Below, piece by piece: positions 1 through 64,000 of a stretch of 64,000 nucleotides of DNA. The DNA is from Haliotis rufescens. Taxonomy: Eukaryota. A program made the position numbers and the translations under genes. The notes under the pieces were generated by a model, which saw only the letters and a list, made by a program, of their open reading frames with translations, was not told where the DNA came from and did not search any database. The stretch is from contig NW_025964334.1 in the NCBI RefSeq assembly GCF_023055435.1, positions 37,634,001 to 37,698,000 on the forward strand, given 5' to 3'. Each line of letters begins with the position of its first letter. Within the stretch, counting starts at the first letter, position 1.

Positions 1-672
1 GATTACGCTTCCTTACGTTTGAACATGTTACACATATTGTACCCGACTTATTGTGTTTCAATTGTTCGCGTATCAGGATCTCAACATTCTTTGAGAGTGT
101 TCTTCCTATCCTGTCTACGAGTTGTTTGTTTTTATTGTGTTTTTTTGTTTTTGTTTTTTTGGTCTTACGACTCTTAACTGTGTTACTGTATTAAGTATAG
201 TACCACTGTTAAGTTCCAGCTTCCTCGTAAATATCCTACGGTTGTGATCTATAGACAAGGGAGTTCCGCCCCACCATCCAACCGTGCATAGTAAAATGCA
301 AAGTGCGAGATAGGATAAGTATAAAAAATCTAAAATGTTATTATTAATTGTATATTTATATACTTATCCTATCTCACACGTTATATGCCCACCCGTCCAT
401 CCAATTCCTTAGTTTATATGCTCTTGAAAGAGAATGAGTTGACTAGGATAGACACGTGATCAGTGCAAGTAGGTCAACCAGCATGCATAGCGCGCATGAC
501 CCAGATCTGGGAGGTGACCGTGGCGATGTAAGGTATGACAGGGTTAATTAACTTTAGAAGCTGGAAACTTTTATTTCAGATACGCTTCCACTCAGAATCG
601 AAAGAAGAAAGAGAAATACATAGTCTGAGATAGGATAAGTATATAAATATACAATATATAATAACATTTTCA
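1..672 (+). mobile_element. 3' end of a DIRS-like (tyrosine recombinase) retrotransposon with ICR and right terminus
   Basis: GAGATAGGATAAGTATA (307-323) is inverted at 359-375. 626-671 is approximately the reverse complement of 332-376. 213-323 is homologous (inverted) to 12752-12861, which adjoins DIRS coding remnants. Confidence 0.6.
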
Positions 673-674
673 AG

Positions 675-934
675 TTTGTTTGTTTGTTTGTTTGTTGTTT
701 AACGCCACACTCACCAATAATCCAGCTTTATGACGGCGGTCTGTAAATAATCGAGTCTGGATGATCGACATCATGAACATCGACCCACGCCATTTGAATA
801 CGATGACATGCATCAACCAAGTCAGCGAGCCTGACCACCCGATCCCGTTAGTCGCCTCTTACCACAAGTATAGTCGCCTATTACAGCAAGCATGGATTGC
901 TGAAGACCTATTCTATCCCGGACCTCTACGGGTC
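675..934 (-). mobile_element. SINE family A (non-tRNA head, simple-repeat tail), full-length copy
   Basis: Homologous to copies at 10985, 24590, 42962, 54305 and others. (TTTG)n tail on +. The 5' end on - is GACCCGT. Confidence 0.85.
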
Positions 935-1206
935 CAATAGTTTCAAGTAGGTTTCACACAATTTAGCTGACGTGTACCTGTTACGTAGTAACCTTTGAAT
1001 ATCGGCAATTCTAATATGTGTAGGTGAGTGTATGCTTTCCTGCACACAATACGAATTTTTACATGCAGTTTACTTGTCAGATCTTTTGCCGATGTTGTCC
1101 CATTCCCACCAGAGTCATCCATGCCAGATTTGTTTTCATCCTGAATTGTTTGTTCCTCGAACAAGCGTCATGTGATTGACTGTACTTTCATCTGTGATGG
1201 AAAATA

Positions 1207-2086
1207 TACTCAACAGCAAAAGTTCCTGTGACACCAATATTTTAGTGTATTTTTCATACAAGTAAAGTTTGGTTTTTAATATTGTAGTACGTGTATGGAA
1301 TCAAGTCACAAAAACGCAACTGCTACAGAAAAGCATGCATTCCATGCAAAAAAATACTTTTATGCAAGCCCCGTGCATTTCACTACCCAAGAATGGGTAT
1401 AAAAAACAACAAAATTACGCAATTGGAATGCTTGAAGCAGGATCGAGTCAACGTGATGTTGCAAGACAATTTAACGTCCACAGAAACACCATTTGGTGTT
1501 TATGGCAACGTTGGCAACAGGCGAATGCAGTCAGAGACCATCCTCGGTTGGCGTCGTCATGGCCCAGGCATTACCTTTCAACATGACAACGCCCGGCCTA
1601 ATATTGCTCGACTTGGTCAGGATTCTCTTCAACTAAACAACGTGAATGTCATCCCCTGGCCGGCTCGCTCCCCTGATCTCTCACCAATCGAGCACATGTG
1701 GGAGGAGATGGATCGGCGCCTTCGACGTCAACCACGTGTTCCACAGACACTCCAGGAACTTCTAAACATGCCCCAGCAGATATGGACAGATATCCCGCAG
1801 GACTTTGTGCGACGCCTGGTCCATTCCATGAGACGAAGATGTGTTGCTTGCATCGCATCCAGAGGTGGACACACACACTATTGATTTGTAAATTGACATT
1901 TTGGCATGTGCATGTTATTTTTTTATGAAATCAGGCATTTTCTGAAGTCAGTATTGCAAATTAAACAATTTGAACACTTACATGAGTCTTTTATCTGTTG
2001 CATACCGAAATTGTTTCAGATTTGGTAAAAAACATAACTTTGCATTAAATCTTATTCAATGTCACAGGAACTTTTGTTGTTCAGTA
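1207..2086 (+). mobile_element. Internally deleted Tc1 DNA transposon
   Basis: TIRs TACTCAACAGCAAAAGTTCCTGTGACA / TGTCACAGGAACTTTTGTTGTTCAGTA flanked by TA. The N-terminal HTH (AIGMLEAGSSQRDVARQF) is joined to the C-terminal FQHDNARP..WPARSPDLSPIEHMW. Confidence 0.92.
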
Positions 2087-2655
2087 TATATTTTCATATA
2101 TAGATCTTCATGCTAAACGTTGTATTTTCGAAGCTTATATTCACTATTTATTTCCTCATCAAACCGTTCAAGACATCTCTCATCCGATTATTGGCCGTTA
2201 ATGTGGATCAACAGATTCTCATCTCCACTGTTCCTTGAAACTGACACCACCTTATCTATTCTGTCAATAACCTTTTTCTTTTATATGACGCTTATCTGAA
2301 TATGCGTGCGTATGCTCGTGTGTTTGTATATGTGATGTGCTTGTGTGGTATTTTATTTTTTATTACATATGGATGGAGGAAATAAAGGAAAAAATACTTC
2401 ATGAAGTCATGAATATGGCAACGTTGCAATTGCATTGCAATGAGTACAACAAATCACAGCAATTGTGTCAATCGCCTGTACACCGGCAAACATGGCGTGT
2501 CATCATTGCGGAACCATGGTAAGACAATACATGAGTTGAGCACAGAAAGGATAGTTGGTTGGTTGCATTGGGTCCGGAAACCCTTAACGACACATACTGC
2601 AGCAGACAGTCAGATATCGGTCAGTGTGGCGTCACGACTGTGGAACTTCGATCTA

Positions 2656-3925
2656 CGAGGGGCGATTGATAAGTTGTGAGCCGAATGAGTGTGGTACGGA
2701 TGAATTCCTTTGTGGTGGTGATAGACTGATCAAGTACAGTGACATACACAGGAGGATGGTTGTAGTGGACACATTATTTAGTTTCGTATAAGCTATTGAC
2801 TGCAAGGGGGGTTATGAGGTGACTTAAAATGGAGAAACAGGAAAAGCGAGCTGTTATCAAATACCTTTACAAGAAAGGCTTAACACCCAATGCCATATAT
2901 GAGGATATGTTATCCACTCTAGGGGAGGATGCCCCGTCATATGCAACAGTGAAAAGATGGGTGGCAGAGTTTAAATGTGGGCGATTGAGCACTGACGATG
3001 AACCCCGTCCTGGTCCACCTGTTGTGTCGTCAACACCTGAAATGGTACTGCGAATCCTGGACATAGTCATGGACGACCGACGAGTGACAGCGACAGATAG
3101 ACAACTTAGTGGACATCTCTCAGGAGCGAGTGCATTTCATTCTGACAGATATTCTAGGAATGCACAAGGGTTCTGCTCGATGGGTCCCCAAACTGTTGAC
3201 AGCTGATCAGAAACGTCAAAGAGAGAATCTCTGAAGGGAGAACCTCAAGCTTCTTGAAGGTGATCCAGATAACTTTCTCAAACGATTTGTTACAGTGGAC
3301 GAAACATGGTTCCACCACTTTGAACCTGAATGAAAACAACAGTCTAAACAGTGGAAACATGTCACATCTCCTACTCCAAAGAAAGCAAAGTCTGTGCCTT
3401 CAGCTGAGGAAAGTCATGGCATCCGTGTTTGGGGATTTTGAAGGTGTGATCATGGTTTCCTAAAGGCCGCACTGTTACAGGGACTTACTATGTGGAACTT
3501 CTGAGACAGTTAAGAGAGAAAATCAAAAGTTACGCGACGTGGAAAGTTGTGCTTTATCATCACGACAATGCTCCAGCACACACATCACTGATAGCAATGG
3601 CCAAAATCCATGAGTGTGGCTTTGAATTTCTCCAACATCCACCTTATTCACCTGATTTGGCTCCGTCGGACTATCGTCTGTTCCCACAGTTGAAAAGGCA
3701 TTTAGCTGGAACTCATTTCCAGTCAGATGATGACGTCATTACAGCGGTCAACAACTTTTTGAATGACCAAGAAGTTGACTTCTACAAAAGGGGCATAATG
3801 GCATTGCAACATCGCCGGCAGAAGTGTGTTGAACTTAAAGGGGACTATGTCGAAAAATAAAAAGCTTTGGTATCAAACTGACTTTGTTTCCTTTGTTAGG
3901 CTTAGAACTTATGAATCGCCCCTCC
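2656..3925 (+). mobile_element. Full-length mariner (DD34D) element; transposase pseudogene at 2829-3860
   Basis: TIRs CGAGGGGCGATTGATAAGTT / AACTTATGAATCGCCCCTCC with TA TSD. Motifs WVP, TVDETW, HHDNAPAH and PYSPDLAPSDY are split across frames with stops. Confidence 0.95.
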
Positions 3926-4149
3926 TATAGGCAAACAGGAACGTTGTGATAAGACGCGGTCGTGAAGGGAAGCCCAAAACCAAACCTCGTGAAGATCGCG
4001 AAAAAAGACTCTTAGCTTAACGGAATCTCTATACATCAGACGTCGTGACTGTACGAGCCGTAATCGCCTCAAATCGTAGGTTCCCAAAAGTCGTCGTCAT
4101 CTGGTAGGCATCAGAATGACAAATACACATAGACGTTTTCATTTATGGT

Positions 4150-4670
4150 GGTACGGTAGCATGGATTTGTAGATTTACGCTAATGGTGTCATTTCATGTT
4201 GAGTCCAGATGGTCGCGTCCGCGTTGGGCAGCAGTTCCACGACCGTCACATGCCATGCAGCATAAAAACGCATGACAGATGATGAGGGTCTGTGATTGAG
4301 TTGCGCGGGATCACGTTTGGGATTACAGGACTGACCTCATTCGCCTCCATGGCTGGGTGACTGGTATCTGCTACCGTGGAGGCCAGTTGCGGGACCGTTT
4401 GCGGGCGGGGCGACTGTCTTCACACTGCTCAGGTATCCATGTATGTTGCACAAATCCAACAGCTAAACTGGGGTTCCAAAAGTTTCGACTTCAGCCCCAT
4501 TAAACATCGGAGGTCGTCGTTTCCAAGACTATGTACGACAGCCTCCGATGAACAGTATTTAGCTCTCCAAGATGAATGGCTAGGCATTCCAGAAGCCACC
4601 ATCGGGAGCCTCATACGGAGCATGCCTAAACTGTGCCAGGCGTTACTCGCGTTGTTAACATTCGGAATTA
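4150..4670 (+). pseudogene. Heavily decayed Tc1 transposase fragment
   Basis: Remnants resembling DGRVRV, W.SKSFDFSPIKH and ALQDEWLGIPEATIGSLIRSMPK. Confidence 0.6.
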
Positions 4671-6559
4671 TGACACCACAGTATGTTCGTTTTGGTCAAG
4701 CGTTCCCTTGTTTTTGATAAAACATCTATAAAGATTTGCCAAAAACCCATGGGTGATGAGCGAGATCTATACAAGATGTTAATGTATTTATATTTTGTAT
4801 GATTTGCCGAAAGTGTGATCATAATAATCTCACCTGGTTACCTAATGCTAGTGTATCAACTTACGTAATAGTATTTTGCTTAGCAAGACTCTCAGCTCTA
4901 TGAGGTTATGAGGCACCGATGGTAAAGATTTATCAGCTTATATGAACATAAATCAATGCGAACCCAATTTCATCCTTTTTTAGTACCGATAATATGATCG
5001 TATATAAACTATTCCAATGCATACCCTTCATATCAGAAATGATACATAACTTTCTAAGGCATGTAAACATTTGAAAATTTACATAATAAATATTTGGATC
5101 TAAATTCATTATAGCGTGGTTAGATCTAGAAGTAACGTAGCTCTTCCATGAAACTCTTCAACTCCTAAATAAGTTTACAATCAGAAAAGGAGAAAACAAA
5201 AAAAAATCCTCTGATCTCATCTCATTTATGTCGTGGCCTGTTTCTCATCGGAAACCATTAGTCCAATGTAGCTGAAATGATGACAACCCAGTATGTTAAA
5301 GGGGTCAAACCTAAATTTCAACATGGCCGCAACGGAAGATTTTTTGTCCAAATGTAATAATACATATGTACCATTGTATCCGATAATTTAACGTGAGACC
5401 TTAGTACTTAGACCATGCTCCTAAATTACCTCAAAATGCATTTCCTCTACTGAGAAACAAATTGACCAATGACGTTGAAACATGCTCGTTCCAAACAAAG
5501 ATGTCACCTGAATTTGTTCGAATCCGATGTTATGTCACATATGAAACGCTATTCATAGTCATTGCTCTAAAATGTAAGGGAATTGTGTGAATATTTCTAT
5601 AGTGACATGGAGGGGGACACACCTAATCCTAGTGTTGTATGCAGCATAAGCTGTGATATGTTATTAAATGTTGCCATTACAAGAAACCCCACTGACATTT
5701 TATTCAGTGCAATGCACCCGGGACAATGTAGTCATATAACAGATGAATACCCCCTGCCTGTACGCACTTCTTTTTGTATTTATAACACAAGTGTCAATAG
5801 CAGAGTAACTTTTCAGAATAAATCCTACATTCAAGCACAGCTTTTGTATTTTCGTTTAATGTATTCCCGGGCACGCGGACTTTCTGTGGTCTCACTGGCA
5901 ACACTGTGTGCATCCGGGACCTGTTATATAAGGGGTGGTATAACCATAGCCAGGCTATGACACATGCATAAGTACTCGTGTGTTTTACAGAGTGATTGTA
6001 TCACTGGTGATGAATAAGGATGTTTTTGTAATAATTCTCATACATATTTACCCTAACTGGCGTTACATTGTATTCACACAAAACGTAACATAGTCTTCAT
6101 TGTCTGATTTAATATGTTCTGAGTTGACTTATGTATTTCAATTTCTATATTCTTTCAATGCATCATAGATAGATGATCGTACGCCAGTTATGTATAGCTG
6201 AATATGTCAGGGTTGTGAAAATTCTCTGATGATGTGTAAGTTCTTACTGCGTATGTTCAACCGTAAACAACATTGTGTTCTGTAGCACTCTCACCCTCGA
6301 TTAACACTGGTGAGTACGTGACCGTGTTCAGTCAGGTACTAGTACCTGAAACTGTATGTTGCATTGTGCCATGTCAAGAATCGAACCTCCGGTTTTAACG
6401 CTTTAACTGTAGGTTTAATTTTAATTTACAATAATAAAAGATTCACGTACATATGTACCTGAAATCAGAATACTGACACCGACAATAACATCATCAGCTG
6501 CTTTAGTTTCCATATACATGTGAAAATGAAATACAAGTGCTACCAAACTTTCTGTAGCA

Positions 6560-6680
6560 TGGACTGGCTCTCGGTATTAAGGACACAGAATAAGACATGA
6601 CTGGCTCGGAGTCAGTATGTATGTCTGAGTGGGGAACCATGTTTAAACTATGGCATGGTATCTCAGTGCGCGTGCACAAA
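6560..6680 (+). mobile_element. SINE family C internal fragment
   Basis: Matches the body of the 27141-27492 SINE (GACTGGCTCGGAGTCAGTATG..GTCTGAGTGGGG). Confidence 0.6.
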
Positions 6681-8409
6681 ATATTCTGTGACACCATTTC
6701 AGCTAACCTGCAGCATGGGAATTTTGAAATACTCATAGGAAATTAATGGAGTTTATATCACGGGGCACATCTCGCGGAACGTCTGAAGGTTTCAAAATAT
6801 CTTAACCAATAACACATAAACCTTATAAAGTTTGCCAACACAAATGAGACGTGTCTAGTGTTACTCCCATGTGTTTAGGAACAGTCACATACAACTTTGA
6901 AACTCTGTTCACAAGTGCTTTTATTGCCACTCGAGTGTAAACGACAGCAATCTCAGTCAGGTGTGAGATTCAATTACTCAAACATGTGAGTGACAAGAGG
7001 GGTATTCATGTCTTATTATTGTCCCATCCAAGTATGTGTAGCTTGGGTTGTATCAGCACACATTTCAACTGACTTCAGACGTGTTCTGCAGCGAATCTGC
7101 CAACACTGTTGACGGGATTGACTTACAAAAACGAATACAGCAGTAACCAAACCACATTCAATAAAAGAAAGGCGGGTTTGCTGAAAAGTAAAAGGGGCAA
7201 CTCGCTGATTTAGGCTTTCGGTCTGCTTGGTTATTCCCGAGGAAAGCATGAATCATTTGTCTATCATAAGAGATGTGTAAACATGTGTCATTGTGTAATC
7301 CTTTGAATGTTTCTGTAATCCTTTGAATGTTCCAGAAGCAAAATTGTTACACAACATATTGAACTTTTTTTCTTGCAGAAAATGACATCCATTAATATAC
7401 CATTTTCATTGAAAGGTGAAGTGACAAGACTGCTGCTTCATCGATTAAATGTTATAAGGTACGTTTTTTATTATGTATGTTTGAATTTTCTTAACTTTCC
7501 TCCATAATAACTTTATATAATATCAATTTCATAATGCTTTCATTCCATTTGAATGTCATTTAAGTCAGGAGAACCTAACGACTTGCCACTCCTGTCAGCT
7601 GGTCTATTTGATCAAACATTGAAACATATAAAAGGTGTTAGAAACACCGTATTTGAATTTTGGACTGACGCATCATATTTCCCTTCTGTTAAGGAAATCT
7701 AAGGAAATCATGTGTTGTCGTTTACATTTAATTAGAAACAAAGACCTATTACTTTCCATACCCCTGCAATCTGTACTCCCGGTTCTACCAGTACACTATT
7801 ACATTTACGTGGGCCCCAATGTATACCTCAAAATCCTGTTACATTTTACTTACTGGGTAATTTTGACATATCACAATTTCCATCTGTCCGAGTCAATCAA
7901 TTGTATTGAATAAGTTGTCGTTTACATTTAATTTGTAATAATTCCGAAATATCAATTTTTCCACGTACCTGTCAAACTTGTACTTCCGTCTCATCAGAAT
8001 AGAGAGACACAGAAGGAAGTCGTTACAGGATATTTTTCACTTTATAACCAGTCATTACGAGTGAAACTATCAAAGAAGGCAATACAAAAGCGTTTACACA
8101 AGAATGACTGTCATATATGGGTAGTTCAGTGTAAACAACCATCTCTTATCAAAATCGGTTTAAGCGGAGGGCTGCTGCCAGATGCCACCTTCAGTGGACC
8201 TTCAATGGACTGAAACACAGGATGCGGTAAGTTATGACCAGAATGATGTTGTTATTTTTTTAGATAATGTAGAAAGGTGAAAGTGAGAGCCCTATTGTAA
8301 TAGTTCTGTTTATATATTATTATTCCTTATTCCGCCCTTTTATGTTACAACTGTGACTTCAGCAGCAATCACCAGAAGGCAGACCAATGGGAACTAGTGC
8401 ATACAATTA

Positions 8410-8700
8410 ATAGCGACAAAACCCTGTCCATGTTCATAAGAAATCTCTGCCAAGCAGAGTCGATTTTACCATTCCAACTATATCATGAGCATGTGTTTAT
8501 GAATCATTATCAAATAGTGATGATACCAAATGCTCGCGAAACTGTGAGCGTATCCTGCTTCACCGGTGGCACCCGTCACAAACACAGGCAATTGTTCACC
8601 TGAAAAACACGAGATGTCCTCCACATGTCTACCATAAAACTTTTTGAAAGCTTTACTGAGGGCTTGAATGTTGAAATCTTGATCGAACGACATCATCGCC
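8410..8700 (-). mobile_element. Penelope-like element, C-terminal RT/thumb remnant
   Basis: Fragments resembling QDFNIQALSKAFKKFYGRH and a SQFARI-like motif. Confidence 0.5.
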
Positions 8701-9069
8701 CTTCTCTATCTTCTCTTTCGTAAACGATCACGTTATTCCATGTTGGAACTTGAACAGCGAAATGAAAACAACTGCATACATGTTCTTTTGTTCCCCTTTT
8801 CAACCTGTCAAGCTTACATTAAGCCAAAAAGCCAAAAATGGAACAATGAATCCCATCCATTGCCCTCAGGCTGGAACAATTTATATGTTTCTTAAATTTT
8901 GACTGTCCCAGCCTTAACATTTCTGGAAAAATGCCAAAATCCCTTAACCGCTACTGTGCTGTTATGTTCATATATAACTATCTCGCTTATGTCATCGATG
9001 AACTGTTGAACCGATAACTTTGCAGCAATGACAAATAACCGATCATATTATTCCGAAATAAGCCAACTA

Positions 9070-10652
9070 TACACATGCACAAAAATTAAGCGCCACTATA
9101 TTCATAGTCTCTTGATTTCACGTGTGGGAATCCGAAATACGAAATATGATGACGTATGACTGAATTAGGCTTCCATAGTTTCATGAACCCAAATTTGGCC
9201 AGATACCTCTAGGAAAGCGTGCATTACGTGTTGCTGCAGTTCCCCTACCCTATAAATAGTGAAATTCAAGTTTCAGACACGTGGTTGCATTTTGCTCCTG
9301 TGTGGGATTTCCCTTCCAATAGAGGTTGAAAATCAGCCATGGTGAGGAGAAAGTTAACGAACGCTGAAAGATGGCAAGTGATAGGCTGAAAAATGCTAAC
9401 ATGTCATGCAGGGCCATTGCAAGACAAATGGGTCGTCATCACAGTGTTATCACTCGTTTGATTGTAAAACATGGTCAAACCAATGGTAGGCCAAGAAAGA
9501 CCTCTAACAGAGAGGATAGACGTCTTTTCAGGATAGTCAGACGAAATCCATTTGCCACTTCAACAGATTTAAGACTGCAGTGGATTACCCATCAGACACT
9601 CTCGATGATGACCGTAAGGCGTCGCCTCAGAGCGGCTGGTTATAACGCCAGAAGACCAGTAAAACGTCCTCAACTGACTGAGAGGCACATGAGGAATCGT
9701 CTGATATGGTGTCGTGCCCGTAGTCGATGGAACTTGGACAACTGGAGAAGGATCCATTGGTCTGACGAGTGTTGAATGCTGCTACGAACTGTTGATGGTC
9801 GAATACGTGTTTGGAGGCAACGTAACACTCGTTTTGCACCAAGGAACATCCAGAATACCTTAGCATGTGGCGGGGGGTCTGTCATGATATGGGGTTGTGT
9901 TTCCTTCGGCTGCAAACTTCCGCTGGTGACAATTCGTGGAAACCTGAATGGCCAACAATGCCAAGATGCCGTTCTTCGTCCAGTGGTAGTCCCTCATTTT
10001 GACAACCATCCTCTTCAGACAAGACCTGTTTACATGGACGACAATGCTAGACCACACAGATCTCGGGCAGTTTGACGTATTTGCGTCAAGAAGCTATTAC
10101 CACTCTTCCTTGGCCGGCCTGTAGTCCGGATCTTAATCCGATTGAGCATCTGTGGGAAAGTTTTGGCCGAAAATCAGACATCGTGATCCCCCAGTTCAAT
10201 ATCTCGCTGGACTTCATGAAGAATGGATCCGTTTGCCTCAGAGAAACATTCAACGACTTGTAATGAGTATGAGGCGTAGGGTTGAAGCTGTGGTCAATGT
10301 CCGTGGATCATAAACACGTTACTGACGTTTTTGTCTTGCAATAGACTCTGCACTCCCTAGGGTGTCTATGTGACACCTGATATGGTCTGCTGATATCATG
10401 ACAGTTACATGACAAAAAAAGTTTTTCAATGTTTTCTAATCCTACATTTTCTGGTCTTCGGTAAAATTCCTTTCTGCTCATATTCTTTTGGAACACAAGA
10501 TAAACTTGCTTTGGGACAACTTTTGCATCACATGAGTTTTACATATGCGGCTTGTAACAATCGTACATCTCGTTATAATAGTCATCATTAAGTGCCAAAA
10601 GTAACACCTCACAAATATGGTGGGTGGCGCTTATCGTTTAAGCTTGTGTTTA
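9070..10652 (+). mobile_element. Near full-length Tc1 element with a disrupted transposase (ATG about 9339)
   Basis: Paired-like HTH, IHWSDE, GGGSVMIWG, MDDNARPH and WPACSPDLNPIEHLW. Degenerate TIRs share an AAGCGCCAC / GTGGCGCTT core. Confidence 0.9.
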
Positions 10653-10749
10653 TTACGACTGTCAACACGAGTGTCAACTAACCGTGGCCGTGTACTTGGT
10701 CCCACCTAGCAAAGGAAAGCACAGCCAGTTCACGGAAATACAGGTACTG

Positions 10750-11300
10750 TAAGTAGCATCGCGGAACACTATTTGTGCTCATGGGGATGCCAACTTCTTG
10801 CCTTAATGTCTTACCACAAATTTGTACATAGGTGTTATCTATGAGGAAGTCCAGCATTTCACATACTGTTTTCTCAGTAAACTTCAGATGGCATTTGCTT
10901 TCAATTTTTACAAATTGACATGAACCTCTGAAGAAAGATATGTAACTATATCCTTTATTACCGCGTTCTGTAACAAAAGCCGAATGGTTGGTTAGTTGGT
11001 TGGTTTGTTCTTTAACGCCGCAATATTCCAGCTATATGACGGCGGTCTGTAAATAATTGAGTCTGGACCAGACAATCCAGTTATTAATTCATGAGCATCG
11101 ATCCACGCAATTGGGATCGATGACATGCATCAACCAAGTCAACGAGCCTGACCACCCGATCCCGTCAGTCGCCTCTTAGAAAAAAGCCCCATGGATCAAG
11201 GAATGAAGTGTTTACTTAAGTTTATCATGTGGGATAGTGGTCTACAAAGCTGAAAAATCAAATGTTGAAAAATCAATTTTTGTGACATAATTGAACCTGG
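10750..11300 (-). mobile_element. Penelope-like reverse transcriptase fragment interrupted by a SINE
   Basis: The minus strand reads STFDFSAL*TTIPHDKLK and, past the SINE, CEMLDFLIDNTYVQICGKTLRQEVGIPM. These are Penelope-type RT motifs. Confidence 0.8.
10985..11178 (-). mobile_element. SINE family A, 5'-truncated
   Basis: Homologous to 24590-24862, with a (TTGG)n tail. Confidence 0.85.
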
Positions 11301-11817
11301 CTATTTTCTGACATTCATTGGTCGCAGGACTAAGTGCAGATAATTCAACAATAGTTAACTTAAAACGGTTCACCATGAAGCTCCTCAGCAGCTCGGCACG
11401 TTTTAGCTGGATGATATGACTGTCACTTTTATGTTCTTTGGCTTTCTTTGGTGATTTGTGCTTTCTTAATGGATGTAAGGTTTTCTCACTTCTGTTTGAG
11501 CTCTTTCCGGGTATGTATGTCTTCTCCGATGAAACGGATCCATGTACAGTTAGATGTGGGCGAAGCCAAAGCACTAATCCTTTACACCATAGAGCCAAGG
11601 ACAATGGGGCTGGATAACCTTTCCTTCTGCCGCACTACCCTGTAACCTCGTGACTTATGTGCTGTGTTTTACGATCATTTCCATTGTCAGAAACGGGTTC
11701 TGGGCATGACAGCTTTTACACCTCCTGTAAGTCAGTTGTCCGATTTTGTCCCCTGTGTATATAGACTATTATTGTTGAGTACATACAGAGTCATAGCTCT
11801 CAATGCTAACAATGAAA

Positions 11818-11979
11818 GGGGCGGTCGGGTAGCCTAGTGGTTAAAGCGTTCGCTCGTCACGTCGAAGACCCGGGTTCGATGCCCGACATGGGTACAATAT
11901 GTGAAGCCCATATCTGGTGTCCCCCGCCGTGATATTGCTGGAATATTGCTAAAAGCGGCGTGAAACCATACTCACTCAC
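11818..11979 (+). mobile_element. tRNA-derived SINE family B
   Basis: A box TAGCCTAGTGG, B box GGTTCGATGCC and (CTCA)n tail. TSD AACAATGAAA at 11808-11817 and 11983-11992. Confidence 0.9.
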
Positions 11980-12476
11980 GCCAACAATGAAAAAGCAGTA
12001 ATTAAAAACAACATATTTTGAAGCTAATATTCCTCAACTGCTCACCCAATATGTGTCAGTTTGGGCAGTGTATAGTATCATTAGATGCCCGTCACCTTTA
12101 GTTGTTTCGCTTAGGTCATACGTCATGTACTTTTCAGCCATTTTGGATTCCAATTTATGAGTATGCAATTTTACGGTTGGCAGAATCAAGCATCTGGCAA
12201 TGTTCTCCTCAGAACCCAACTTCTTGAAACTATTCTGTATATGGTTTCCATACGTCCTACACCAACTTATGATCTGACATTTTTCGAAAATGTCATTTTG
12301 TTTAGACATGCCTACCCTTTTCGTGAACAGCTGGTGTTATTTCTGAGTATCAGTGAGCCATTCATATTATTTTAACTGTTATTATGCGTGTTACGCCCAA
12401 TGTAAATGGAATCTGTTTGGTGTCCACCTGGTTACACTAAGACATCATTCTCACGCAATCCACTTTCTAGTCTAAC

Positions 12477-12560
12477 ATGTGAAGCCCATTTCTGGTGTCC
12501 CCCGCCGTGATATTGCTGGGATATTGCTAAAAGCGGCGTAAAACCATACTCAGTCAGTCA
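12477..12560 (+). mobile_element. SINE family B, 5'-truncated
   Basis: 3' half nearly identical to the 11818 copy, flanked by a TCTAGTCTAACA direct repeat. Confidence 0.8.
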
Positions 12561-12699
12561 GTCTAGTCTAACACTCAATGGGTTCATTCGCTTCTCTATC
12601 TCACTTCAATTTTTTTTTGATGAACTTCATTGAAGTAATTTTCCAACTGCTTCACAACAACAATCACAATGTTACCAAGTATCCACGTTGGGTGGGCAT

Positions 12700-15000
12700 T
12701 TAGCGTGTGAGTATATAAATATACAATTTATTAGAATATTTACAAATTTTTAAACTTATCCTATCTCACATTATGCAATTATCCCACGGTTGGATGGTGG
12801 GGCGCAGATACCCTAGCCTGTAACGACTTCAAGTGTGAGACGTACACGAGGAAGCTGGAACTAATCAAGAAATCTCAAAGGATTTTACAAGGATTAGTGA
12901 TAAACTCGTGTAAGGGTTGCTTCAAAAAAACCTCTTTGTGCTACCAAGAGATATCCATCATGACATCGGGGAATCATGTGTTCCATGGTTTCACACAGGA
13001 CGCCGTTCAAAGAATGACCGCATAACCATGAGCCAGGCAACACCTACTCGGTCACGACTTAACCTCACCCCGGATAAGAGGAGGTGTTTTGTTTCAAACA
13101 CCCCGTCCCCGGCGTAGGTTCTACAAGACAGACCTCACACATACGCTTCCAAGGACGTAAGGCGGAACAGCTTGGCATTTATTTTTATCGCTTCGTCAAT
13201 CTATCAAACTCACGTAGAGATTGAATAAGGTAAGAACGAGAAGAGGAACGATTGACGATATCCGTTTATCACACAGTTCTTCAATCAACTACTGAGACAT
13301 CACATGTGCAAAGACAGAGGTGAGCAGGTAGAAGATGGGGACACCATTTAAACATATGGCCGCACCGGATCGTGACTTCTGTTGATGTAGATCCGTTTTT
13401 CACACAGGTCTTCAATTAACTACTGTGACATCACATGTGCAAAGACAGAGGTCAGCAGGTAAAAGATTCGGACGCCGAAAGTTTAGTTCCTCCCATGATA
13501 TTGTCAGAGTATCGACTGACCAGGCTAGTGGGTCCTGCGCTGGTGCCACAAAGTTATCTGACGCAAGTAGGGTTACTAGTAGACAACCTTTTCTTTTATT
13601 GCAAAGTTGGAATGCTTCGGCCCTATCCATTCTGTTGGTGATAGTCTGGTTGGTCTGGATAAGGTGTCTGCTAATCCATTTGCCGCTCCCGGTATATGTC
13701 TTGTCTTTATCGCTAAGTTGAGCTTGTCTACCAAAGGTGAAAAGTCAACTGTAGGAGGGTCTCTGATTACATCGTGTCTTGATGGTGTATAGTGTATGCT
13801 ACAGTTGAAATGAGTGTCCCGATCATCAGACGTTGGTTTCTTGACTGTGGGGTCCAATGAAATATTATCCGGATTACAGCCTCCAGATGATTGATGTGGT
13901 ATAGCTGTCTGCTTCTGACCATAGGTCTGATGTTACTTCCAAGTTGAAGTGAGCTCCCCGACCTTGAAGTGAGGTATCCATGAACAGCAAGGTTAGAAAT
14001 TGGCACTAGACCTACAGTCCCAGCCAAAACGCCCAATAGAAAAGGTATCCAAAGGACTAGTAGAATTTTGCCAGTTTAAAGGTTTCGCTATATGCTATCA
14101 TTATAAGGACTAGTGGACTGAAACTGTTAGTTTCTACCGCTGAACAGGTGGTTGTTGTATTCCGGAAACAATCGATTCCACTGTCCATCACAAGAGGTGT
14201 TTCATCAATGTGTTCTGGCACTAGGATGTTAGTCTGGCTCATTAGACTTGATCCCAAGGAATGGAGATCCTGGAATGGTTGTATGTCGGACTTCTGATAA
14301 TGTATTAACCAACGTAGTAAAGATCTTCTCAGTAAAGCACATGCTCGTACTTTATGGGGTTGAGTCCCGTCCGGGATTCGAACCCACACTGCCAGAGTAA
14401 AGGACCTAATCGCCAACGCACAAAGTCAGCGATCTAACCCATTCAGCCACCGAAGCTTCCTGCAGGTAAGTCGTACCAGCGGACGAGTTCTTGATCGGAC
14501 GATATGTCGATGTATCGGTTTATCCATGTGTCGACGTATCGATGTATCGATGTGTTGATGTATCGATGTGTATCGTAGAGTGGAGATCCCTCGGTATCGA
14601 TCTGTAGGAGAGGCGAAACTGTCGATCCTCCGATCGGACTGTCCCAATATTAGCGTCTTGTCGATAATGGTGAAGTATGTCGATAATGGTGAAGTAAGGT
14701 GATCTATGATCCAACGAAGGATGACGGTCCTGTCGATCCTCCGAGGTACGATCTGGTGAACTGTCGACATGGTAGTCCATGTGTCGATGCATCGATGTGT
14801 AACGTCGAGTGGAGATCCCTCGGGTATCGATCTGAAGAAAAGGCGAAACTGTCGATCCTCCGAGGTACGATTTGGCGAGATATCCATCCAAGAACAGCGT
14901 CTTGTCGATAATGGTGAAGTATGGCGATTTGTCGATCTCTTGATCACTCGGTCGTTATGATCCAGCGAAGGATGACGATCCTGTGAATGAAGATCCGTCG
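12700..15000 (-). mobile_element. Decayed DIRS-like retrotransposon (low-complexity gag-like region, RNase H, MT-like domain, ICR end)
   Basis: RNase H terminus RHIPGAANGLADTLSR..SPTEW is followed by FVAPAQDPLAWSVDTLTISWE, typical of the DIRS MT-like domain. Terminal homology to 213-376. Confidence 0.75.
14360..14458 (-). mobile_element. tRNA-like (Pol III A/B box) short insertion
   Basis: TGGCTGAATGG (A box), GGTTCGAATCC (B box) and hairpin ATCGCTGAC/GTTGGCGAT. There is no proper acceptor stem. Confidence 0.6.
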
Positions 15001-15574
15001 TCAGTTGGCTGTCACTTCATCGCCGACGATTGTAGTGTTTTCGGTCAGGGGAGTTGTCGCCATTAGAAAGCCGGAGAGGTGTAGCTGTATCCCCTGAGAT
15101 GTGTTGGTTTATCGCCCCCAGAAGTCCCATTTCCAGAGCAACGTCATTGTCTGTCCATTGTTGTTCATTACTATATATGTGTTACCATTACACGGTGTTA
15201 GTCAAACTTGGTATTCCGAGTGCTAGTGTGGACGACCTCGCGCAGGATGTGCCGCTCGTAGGAAACGTCCTGAGGTTGAGCTGGAGCTCCCCTCACCTCA
15301 TGTATGCCTGAGCTGGAAGGCCCGCTCATCGCTGTGTTTGTGTTGTCTGAGCAGGTATTCCGTTCACTGTGCAATTATTATTCAATGATGACATGTTGTG
15401 CATAAGCGTTCCGGGTCAGTGATGTCGATTGTGTCCTATATTCCCCCAAGAGCTAAATCCCCGTCAACATTCGCGTTGACAGTCCCAACAACCAGGTCAT
15501 TATGATCTCAGCACCTAGCGCTTATTGTTACGGCTTGAGGGAAAAGAAACAGACATGAGCAGACAGGGTGATAT

Positions 15575-16742
15575 GTATATGTTGAATTTTCCGTTTTCTC
15601 TAGGATATCAGATACAATTATATGTATGTTAAGAAACGACGACAATGTCGTACATATTTATGTATGTGGTTTATTATTAAAGATATTACGAGTGCATAAA
15701 GCCCTACCTAACCTGATGTATTACTAGCCTAAGGCTATTAGATGTAGATTTTGTCGCTTCACACTGATTAGAATTAGAATACAATGAACTGCGAGATATT
15801 TTTTTAAACAATACTTCCAAGTAATGTTCATTTCATTTTCGACTGACGACAAACAAACCAATGCTCTTTTTATCAATCATACTTAACTTTGCAAATACAT
15901 AATTTGGTAAAACCGAAGAAAATACTCATATAATACTATAAAAAGTTTATATAATTGAAAGCAATCATTTTCTTTCTTTAATAAATCTTCTCACTTCTAT
16001 GCAAGACTAATATAATATTTGCATGCCGTCCAGACATATGACTCCAATTTGAGGGGTTTTGAGTGGAAATAATTGTGAATGTTGTACTTTGTAAATGAAC
16101 ATGGCATTCTATGGGTTAATGTGCAATAAGAATACCGTGACGTCACATGTAACATTCAAGTATGAATGAATAATGAATTGCGCATGCGTGTTGTATGGTG
16201 TGGGTCTGATGCTCGCATCACTTCCCTTACAACAAGGAAGAAGCCATAGGCAGGAGAGGTGGGTTACAGTGAGTTTGCTGATTTCTATATATTTGTATGT
16301 ACATGAAGGCTTAATGTGTTATTAACATGTATGATATCAGATCCAATCAAACCTTAAGAAACGATGATAACGGCGTGTGTATTTTTGTGGTTTATTGAAA
16401 AGCGATAATCAGATAGTAAGCGTGCTTTAAGCCCTACTCAATAAACTTTTTAAGCACCAATGTCTAGGACGTCCATGTTGTGGCTTCACTTAAGTTTAGA
16501 AACATTATCTACGGAACCTCTAATCAACATTATTTAAGACAATTCGTTCAAGTAATGATCATTTTTCACTGATGACTGACAACACAGTTTTTTCATCATA
16601 TAGAAATGGCCAATATATATTTTGGGGATGCTATAAAAACATACTCATAGATAGAGTTAGTATCATTGAAAGGAATCCTTTTCTCTCTTTAAAGCTTTCT
16701 ACAGACTAACATACTTGACTAATATAATATTTGCATGCCGCC
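15575..16742. repeat. Diverged ~450-bp direct repeat (about 15575-16030 and 16290-16742)
   Basis: Shared blocks GATATCAGAT, AAGAAACGA, AAGCCCTAC and GACTAATATAAT..TTTGCATGCCG in the same order. Confidence 0.7.
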
Positions 16743-16794
16743 AAGATGTATTACTCGAGGTAGTGACAATTATAGAGATTTGAGTAAATTGTTT

Positions 16795-16825
<31 letters not shown>

Positions 16826-16902
16826 CTTATTCCGTATGTAAGGCCATGTGGCCCATAGTACAGTTCAGTTTCAACAAGTACAGTTAAGTCTCGTTAAATG
16901 TA

Positions 16903-17705
16903 TTGAAATGTATTCAAGAAAGTGAATATTCCACAGGAGAAAACACTGATAATAATAGTAATACTATTGATGCAAATCAGGTTGATGATGATGATGATGT
17001 GTTGAAATGTGACTCTATTATGTCATCCTCTGATGTTACAAATGGCACAGTCACTCTTATCCAAAATAATTTAGTTGCAACAAAATCTATTTTTCATATG
17101 TCTGAGGTTCCTTCTGATCACCCCCCAAAATTGACTGCATAAACAAGCAGGTAAATAATAGGGCCAATGATATTGCTAAACATAATAACATTGCAGAGAG
17201 TTGTATTCCAGAAATAATACTGGTGAAAATGATAATACTAATTATGCAAATCAGGTTGATGTTGATGCCGGGGATGACGATGATGATGATTCTGATTATG
17301 ATGATGATGATGATGTGTTGAAATGTGACTCGAATATACCATCCCCTGATGTTACAAATGACACAGTCAATCTTATCCAAAATATCTTATTTGATACAAA
17401 ATCTATTTTTCACATGTCTGAGGCTCCCATTGAACACACCCAAACAATTGACTGCATAAACAAGCAGATAAATAATAGGGCCAATGATATTGCTAAGCAT
17501 AATAACATTGCAGAGAATTGTATTACAGAATGTGAGTATTCCCCGGGAGAAAACACTGGAAATAATAATAATAATATTGATGCAAATCAGGCTGGTGATG
17601 AAGATGAAGATGATGATGATGATGTGTTGAAACCCTCGGAGACAATACTGGTGATAATGATAAAAGAAATGATGCAAGTCAGGTTGATGATGACGGAGGT
17701 GGGGG

Positions 17706-17748
<43 letters not shown>

Positions 17749-17779
17749 ACAGATAGTGATGATGCTGATGATCCTATAA
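16903..17779 (+). repeat. Asp/Asn-rich coding-like tandem repeat (~300-bp units) with (GAT)n, directly upstream of a LINE endonuclease
   Basis: The peptide GEN..NNN.IDANQ..DDDDDVLK recurs three times; two units continue CDS...TKSIFHMSE. Confidence 0.7.
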
Positions 17780-17799
17780 TTAGAAATGATATTATTATA

Positions 17800-20700
17800 A
17801 ATAGGTTCTAGGCTTAAATGAATGTGGACTTAGAAAACGATTGGAGTATAAAGAATTTAATAACCTGCTTAAAAGTAGAGATACATGTATAATTGGCCTT
17901 CAAGAGACAAAAACTGATTCCTTGGATTACTTACAAATTGATGGATATAATCTATTTCTTAGAAAAAAGAAAATCAGGGGGTTTAGGTATTGCAATAAGA
18001 AATAAATATGTAAATTATATTGCTCCTAATTATTTAACTTGGACCAAGATTTCTACTTAGGCAATGCCTACATCCCCCCCCTCCCCTCGCCCTCGCTCGC
18101 GTGAATCAAACCATGTGACCCACTTTCCGTCAACAATCTTGTCTTTCACGTCGGTGTCACACAAAGGTAGATCTGTGGTGAATTACACCATTGTACCCCA
18201 TGAACAGTTACATGATATAGTTGACTTTAATGTACACCTTATGACCGAAGTACTCAATATTACATACCAAGTTGGCTGTGGCACTATACCTTGATAAACA
18301 TAACCTTCAACCGGCCAGTGAAACGCACTTGTAACAACTCTGATCGAAATACAGCAATCACAACCGAGAGTATCCCGAGATATCACGCTACACACCTACC
18401 TGAAGATTTTTTGAACGATGAAACTACTGAAGCCACCGTCCATGAAACAATTCGGAAGATAGAAGAATCCTTACAGGCTGATCAAGATATGAACTCTCTG
18501 CATACCAGACACTGACTGAATTCATACAGCACGAAAATTTAATGAATATCAAGTTAAAGAGAATTAGAAGTGAACAGGGTGACAGCAACAATAAACTCTT
18601 CTGTAGAAGAATGCCTTATTTTGGACCGAGGAATTGCAGTGTTTATGGAGCAGTCTATGTAAGAAGGAAAAGCAGTGTCTTTCGTTTAAAGGCTGTGCTC
18701 ATCAGAAACGTAACCTAAAGGGGGACTTTCAAACTGAGAGAAAAAAACTTTGATAAACTAAACCGGAAATCAAAGAGACGCTATCAACAGTGTAAGCAAC
18801 AAGAACTGACTGATCAGAATGTGAATAACGGGAGAGATTTCTGGAAGAAGATTGGCCCCCTTGGTTTAGCAAATGACAGGAAATCGACTGATGTTATCCC
18901 CATGGAAACGTTAGACCACGACGGGTCCGTGATAAGTGATACTGATGCCGCACTAGACCCTTTGGAAAAATTCTTACTGCACGCTTTATAACGGTACCCA
19001 GAACACGGACTTCGACCAAGTTCAGCATGATTTCGTAAGTGAACGTGTGCGTCACGGTTCAGCTGAGACGTATCGGATCTGAACTGTCCAGTGTCTGTTC
19101 GGGAAGTGGAATCAGCAGTTATGCAGATGAATACGGGGAAAGCGTCTGGGCAAGATGGAATTCCCATATAAGTCTTACGAAACCGACACTGTATAGATTT
19201 ATTATTCCGTATAATAAATAATTGTTTTGAACGATCAGTGTCACCATCTCAGTGGGAAATCGGTCTAATAAAGCCCATACCAAAGGAAAAAAGTGTACCC
19301 ACAGACCCGTTATCATATCGTGGTATCACCCTTATTTCCATACCATTTAGGGTGTAACTAGAAAAACGGCTTGAAAAAAACTGTATACAGTATTGGCTGA
19401 AGAGCAAAATGGCTTCAGATCTGACAGAATTTGTGTTGACCACTTGTATGCTCTGTATAACGTTATTAACAACCGTAAAACTTCAAAGTTGTCAACTTAT
19501 GTGTGTTTTGTTGACATTAAGAAGGCATTTGATAGAGTTGATCGAACGTGCCTATGGTACAAACTAATGTCAGTCGGTATACGTGGCAAAATGTTAAAAG
19601 CTATTCAAGGTTTATACATGAATGTGACATGTTCCGTAAAGCTAAATGATTTTAACACAGATTATGTTAATGTAACGCTTTGTGTAAAACAAGGATGCAA
19701 ATTGTCGCCCACATTGTTTTCCATATATATTAATGACCTCGTCACTAAAATTAATGCGTTAAAGGGTGGTATTGAAATTGATGATTCTATTCACTCAATA
19801 TTGTTATATGCTGATGATATTTCCCTGCTTGTCGCGGATGAGAACTCCAGGAAATGTTTCATGTTCTAAATAATTGGTGTAAAAATGGTTTTTAAACATA
19901 AATTCATAGAAAACAAAAATAGTTCATTTTAGGAATAAATCTGTAACCAAATCTGAGCGGGTTTTCTTCTGCGGTGAACATGTTGTTCTGTATGCTTGTA
20001 CTTATAAGTATCTGGGATTGATTTTTAATGAACATCTTGATATGCATAAAACCGTTAAACTATGTAAATCAGCCAGTAGAGCTCTTGCTGCTTTGTACAC
20101 AAAATTTATTCAGGCTGGTGGCATGTCTTATGATGTTTTTGACAAGCTTTACAAAGCTCTTGTTGAGCCTGTATTATTTTATGCAGCTGGTATTTGGGGT
20201 TTAAATACATATAAAGAGATTGAAGTAGTTCAAAATATAGCCTGTCAACTATTTCTAGGAGTAAAAAAGAATGCATCCGTTATTGCTATGAGAGGTGATA
20301 TGGGATGGGGATCTGTGAAGGTCACACAACTGACTGAATGTTGTCGGTTATATTTTAGGCTATATAATATGCCTCATTCGCGTATCCCCTATGTTGATCA
20401 CAAATGGTCTTCTAAGAAATTACAGTCCTGGGATTAAAGATTTCTTAAGGTTTTAACTCATTTTAATGTGGACGTCTTATTGAGATCGGGTTGACTATAA
20501 AACAATGCATCGCTCATGTTAGAAATGTTCTCACTTCTGATGATAACGATAAATGGCTTGCCGCTGTATGGGATAACAGAAATAAACCAAACCAAATTAC
20601 GAACTTATAGAACTTATAAATGTTTCCCTGATGCCGATTTTTTGGTCAAGAATGTAAAGTTCAAGGATCACAGAAGGATTTGAGCGGAAATCTACCACTG

Positions 20701-20990
20701 CATATTGAGACCGGCCGATACTCCGAGCTTCCAACACCTTTGTCTCAAAGAATATGTAAATATTGTATATACTCTAATGAACACGATGCTCCCCCCACCT
20801 ATATTGATGATGAATGTCACTTTATGATGGTTTACGTTTTGTTTTTTTACAAGAAGCTTTGGCTATGAACAGAGAATTTTAAAATTTAGGCAGCTCAGGC
20901 AAATTGATTTAAGAACGAGGAATCACTGCAACATATTCTAGCTAAATGTCTATAATATATGTTTAAAAGAAGACAAAACTATAAACGTTA
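17800..20990 (+). mobile_element. CR1/L2-group LINE ORF2 pseudogene (APE endonuclease + RT + C-terminal Cys region)
   Basis: GLQETK, SGGLGI, GRSVVNY, EEQNGFR, FVDIKKAFD, KQGCKLSPTLF, LLYADD and LHIETGRY..CKYC..DECHF, with many frameshifts. Confidence 0.9.
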
Positions 20991-21079
20991 ATTATCATTA
21001 TTATTATAATTATTATTGTTATTTAAAAAAGTAAAACACCACTTTTATTTTTAGTAGTATTGTATATATATAATATTTA

Positions 21080-21860
21080 ATTTATTATTATTATTATTAT
21101 TATTTACAGATTAAAATTATAAATGCAGCAAAGAGGGTTTGGGTGATTCTGGCATTGTTAGGCTGGTTAGGCTCATCATCAGCTCAGGGCCTTTTTGCTC
21201 CTTCTACACGCAGCCCAGACTTCTCCCAGGAAGCGCTGCCTAGTCAAACCCAACCAGAACTTTTCGGAGAATGTGAAGACTGCCCAACACTGCAGTCTTC
21301 TGCATTACCCAGATTGTCAGAAGGGCTGTATTCCTGGTAGCAAACCCGGGTACTATCCCAATGTCAGTCAACAGACTGGGAGGTACCAAACCTAAGGCGC
21401 CGAAAACAATCGGGAGTCGGATAACTTGGTACTTGGGATGCAAGCGTGACATTTCGAAAGCGAGGTCCGCATATTTGACATGTTTTTCCTCAATCTTGTC
21501 AATCACATTACTGTCAAATGGGTCAGAAAATTCAATGATATAAATAATTTCATTGGATTTATCAAAAAGGACAAGATCAGGTTTGTTGGCCTGGATATGT
21601 CTGAGGCTGTATACGGGCCTATTCTAAAGAATTGTGTATATATCATTTTCCATGACGCCCTCTCCATATTCCGGGTCGTACTATGGATGGATCTCTGTGT
21701 CAAAACCACAAGCATGACGAGGACGGTAATAATATGATCGAGCCACTCCATCAAGTCGCTTAAGATACTGTGTCTGTGCCAAAGCTGTGCATCCACTCAC
21801 AATGTGTTGGACAGTCTCATTAAATTCATTACATAATCTACATTTCATATTCACATTTTG
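21080..21860 (-). mobile_element. 3' end of an R4/Dong-clade non-LTR retrotransposon (zinc knuckle + restriction-like endonuclease)
   Basis: CRLC..ETVQHIVSGC, RPDLVL..IIEF, KHVKYADL, PIVFGALG and MQKTAVLGSLHILRKVL. The 3' end runs into (TAA)n. Confidence 0.88.
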
Positions 21861-22200
21861 ATGCAAAATCACACATTGACTTTCACAACTGACCGAAGCT
21901 TTTCACAAAAATATCAAACAATCGCCAAAAGAATTTTGGAAATATTAAATAAACAACGTACAACAGAAAAGAAAAATATATCGGATATTGCTAGCTTCTT
22001 TGAATTTAAAAATAAAATAAACCAGAACCCCAAACAAGACGAAGAAGATTTTAATGATTATGTTTTAGACGGGAATGTAAGTGACTGCAGTATTTTGATT
22101 GATGATATCAATACCGGTGAAATTATCAAGGCAGCAAAGAAACTTACACAGTACAAAGCAGCAAGTCTAGATAATGTAGAAAACGATTATATCATTGACA
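21860..22200 (+). mobile_element. LINE ORF2 linker / pre-RT fragment
   Basis: INTGEIIKAAKKL..KAASLDNVENDYI resembles the pre-RT motif of CR1/L2 LINEs. Confidence 0.6.
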
Positions 22201-24589
22201 GTGTCGTTTTATAAGTCCCTTTATATCCTGAATAAGTTCGTTTAAAAACCAGACCCCAGTACTTACATTGATCTACTACTTCAACAACATTATCGCCTAT
22301 CCTAAACACATTATTGTTCTTTCTTGATCCAAATACAACCACCTTAGTTTCATCAATATTAATATTCAATTTCCATTGTTTACAATATTCATAAAAAACA
22401 GTCCTGTTATTTTGAAGGTCATGGGCGTTATCTGCAAGTATAATAGTATCATCTGCATATAGCAAAACAATAATATGTTTACAGATTCTAACTACTTCAT
22501 CTTCCGATATAACATCAATACCTTTACATATTTTCTGTTGTAGATATTCTTCAAGGTCATTTAGGTACAGGGAAAAGAGAATTGGCGATAGATTTTCCCC
22601 CTGTCTAACTCCTATATCACCAGAGAAAAACGATGAATTTTCACTAATAGCAACAACACACGACTTTATGCCTTGATACATGTTAAATATGATCTGGAAG
22701 CATTTACCTTGTACATTTGTTTTTATTATTTTTTGCCAGAGTCCAAAGCGCCAAACGTTATCGAAGGCCTTAGAGAAATCTATAAATCGACAAAATAGTT
22801 TCTTTTTGTGTGCCCTGAGGTATTCAGTGAGGGAGTGTAATACGACCATGTTTTCAACAGTAGAATATCCGTATCGAAATCCTCCTTGTGATTCTGATAA
22901 CATTATTATTTTCTAGATAATTATTAATTCTTTCACTTGAAATAGAAGTAAACAATTTACCAAGGCAGCTTAAAAGAGTAATGGGTCGGTAAGAGTTCGG
23001 GTCTTTACGATCACTTTTTTAATAAAAAGGTTTGGTCAATCCGAGGAGCCATTCTTCTGGTAAGATGCCTGTATCAAATATAAATAATTTATGATACACT
23101 TGGATAAACAAATCAATAGTATATTTCAAATATTAATTTAGGATTTCATCTATTCCCGGCGATTTATTTGTCTTAAGATTCGAAACTGCCTTCGTAATTT
23201 CTGCTATTGTTATTTCCTTGTTAAGGATGTGGTCATCGTTTTCGTCAACTTGCAATTTCTGGAAATGTATTGATATTTTTTAAAAACGTAAAAAAAAAGC
23301 CAAGTCAAGATCAAATTCCTCTGGTTTCTTCCAATAATCTTTAGGGGACTTTGTACGCATATTTTGCATCGTTTTCTGCATATTAAAACGGTACTGTTTG
23401 ATATACTTATTCATAACCTTCTTATATTCTTTGCTGGACATCAATAAAGATTTCCTATTTTGTTGCGACTTATGGCTACCATACATTCGTCTTGCCTGGT
23501 GATAATTCTTACCAGCCGTTTTATAATTTTTTCCAGACCTTTGTTTATCCGTAGATTTAGGTTTATAATCATTAGGTCTGTTAACATTATCTGATATTTG
23601 TAATGATGATAAACGGAACACTTCTGCTAGTTTACCACAATATTGTTGATGAACGTTTTATCATAATCACGTCTATGGTTCATTTCATATAAAATAGTGT
23701 CAACTTGGGTTACATCAATATTATTTATAAAATCTATTTTCTTCTCAGGATTCCATTTTCTTTCACTGGGCTTCCAACTGTGCATATCTTCAGTGACGGC
23801 AACGTTGAAATATATAGAGAGACCACAGTGTAAATCTGAATATAAATTACAAAACTCCATCACTTCAAAGTCAATAACAACATTAAACAAATCCTTTGTA
23901 CACATGAAATAATCCACTGTGCTAGCGTTTTTACAGGTAACGTTTCCTGTATACTTATCTTGTCCAAATCTTCCATTGCATATTAACATATTAAAACTTT
24001 TACATAATTCAATTAATTTGTAACCCAAATTTTTTGTGTGTTTATCTTTATTAACCCGTTTAGGGCTTATGCTTCCAGTTGTGAAAACATCTTCTAGTAC
24101 ACTAAGATCTCTCTCATATACACCATCAAGACCAAAATATTCGCCGAGGAAGTCATCAACTTCAACATAGTCAACAAGTTCGGCTGTTCGAGCATTAAAG
24201 TCACCTGTTAAAGTTATCAGTTCAGAACATGATCGTTGATAGACAACTTCTCTTGTCAATTCAGCCCACATATCCTCGTGTGCGAATGATGAGTTCTCGG
24301 ATGGTAGGTAGACAGAGCCAAGACACTGTCAGTTTTCATAAGTTCTTTTGATACACTACACCAAAATACATATTCGCAGGTGGCAGGTAATACATGTGTA
24401 TGTTTTCTTATTAGATCACTAATAATAAACGCAAGTCCACCAGATTTAGCTGTAGTCTAGTAAGTCATATTTGTCAAGTTTTGTCTCACAAACACCATTA
24501 AAATGGTAACTATGGATCATTTGAACAAATTTTGGGTAATTTAATTTTGGTAACAGGCCACCAACATTAATAGCACAGTATTTCAGGGT
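22200..24589 (-). mobile_element. CR1/L2-group LINE ORF2 pseudogene
   Basis: NVGGL..CETKLD, LTGDFNART, ICNGR, STVDY, ESQGGFR, FIDFSKAFD, GVRQGENLSP and LLYADD. Confidence 0.92.
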
Positions 24590-24862
24590 TGGTTGGTTGG
24601 TTGGTTGGTTGTTAAACGCCGCACTCAGCAATATTCCAGCTATATGACGGCGGTCTGTAAATAATCGAGTCTGGACAAGACAATCCAGTGATTAATATCA
24701 TGAGCATCGATCCACGCAATTGGGATCCGATGCTATGCATCAACCAAGTCAGCGAGCCTGACAACCCGATCCCGTTAGTCGCCTTTTACGACAAGCATAG
24801 TCACCTTTTACGGCAAGCATAGGTTGCTGAAGACCTATTCTACCCCGGAATCTTCACGGGTC
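24590..24862 (-). mobile_element. SINE family A, complete copy with TSD
   Basis: 14-bp TSD CAGTATTTCAGGGT at 24576-24589 and 24863-24876, with a (TTGG)n tail. Confidence 0.95.
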
Positions 24863-25486
24863 CAGTATTTCAGGGTGTCGGTTATGTCGACGTTGTTATT
24901 ACCTAAGTTTCCCGACTCCCGAGTCGGCTGATAGTTGGATATCACAACGGCTGCAGAGATAAACTTTGCTTAACAATAAACAATTAATGCTTTAAATAAA
25001 GAAACAGAATTAATCACTTACTTAGATTACCTCAATCTCATTAAAATCAGATACAAGTTCTCGCTATCGCCGAGGACATCCCATTACAGGTAACGTTAGA
25101 TGAACCTTTCGCAAACTATGACCGACGAACGTTGGTACTTCTTAATTCCGTTTATCCGACATACTCGTTAATCCGACATAATCATATGCAACCAGCCATG
25201 TCGGACTAACGGGTACATGGAAATCAAGGGGATCTTGAACATAGCATAATGTATATTCACCTTAGTCTAAATACATGTTTTAAATACATAATTGCTAAAG
25301 ATTTGATAACATCTTCATTGTTGGAATTCGGGTAATTAATCATTAATTTATCGTCTTTATGTGTAACATCTAAATTAGATATAAACTTTGTTCTCAACGT
25401 TTTACATTTTTCACAAACCTGAAACTCGTCACCAATCTCCGGTTTGGTACAATTAGTACGTATACAATTTTCTTGTTTCTACGACA

Positions 25487-25854
25487 AAGGCAGGGCGGGA
25501 CAACTTAGGAATGGCCAGGAGTCCGAACTTGACCACACAGAAGGAAGCGAGCTACAAAAACATGTTTTATATCACTGGAAAGCTCTCGAGGAGACGAATC
25601 CAAATAATGTGTGTCCCAGTGTGTTCACATGTTCATAAGCTCAAAAATTGGCTCAGAAAATGCATTACTGCAGAAATTTCTGGCCGAATTTTTTTTTTCT
25701 GCAGAAATTTCTGGCAGTATTTTTTTTTTCTACAGAAATTTCTGGCCGAATTTTTTTTTTTCTACAGAAATTTCTGGCCGAATTTTTTTCTGCAGTAATA
25801 TTTAGCAGAATTATTTTAATTCAGGAGAAATAAGATTCAATCATTGGATAGTTT
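25487..25854 (+). repeat. Left TIR (368 bp) with internal ~29-bp CAGAAATTTCTGGC repeats
   Basis: Reverse complement of 34314-34681, with about 2 mismatches seen. Confidence 0.97.
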
Positions 25855-27140
25855 AACCTGGAGTTGCTTCAAATGACCTTTTTCCTCAAAACAAACATTT
25901 TTAGTTCACATGATTACAAGCAATAAAATAAAACTAATTTCGTGAGATATTTCAAAAAAATATTTATTCACATGCTATATTACAAGACAATTTCTTGGGA
26001 GACTTTGCACTTTTCATTCTCATGAATGAGTCGTATTTTCTTGGGTGAGGTGATTTTTTCAGAGATGGGTCCTTTTCACAAAAGAAAATAGATGTATAGA
26101 TGAGTGGATCCATATTGTCTAATATAATGGATAATGGCAGCCTATACGCAGCTAGAGTTTAACTTTACAATAGAGTCTGCGGAATAAAATGTATTATGAA
26201 TGTAAATAGTGTGCTTTACTTACGTTTTCTTCTCAACATATTTGAAATGAATTCTTTTTTTCGTCTGGTCATTGAAAGCTATGTGCACATATTCTGAAAA
26301 GATATGAAAAAAACATTAAAATGCTTTTCATTTCAGTAATTAACACATTCCACAAACTTTAGGCACATGAACAAAGTAAGATAAGTGAGGTGAGTTGAAA
26401 TTGGGTTGAATGTCGCGTCCAAGATAATTGCACTTATATAGCATGTGCGTGCGTGCGTGTGAGTGTGTGTGTGTGCGTGCGTGCTTGTGCTAGTCGTCTG
26501 CATCTTCCGTTTTGTATAGGTCACTCCATAAGTTGTCAGTGACTGCATACTTGTGTAGGGGGCACTCAATGTTCACACTGTCATGAAGCTGAAATTATAT
26601 AAGGATGAGTATACTGCGAAAATTACATTGGATTAATTGGTTAAAAGAGACTTATGTATCATGTTTGGGAGAGGCATTCAGATAAGCAAAATTTGCTTGT
26701 TTGCCAATCCCTCCACTTTATGGAAATAGATATGTTTATATCAAGAGACTTCTAAACCATAACCGAACTCAAAACTAACCCCATGTGTCGTAAATGGGTG
26801 CTCTAAGGTAAAAGGATGGTAAACACGTGTTTCATTGGCAAGGGGTACTCAACCCTTATGATCGGAAAGGGGGTCCAAGGACAAAGGAGAGACCAGACCT
26901 ACTACCCAGAGGGGCCAGCCTGGTACAAGACTTAGCGTAAAGCTAGCCTAGTCTATGTCATCAGCAGCTGGTCACTGCGGCGGAATGTGGTTTTGGCGTT
27001 GCTGTTCAAGTTCGAATTTCCGATAGGCCTGTCTCCACTAAAAAAAAATAGATAAATTTTCGGACAGCATAATCTGATGTCAGATCTTAAAAAAGTCCCG
27101 AACGACTGTGAAACCATGGTAAGAAGTATTATTATTATTG

Positions 27141-27492
27141 AGGTGAGGTGAAATTGGGTTTAACGTCGCGTCCAAGATTATTGCACTTATATAGCGACGT
27201 GCGTGCACGTGTATTTGTGTGTGTGGCTGCTTGTACTAGTCCGGACTGATGCCGATTTATAGTGCTAGCTCACTGAGATACCATGCCGCAGTTTAACATG
27301 AATACCCCACTCAGACACAGTATACTGACTCCGAGCCGACCAGTCCTTGTTTCAGCCCCTTAATGCCGAGCGCCAGACAGGGTAACAACAAGTACAATCT
27401 TTTAACGTCTTTTTGTATGACGCGGCCCGGGATCGAACCCTGGACCTTCCGCTCTCCGGGCGGACGCTCTACCACAAGACCACGGAGGCGGT
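27141..27492 (-). mobile_element. tRNA-derived SINE family C
   Basis: A box TGGTCTTGTGG and B box GGTTCGATCCC, flanked by a TATTATTATTGA direct repeat. Confidence 0.88.
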
Positions 27493-27649
27493 CTATTATT
27501 ATTGAAGCAACCTTCCCAAATGTGTGTGCTGCATAAGCCGGAGTGGTTCCCCTTGAATTTCCAAAATATGAATCGACAAACGAAACGAAACATATCCAGT
27601 TGGGGGTTATTCTTTTTTAGTTTGGTGGGAAAATGATATGAAACACTGG

Positions 27650-28340
27650 GGTCTGACTGACTGATATAGGAGATTTAACGTGCGCTTTCCGACTGTAGCG
27701 TATTTCGCACACGGGCCTGGCCGGACCATTTATTGTATTCCGAAAAGGGTGAAAGTGATGTGTGCAACCCAAGAGGGGGGTTTTAGGGGTTGCTTATATT
27801 GAAGTTTTGGAATTTTTAAATTTGGAATAAATGCCGAGGTGGGTGGAGGAGGGAACTAAGGGAGCCGGGTGAGGTGGATGTTTGTATGTTTATTGGATTT
27901 TGGATTGGTAGAATAATTAGTTTTTAGATGCGCTTAATTAGGTCTGTTTTGATTAGGAATACGCCTAGGGCCTTGAAGTTTTCTGGTATATTTTGAGGGT
28001 TTAGTATTTCATCTAGAGTAGGAACCTTATTTAGATTGAGGGTGGTTTGTAGTGTGGTTCTGTGTGTTTGGTAGTGGGTGCAGTGGATGAGTGCGTGTTC
28101 TGTGGTTTCGGGTTGTTTGCAGTGGGGGCAGTTGCCTGTGATGTGTCTTTTAAGGTTTTTTAGGTGGTTATTTAGGTTCGTGTGTCCTATTTGGAGTTTT
28201 GTAATAAATCTGTCAATTTTTTTAGAGAGGTGTAGGATTTTAGGTTTTGGCTAGTGGTTTTCTGAGCACTTTTTTGATTTGGCTATTTGAGTTTTGATAT
28301 TGATTATGCCATTTTATGGTTATTTTTTGTTTGTTTACAC
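27650..28340 (-). mobile_element. I/Nimb-group LINE 3' end
   Basis: CPHCKQPETTEHALIHC..LIKTDLIKRI* followed by a 3' UTR ending CACGTTAAATC and (CAGT)n. Confidence 0.75.
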
Positions 28341-31300
28341 TTTAAATTCCCCCCCCCCCCCCCCCCTAAAGTAGCACGCTAAAGGTTTTCAATATATTCG
28401 ATAACATACTACTTAGATGCGAACTGTTTAATTGACAGCTGTTAATTGGTAACGGTCAAGCCTCAGTGAATTTGCATTGGGAGTGTGTGTGTGAGGGGGC
28501 GTCTGAAATAAAGGTGGATTCAGTCGGAATAAAGATAAGATAATGATCTCATAAATTTTATTGAAGGCTTTGAAAGTTTAGGATCGGCGAGACCGTAACA
28601 CAGAGTAATTAACAAAACGATCACGTGATCGTGGCGCTGATAGACAAAACCCACCGACCACGTGCGCGAGACAATGTATCACCGTATGAAGTGACAATAC
28701 CCGAGGATATTTAATTGCCAAGTTGGCAGGAAGTCTGGCGGCACGGCACGTACAATATGCGTCGTTTGGGTATTCTATATTGTCTCAGCACCAGCTTTGA
28801 TGGGGCAATAAGAAAAGATGATATATATGTTTATTTTAGGAAAACATTAATACAACAATTTGTTATATTAATATACATAGGGTCTATAAAGTTATTTTTA
28901 TCTAAATATTTCTAACGTTATAAATAATAGAAAACTGGCATGTAAATCATCAAAATACTGCATGGATTGGTATTTTGTAATTTTCCGTGTTTTCACTTTC
29001 ACTGATCACCACAGGCAAATTCATGGTCACATAGCTACACTACAAGTGTCGCCATACAGCTACAATAAGTTGCCTAATGTACATGTAGACAGTATACAAG
29101 TCGCAATAACACCATAGGGGATGGAGATATCTCCTTTTCAGATTAGATTGTTTGCGTATTTTTTTATCAAAAGTGGTAGAAATAAATACACTAAAATTAG
29201 ACTCTTACAAATCGCGTTTCGCATGGCAGCAGAGCCACACATTCACTGTTTGGAGTACAGGTTGTTATTTGGTTGTTGTTATATGAAATAACCGTGTTAC
29301 CAAAATTCCACGTTCTAGGATCGGCGTTTCCAGAAATAAAACAACAAATATTTTGACGTCTTACCTGTATCGTAACTGCAAGACGGTAACCAGACGCTGT
29401 AACTCTGCTGACTGCACGTGGTTCGGGATCTTTGCTGTGGCTGAAATAAAGAGTGCTATGTTTTACAGAAAGAGACCACGTTGCTTGTGCCATTGTTCAA
29501 AGACATTGTGCGTAGGTACGATTCTGAATATACACGAATATATACAAGTCACATGACAAAGAAGGTATTTACATGAAAGATATTTCAAATCTCGATGTTA
29601 GAGACCTTGAGAAATGTAGATTTAACTGAATCCAATCCGATTTAGTGTTACTATCATTCATTACAAATGGATAATACGATATTGCATTATAGAGAGGGTA
29701 ATTATAGCTACCTGAAGGAGCAACCATATGTCCACTCTTTGATGTTGCCGCCAAACCGGACGCGTTATTGTAACTCGCAAGAACACTGTGTACACAGCTT
29801 CTTTCTAAATTTGGAGTAGCGTAAGTGTGGTGAAAGAACAATATGAATGTAAGTCAGGCATGAAGTTGCACGGAGGAACCAACGTGAGACTTTATAATCA
29901 CATGGTTGTTCATATATGTTGTTTAATGCTTGATAGGTATTACCGCTTAAAAGGTGGTTTTGTATTTATAATAAAAACTGATCGTTTACATTTAACATAG
30001 AATATAAAAATAGTTTTGTCTGGGTAGCAACATAACTGTTGCATAGGGTATGTTGTTTAATGATAATACTATATGAAAATTCCTCGAGCCAGCTGACTTA
30101 CACTATGGATAGTGTACAAGGCAACAGTTATAGAACATCACGTGATAAAGTTGATGGAAACGGCAAAATATTTATTTACAATATATGTGTTTCCAGGGGA
30201 AGAGCCTGTTACAAAGTCTGTGTCTAAAAAAAAGTAAACTCGCTCCTTGTCGGACAAAACTGAATGTAATTAAGTTAACTACCTATGTACAGTATCAGTG
30301 GAGTACTTGAATTAATATCAAATTGTAACCCGAGATGCTGGTGCCACACCTTATTACGTGACCACCCAGTGAGGCGTAAACACTCAGGGGCATGATATAC
30401 ACCCTTGTGTTTGATTTGATATACCAATCAGCCGTGGACGCCCGACCATAAAAATGGTATATATAGATTTAACCCTAATCAGGTATCGTTAAATATCGTT
30501 AAATCGTCGAGAACGTTCTGTCAGACGATCAAACGATAACAATTCAACAAGTCGGTAAATCACATCGAAAACCCAAGTTCTGGTCGCAGTGAGAAGCTCT
30601 GGATACCTTGAGGAGGTTTCACCAGCTCTGCTTCAACAACGTTGACATGGGTAAGGCATTTTATTCTATTTTTGTACACCAAACACTGTATATATCTTGA
30701 AGAACCTTTGCCTTCTGTTTGGATCATGGTTTCTTTATGAACATATTCACTGAACATGTTGCTACCCTATTACAGATCTTACCAACGTCATCAACAGTCA
30801 AGGCAGACATCTTTCTTCAAGAAATCTGCCCAAAAGGAAAAACACTGAAATTGGTAAGTAATGCTTATGTGCAATGTCGTTAACTATAGTTCATTTATTG
30901 CATCGGCACTATTAGGTAGAGTTGAGCTACGAACGCGAAAATAAACTGGTACGGCGAATGTAGGGGTGAGGTACTCCATCGGCTTCGTTGCGCTGGGTTT
31001 TTTTACCACCACCGACTGTGTTGCCAATTAAAATTTCGTTTCGGAATCAAAGCACGGTGCATGTTTTTTTTTTTTATCAAAATGTCAACATGATCTAGGA
31101 AAGGAAGAGCCAGGGTTCTGCGAACATACGCGGATTGTGTAGCCTTTATATATATATGGTTTCGCGTGGCATTATATTGGTGTTACGTACGTAGTATACC
31201 AGGTAAGTGTTGCCCTCGTTGCCCACAGGGCCATGACTTAATTAGGGTGCGAGTTGGTGGGTGGCTCGGTCTACTCGGTGGTGCTAACAGTAGGCGTAGG

Positions 31301-31532
31301 GCTAGGCAAGTTTACGAGACATACTCTCGCGTGGACCTAGTGATAGAACCCTTTCTTCGTTTTGAGAGGACATGTCGATATCGAATTTCGCGAATTTTCT
31401 TCTCGAATTTCTGGGCAACAATGCAGTTTACCGGGCGCAGCCCGAGCTCTACCATCCGCTCAATTACCGCGCTATAGTGCCACGCTGTCTCGTTATACCG
31501 TTACCGTGCCTCACGCTCTGGTGACTCTCGCT

Positions 31533-31705
31533 TCACGATCCAACACCCGTTTTCGGTCTTAGGGAAACTTACACATCTTTACAATCAAACACCCGTTCTC
31601 GGTCTAAGGGAAACTTACACATCTTTACGATCAAACACCCGTTCTAGGTCTTAGGGAAACTTACACGTCTTTACGATCCAACACCCGTTTTTCGGTCATT
31701 AGGGT
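31533..31705. repeat. ~45-bp tandem repeat (about 3.5 copies)
   Basis: Units of ACGATC(C/A)AACACCCGTT..GGTCTTAGGGAAACTTACACATCTTT. Confidence 0.9.
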
Positions 31706-32147
31706 TAGCTGGCTTTGGGCAAGGGTTAGCCATAAATTCTTACTTTTTCAAGCGTTAATTCAGTTAATCCCATTGGTTGTTGACATAAACAATTGCGGGT
31801 GTGGTTTCAAGAAAAGATGAATGGGAGAGCGGGCCGTGACGTCACACGCATGCGCAATTCATTGTTTACTCAATTACACATGCATGTCAATGGTGATTCT
31901 AATGACCTGTTAAACGAGCACTGATTACTTGTGATAGGCCTGTGGTCCAGTGGTAGAGCGTCGGCTAATTAACGCATTAATTAGCAGAGCCGGTGAGTCG
32001 GGGAAGCGCGTTCGAGCCTCAACAGCGCTAATTGGATCTGAAAAAGTGCGCACTTATCCCGATTTAATGGGTCATTATTGTGTAATTGGTATCCAAGCAC
32101 AACATGTCTTTTTGTGATATTTCCTTTCCAGTTTCCAGTGAATTCTA

Positions 32148-32317
32148 TGCTTGTCTTAAGAGGCGACTAACACTATTGCGTGGTCAGGCTCGCTGACCTG
32201 CATTGATGCTCATGATATGAATCTCTGAAATGTCTGGTCCAGATTCGATTAATTACAGACCGCTGTCATATAGGTGGAATATTGCTGAATGCGGCAGTAA
32301 ACAACAAACCAAACCAA
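32148..32317 (+). mobile_element. SINE family A, partial
   Basis: TGCTTGTCTTAAGAGGCGACTAA..GGAATATTGCTGAATGCGGC. Confidence 0.8.
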
Positions 32318-33185
32318 AACATATATTACTGTCTACATATCCTATTGGTAGGGAGTTATGTAGATGTTTATTTAGAAACCAGTGGAGCTTAGTATCCACA
32401 GTGCACATATATGGGTTACGTTATTGTAGTTTGTCCAATATTATTAGTAAAGGATGTAATGGGATTTGTTTTGTAATGGGATCGTGCCATGTATGTCAAG
32501 ACATTTGTTTGTACATTATATTTGTAACACACGTTTAGAAGGATAGAAATTTATCTTTGTCTTAGCTAAATGCTTGGTACGGGCCTGTTGAATAAATTCA
32601 ATGTTTGTCTGGTAGGCTTGTCTAATTTTGGAGGAATTGTGGATTTTTGAGAATGGAAATTGGCAATTGTTATATTTGTATGACTATCCAATTACATTAA
32701 AGTTGCAATTTATGTATTGTTCAAATATTTATTTGACATTTCCAGGACCAGTCAAGCTGCAAGACTTTGTCGGCCAGTCAAAAGTGGACGCTGCAATCCA
32801 AGGTATCACTTTTAGTGCTATCATGAAGATAGTTATCAATGAAATTATTGGTATATGACTCCACATACAATATCATGTATAGCATATTTATTCCTTGAGG
32901 CTATACTATACAATTCAAAGTAAATGCTGAAGTCACATGTGGTTAATATTTTTATAATTTATGTAAATTGTTTTAAACCACATTAGAATTGTTTTGAAGC
33001 AAGTATTTCATGTCCAGTTGCTCATCCTAAGTATAAAAGAATCTGCACACAATGTTGAAACTATTTAAATGCACAAGATTGATTTTTCTCTCAATATTCA
33101 AATCAATATTCTGTAAAAATAAACAAGTTTTGTACAATTTGATTTGTTTTCATAGTGATAATACTGATGTAAATACTATTTTCAG

Positions 33186-33444
33186 GTGAAACTTTCTTTC
33201 TCATGGTGGGGCACACGCATGAAGATTTGGGTCAACTGTTAAGTGTTTAGTGCAAGGGAACTTAGACAGAAGCCTGCAACAACCCGCGATGCCCTCCTTC
33301 AAGATTGGGGACATCCGGACACCCACCACCAAGCTATCAGACTTCAAGCCCTTCATGCCTGCCCCAAGGGAAGCGACAACCTTCCCAACTAAAGTTCAAG
33401 AGGCAATAGAGAAGAACAATGAAAAACTGCAAAAACAATCAAAG
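33186..33444 (+). pseudogene. Frameshifted exon of a DDE/D transposase (GHTHEDxDQxFS family, Sola-like)
   Basis: After the acceptor TTTTCAG: VKLSF/LMVGHTHEDLGQLLSV, then in another frame ARELRQKPATTRDALL, then LSDFKPFM. A GT donor follows 33444. Confidence 0.65.
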
Positions 33445-34313
33445 GTAATTTCAATAAATATTGCATTTCTTTTGAAATATGTATTGTGATGTGTAATATT
33501 AGGGTTAGTCAGCGTTACTTAGAGTATGTGTAATGGGGGCAGAGAAACAACCCAACTTCATGAGGTTACTATTTTTGCTTTTATTGTATAGATGCACTGT
33601 GATTTTAATTATGTTCTCATATTCTTTACATTTTTTTTCTTTACTTTCAGATCACTCTGACAAAGCACCGAAGACAAGCGTCAGTATCAGAACAATAAAG
33701 AAGGAGCAGCAAGTTTTGCTGAAATGAACATATTTTTTGTCTAAGCTATGTGGCTGAGATATTGCCGAGGATTGCATTGCAGGAGTTTTGTACTTTGTAT
33801 GTTTTTGTTTCTTAGTAAAGCTGTGTATTTAGAATTGTATATATATATACATATATAAGATGAGATGTGCACAATGAAATTTATGAAACAATATATGCAG
33901 TTTTATTGTAAAATCTTGGTTGTGTTCTATTTTTTTCCATGTCTGAAGTTAACCTACTTTCAGAGTACCGTATATCACATGTAGGTTGTTTCTTTGAATT
34001 CCAACTGGGGATTATATATTTGGTTGGCCCGATGGAATAATTATGAAATTTATTTTTTGAGAATCACATTCACCTTTAATGTTGTACACTTCAAAGTCGT
34101 CAAAAGGCCATTGAAGATGGTCACTGACATTCTCATAATAATTTAGATAATTATAGGGTAAGCTCAAGGTTCAATGATTTGCATCTAACTAGTATACAAA
34201 GGTATGAGGCCAACATGTTGTTCCATTGTTTAATTCGAGTGACGTCAACTTTTCTTGATAAATTTGGTAAATATAATTCCAAGATAAATATCTTCAATTG
34301 CTGAATTCAATTC

Positions 34314-34681
34314 AAACTATCCAATGATTGAATCTTATTTCTCCTGAATTAAAATAATTCTGCTAAATATTACTGCAGAAAAAAATTCGGCCAGAAATTT
34401 CTGTAGAAAAAAAAAAATTCGGCCAGAAATTTCTGTAGAAAAAAAAAATACTGCCAGAAATTTCTGCAGAAAAAAAAAATTCGGCCAGAAATTTCTGCAG
34501 TAATGCATTTTCTGAGCCAATTTTTGAGCTTATGAACATGTGAACACACTGGGACACACATTATTTGGATTCGACTCCTCGAGAGCTTTCCAATGATATA
34601 AAACATGTTTTTGTAGCTCGCTTCCTTCTGTGTGGTCAAGTTCGGACTCCTGGCCATTCCTAAGTTGTCCCGCCCTGCCTT
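34314..34681 (-). repeat. Right TIR (368 bp)
   Basis: Reverse complement of 25487-25854. Confidence 0.97.
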
Positions 34682-34685
34682 GACA

Positions 34686-35480
34686 TCTATTGACATGGAA
34701 GTTATGGAGAAATATTCTTAATTTACAAAGAACTCTCAATAGAGATTTATCTTGTGAAACAGTTAAATATTTTTTTCTGGTTGTAACAATGATTTGATAC
34801 TAGCATAACGCTTGAGAAAATGTGAAGAGGCTTGCTGGTGCCAGTTTTGTTTACAATTGATATATCTGATAATCTTTGTTGAACTGTATTTAAAAAATAG
34901 GTTTTTTTCATTACCGGTGTTTTGTGAGATCCATACAAAGGAAAATCCAGAATTAAGTAATACACTTCTTACACCAGACACCCAGTTCGTTTCCCCTTCA
35001 TCGTCTAATTGCTGTAGAATTTTGAAACATTGAAATGGGTACCTGTAAACTTCCATCTTTAATAATTTTATCCAATATTTAAGAACACGCAGCTGGCTAT
35101 GTACATATATGCTACAGCGACGAGTTAAGTACTGCCTCATTTGACGCATATTTACCAATGCATACAAATCGCTTACTAGCGATGGTCTTACAAGCCACGG
35201 ACAAATTTAGTCATGGCGACATTATGAATCATTATTATTTATAGTAACTAGCAACTTATAAATGTTTATCACCAGAAATCCAATTTTCCTGCTTCGATAC
35301 AATTCCTTGATTCTAAAAATAATACCATTGGTTTTCTCAAGGTTTACTTGTGAACCCCTCTTAAACAGAAGGACCGCAATACATTAAGCTGTATCTGCAA
35401 GCCTACCACATAGAGTAGGACACCAGAGCAACATCATCCGCGAACAGCAATAGCATAATATCTGTAATGTCTTGTGTCAC
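34686..35480 (-). mobile_element. CR1/L2-group LINE RT and 3' remnant (continues at about 25330-25482)
   Basis: MLLLFADDVALV, RVLKYWIKLLKM..RYP..C and NWVSGVRSVLLNSGFSFVW. Confidence 0.8.
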
Positions 35481-36179
35481 TAACTCTGAATTGCCCAACA
35501 CTTAGTTGTAGAGTAATTCTGTCTGATTGTTTACCTTGGTAGGAAATAAAAACATAACTATTTGCATAACAATGATGTAGTAGATTCCGTGTACTATATC
35601 TAATACTTTTTCATGTTGTTTGTAAAATAAAACATCGTGCTATATTCTATCGAATGATTATTAATGATCTCAGAAAGGATCATAGATTGCAGTGTACCTT
35701 TACATTTAATATTGAATGCCTTCTATCAAAGTAAATAATATGACTAAAAAAACAAATTGACATGATAGCTCCGTGTTTTTTTAAATAAAACCTGTAGCAT
35801 ATCAGGAAAGCCTGGATAATGTCTGGGTAAGCCTACACAAATTGACTTATTTACGTTTAAGGGGTAATTTTTCAAAGAGCTTGCCCAGACATGATGTTAA
35901 ATTACCAACTCTATCATTTCGAGGATCAGATCTCTCATTCTCTCCTTATTTATTGGTATAACAATGTCTAGTGTATGGTCATAGGGTGCATATAAATGTT
36001 TTATCATATGATTAAAATGTATGCATAAGAAAGATGTAAGATATTTGCCTGCATAAATATTATGTTCCTTTGTAATCTTATGCAGACCTGTCGATTTATA
36101 CCTGCCGAGGGATTTTACACACTCTCTTCTGCGACGTAAATCCTTTTTCTCTTTCCATGCCAGGCCCCTCCTTAAATAT

Positions 36180-36456
36180 ATGTACATGTACCTTACTGGT
36201 TATGTCCTCGTCAAATCTTTCAGAATGGTAGGGGTTGGCTAAATCTGAAATATAGTTACCCCCCATAATCTCCAATATTTAAGGGTGCAGAACCACTTTC
36301 ACCCTTAAGTATGTGTATATCAGCCACCCGCCCGCGTTGTTTTCTGACCAGTTTTATATAAGGGTTATATAAGATCCGGACAGAGCTATGCAAATCACTC
36401 TGTTCCTGTAATAAACTTTGGAACGCACAAGTTGATCTACGTCATCTGTGTCTACA
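36180..36456 (+). mobile_element. Possible solo-LTR-like sequence
   Basis: TATATAAG, AATAAA and a ...TCTACA end. The 3' ~55 bp recur at 38419-38471. Confidence 0.4.
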
Positions 36457-36824
36457 TTAATCTTTCTTAACTTTATGGTAAGCCCTTTTCATGTGTTGTC
36501 ACCTAAATTACATTTTAATCTCTATGTATATTTTATGTTTTTTATTTGTATTGATACTGTGAACATTTGATACTTGAATTTGCTTGTTCAACGTCAGCAA
36601 TAATATTTAAGTCTTATTAATAATCGGAGAGTATATGTATATTATTGTTAAAAGGCTTGCATAAAGCACTCCTATTGTAAGTTGTATGCTTAATGCCATT
36701 GAATGACCTGTAGTTAGGGAAGCACGGTATTCAGTAACGTCAATACCGTAGTCATTCCTAAATAAGGTATCATTAGTATAACATACATTCCGCTGACGTT
36801 GGCAATACTTGTATTTCGTTTATA

Positions 36825-38244
36825 TACTGAACCGCAACAGAAACGTCACCCCAAGTAACATTGCATGAAAAGTTGTCATTTGAATATCTGGGTAATTTTT
36901 GTCAAAGTTTCTAAAATTTAACATTACCCTGTCCGGGAAAAATGAAATTTGATCATAAAAAAACAAAGCAGATGACAATAAAACCCATCGCCCAAACGCA
37001 TCACGGCAACGGCCATGGTAACCCGATGCACATGGGTTCCGTGCAAATTGAAATGTACATGCGTTCTCCAATTTCTTGCCCCATAAAAATCCACCCAGAC
37101 CGGATAACATTCATTCGTTATTGAATTGCTACCACATGCCAAGATTGACAAGAAATCAGCGACACCAAGCCCTTGGACGATTGCAAGCTAGACAAACCGC
37201 CCAGCAAGTAGCCAATGCATTTCAAGTCCACGTAAGGACCATATACAGGCGCCAAAAACGGTACCAGACCGCCAACACTACAGATGACCGCCCAATTAGT
37301 GGAAGATCAAGGGCCACCAACCGACGTCAGGATCGTCAGATTGTGCGACAGCATCTTCAAGATCGCTTTGTTACTGCTGCGGAAACTGCACGACAGACCA
37401 TCGGGACACACCAGCGACACAGTGCGGACACCGTCTTCAGTGGGCAACACCGCACCATCATTGGCGCCACCAGCAGTGGAGAAGAGTCCTCTTCTCAGAC
37501 GAGAACCGTTACTGAATCTCAACAGCAGATGGCAGAGTGAGAGAGTCTGGCGACGTCGTGGGAAACTTTATTCAAATGCTTGTGTTGTTGAGAGAGACTC
37601 GTGGGGTGGTCCGAGCATCATGGTGTGGTCTTTGCACAGAGGGTCGGCCCTGTGTTCTTCCAGAACATCGTTCGAGGGAGAAGCAATGGTGTCACAGCAG
37701 CTCGGTAAATTGATCAAGTCTGGAGACCACATGCCATACCTCATTTGGCACGTCGCCGCAACCACGAGTTTCAGCATGATAACGACCGTGCCCACACTGC
37801 GAGAGCAGCAAGAGACTTCCTCCAGCAGAATGGCATCAGGACCATGCAGTGGCCTGCCCTCAGTCCCGATTTATATCCCATTGAGCACCTGTGGGACGAG
37901 ATTCAAAGACAGCTGAATGACGTCCGACCAAGGCCGACAACTGCAGCTGAACTGCGTCAGGCATTCCTCAGAATGTGTCTCAAGTGCCAATGGCCTTCAT
38001 CAACCGCCTCATCATTTCCATGTATCGACGTTGCACGGCAGTCATCAATGCACATGGCGGACACACGAGATACTGCGAGTGTTGTGTTTCACTTCAAGAA
38101 CATTTGACACATTAATTTAAAACTTGATGATCAGTTTTGCCAAGTTTCATCTTTTTAATATGTCTCAAAGTATGTTTCAAGTGTTTGGAAAACTAAGGTT
38201 TCTCCTATATCTATCCATGGTGACGTTTCTTTTGCGGTTCAGTA
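36825..38244 (+). mobile_element. Tc1 element with a disrupted transposase (ATG about 37136)
   Basis: TIRs TACTGAACCGCAACAGAAACGTCACC / GGTGACGTTTCTTTTGCGGTTCAGTA with TA TSD. Motifs MPRLTRNQRHQALGRL, WGGPSIMVW, FQHDNDRAH and WPALSPDLYPIEHLW. Confidence 0.93.
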
Positions 38245-39220
38245 TATATGTTTTAGTATGTTATCTATATAGCCATGTTCCAATTTATTTGCTTAGACTG
38301 ATGTAATTATTTATAACAATTAATATCTGTAGTAATGTAGGTATTCCATTTCATATATATACATATGTATGTATTCCAATCACTGTAAAGTTATCTACTA
38401 ATTATGTATTGACTCTGCTCCTGTAATAAACTTTGGAACGCACAAATTTCTCTACGTCATCTGCATCTACATATTCTTACTTCTACTTTAAGGACTAGTT
38501 AGTGATGATGATCATTAAAGTATGTATCTAACAGAATATACCCCGAATACATTCCAAATAGCTTCAATGGCATTCCTATAGACATCCTAGGCTGAGGCAT
38601 TTTATCAAAGGTCCCATTCTTCACATTCTTAACATTCGTGCATAATTTAATGACTCCGTCCTCATTGTGACATCAAGCATGTATATTAGCATAACACTAG
38701 ACCAATGAATATACATAGGGCACCTTGTTTTTCAGGTGGTCTAGGTCCACATTTCACTCTTCTAGTACTAATCTCTGAAGTCGCAAACTTTATTCCTTTC
38801 CATTACTGTGTCCATCTTGACGCCTATCACGTCCAACTGGCTGTCACTAATATACCAGCGGCCTCAACAGACCAAATACACTTGCAATGATCTACTCAAA
38901 CAATGTAGCGGTTAAACTTATACGAATGGAACACATATAAAGGATACACCATAAATGACACCATGTGTTCGCGAAAAGGGTAACTATGTCAATCAATACG
39001 GGTAGCACCCGCCACTCAAACAATTTGTACAAATAAGTGTTTGCATTATCAACATCATACTATAAACTCCTGGTTTGTCTGGCCCTTTTTACAACAGTCG
39101 CTATGAATAATGCGACAAGAAAAATATAAACAAACATACAGTTACTTAAAAATATCAAGTCCGCAGTTAACCTGTAGCAAGTCGTCCTTTCTGTAGTAAA
39201 TTGGCTTCTTTTTCAGCAGA

Positions 39221-39884
39221 ATGACGGGAACCTACAAAGGGCATATCACAGTTATAGTCCTAGTCCTCATGATTTGGACTGTAATGGAGTATGCTGCTTC
39301 AAACTACTGGACTCGAATGGACACAAATGACTTCATTGCCCCAGCAAAGTACCCTGGTGTGGACCTAAGTGTGTCAGCTGAGAGTCCTCGGTGCCCGGAT
39401 GTGAAGACAGGGATGATGAGAGGAAGATGGAGGCCTCGCATTCTGACTGCACAAGAGAAAGTAGACATAGGCTCATTTCTCAAGTCAGCCCGACATCGTA
39501 CCCCAAAGCCAATGCAGAGAAGCGACGGAAAATGTGGGAACGTGGCATATGAAAACGTTTACTACATACGTGCGCTGTGTAACCCGGCAGGTCCTACGCC
39601 ATGTTGCTATGGTGATACGTGCATCAACAAGACCCCGGATGACTGTAAATGTCCGAACTGTTACGATCTTCGTACTGAGATTCATGCAGAGTACTCTACG
39701 TGGGAGCCCGAAGACTCCCGATGTCAGGTGAAGAACTTCACAGCTCAGCAGGCATGTGTTCTACTGAAGGGGCTGACAATAGCCTTTGTAGGAAATTCTT
39801 TTGTGCGCCACGTGTACACGGCGCTGCTGTTGTTGATGACCAACTATGATATTAATGGTGCCTTCATTGCTGGTAAACCAAAAG
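39221..39884 (+). CDS. Coding exon 1 of a membrane-anchored SGNH/PC-esterase-like protein with a Cys-rich module
   Basis: Clean ORF with an N-terminal TM (ITVIVLVLMIWTVM), DGKCG..CNP..PCC..C..CKCPNC and IAFVGNSFVRH. The donor AAAG/GTATGT is phase 1. Confidence 0.85.
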
Positions 39885-40275
39885 GTATGTATATACTTAC
39901 CATACTGAAAATATATGTTGCAAGTGGCGAGGGACGGGGGACTTGACATTCTTTTTGGGCTGGGTGTGGTGGGATGCTGGGAGTTTTGTATGGTGTGAGT
40001 GAGTTTGATTTTACGCCGCTTTTAGCAATTTTCCAGCAATATCACGGCGGTTTTGTATGGAGATATATATATACTAGATATATTTTCAGCTACATATGGC
40101 TCTTAGTATGTAACCAAAAAAACACATAGCAATATCCATGGCAGCCACAATCATTATTGTTCAACAAGCTGAAGCATAATTATTTTAAATTGTTTCATAA
40201 TATTATGCATTTCTTAGAAGTTGACGGATGGCAAAGTAGACACAATTTATGGATAACAATTTCTTTATTTTCACT

Positions 40276-40325
40276 GTAAAGGCGACGTTTCGGTATAGAT
40301 CGTTATACCGTTGTCAAGGCTTAAT
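40276..40325 (-). ncRNA. Minimal type I hammerhead-like motif (U3-A8 variant)
   Basis: Minus strand: UUGACAA-C-GGUAUA(ACGAUC)UAUACC-GAAA-CG-UC. Confidence 0.55.
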
Positions 40326-40399
40326 AATGCTGCTACTGCTGATAATGTATAGGCTTTACAACCGCTTCAGAAACAATGCTTTGGCAGTCGGGGTCAGGC

Positions 40400-41200
40400 G
40401 GGGGAGAATTTGGAGATATATCATGTGGGTGTGGTTTGGCCAGTTTTGATTGATGTAATTAAGTGAGAATTATTTTCTGTGTTGCTTATTTTGAGGTGCA
40501 ATTGGAATAAGGTGTGTAGTGACGTGTCATTTATGTATGCATTTGGGAGTGGTGCATGTTTAATATTATCTAGTGTGTGTGAATTAATTTGTGTAAATGG
40601 GTCAGGTTGGGGACGTGTCTTGAACTGTTGTTTTTGAACTTCTTGAGTGTTGCAGGTCTTGTGTTTTGGTATATTTGTTTGATTAGTTTATATGTTGGGT
40701 TTTGATTTGAGTTTGGTAGTTGAGGCTTATCTGGTCTCGCCTGAGGGGGATTGATGTTATTTATCGCTGATTGTAGGAGAATGTTATTAAGGGAGGCACT
40801 AGTTCTTGTACACAGTGCTATTTCAAGGGCTTTGTATTGGATTGACATTAGTTTATTGGAGTTTTTAGCAGATAGGGTGTGGCGGACTGGAGCGGCGTAG
40901 TCCAGTTTGGTCTGTATACGGGTTTTGTATGTGTTTAGCAGTGTTTGTTTGTCCGCACCCCAGTCGGTGCGCTGATGTCTCTCATTAGATTTATGCCATG
41001 TTGACAGGAATTGACCAAGTTAGAACTGTGTGGTGCCAAAGTTACGTGTTGGTCGAAATTACTTCTTAACATATTGCTTCTTTTTGGTATGTGATTGGAT
41101 CATTTATAAGTTGTAGTTAGAGTGTTGAATTTGGCATGACGGGTGTTTTATGTAGAAGAGGCCCAGAAGGAGATGTCGTCAGCGAATTTTGCTGAAATAG
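40400..41200 (-). mobile_element. I/Nimb-group LINE RT-end fragment (intronic)
   Basis: FADDI.., WGADKQTLLNTYKTRIQTKLDYAAP..L.SIQYKALEIAL. Confidence 0.75.
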
Positions 41201-41655
41201 CTTTATACCAACCTCAATAACTGACGGAACATACTCCTACATGCAAATCTCTCCGTATTTCCATTTCGGTATTTCCTTGTTTTCTTATAAAACACAAACA
41301 TGTCAAGTCATCCTTTCTAAGTAAATAGTGTTCTATTTGAAGGTCGTCCTTGTACAAGAAATTGTCGTAGTTTTATTATATGTTTGTAAATGCAGGGTTT
41401 CAGAAGGGTCAAGTGATAGCGGTACAGAGACAGTGGGAAAGTCGAGTAGTAACAGGGTCGGCTATTCATGTCAAAGACTTCATTGCCCACGTGGACACGC
41501 TATGTAAAATCTATTCTTGATGTTTCCCGCCGTATCATGAGAGGAAAATGCGGTTTAAAACCAAACGCCTTCTGCGTCTCCCCGAACGCCAAACATGAAC
41601 AATTAGTATAAACCCTGTGTGCCAAGTAACAATATTTATTCTGATTCTATTTCAG

Positions 41656-42206
41656 CCATCCTTTGCAACGGAATGTACGGATTCTCGGATGCACTATGTA
41701 GGGAAAGGCTCAAGAGACAAGTAACTCTCTGTGGCGGGAGTGTGACTGTCAAAATGTTGGAATACAATCGAGCCTTGGTGGCGACACAATTCCATAAAGA
41801 TTTTCGTTCATTTCTTCATAAAAAGAAAACAATGGTTCTAGTTGGTATTGGGATCCACGATCATTTCAACTTTAAAAGCGTGTTTAATGAATATATGTAT
41901 CCCGTTATTGACATGATGAGAAAGAACAAAGCTTCATGGCCAAAGATGATCTGGTTTTCCAATCACAAATTTGGTATCCTGAAGTCTCCAAAGATGCCAA
42001 CACAAAGTAATAGTCGCGTAGCAGCCTTCAACAAACGTATGTCTGAGGCTTTGGGGAAGTATCATATACCCATTTTTGACACTTATAATTTAACATCGGA
42101 TGTGTCGAGCTCGGACGGGGCTCATTTTGGTATGGGTGTGAATGTCATGAAAGCGCAATTGCTTCTGAACTATTTGTTGGAAATGAAATCAAAACGTTAT
42201 TGGTGA
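41656..42206 (+). CDS. Coding exon 2 (terminal) of the SGNH/PC-esterase-like protein; spliced product about 404 aa
   Basis: The acceptor TTTCAG/CC matches the phase-1 donor. Motifs VLVGIGIHD, IPIFD and SSDGAHF (DxxH). Stop TGA ends at 42206. Confidence 0.85.
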
Positions 42207-42961
42207 ACCAATGAACTAACCATGACATGAGTTAATACTTGATTCTGATCGGTTAATGAAGTCAATCAGAGATATACAATCACGTTATACGGATCTCTGA
42301 TGAGCGGCTGCGCAAATATATATTTACGGTAATACACTATTTCGTTTGCCCACCAACATGTCGGACACAATCTACCGACACGACGATGGAGTACGGCGAT
42401 TTGGCTGTAGGCAATTACACATCTGTTTTCGAAGTTGGATATAGTGATGATGAGCTCAACTCATTACTTCCGAATTATAGATTTAGGTGATTATATAAGT
42501 AAATTACTTCACAAGCAGAGAAATCAATATTCAGTCGAACTTGGTTAAAGGATCGTCTGCTTTCCTAAAGATTCAGCAAGAATAAATTGTTGTGTTAATT
42601 CCAAATCATCGCAAAATAGATGAAGCTATTGATTGTGAAACAAATTACACATTAAGTTAAAATTAATATCAGATTTCGTTGAGGATATGGCTGATTATGA
42701 CCCGTTATGACATCGACATCGAACACCGAGGAAAAGCCTTCAGTCCCAATAAATATGGACACTTTTGGTAATAATTGAAACATAACCATATATTTAGGAG
42801 CAAAATGGTGAGGGTTTTTTCAGAGTAGCGGTAGTATGACATATAAATATAATTATAGATGTCATTCAAAAGCATACCGATTTAAGGCCCTACATGATAT
42901 ATTTTCTCAAAAATATAATTTTATTTAAAACACTAGATTCAGTCATGATCCCATTGTTATG

Positions 42962-43220
42962 TGTTTCTGTTTTAAGGCCGAACTCAGCAATATTCCATCT
43001 TTATGACAGCGTTCTGTATATAATCGAGTCTGGACAAGACAATCCAGTGATTGGCATCATGAGCATCGATCCACGCAACTGTGATGCGATGACATGCATC
43101 AACCAAGTCAGCGAGCCGGACCACCTGATCCCGTTAGTTGCCTCTTACCACAAGCAGAGTCGCGTTTTTCGGCAAGAATTGGTTGATGAATACCTATTCA
43201 ACCCCGGATCTTAACGGGTC
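42962..43220 (-). mobile_element. SINE family A, diverged full-length copy
   Basis: Ends in CGGGTC like the other copies, with an imperfect TSD ATCC(C/A)ATTGTTA. Confidence 0.85.
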
Positions 43221-44175
43221 TATCCAATTGTTAGATAACATTGCTTGAACTACCGTCTTCTGACGTACATTAATTTGTTTAAGATTGATCATAAGTTAAA
43301 ACATATTCCTAGCAGATACCAAGGGTATCTTACTACAACGTCGCAATCTCCTCGGTATCTCCAGGTAGAACAGAACGTGTGTATTATATAAATCACCAGC
43401 TGTTGCAGACGAATTTCATTTTTTCTTTCGCTGTCAGGCATTTCAAGAATACATGAAATTGTATACACCACATAAGTACTTGTGTTTGTCAAATACGATC
43501 TCTTTTCAACGACTACTTTGTACATCAAGCTTTAAAGAAATGTCATGCTTATCGATGTGTATAGTATACAAGAAACTAAGATCTACAATAACTAAAGAGA
43601 CTTAATAGCCAATAGTTCAAGCCAATAGTAATAGCATAAGTATGTCTTAGTTTGCTTTTGTACCCCCATTTAGGTTTACAGATATAGAGAAGGTTCAGGG
43701 ACGCGAACAAATGGGACGATAAGCCCTTCATCCATTTCCGTGACATATCACAGCGGGGAGCTGCATGTATGAATGAGTTTCCCTTCACACATTGTACTGG
43801 TGAGAGATTGTGAACCTGGTAGGTTAGGGTATGATGTAGTCAAACCTTGAGGGTGCGATGGGATTCCTAGCTCAAGGTGAAGCTGAAAGCGGTGATTCCC
43901 ATGCCGACCGAAGTGAGGTCGTTGACCATCTTACTAGGAGTAAAAATAACAGAAACCAGTAAACTGCCTCATCTATTTCATATTTAGATCTATTAATAAT
44001 GATTCAGAGTGACAAAAATGACCTCAACATTCCAATAGGCAAACATATATTTAAGCATATTGATCATAAAATGAAACTATAATCGTTAATATAATGATCT
44101 GAAATGGTGCAGCCATGCATTGAAATATGTACAGAATCTCACCCTCGTGTCTTTTGGTATCAAATATATCAACGA

Positions 44176-45150
44176 GTGTATAGGTGTTCGTGTATACGTA
44201 CTATATGTATACATTGTGGAATGTTATAGGTGTTCGTGTATACGTACTACATGTATACATTGGGGAATGTTATAGGTGTTCGTGTATACGTACTACATGT
44301 ATACATTGTGGAATGTTATAGTGTTCATGTATACGTACTACATGTATACATTGTGGAATGTTATAGGTGTTCGTGTATACGTACTATATGTAAACATTGT
44401 GGAATGTTATAGGTGTTCGTGTATACGTACTACATGTATACATTGTGGAATGTTATAGTGTTCATGTATACGTACTACATGTATACATTGGGGAATGTTA
44501 TAGGTGTTCGTGTATACGTACTATATGTAAACATTGTGGAATGTTATAGGTGTTCGTGTATACGTACTACATGTATACATTGTGGAATGTTATAGGTGCT
44601 CGTGTATACGTACTTCATGTATACATTGTGGAATGTTATAGGTGTTCGTGTATACGTACTACATGTATACATTGGGGAATGTTATAGGTGTTCGTGTATA
44701 CGTACTATATGTAAACATTGTGGAATGTTATAGGTGTTCGTGTATACGTACTACGTGTATACATTGTGGAATGTTATAGGTGTTCGTGTATACGTACTAT
44801 ATGTATAGATTGTGGAATGTTATAGGTGTTCGTGTATACGTACTACATGTATACATTGGGGAATGTTATAGTGTTCATGTATACGTACTACATGTATACA
44901 TGGTGGAATGTTATAGTGTTCGTGTATTACGTACTACATGTATACGTTGGGGAATGTTATAGTGTTCATGTATACGTACTACATGTATACATGGTGGAAT
45001 GTTATATGTGTTTGTGTATACGTACTACATGTATACATTGGGGAATGTTATTGTGTTCGTGTATACGTACTACATGTACACATTGGGGAATATTATAGGT
45101 GTTGTGTATACGTGCTATATGTATACATTGTGGAATGTTATAGTGTTCCT
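44176..45150. repeat. 45-46-bp minisatellite (about 21 copies)
   Basis: Unit GGTGTTCGTGTATACGTACTACATGTATACATTGTGGAATGTTATA. Confidence 0.97.
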
Positions 45151-45389
45151 GTATATGTACACATTCATTTACATACATTTGTTTTAAATATATTATCAAT
45201 GATTTTACAAAATTGTTGAAGATTATATGTGAAGTACGGAATGACTACAACTATTGTTTTATAATAAAATCTGTCTTTCCATGTTCGTTTTTGTTCTTTT
45301 GGAAAACAATATGTGTAGTTTTGCGGAAATGACAATGAAACGATTTCACCTATAACATTCCACAATGTGTACATTGTGTACGTACATGT

Positions 45390-45518
45390 ACCAAGAGCTT
45401 TTGAAGCTCGTTTCAAGAATTTATTAATTGCATAAAAAGTCTTTGCTCTTTCTGCTTTCTCTTTCAAGAAATCATACACATTCAACATCAACTGTTTAAC
45501 ATCTGCTGAGTAGCGCAT
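45390..45518 (-). pseudogene. N-terminus of an IS630/Tc1-superfamily-like transposase
   Basis: MRYSADVKQLMLNVYDFLKEK..INKFLKRASKALG resembles HTH starts of such transposases. It is truncated by an inverted minisatellite unit. Confidence 0.4.
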
Positions 45519-45789
45519 CTTGTCATTGAATGAACACGGTCACTGTGTAGCACGTGCAGACCGTGTGGCGCTGTTCCTTCCACGGTTTGTCCCCCAACGT
45601 GTCATGTACACATTTCTATACAAAATTACATGATAATTTCTTAAAGAACTTCATCCGTCATGGGTATTAAAATAAACAAAATTCAGATTTTGTTGGGTAC
45701 AGGGTATTCATGGTCAAGTAGCTTATTGATGTTTCATACACTTTTCTGGATTTCAGTTATTTTGCAATTCATCGTTCTCATTTGGAGTC

Positions 45790-46558
45790 AAACGGACTGC
45801 AAGTGAAAGTGCTCGACAGACCACAGGAACACATAATCGACACATTAGTCGGGACGCTGTGATCCGAAGTCTCCGTTCCAACAGCCTCAGATGTCGCCGA
45901 CCAGCACGTCGTCCTGTTCTCGAACCACGGCATCGACAAGCACGACTTCAGTGAGCACAGGGTCATCACAATTGGCGTCATCGTGAGTGGAGGCGTGTCA
46001 TCTTCTCTGATGAAAGTCGCTTTTGGGTCTCCCATGGAGACGGAAGAGTCAGAATTTGGCGGCATCGAGGTGATCGTTTCACTGACAGAAACGTTGTGGA
46101 AAGGAATCCATGGGGTGGACCTTGCGTCATGATATGGGCAGGGATTGGACTTAATGCGAGACTTGGACCCATGTGCTTTCTGAATGTTGGTCAAGGTCGG
46201 GGACACGGCGTCACTGCTCAGCGGTATATCTCCATTTTTACACAACATCAACAACACATTTTCCAGCAGGACAACGCTCGTCCCCATGTTGCCAGAGCTA
46301 CCATGACATTTCTGCAACAACACAACATCCGTGTTCAACCGTGGCCATCCCTCAGCCCTGATCGAACACTTGTGGGATGAGGTTCAAGGGCGTCTGCACA
46401 ATGTGCGCCCAGTCCATACAACTGCCGATGAACTACGCACAGCTGCTCTGGATGTGTGCAGGAGGATCCCTAGGGCCTTCACAAATCGTTTGATCCACTC
46501 AATGTACAGGAGATGTGTGGCAGTGATCAATGCTAATGGTGGTCACACCAGGTATTGA
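45790..46558 (+). mobile_element. Tc1 transposase catalytic-domain fragment
   Basis: VIFSDESRF, WGGPCVMIWAGI, FQQDNARPH, WPSLSPD and IEHLWDE..GGHTRY. Confidence 0.9.
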
Positions 46559-46859
46559 CTGACATCCCACGACCCACTACCGTTCGAGTTTGAGGTTGAT
46601 GCCTTTAAGGCTAGACTGATGGAGAGGACAGAAACGACCCCTAAACCCACTATCTGCAGACATTGTATTTTGTGATGGTACATTTTATGCCTGTCCCAAG
46701 TTGTTTGATCATATTTATTGCTTACATGCTGAGGTGTTTGGCCATATGTTTCCATTAGTATACTGTTTGTTGTCCAATCGAACAAAAGAGTGTTATGTCA
46801 GCATGTTTCAGTACCTGTGCGATTTTGCTAGTAGGTGAGGCCTAGAGTTTGCCCCACTT

Positions 46860-47488
46860 ACAATTCAGTTGGACTTTGAACGTGCAGCTCACAATGCCGT
46901 GACTGATGTATTTCCTGGGACATTAGTTAGAGGGTGTTTCTTTCACTTCACCCAATGTATCTGGAGGAGGGTGCAGAAAGAAGGTCTGGTGATGGACTAT
47001 AAGGAAGATGAGGAGGTTAAGAAGCTGGTGAGAAGAGCTGCTGCCCTCCCTCTAGTACCACGTGACAAGGTGGATGATGTGTGGCTTGATGCCATTGCCG
47101 ACTCTCTTGCTGGCCCTAAAAGGACTGCCTTCATGGGCTATGTGAAACCAGTTGGGTTCAAGGACAGTCCTTCATCCCAGAGATTTGGAATCACTTCGAA
47201 AACCAAGGCCACCGTACCAACCTAGAAGAGTGGCACAACAAGATAAAGAGACTTGTCAAGAAGTGCCACCCGAACATCTACGAGGTAGCGAAGCTCTTTC
47301 AGCGCGAGCAGTCACTCACAGAGGTTGCAGTCCTGAGGCTCTCTCACCAGTGGTCAGAACCTTCACGAAGAAGGAAGTACAAAGCAATCGATGCTCGTAT
47401 TGCATCCCCCAAGACCCAGCTCCTGAACCAACACCTGAGTGAGATGGAATATGCTGACCATGTGGACGACCTCCTTCATCTGCAGTAA
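46860..47488 (+). mobile_element. MULE/Mutator transposase C-terminal fragment
   Basis: DFERAAHNAV..GCFFHFTQCIW, then frameshifted WNHF..TNLEEWHNKIK..HPNIYE. Confidence 0.88.
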
Positions 47489-48641
47489 TGACATCATGGT
47501 AGTGTTCGGCATCATCAAGTCATGCAGTAGCGTAATACATCTGTGTCTTACATATAAGTGCAAACATTGTCATTGTTTTAGATGTGCTACACAACAATTC
47601 ATTACACAATCGTGACCTGTAATGTGACAGTGTAATATGACCTGTCATGATATCCATCAATGTAATGTTTTGATGAATATATTATCCCTGTTATGATCTG
47701 AATAAGAAATGAGAAAACAAGACCTGTTAGAATCACAAAGCATGTTTTGACAGCATAGCCCCGCGAGTCACATCAATTTTGGCTATATATTTTCGAAATG
47801 TGCCTAGGCGGCCAGTAACCGTCCATTCATACTGAAGGTAATCAGAGCTCATTGGGGACAGCCACTGGTGCATAACATTGTTTTGATAATACTGTAGGCA
47901 AAGTGCACTGTAAGTGATAGTAGACCTATCCCCTATGCGATGTTGTTTAAGCTATCAAGTTAATCGCGACACCACTTCATGATGGAAATCGATTTGAAAC
48001 TGATGAGTGTATTGATCTGCAGACAGTTTCAGCGTTGGTGTTATGCATATAACATGACAGTGCCCACACATCTAACGCAGGTGTATCTAGCAACTAAGGC
48101 TGTGTCTATACTATATACTTTGACACGCACCGTTACCCATTTCAACACAGCCAGGACCTGGACGTAGATAACAGATGATTCAGTCACATTTACACAAACA
48201 GCAACAAACGCGTACTCCGTGTCAGGGTCAACCAGTATGTCTCCCTCCCATCGGTCAGACAGGCCATTTGTCATACACCTTGTTATTGCCAATCGTCATA
48301 CAGTTGATTGGGGGGGGGGGGGGGGGGGACCCAACACTCATAAGGTCTTTGTTACAACAATGTGAAATTCATAAAGGGTGAGTTGTTGTGAGCTGGTTAT
48401 CTTGTGAGAAGAGGGTATTAATATGATCAAAGTCACTGTAAGTTCTTTTACTAACAAATAAGTAATAAGTTGTTTTAATAAATACTTTGCCCTTTGAGGT
48501 TAATAAATGTAATTCACGTAATCCTATGAAAGGAGACTAGAGATGTTTGAGATGAGAAACTGTTTAACTGATGAGATGTATTTTGTGACCACACAAATAT
48601 GTATAAATACTGTATCAATTGATTTTACATCATTCACAATC

Positions 48642-49545
48642 ATGGCTCTGCGACATGTAGAATACGTTACGTCAGCCCGCAGTGCCCAGCAGGTTCTCTT
48701 TGAAGGATACTTGTTCAACAAGAATGCAACAAGACAGACAGCACAACACTGGCGTTGTGAAATTAAGTCTTGCTCCGGCAAGTGCACTACTGTTGGTGAT
48801 TTTGTCAGCAACATGAGGAAGAGGGCAAGAGAGGAAACAACCCCGATACAGCAGCTCTACACCCAACAGCTCTCTGAAGAAGATGATGACCAAGCCCAAG
48901 CCCTACATGCCTTCCCCAGCATGAGCAGTGCCCTTTACCGCCACAGAAGGAAGACCATTCCCGTCCTGTTCCAAACCAGAGCCCAAGTGGACCTAGATGG
49001 TGCCTGGAGCCATATATCAGATGGGGACCGCTTCCTCCTATTCAGCGATGGAGAAGAAAATAAGATCCTTGCCTTTGCCACAGATGAGCCGCTACAGATC
49101 CTACAAGGTGCTGAGACGATATACATGGATGGTACCTTTACCGCCTGCCCTGCGCTTTGGGATCAAGTGTACATACTTCACGTCAGAAGTGAATCTGCCA
49201 GATATCCCGCAGTTTATGCTTTGCTACCCGACCGCCAGACGACAACGCACAGAAGACTGTTCAGCCTTTTGAAGACCCAGGTTGCAGACACCCTGAACAG
49301 AGAACTTGCTCCCACTCGCCTGCAGACCGATTTTGAACAAGCAGCAATCCGTGCCATCCAGTTGGAGTTCCCCAACGCTGAAGTCAAGGGCTGCTTCTTC
49401 CACTACAGTCAAGCCATATGGAGGAAGACACGAGACCTCGGGTTGGCTGTAGCCTATACAGAAGATCCAGCAGTGCAACAGTGGATTAGACGGACAGCAG
49501 GTCTAGCGCTTCTCCCTGCAGATGATGTCCAAGACGCCTGGCTTT
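48642..49545 (+). mobile_element. FLYWCH-MULE transposase, 3'-truncated
   Basis: LFEGYLF..WRC..C, YMDGTF, YALLPD, QTDFEQA and GCFFHYSQAIW. TATAAATA at 48602. Confidence 0.92.
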
Positions 49546-49785
49546 CAGATGTGTTTTCCGCAATGATATTTTGGGCAAATCAGAATATAATTTTTGTCCT
49601 CAATTTTGTAAACATTATTTTTATTACAAAATTCACAATATCTCATCTCCTTACAAATATTTTCATATCTTCCCGTTTCAATTCTATGTTTGTGGCATGA
49701 TAATCCCAACATGGTACCATATCTCATATCCTTAGGATGCAGTACATCTACATACGTTTTGCTTTACAAAATAAATTAGATGCTA
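49546..49785 (-). mobile_element. CR1/L2-group LINE 3' fragment
   Basis: LSCHKHRIETGRYENI..RYCEFC..IEDKNYILICPKY. Confidence 0.8.
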
Positions 49786-51294
49786 CTTGTTTGTTTGATT
49801 GTTTGTTTTTTGAGTGCTGCACAATATTCCAGCTATATGGCGGCTGATTGTAAATAATCGCGTCTTGACCAGACAACCCAGTGCTTAAAAAACTAATTGT
49901 AGGGTCATGGTGTCATTTAAAAAAAAAAGTAATTTTATTTACGCAATTACACATCATACATACCCAAATTTGAAATAACAATGTCATATGTTTAGCTTAC
50001 CCACCCAATGTTGTAATTACACAAATTAAGCAAAATATCATAGTCTTACTTCCAAATACTTTTTGTCGTTTTTATCAACTTAAACCAACAGTTTAACACC
50101 CTTAATACCTCTAAGTATACACTGGTAGAGGGACACGTTCTTAATTGTACGACAACCAAATCATTTAAATCACAATTGTATGTAATTATTAACAGTAGAA
50201 TCTACATCGACACAATTATCACACATCATTGCCATAAATATCAATTTGTGTCACACATTAAATTGATTCATTCATTTTGTCGTCATAATTAAGAGAAAAT
50301 GTGAATGTTTTAAACAGTTACAGAAATATATTCTGCCTCTAGATGGAATAATTTAACAAATATACATGTATATGCTTGTACAAGTATATGCTTATATTGC
50401 TGAAATTTTTTCTACAAAGTATATAATACTTATTGTAATCTCAGGGTGCCATTGTACAAAACTAACCTTAGTGCTACGACTGTCGCAACTCTATGTTAAG
50501 GTATGGGATTTACGATCACCTTAGCACTCTGATCGCTTTGTATAACGGATACTAAAGGCTATCTGCTCCTCAGATACGGTATATTACTTACACGGTATAT
50601 TACTTACACTATATTATTTCAGTTTCTTTCAGCTTTCGATGAGCGAGAAGTACCGCATCCCTAAAGATGCGATGGGATTTGTGGGTGGTTCGTTAGCTCG
50701 TCACGTAGAAGACCCGGGTTCGGTTCGGTTTAAGAGTACACAACTTTACTAATGGATAGATGGTGTCGTGATGAACCATATTCAGTCATCCATATCTTTG
50801 AGGGGATATTTATTAAATAACTGCACAGCTCTGAGTTGCGTGTATTAATGTTAAGAAATTAACGTTACTTAATGATCATGAATGATACTCTACTAAAGTT
50901 GATGTTCACAATGTACTCTGGCAATATGGCGTCACAGGGAACATAAACCTTTATTTACACACACATGACATCAAAATTGTAACGTAAGCCTGTGAACGTC
51001 TTACTGTAAACACTTTCATAAAATTCATGATGTCAAATACTTTAGGTCATGAATAAGCAAACTTTTGGGATGGATCACCAAATCAATCTACATACATATC
51101 TCGAATTGTCTGAAAAGCAATTTTTCAGTTTTCTTAGGATGGTGACAATTCTAAATTACATGGGATTCAAACGATGTAAGGAAACTAACTCTTACAGTCT
51201 TTATGCAAATGTTAAATTTATTACCGCTTCACGAAATCACATGAACAGAACTGTGGGATACATATACACTGTCCAAGCCCTTGGGGACAACGCG

Positions 51295-51776
51295 TGAGAG
51301 AGAGTGAGAGAGAGAGACAGTGAGAGATAGAGAGAGACAGTGAGAGGGAGGATGAGAGAGAGTGAGAGAGAGAGCGTGAGAGAGACAGTGAGAGAGAGAA
51401 AGAGTGAGAGTGAGAGGGTGAGGGTGAGAGACAGTGAGAGAGAGTGAGCCTAAGAGTGAGAGAGAGAGATAGTGAGAGAGAGAGAGCGTGAGAGAGAGAG
51501 GTGAGAGAGAGACAGTGAGAGAGAGACAGTGAGAGAGAACGAAAGAGTGAGCGAGAGAGTGAGAGAGAGTGAGCCTAAGAGTGAGAGAGGGGTGAGAGAG
51601 AAAGAAAGAGTGAGAGAGAGAGCCTAAGAGTGAGAGAGGGGTGAAAGAGAGCGTGAGAGAGAGTGAGAGTGAGAGCTTGAGAAAGAGAGAGAGGGTGAGA
51701 GAGAGAGAGAGAGAGAGTGAGCGAGAGAGGGAGAGAGAAAGAGGGAGAGAGAGACAGTGAGAGAGAGGGTGAGGGT
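51295..51776. repeat. Degenerate (GA)n polypurine tract
   Basis: About 480 bp of GAGA/GTGA repeats. Confidence 0.97.
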
Positions 51777-51848
51777 GGTCAGGTAGTTAAAACAGTTTAA
51801 ATGTTCAAGAAGTATTCTTCATCTCATGCGATTACTGTCCCCACACAG

Positions 51849-52017
51849 GTGTGGTCATCAATCAGCCCGGGGGCTCCGTGCTCGGCAACACCATCAGGTA
51901 CAGGAGGACTCCCGCCCTCATCATCTGCCAGCACTGCAGCGCCACGGTTACCACCTCCGTCGACGACGAGACCAGTACTCTGCAGTGGATCGCGTGTTTC
52001 TTCATGTGTATATTTGG
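51849..52017 (+). CDS. LITAF-like: LITAF-domain protein, internal exon
   Basis: Acceptor CACAG, then GVVINQPGG..PALIICQHCSATVTT..TLQWIACFFMCIFG. The donor GG/GTAAGA is phase 2. Confidence 0.9.
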
Positions 52018-52530
52018 GTAAGATAACAGTGTACAAGTGTACATATTCCTCACTGAAAGCTCAGATCTCAGGTTGGAATAGGCCTTCAGCAACCCATGCT
52101 TGTACTTGCGTAAGAGACAACTATGCATGTTGTATGAGGCGTCGTAACGGGATCGGGTGGTCAGACTCGCTGACTTGGTTGATGCTTGTCATCGTATCCA
52201 AACAACTCACAGCGGCGTTAAACTTACACATAAATTCCACCATGGATTTGGAAAATTGTCGTTTGTGATTGGTCATTAACAGGTTTCAAGCATTATAACT
52301 ACTTTTGATTGAAGCGGCTTATTTCCAGCATTAATTAACGCGGAGGTTAATATTTCGTTGGCCGTAACTCTTGACCCGAGAGGATCTGTGTTGGAATTGA
52401 TCTTCAGCTACCCATGCCTTTCGTAAGAGATGATCAACGAGAAACAAACAAACTTACTGATTATTTTGTTTAAAGTCCAAACGGTCTTAAACATGCATAT
52501 AATGATAATTATGCATTTTTTTGTTTTCAG

Positions 52531-52642
52531 GTGCGCGCTGTTTGGCTGCTTAATACCGTTCTGTATAAGCGACTTGAAGGACGCAAAGCACTCGTGTCCC
52601 AATTGCAAGCAGCTCGTTGGAAAGTTTTCTCAAATAGGTTGA
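52531..52642 (+). CDS. LITAF-like: LITAF-domain protein, terminal exon
   Basis: The acceptor TTTTCAG is in matching phase. CALFGCLIPFCISDLKDAKHSCPNCKQLVGKF contains HxCxxC. Confidence 0.92.
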
Positions 52643-53099
52643 AATAGTTTGAGATAATACTCGAGAAAGGGACCGTCACTGCTGGTTTGGTAAATGAGAC
52701 AAAACATATTTGCCATGTTACACAATAATCTGAACAGTGTCTTGGTGTCATGCTTGAACAGTCTCCAGGGAACCTAAAGATTGACCTCAGACTTGTGCAT
52801 CATGAACCTATTTCAGGTCACATGGCTTCTTCATCTGTCCATATATTGCTTGCGAGAGGCCTGTGTATATTTTTAACAAGTAGGATGTATCTGATAGAGA
52901 GGAAAATACTTTCACCGGAAGAGTGTCACAATGATGTTTTTTATTCATTAGAGTCGCTTCTTTTGCTTTGTGTATATACATATATTTTGCATGTTGAATT
53001 TCTCAATCAATATAAGTAACTATATGTAAGCCATTTGGGATATCAGGGTAGGATAGGTCCCAACCACGATGTTTGTCGTCAGAAGTGACAACATGAATC

Positions 53100-53250
53100 G
53101 GGTGGTCAGGCTGGGTGACTTGGTTGATTGCATACAACAGTCAGGCTGGGTGACTTGGTTGATTGCATACAACAGTCAGGCTGGGTTACTTGGTTGATTG
53201 CATACAACAGTCAGGCTGGGTGACTTGATTGAATGCATACAACAGTCAGG
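53100..53250 (+). repeat. 35-bp tandem repeat derived from the SINE A body
   Basis: GTCAGGCTGGGTGACTTGGTTGATTGCATACAACA x about 4, preceded by a decayed SINE A head at about 53045. Confidence 0.88.
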
Positions 53251-53959
53251 GTGTCACATGAGTCGGAACTGTCGGAGATAAAACCTGGAAATCTTACTGT
53301 CACTATTTGGTTTTTCATACGCCACCTCCTGGAAGACCTACCGTAGCCAAAGTAAAAAATTGCAAGTTGAATGATGTATTCCTTAAATGCGTCAAACCTT
53401 ATTACCTTGTTTAATTGTTTTAGATGGCCACAACGCTACACTTATGTTTGACTGAGAATGAATGAATGAAGAATGAATGAATGAATGAATGATATAGCTC
53501 CAGTTGGTTCGTTGTTTTCCTGTGTTGTGTTTGTACATACCATACTTATTTAGATGACACTGTACGTATGTTTAAAAAGAAACTAAATTTGTGTTATTCA
53601 TTCAGACGCTTGTAAATTTCAGTTGCAATAAACAATAATGAATATGTATGTTTTTATCATCATTTACACATGTTCAAACGAAACCGTCACTCTATCTAGA
53701 TATATATCCTGTAGTTTTCGCGCTTTATTTGTTAACAACTAGTACATAAGAAGCTAGATGAAAACAAATATGTTTGAACATTTTCTGTCTGTAAAACAGG
53801 CCATACACTGTGAGTGAGTTAATATTGTTTTACGTAACTGTCCGCTATATTCCAGCTATTTAACATCGACATGTAAATATGTAAATAAACTCACGCGAGC
53901 ATGTGCCAGGTCACGTGGACCGCTTCAGTCAGTCAGATCACACCATAGTGACCACCTGA

Positions 53960-54100
53960 TTGAGTGGAAAGAGGAAGGTCGGTGGTTCGATCCCCGGGCG
54001 CGTGATACCAAAGGACGTTAAACAATGATACTTGTTGTTGCCCTGCCTGTCGCTCAGCATTGAGGAGCTAAAACAAGGACTTGTCGGTTCGGAGTCAGAA
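53960..54100 (+). mobile_element. SINE family C fragment
   Basis: B box GGTTCGATCCC plus a body matching 27141-27492. Confidence 0.75.
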
Positions 54101-54302
54101 TTAAACATATTTTCACAGAGATGTGAAATACCTTCGGCCTATAAGGCCCATGAAACACACCTTTACCATAATAACACAGTACTAGCAACGTGCTAAAGTA
54201 CCAATAAGTGGTAAAACTATTGATTTAAAATATACATTCAGATATAAACATACCACAGTTTAGTTCAAATAAGTGTATTGATAGTCTAAGGACCAATGAC
54301 AG

Positions 54303-54536
54303 TTCAGCAACTCACGCTTGCCGTAAAAGGCGACAATGCATGTCTTAAGAGGCGACTAACGGGACAGGTGGTCAGGCTCGCTGACTTGGTTGATGAATGT
54401 CATTGTATCCCAATTGCGTGGATCGATGCTCATGATATTAATCACTGGACTGTCTTGTCCAGACTTGATTATTTACAGACCGCCGTTATATAGCTGGAAT
54501 ATTGCTGAGTGCGACGTAAAACAACAAACCAACCAA
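54303..54536 (+). mobile_element. SINE family A, 5'-truncated
   Basis: AAGAGGCGACTAACGGG..GGAATATTGCTGAGTGCGACG with a (CAAC)n tail, flanked by an ACCAATGACAG repeat. Confidence 0.88.
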
Positions 54537-55277
54537 TGACAGAGATGACATTTCCAACATTTCTGTTTCAATAATATTGTAATAGACGTGAATTGCTTCA
54601 AAATGTCTGTTTAGGAATACAAACTCTGAGTAACTGCTCACTAACATTCATGTTATATTGTTGATATTCTACAAATCAAATATGTTATTGGATTGTGTGA
54701 TGTGGATGCACACACACAGAAGAAACAAATGTAGTATGATCAGATAATTACTGACAAAAAGAGGTATCGATTGATTGTAGTGATGGATGAGACAAAAATG
54801 ACAATGTGTTTGAGATGATTTGATCAATAATTGGTCATTCACCCACGATTGGTCAAACATTCGTTATTACGACAGGGCACCGTCCGAATCAATCTCAAAA
54901 TGACGTCTTGCAGCGCCTGACCCAGTTTCCGATCATGTCACCGACGTACTTTATGGGGGAAGTCGGTACTCATGGCTGGCACTTGCATTCTGGAAACGTT
55001 TTCTTTCTGCTCGATGCAGTCTGTTGTCTCGTTAGTACTGTCCAGTGACCCTTCCAAGGACACCCTCCCCATTATAGACCCAACCATGACGTTCCTTAAG
55101 ACGCCACCAGACACGTCCACGCCTGTGCAGAAAGTCCGAAGTGAATCATCTGAAAACATTACACGAGACCATAGGCAATTCCCCCAGTTTCTACGTTCTA
55201 AACACCATTGGCGACTAAATGGAATGAGTCGATTTGTTAACGATGGTACAACACGTGGTCGCCGAGCTGCATGCAGT

Positions 55278-55440
55278 GAGTGAGTGAGTGAGTGAGTTTG
55301 GTTTTACGCCGCTTTTAGCAATATTCCAGCAATATCACGGCGGGGGACACCAGAAATGGGCTTCACACATTGTACCCATTCGAACCCGGGTCTTCGGCGT
55401 GACGAGCGAACGCTCTAACCACTAGGCTACCCGAGCGCCC
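55278..55440 (-). mobile_element. tRNA-derived SINE family B
   Basis: Reverse complement of the 11818 copy, with TSD CGAG(C/T)TGCATGCAG. Confidence 0.9.
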
Positions 55441-56115
55441 CGAGTTGCATGCAGACGATTTCTAATCGTGAATAGCACTCTAAACATTGTAGGGGTCATG
55501 TGGGTGTATATTTCATTTCTTACCCCAATCGGGGGCACAGTTGTCTGAGGCGGCGCGATTCGATGTGCAGAGTTGCGTCCCTTGGGCACGCGAGAAACCT
55601 ATGACGGTGGGTTCGAATCCCGGTTCGCCCCGATTATGTTTCTAGGTTTGTCAGCACCATACCCGTGCTCGTGGGTTTCACCGAAGTGGTAAACGTCTGA
55701 GACCTGCATCACTTCGGACTTTCCTCCCACATTAAGGTGACACGCCGTGATATAACTGGAATACTGTTAAAAGCTCACTCACTCACTCACTCACTCACAC
55801 CCCAGACTTCATAAAACCCACTTTCACTTGTATTTACCCCATATCACCCAACCATGGGTTTTTGTGTACAAAGTATTGCAGAAATGTTTGATGATTAGTT
55901 CGACATAATTAAACTTATCAAACTTCCTTCACTTTTCAGCTTCATCACAAAAGTCAAATGTATACTTTCTTTTGCCCATCAGTGACTTCTACTACATATA
56001 TTTGTTGCAAAGTCTTGATATTGAACATGTTGATGTATCTGGAGAATACCCATCTGACAGTATCAAAAGTAGGTCATGGTTACCTACTTTCTGGAGGTTG
56101 ATTTTTCTGTTTTGG

Positions 56116-59027
56116 GTATCTGCTACAAATACGACTTGTAGGTCTATATTTTTACAATATTTCATGTGAAGATGCCGAGCCCCGTGGTCGGGATTAAACT
56201 CCTTACCGCTTGGTCCGCTGGCAAAGAAGAAGTGCAGGAGATATAACCAACGTTTAATTATCGATATTTTTCACCGCTGAATTGTAAGACGATTGCATGT
56301 TAGTGTTGAAGTGTGATGCGGTCATGATTAGATTTCACAGTCTATATTTTAGGTTCATTATGCTATACGACTTAGGAACGACATAGGAACAATATATACT
56401 TGTCAGGTGAATTTGAGGCATGTCAAAATGGGCTTGGGACGGGGGCTGGTTTGTTTTTGCCGTGCATCGCAAACACCTTTCTAGTTGTAGGGAACGTTTC
56501 ACTTGGGACAGATAACATATTTCCGAGGTGTACGGCAGTAGAAAAGAGTTCCACGCGCATATAGGGGGGATGCAATGCTGAAGGTCGGGGCCACGTTTCA
56601 CAAAGTAGCCCCAGCACTACAGTTATCATAAGTCAACTTCATTAACATGGTCGGTGAAACAAGGCGATTGTACCCATCGTATCAACTTTTATCTCTCGAT
56701 TCCAGCCCATGCACATATGCAACTGTTTATGGGGACAAACGTACTAAATTTAATTTAAACTGAATCCGTTAGCGTGTGGTTTTAAATGAAAACGTCGGAG
56801 GTATTAAATGACGATAACCTGTCTCTAAATTGTAAACGAAGTACGTTTATCTCTATACTACTATGACGAATTTACGAACGATTTTATAAGGAACTCTCTC
56901 ATTGTGTAGCCTCGATGTGTGATGCGGTCACTGCCTTCTACGACAGTTATGAAAAGAGGTTTAGGATTTTGTCCACAAGCTAAATGAAACAAAGTACATA
57001 TCAAAGCAAAAGAAGTAACATTAAATGTGTTTAATTCAAGATTTATAAATGGGCGTTAAGTGATTTTCCATCAATTTTCGGAACATACACCATCAATTAA
57101 GCCATACGCCTCCATCACATATTTGGTTTCCGCCTGATCGGCCTGCATTGTGATGCTAGCATTATCGTTGTGACGCTAGTATTATCAGTGTGACGCTGGT
57201 ATTATCATTGTGACGCTGGTATTATCATTGTGAAGCTAGTATTATCATTGTGACGCTGGTATTATCACCGTGATGCTTGTATTATCATTGTGACGCTGGT
57301 ATTATCATTGTGACGCAAGTATTATCATTGTGACGCTGGTATTATCATTGTGCCGCTTGTATTATCATTGTGACACTAGTATTGTCATTGTGACGCTAGT
57401 ATTTTCATTGATACGCTAGTATTATCAGTGTGACGCTGGTATTATCATTTTGAAGCTAGTATTATCATTGTGACGCTGGTATTATCATTGTGACGCTAGT
57501 ATTATCATTGCAACTCTGGTATTATCATTGTGACGCTAGTATTATCATTGTGACGCTTGTGTTATCATTGTGTATCTGCTACAAATACGACTTGTAGGTC
57601 TATATTTTTACAATATTTCATGTGAAGATGCCGAGCCCCGTGGTCGGGATTAAACTCCTTACCGCTTGGTCCGCTGGCAAAGAAGAAGTGCAGGAGATAT
57701 AACCAACGTTTAATTATCGATATTTTTCACCGCTGAATTGTAAGACGATTGCATGTTAGTGTTGAAGTGTGATGCGGTCATGATTAGATTTCACAGTCTA
57801 TATTTTAGGTTCATTATGCTATACGACTTAGGAACGACATAGGAACAATATATACTTGTCAGGTGAATTTGAGGCATGTCAAAATGGGCTTGGGACGGGG
57901 GCTGGTTTGTTTTTGCCGTGCATCGCAAACACCTTTCTAGTTGTAGGGAACGTTTCACTTGGGACAGATAACATATTTCCGAGGTGTACGGCAGTAGAAA
58001 AGAGTTCCACGCGCATATAGGGGGGATGCAATGCTGAAGGTCGGGGCCACGTTTCACAAAGTAGCCCCAGCACTACAGTTATCATAAGTCAACTTCATTA
58101 ACATGGTCGGTGAAACAAGGCGATTGTACCCATCGTATCAACTTTTATCTCTCGATTCCAGCCCATGCACATATGCAACTGTTTATGGGGACAAACGTAC
58201 TAAATTTAATTTAAACTGAATCCGTTAGCGTGTGGTTTTAAATGAAAACGTCGGAGGTATTAAATGACGATAACCTGTCTCTAAATTGTAAACGAAGTAC
58301 GTTTATCTCTATACTACTATGACGAATTTACGAACGATTTTATAAGGAACTCTCTCATTGTGTAGCCTCGATGTGTGATGCGGTCACTGCCTTCTACGAC
58401 AGTTATGAAAAGAGGTTTAGGATTTTGTCCACAAGCTAAATGAAACAAAGTACATATCAAAGCAAAAGAAGTAACATTAAATGTGTTTAATTCAAGATTT
58501 ATAAATGGGCGTTAAGTGATTTTCCATCAATTTTCGGAACATACACCATCAATTAAGCCATACGCCTCCATCACATATTTGGTTTCCGCCTGATCGGCCT
58601 GCATTGTGATGCTAGCATTATCGTTGTGACGCTAGTATTATCAGTGTGACGCTGGTATTATCATTGTGACGCTGGTATTATCATTGTGAAGCTAGTATTA
58701 TCATTGTGACGCTGGTATTATCACCGTGATGCTTGTATTATCATTGTGACGCTGGTATTATCATTGTGACGCAAGTATTATCATTGTGACGCTGGTATTA
58801 TCATTGTGCCGCTTGTATTATCATTGTGACACTAGTATTGTCATTGTGACGCTAGTATTTTCATTGATACGCTAGTATTATCAGTGTGACGCTGGTATTA
58901 TCATTTTGAAGCTAGTATTATCATTGTGACGCTGGTATTATCATTGTGACGCTAGTATTATCATTGCAACTCTGGTATTATCATTGTGACGCTAGTATTA
59001 TCATTGTGACGCTTGTGTTATCATTGT
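56116..59027. repeat. Tandem duplication of a 1456-bp unit (56116-57571, 57572-59027)
   Basis: Identical ORF translations offset by 1456 bp and identical order of minisatellite variants. Confidence 0.97.
57146..57571. repeat. 20-bp minisatellite ATTATCATTGTGACGCT(G/A)GT
   Basis: About 21 tandem units. Confidence 0.97.
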
Positions 59028-59290
59028 GACGCTAGTATTATCATTGACGACTCTTGTATTATCATTGTGACGCTTGTATTATTATTTCCTCCCACATTAA
59101 GCTGACACGCCGCGATATAACTGGAATACTGTTAAAAGCAGCGTTAAACCCAACTCACTCACACTCAGGCTAGTATTATCATTGTGACGCTAGTATTATC
59201 ATTTGTGACGCTAGTATTATCATTGTGACGCTAGTATTATCATTTGCGACGCTAGTATTATCATTGTGACGCTAGTATTATCATTGTGAT
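58602..59290. repeat. 20-bp minisatellite, second array, interrupted by a SINE 3' end at about 59086-59167
   Basis: Same unit as 57146-57571. The insert matches 55720-55800. Confidence 0.93.
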
Positions 59291-59778
59291 TTCGCAACAT
59301 ACAAAAGTAATGACACCATACCATTGTGACTGTAAACATAACGTCAAAGTGCGCAACACTTCCCGCCAAATGCATTATTTCGCAGGACGTATCTGGTTTA
59401 ATTTGATGATACATCAAAATAAAATATTTTAAGAGTGTTTTCATAAACATGTCTTCGCTTATGTTTGATGAAATCAACGTTTAAAAAGTGCTACCGCCTG
59501 CTGTCTGTTAAGTAGTGCGATTCATTGATACTTTCATACGCCGAATCAGAAACAAAAACTAACTTAATATACTACCCCTGATTGCAGTTGACTGACCAAT
59601 CAGAATCGAGTATCTAGTACAGTCATGGTAGAATATATTGTTGAAAGGGTGGTAATCCCTAATCACCTCATCAATCCACCCTCGTGGGTGATAATGCAGA
59701 ACGATTTTCAGAACAAGGGAAAAGTTAGCAAAGCTCACATACCCCGGCCTGCAGCTCTCCATAGCAACCAAATACATA

Positions 59779-60842
59779 TATTGAAAACAAATATGTTCCT
59801 AGTTTGTGACAGCATTCGGTATGAATGCGTAATGATGGGCACACTGAATGGAAGGTATGGAATTCACAAATTGAGAGCATTTGACTGTTTATATGTACGT
59901 ACATGGCAGATGCAGTCAACACTTTTTCATAGTTATGTCAAAGATCTTGGATTTGGGGGTTTGCAAGTGTTATAAACCAATTTCAATTTCTGCTTGGGAA
60001 TTAAGTGTGTGTGTCAAAATGTTTCTTGCCAAATACAAAATGATGTTTTAGTTCTGCTCTTGATATGTGTAAGTTTCAGAAATCCTTAATAGCAAACAAC
60101 ACCTTACTAGAAATAGGCTGATATATGTATAAAGTTAAACTGTAAAAAATACTTGAACTTTTTTAAGTTATGTTTTAGAAATTACGCTTATAGCCAAAAT
60201 GAGTCACGTTTCCATGGCAACTGAAGCAAATAAAAACATCAAATATATCCTATATCAAAAGGCATCACTCCTGTACTTGACTGATCCGTGTACCAAGTTT
60301 GGTTAAAATATATTAAACGTTTTTCAAGTTCTTCTCCGGAAATGAACCTTACCCAACAAAATGAGAAAACGAAAAAATATAAACATCAAATATACCTAAT
60401 AGGAAAGGCCCCACTCTTGTATTTGACTGATCCGTTTACTAAGTTTTGGTTAAAACATATTCAATGGTTTTCGAGTTCTGCTCAAGAAACGAAAGTGTGA
60501 CTGGCGGACAGACAGACGGACGGGCGGCCAAACCTTTATAACCTCCGACAAAATTTCTTCGATCTCCTGCACCTGCGATATTTGACTGCACAAAACACAA
60601 AACTCCGGTTATCTTCACAGAAAATAAGCAAACGAAAATTTATTTTAACAGAACATGAAAAAGAATAGGCTTACAAAAAATTGTGAAAAAATATATATAA
60701 AATCTGTTCAAAAGTTACACGGAAAATTATCTTTTGCGTGAAATTAATGTTCAATAAAACAAATAAGGCAAATCAGGTTATATTGTGTAATTTAACCATG
60801 CCATTGTGTCGGTCCCTTTTATCTTACTCGTGGTGTATCATC
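59779..60842 (+). repeat. Left arm of a ~1.06-kb inverted repeat, containing a Helentron/HINE-like segment
   Basis: Reverse complement of about 62520-63582. Contains subrepeats TACCAAGTTTGGTTAAAA and GGACAGACAGACGGACGG..TATAACCTCC. Confidence 0.9.
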
Positions 60843-61034
60843 CTAGTTTCACCACGTGCTTGTCTGCTGCGTCGAAACATGACACTGATTGACCGATTTA
60901 AGCCACACACTTCATTTCTTGGAAATAGGGATCTTTCAAATGTATTAATGTCAACAATTTTGCACATGATGAACAAAGTAAGATCGGTGACAAATTAATA
61001 TTTATTAGAGCTGAAAATATTCTCATTTAACATA

Positions 61035-61265
61035 GGCAAAGTAGACAATTTATTGATAACAATTTCTTTAATTAAGGTAAAGGCGACGTTTAGGTATAGA
61101 ACCGTATACCGTTGTCAAGCATCCTTACTGCAGCATCGCACACTGTCCTCATTTTGTGTAGAACTGTTCTTCATCGCAGAGAATATGCCGAGCCCCCTGG
61201 TCGGGATCGAACTCCTGACCGCTTGGTCCGCAGGCAAGAAGCGCTATCACGCCCCCAAGTAGCAA
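61035..61265 (-). mobile_element. Short element with a tRNA-like head and a 3' hammerhead-like module
   Basis: B box GAGTTCGATCC at about 61205-61215 and an HHR-like motif at 61077-61128. 61035-61120 is homologous to 40229-40320. Confidence 0.55.
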
Positions 61266-62519
61266 GGAAGAGGAAGAAGTGTAGGAGATATAACCAACGT
61301 TTAATTATCGATATTTTTCACCGCTGAATTGTAAGACGATTGCATGTTAGTGTTGAAGTGTGATGCGGTCATGATTAGATTTCACAGTTTATAATTTAGG
61401 ATCATTATTCAACGTTGACTAAGACCCCGAAGGGCGTTGGAACATGGGCCGGTTCATGATAAGGGTCATTATTCAACTGTTTGGGTTCATTTTTCAACGT
61501 TGAAAACAGAACCGGTTCATTTCTCATGGCGGGTAGAAATTCAACGTTACACCGGCGATCGAGTCAGAATTTACCATCTGGGACCTGGAAAAATTACTGA
61601 GATAATGTTGTTATTATCAAAACAATAGTTTAACATAATCGACAATCAGTGTCTTTCAGCGGCGAAGCTGGGGCCATTCACAAGTGTAGGCAACTTTGGA
61701 GATATAAATTGCTTAATTTAGAGCGGACACTAGCGGGATCAGTTTCCAGGTAGGTCCAGGCTTGTTGACCTCTGCGGCCGGGATCATTCTCGAATTCAAC
61801 GGTTTGTCCTGTGTTCGCTGGGTATTCTGTTACTGTTACACGCTGTAACTTATTTAACTTCAAAATGGCTTAGAGGGAGTATGGTGTACATGCTGTAAAT
61901 ATTGGAATGTGACGACTTCCAAATTTAAACTTTAAATTTACCCAGAAATCTATTCGTGAAAGTATTCAGCGTGAAAGCAACAAACCACAAAGAAATGGCA
62001 TACTACTTACAATTGTATCATAAAATGAACTATGTTTACAATCAATACAAATTACTGCAAAGTTATTACAATGGCAGTTCACAGTATAGTGCCAGTACAA
62101 AATGCATTAGTAATACAAGGACAAGGACAGAATGAAATATGAGAGCAGTGGTAATAATATTCACTTGGCAGCAACAGTGGTCAAGCTTCTAATATAGACC
62201 TAGACGGGATATCCAGGCTGAAAACAACGCTCTTCACACAAAAGCTGGCCATGATGTAATGTGAGATGATATAGTCATGCGATAGCCTCACTTACATAGT
62301 CTAAATATATCCCAGAGTCTTCTAAACAGCGTTGGACTAGTCTAGTAGTACTAGAACATTCCAGAAGAGTGACCCCGCACGCATCTCAGTATAGTCACTT
62401 CCACACCACTGCTTACATTAGATAGTACTACATTCCTGACAACCAATCATTGTCAAAACACAATGCAGTCAGATGTCCCGAACACACAAAAGTAGGCCAA
62501 TTCAAACTGTTGAATTCGA

Positions 62520-63582
62520 GAATGACACAGCACGAGTAAGATAAAAGGGACCGACATAATGGCATGGTTAAATTACACAATATAACCTGATTTGCCTTTT
62601 TTGTTTTATTGTACATTAATTTCACACAAACGATAATTTTCCGTGTAACTTTTCAACAGATTATATTTTCACATTTTTTGTAAGCCTACCCTTTTTCATG
62701 TTCTGTTAAAATTAATTTTCGTTTGCTTATTTTCTGTGAAGATAACCGGAGTTTTGTTATTTTTGAGCAGGCAAATATTGCAGGTGCAGGACATCAAAGA
62801 AATTTTGTCGGAGGTTATAAAGGTTTGGCCGTCCGTCCGTGTGTCTGTCTGTCACTTTTGTTTCCGGAGCAAAAACCATTGAATATGTTTTAACCAAAAC
62901 TTAGTAAACGGATCAGTCAAGTACAAAAGTGGTGCCCTTTCCTTTTTAGGTATATTTGATGTATGTATTTCTTCGGTTTTCATTGAAAATTTGACTCATT
63001 TTGTGGGGTAAGGTTCATTTTCGGAGAAGAACTTGAAAAAACGTTTGATATGTTTTAACCAAACTTGGTACACGGATCAGTCAAGTACAGGAGTGGTGCC
63101 TTTTGCTATAGGGTATATTTGATGTTTTTGTTTGTTTCAGTTGCCATGGAAACGTGACTAATTTTGGCTATAAGCGTAATTTCTAAAACATAACTTACAA
63201 AAGTTTAAGTATTTTTTTACAGTTTAACTTTATTCATATATCAGCCTAATTCTAGAAAGGTGTTGTTTGCTATTAAGGATTTCTGAAACTTACACATATC
63301 AAGAGCAGAACTAAAACATCATTTTGTATTTGGCAAGAAACATTTTAACACACAACTAAATTCCTAAGCAGAAATTGAAATTGGTTTATAACACTTGCAG
63401 GCCCCCAAATCCAAGATCTTTGACATAACTATGAAAAAGTGTTGACTGCATCTGCCATGTACGTACATATAAACAGTCAAATGCTCTCAATTTGTGAATT
63501 CCATACCTTCCATTCAGTGTGCCCATCATTACGCATTCATACCGAATGCTGTCACAAACTAGGAACATATTTGTTTTCAATA
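62520..63582 (-). repeat. Right arm of the ~1.06-kb inverted repeat
   Basis: The ORF peptide KTNMFLVCDSIRYEC..GGLQVL is identical on opposite strands. Confidence 0.9.
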
Positions 63583-64000
63583 TAGACAGACAGACAGACA
63601 GACAGACTGTTTATTTGAGTCTCACCTCACAGAAATAATTACATAAATACATATAAAAGGACATAAAAGTGAGCCACCCGTTAAGGGTTACGAGAGACTT
63701 AAAATGTATCACATGTATGTACAGCATAAATATATTGGTGTAAAAGGGGTATGAAAATATACCACCCGTAACTAGCCATATAAAATAATTTTTCTTCGTT
63801 GGAGAATAAAAAAGCAGGTTTTGGCTGTAAAATATACATAATATTTAAAAAGTACAATAAGTTTATCCGTATTGCATAACTCTAGAAGGTTGGGATAGCT
63901 AAAACTCACCTTTTCGTATAAACTTTCACGCAAATCATCGTACACAGGGCAATCAAGTAATACATGACATTCATCTTCAATACTTTCCTTACACTGAAAA
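63583..64000 (-). mobile_element. CR1/L2-group LINE 3' end with (CTGT)n tail
   Basis: CKESIEDECHVLLDCPVYDDLRESL on the minus strand, with (GACA)n at 63584-63607. Confidence 0.8.

Follow-up and report, generated by a model that had tools for sequence, protein, structure and literature searches.

A young 9.2-kb abalone transposon is probably a deletion derivative of a 25-kb Sola1-related element with a predicted Tudor partner gene

The 64,000-nucleotide stretch of the Haliotis rufescens genome analyzed here (contig NW_025964334.1, positions 37,634,001 to 37,698,000; the window) contains a 9.2-kb transposon. Probably, this element arose by deletion from a Sola1-related cut-and-paste element of 25 kb with two genes, is likely mobilized in trans, and comes from a lineage in which the partner gene is a constant feature. 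What sets it apart is this conserved second gene, a predicted Tudor partner of a Sola element.

Results

A young family of non-autonomous copies

The window element is bounded by terminal inverted repeats (TIRs) of 368 bp with two mismatches, located at 25487-25854 (plus strand, terminus AAGGCAGG) and 34314-34681 (minus strand). Its termini are AAGG..CCTT, and it is flanked by GACA target-site duplications (TSDs) at 25483-25486 and 34682-34685, all as the first-pass annotation had described. Fusing the flanks over one TSD restores the C terminus of a LINE on the minus strand, an older multicopy element that was the target of the insertion (34686-35100, extending also to the left of 25483). Ten of 11 paralogues of this LINE cross the junction uninterrupted, with no gap there, and the eleventh does not extend over it; the insertion that had been proposed is thus genuine. 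Each TIR contains four copies of a 12-bp palindrome spaced by 31-32 bp (25671-25776 on the left, 34392-34497 on the right), that is, eight matches in the window against 0.01 expected, and these palindromes likely form a putative protein-binding array. No tRNA gene or Rfam match was found in the element.

Exact 4-bp TSDs are present at 23 of 30 TIR pairs collected from the genome, whereas in a control with crossed flanks 2 of 870 combinations had them, and the expectation that other copies would show 4-bp TSDs was borne out. The set of 30 retains seven TSD-less pairs, among them an inverted duplication (C57c), and omits eleven stretches with no TIR pair in the DNA examined. TSDs of 2, 3, 5, 6, or 8 bp were rejected, as they occur at 3, 3, 0, 0, and 0 of the 30 pairs. 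Chance resemblance was ruled out by the near-identical TIRs, the GACA repeat, and the TSDs found across the family. Divergence from the window copy is 0.17% for its sister copy L062, approximately 0.8 to 1.3% for the main subfamily, and 5.9% for the parent element described below. The window element is therefore a member of a young, recently multiplied, non-autonomous family, as had been surmised.

The interior derives from a two-gene body

The window element maps collinearly, with large deletions between the matching parts, onto a 25.3-kb parent element elsewhere in this genome (G000:C26:122951-148212; TSD CTAG). The parent has the same TIRs, of about 225 bp, and holds two intron-rich genes arranged head to head, which code for a transposase and a partner protein. 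Judged from this alignment, the interior of the window element consists largely of what deletions have left of a two-gene body that belongs to the element itself; the several kilobases of captured cargo that had been suggested are not what it carries.

Transposase remnants lie on the plus strand. They comprise exon 1 (30647-30650) and exon 2 (30776-30853), exon 4 (32746-32802), the remnant of exon 13 that encodes the GHTHED motif (33186-33444), and the last exon (33651-33698), so that three exons upstream and one downstream accompany the GHTHED exon. Exon 3 and exons 5 to 12 are deleted, and exon 13 is frameshifted, with small deletions and an internal loss of approximately 360 bp. The partner gene is represented by three exon remnants on the minus strand: exon 1 (29365-29493, with the start codon at 29493), the 5′ part of exon 2 (26492-26588), truncated by a 7.4-kb deletion, and the last exon (26220-26293), which encodes the end of the second Tudor unit and the stop codon. 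The 1.15-kb spacer from start codon to start codon (29494-30646) likely represents a putative shared divergent promoter. Nested insertions had also been noted, and we found both kinds: a SINE-like insertion (27141-27494), present among the compared copies only in the window copy and L062, and an inverted 3′ piece of a reverse transcriptase/RNase H LINE (27653-28348, minus strand) that is longer in the parent.

The parent encodes a spliced DDD transposase

At C26, a whole transposase gene of 14 exons lies between the same TIRs. The GHTHED transposase thus belongs to these TIRs, and the idea that its exon is unrelated cargo was rejected. The protein is a Sola1-related DDD transposase of the GHTHED clade. 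It matches PF25273 (DUF7869) with 89.9 bits for one exon and 162 bits for protein P0002, relative to a curated cut-off of 26 bits. Among 34 homologues, the catalytic residues Asp238 and Asp364 are invariant and Asp322 is nearly so, and the predicted fold resembles integrase and transposase cores (best Z score 9.2, rmsd 4.1, 143 aligned residues). These matches support the suspected link to Sola1. The transposase profile aligned over 402 columns (probability 95.8) with an intronless PF25273 open reading frame (ORF) of this genome, and the third Asp residues of the two coincide. In a quick tree built without P0160, and in which C24 gave no row, the GHTHED proteins branch at a large distance from this genome's four intronless PF25273 ORFs, which we take to be Sola1 from their motifs; the Sola1 placement is relative to PF25273 and to these ORFs.

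A frameshift in the assembly made the C26 transposase appear dead, but this was unsupported, since the missing base is present in four of four sequencing runs. We tested 11 introns for splicing; 11, 9, and 8 were spliced in runs X17, X18, and X15, respectively, whose RNA nature is a computed guess, no listed run being recorded as RNA, and none in the DNA-like run X2. The dN/dS ratio of the transposase is 0.40 (0.30-0.54; 11 copies). The 9.2-kb element would be moved in trans by the product of this spliced gene, with the long C26 copy as the presumed source of the enzyme.

The partner gene encodes a predicted tandem Tudor protein

The partner gene has 18 exons with AG/GT borders, and its product of approximately 500 to 525 residues consists of an unnamed helical domain, a coiled coil, and a tandem Tudor module. 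A profile search matched the Tudor domains of PHF20/PHF20L1 (E value 1.8e-6), and the predicted model aligned with the tandem Tudor of 53BP1 (Z score 9.7, rmsd 3.6, 92 aligned residues). The Tudor match came from the profile search and not from a single-sequence PDB search with P0018, and full-length Pfam Tudor scores are under the curated cut-offs. Profile and model point to a Tudor beta-barrel with an aromatic cage, and by eye the W-Y-F-D cage of PHF20L1 Tudor2 can be read in the alignment of the abalone and oyster partners. The cage is no proof of mark reading because, according to the text available to us of PMC13285377, the PHF20L1 tandem Tudors bind DNA and show no mark selectivity on nucleosomes. 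In mussel and amphioxus, the partner has a single Tudor-like unit, and for amphioxus there is no Pfam match. Pfam searches revealed no ParB-like or methyltransferase domain in the partner or its homologues, although the helical domain may still have a ParB-like fold. Searches of the ESM Atlas with the partner and with its N-terminal half produced no usable match.

The dN/dS ratio of the partner, 0.42 (0.28-0.65; 8 copies), equals that of the transposase, the comparisons between copies sharing the C26 branch and not being independent; by this measure the partner gene is under purifying selection. In the assembly, the C26 partner has three breaks, namely a frameshift in exon 6, a stop codon in exon 11, and a broken last exon, and no intact partner gene was found at the seven other places matched in the H. 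rufescens genome. Very young elements nevertheless exist, so that jumping may not require the partner, or the gene may have been broken recently.

We give about even chances to a partner that acts by chromatin tethering or anti-silencing, a route of which we infer every step: the predicted Tudor module would read methylated histones, and the partner might thereby steer insertion or counter silencing. Markedly less probable is that it binds the palindrome arrays of the element through its helical domain and recruits host factors that act in chromatin or repair, with a secondary part for the Tudor module. The phasing of the TIR palindromes would fit such binding, as would the observation that the helical domain, not the Tudor module, is common to all homologues. 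However, whole-model searches, whose results were filled by Tudor matches, gave no fold match for the helical domain, the transposase model has a winged-helix-like part of its own, and the TIR of the sister family described below has one clear palindrome only. We retain action through the Tudor module as the preferred, putative role.

The gene pair recurs in this genome and, by gene numbering, probably in other animals

The head-to-head order is also found at C445x, C12 (twice), and C1. At C68, the same layout is seen in a sister family that has TIRs and a TSD of its own and a transposase only approximately 40% identical; its TSDs are 4 bp long in five of five true pairs, four of them established by eye or script, and a sixth stretch has no pair. 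Among 19 numbered partner homologues of abalone, oyster, mussel, and amphioxus, seven have a DUF7869 gene at most two gene numbers away, and 12 have no close-numbered transposase in the lists searched. Judged by gene numbers, oysters, mussels, and amphioxus have this pairing too, where we infer physical neighborhood from closeness in number. The paired genes include LOC134259223/225, LOC134244644/645, LOC134253283/285, LOC143062813/814, LOC144860600/601, and LOC124289914/915, besides two loci of H. asinina. The amphioxus gene model P0256 fuses transposase and partner, which suggests a tandem order there. An old lineage of giant Sola1-like transposons in gastropods, bivalves, and cephalochordates, with its own histone-mark reader gene for tethering or shielding, is conceivable, if somewhat short of an even chance; such an element with its reader would be the cut-and-paste counterpart of chromodomain-guided retrotransposons.

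Could the C26 transposase, perhaps with its partner, be a domesticated host gene, the young copies having been moved by an unassembled or lost source? Its depth in X2, about 10 to 15 in the unique 5′ and middle parts, is about that of a single-copy sequence and also fits an immobilized gene, spliced transcripts that differ little occur under three organism labels, and the first base of the left TIR is G instead of A. Nevertheless, the gene is still bounded by TIRs and a TSD, the TIR is 96% identical over 225 bp to that of young copies, and the catalytic Asp residues are kept. In addition, near-identical copies of both genes are found on two contigs in Haliotis asinina and on three in S. cucullata. 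We consider domestication improbable and favor C26 as a parent whose transposase would act in trans.

Least probable of all is that the partner is a mere passenger that began as a host gene, entered an ancestral element on one occasion, and plays no part in transposition: it is broken in the C26 copy, where the transposase is open, it is deleted in all young copies, and other Sola elements have other genes (ParB-methyltransferase in Sola1-1_Ec32, Fanzor in Sola2), but its dN/dS ratio matches that of the transposase, two families in this genome that lie about 40% apart both retain it, gene numbers pair it with the transposase in three mollusc groups and amphioxus, and the trees of eight transposase/partner pairs share well-supported groups, weak evidence because these groups also follow host kinship.

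Discussion

Of the first-pass interpretation, mobility, TSD length, and the Sola1 link stand; the cargo does not, and the second gene had been missed. Little is known about target choice and escape from silencing among cut-and-paste transposons of animals, and the literature examined contains no worked-out Sola mechanism. The elements described here form a two-component system amenable to test: the transposase is spliced and its reading frame apparently open, dozens of young copies with known ends offer substrates, and the partner is conserved and has a predicted reader pocket that can be mutated. DUF7869 proteins, for which we found no paper, gain a transposase role, and a transposon origin can be assigned to a family of Tudor proteins annotated as "uncharacterized" in molluscs and amphioxus. 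ORF-based surveys, such as one of bivalves that required ORFs of at least 300 residues (PMC10294476, accessible portion), miss multi-exon transposons of such size.

The 4-bp TSD, the DDD transposase with its predicted RNase H-like core, and the TIR length all agree with Sola. Sola2 and Sola3 have GRG or GAG termini, and Sola3 targets TTAA; here, nearly all copies end in AAGG, and none of the 23 TSDs is TTAA. The likeness is to the Sola1 group, in which the accessible descriptions (PMC10741241, PMC3845634, PMC3627910) include DDD transposases and 4-bp TSDs, and the TIRs of 368 bp (window) and about 225 bp (parent) are within the Sola range of 11 to 1124 bp (PMC10741241). In contrast, the AWWT target given as a Sola1 hallmark (PMC3845634) occurs in only 3 of 23 TSDs, the transposase gene is intron-rich with 14 exons, and there is a second gene.

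The closest system is Sola1-1_Ec32 of Ectocarpus, which we compared by its published description (PMC12477816). It likewise misses the AWWT preference. Sola1-1_Ec32 and the abalone parent exceed 20 kb, and both systems have TIRs of about 300 bp (282 bp in Sola1-1_Ec32), AA termini (AACCG-CGGTT in Sola1-1_Ec32), 4-bp TSDs of weak bias, nested transposable elements fixed among copies, an oppositely oriented second gene, and non-autonomous derivatives. The AAGG termini do depart from GAG/GRG, as had been remarked, but they are not the new part because AA termini and long TIRs are known from Sola1-1_Ec32. The partners differ: a ParB-like protein of 1104 residues with a DNA methyltransferase there, a helical domain with a tandem Tudor here.

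Accessory genes are a feature of several two-gene DNA transposons. Harbinger has a Myb partner and Kolobok has KolX. In MuDR, with MURA and MURB, and in VANDAL, accessory proteins bind the transposase or counter silencing, according to the available part of PMC12973397. All four resemble the abalone element in enclosing a transposase and an accessory gene in one TIR pair, and differ in superfamily, TSD length, and the unrelated nature of the accessory protein.

We found no Tudor-bearing Sola element in the literature searched; repeat databases, subscription journals, and supplements, which were beyond our scope, may hold one. The accessible text of PMC12477816 calls Gypsy-10_Ec32, with its C-terminal Tudor, the first reported transposable element with such a domain. 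It shares with the abalone element a Tudor-family reader, predicted in our case, but it is an LTR retrotransposon with the Tudor fused to Pol, whereas here the reader is a separate gene of an animal cut-and-paste element. Host PHF20/PHF20L1 (PMC13285377, in part) are the best sequence match of the partner C terminus and share the W, Y, F, and D cage of Tudor2; they are NSL-complex proteins with PHD fingers, and the partner has just their Tudor pair in common.

Insertion and spread of the window element

An element with AAGG..CCTT termini occupies 25487-34681; its 368-bp TIRs carry two mismatches, and the TSD GACA flanks it on each side. Its flanking DNA is part of an older multi-copy LINE; when joined over one TSD, the flanks aligned with 10 of 11 LINE paralogues, and no gap fell at the junction. 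The TIRs, the TSD and the rejoining of the flanks thus bear out the first-pass annotation, which had proposed a true insertion into a LINE. Elsewhere, the window contains a long degenerate inverted repeat (59777-63584; a centre of about 1.7 kb between arms of roughly 1 kb or longer, which fall into several pieces and match at 77-98%), a direct duplication of 1,456 bp at 100% identity that contains 20-bp tandem arrays and may be a recent event or an assembly artefact (56112-59326), and Asp/Asn-rich coding-like units repeated at spacings of about 92-336 bp (16905-17764).

The genome was searched with the TIR, and the best 40 of 128 candidates were scored, each of them 99-100% identical. TIR pairs were present in 30 of the 41 stretches examined. 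An exact 4-bp TSD flanked 23 of these pairs, versus agreement at 4 bp in 2 of 870 crossed flanks, so that the duplication first noticed at the window element recurs across the family. The TSDs are AT-rich (GC 28%; AWWT in 3 of 23), and most copies measure 8.3-9.9 kb, some 12-16 kb. The family is young: the nearest copy to the window element, L062, differs from it by 0.17% across the full length, and the main subfamily by about 0.8-1.3%. Among the copies compared, a SINE at 27141-27494 is common only to L062 and the window element, showing that jumping continued after the SINE had inserted. A 30.6-kb stretch (C57c, in G000:C57) carries two TIRs and mutually reverse complementary outer flanks; it is an inverted duplication that possibly originated in aberrant transposition.

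A 25-kb parent with a transposase gene

One pair of the same TIRs spans 25,262 bp at G000:C26:122951-148212, with TSD CTAG. The window element is collinear with this parent, apart from deletions of 7.4 kb, 4.7 kb and 360 bp and smaller changes. The right half of the parent holds a full transposase gene of 14 exons and about 695 codons, with one assembly frameshift, confirming the earlier assignment of the GHTHED exon to these TIRs. Of 11 covered introns with predicted GT..AG borders, contigs of three RNA-like runs from three studies skipped 11, 9 and 8, and a DNA-like run skipped none. The base absent from the assembly at the frameshift was present in all four runs; the gene therefore likely has an open reading frame. 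Deletion joints of the shortened form are present in RNA-like contigs, indicating that the derivatives, too, give rise to transcripts.

The protein is a DUF7869 member with its three Asp motifs kept, its nearest named proteins are from Haliotis, and a homologue model (pLDDT 72) matched integrase and transposase cores in a structure search. PF25273 (DUF7869) also matches intronless ORFs in the abalone genome; the alignment of the GHTHED profile with one such ORF spans 402 columns, and a quick tree placed the GHTHED proteins on a long branch apart from these ORFs. One PF25273 ORF without introns and at least 754 codons long, found at L191:1-2265 (G000:C31) and at L188 with a near-identical core, is likely a young ordinary Sola1-type element. 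In amphioxus, the DUF7869 transposases P0010 and P0153-P0155 bear PF02902 (Ulp1-type protease), and DUF7869 proteins of liverwort and metagenomes (P0189-P0220) bear PF26133.

In all 25 non-autonomous copies read (32746-33444 in the window, and its counterparts), loss of 1 bp where exon 13 begins restores the frame of the GHTHED motif after an exon 4-13 splice. This splice was detected in the RNA-like run X17; the predicted product has 67 aa in the subfamily of the window element, and older subfamilies would make a longer one. The restored frame may reflect chance, as a single ancestral event, or may yield a short regulator.

A Tudor partner gene

The left half of the parent contains a second gene of 18 exons; it runs on the minus strand, and about 1.1 kb separates its start from that of the transposase gene. 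It has three breaks in this assembly, and an annotated model (P0145) ends at the first; what the window element retains of it is exon 1, a portion of exon 2 and the final exon. An intact homologue from H. asinina, P0017 (497 aa; model pLDDT 74.6), comprises, from N to C terminus, a beta region, a helical domain that Pfam does not name, a coiled coil and a pair of Tudor-like barrels. Pfam Tudor matches of the partner proteins were under the cut-off; the family profile reached the PHF20/PHF20L1 Tudors (E 1.8e-6), and the P0017 model resembles the tandem Tudors of FXR2, FMRP, BAHCC1 and 53BP1 in a structure search. The W, Y, F and D positions that form the cage of PHF20L1 Tudor2 (PMC13285377) are kept in abalone and oyster partner proteins. 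The dN/dS of the partner against eight other copies in the genome was 0.42 (bootstrap 0.28-0.65), similar to that of the transposase (0.40 over 11 copies).

The head-to-head order of the two genes is repeated on contigs C445, C12 (twice) and C1, and the C1 copy has TIRs and TSD ATCC. A sister family has different TIRs, of about 300 bp with AACAC termini and at least 40 matches in the genome. Its 8,360-bp copy at G000:C68:25782414-25790773 (L222-L223; TSD ACAG) holds exons from two divergently arranged genes, a distant Tudor partner and a transposase of about 40% identity; four further pairs have 4-bp TSDs, and a full-length copy was not found in this genome.

Gene numbers in annotated genomes usually follow the order along the scaffold, and outside this genome close numbers were taken to suggest neighbourhood. 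We compared 19 numbered partner homologues, excluding the C26 model. A DUF7869 gene lay within two gene numbers of seven of them, in H. rubra (124289914/915), S. cucullata (134243211/209, 134259225/223, 134244644/645 and 134253283/285), M. galloprovincialis (143062813/814) and Branchiostoma (144860600/601), and the contig sizes listed for both genes agree in six of the seven pairs. For the other 12, no close-numbered DUF7869 gene was among the matches listed, which weighs little as counter-evidence because the listed transposase matches are incomplete. In O. edulis and H. asinina, transposase and partner occur on common contigs, and an amphioxus gene model fuses the two. Judged from gene order in this genome and gene numbers elsewhere, the pairing is old.

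Proposed mechanism and relation to known elements

In the mechanism we propose, the transposase would bind the TIRs, probably at phased palindromes, excise the element and reinsert it through a 4-bp staggered cut, at sites with a weak AT bias. Shortened copies that retain both ends would be mobilised in trans, the C26 gene being the simplest source. The partner, probably expressed from a promoter region shared with the transposase, would serve as an accessory factor, and its Tudor pair would engage methylated chromatin to steer insertion or counter silencing. This role would resemble that of the MURB and VANDAL accessory proteins, described as serving their own elements (PMC12973397). An intact partner gene was not found among the copies in this genome despite the existence of young element copies, which argues against a strict requirement for it.

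The abalone element shares with Sola elements a 4-bp TSD, a DDD transposase and a TIR length within the reported range (PMC10741241). Literature searches, with Repbase and Dfam outside their scope, found no Tudor-bearing Sola, and a 2025 Ectocarpus paper names a Gypsy element as the first TE reported to carry a Tudor domain (PMC12477816). The same paper describes Sola1-1_Ec32, a 21.5-kb Sola1 element that, like the abalone lineage, is large and has AA termini, a long TIR (282 bp) and a partner on the opposite strand; its partner, however, is a ParB-methyltransferase, whereas that of abalone is a Tudor protein. The abalone element is real, and the Tudor partner sets it apart from the Sola elements in the papers searched.
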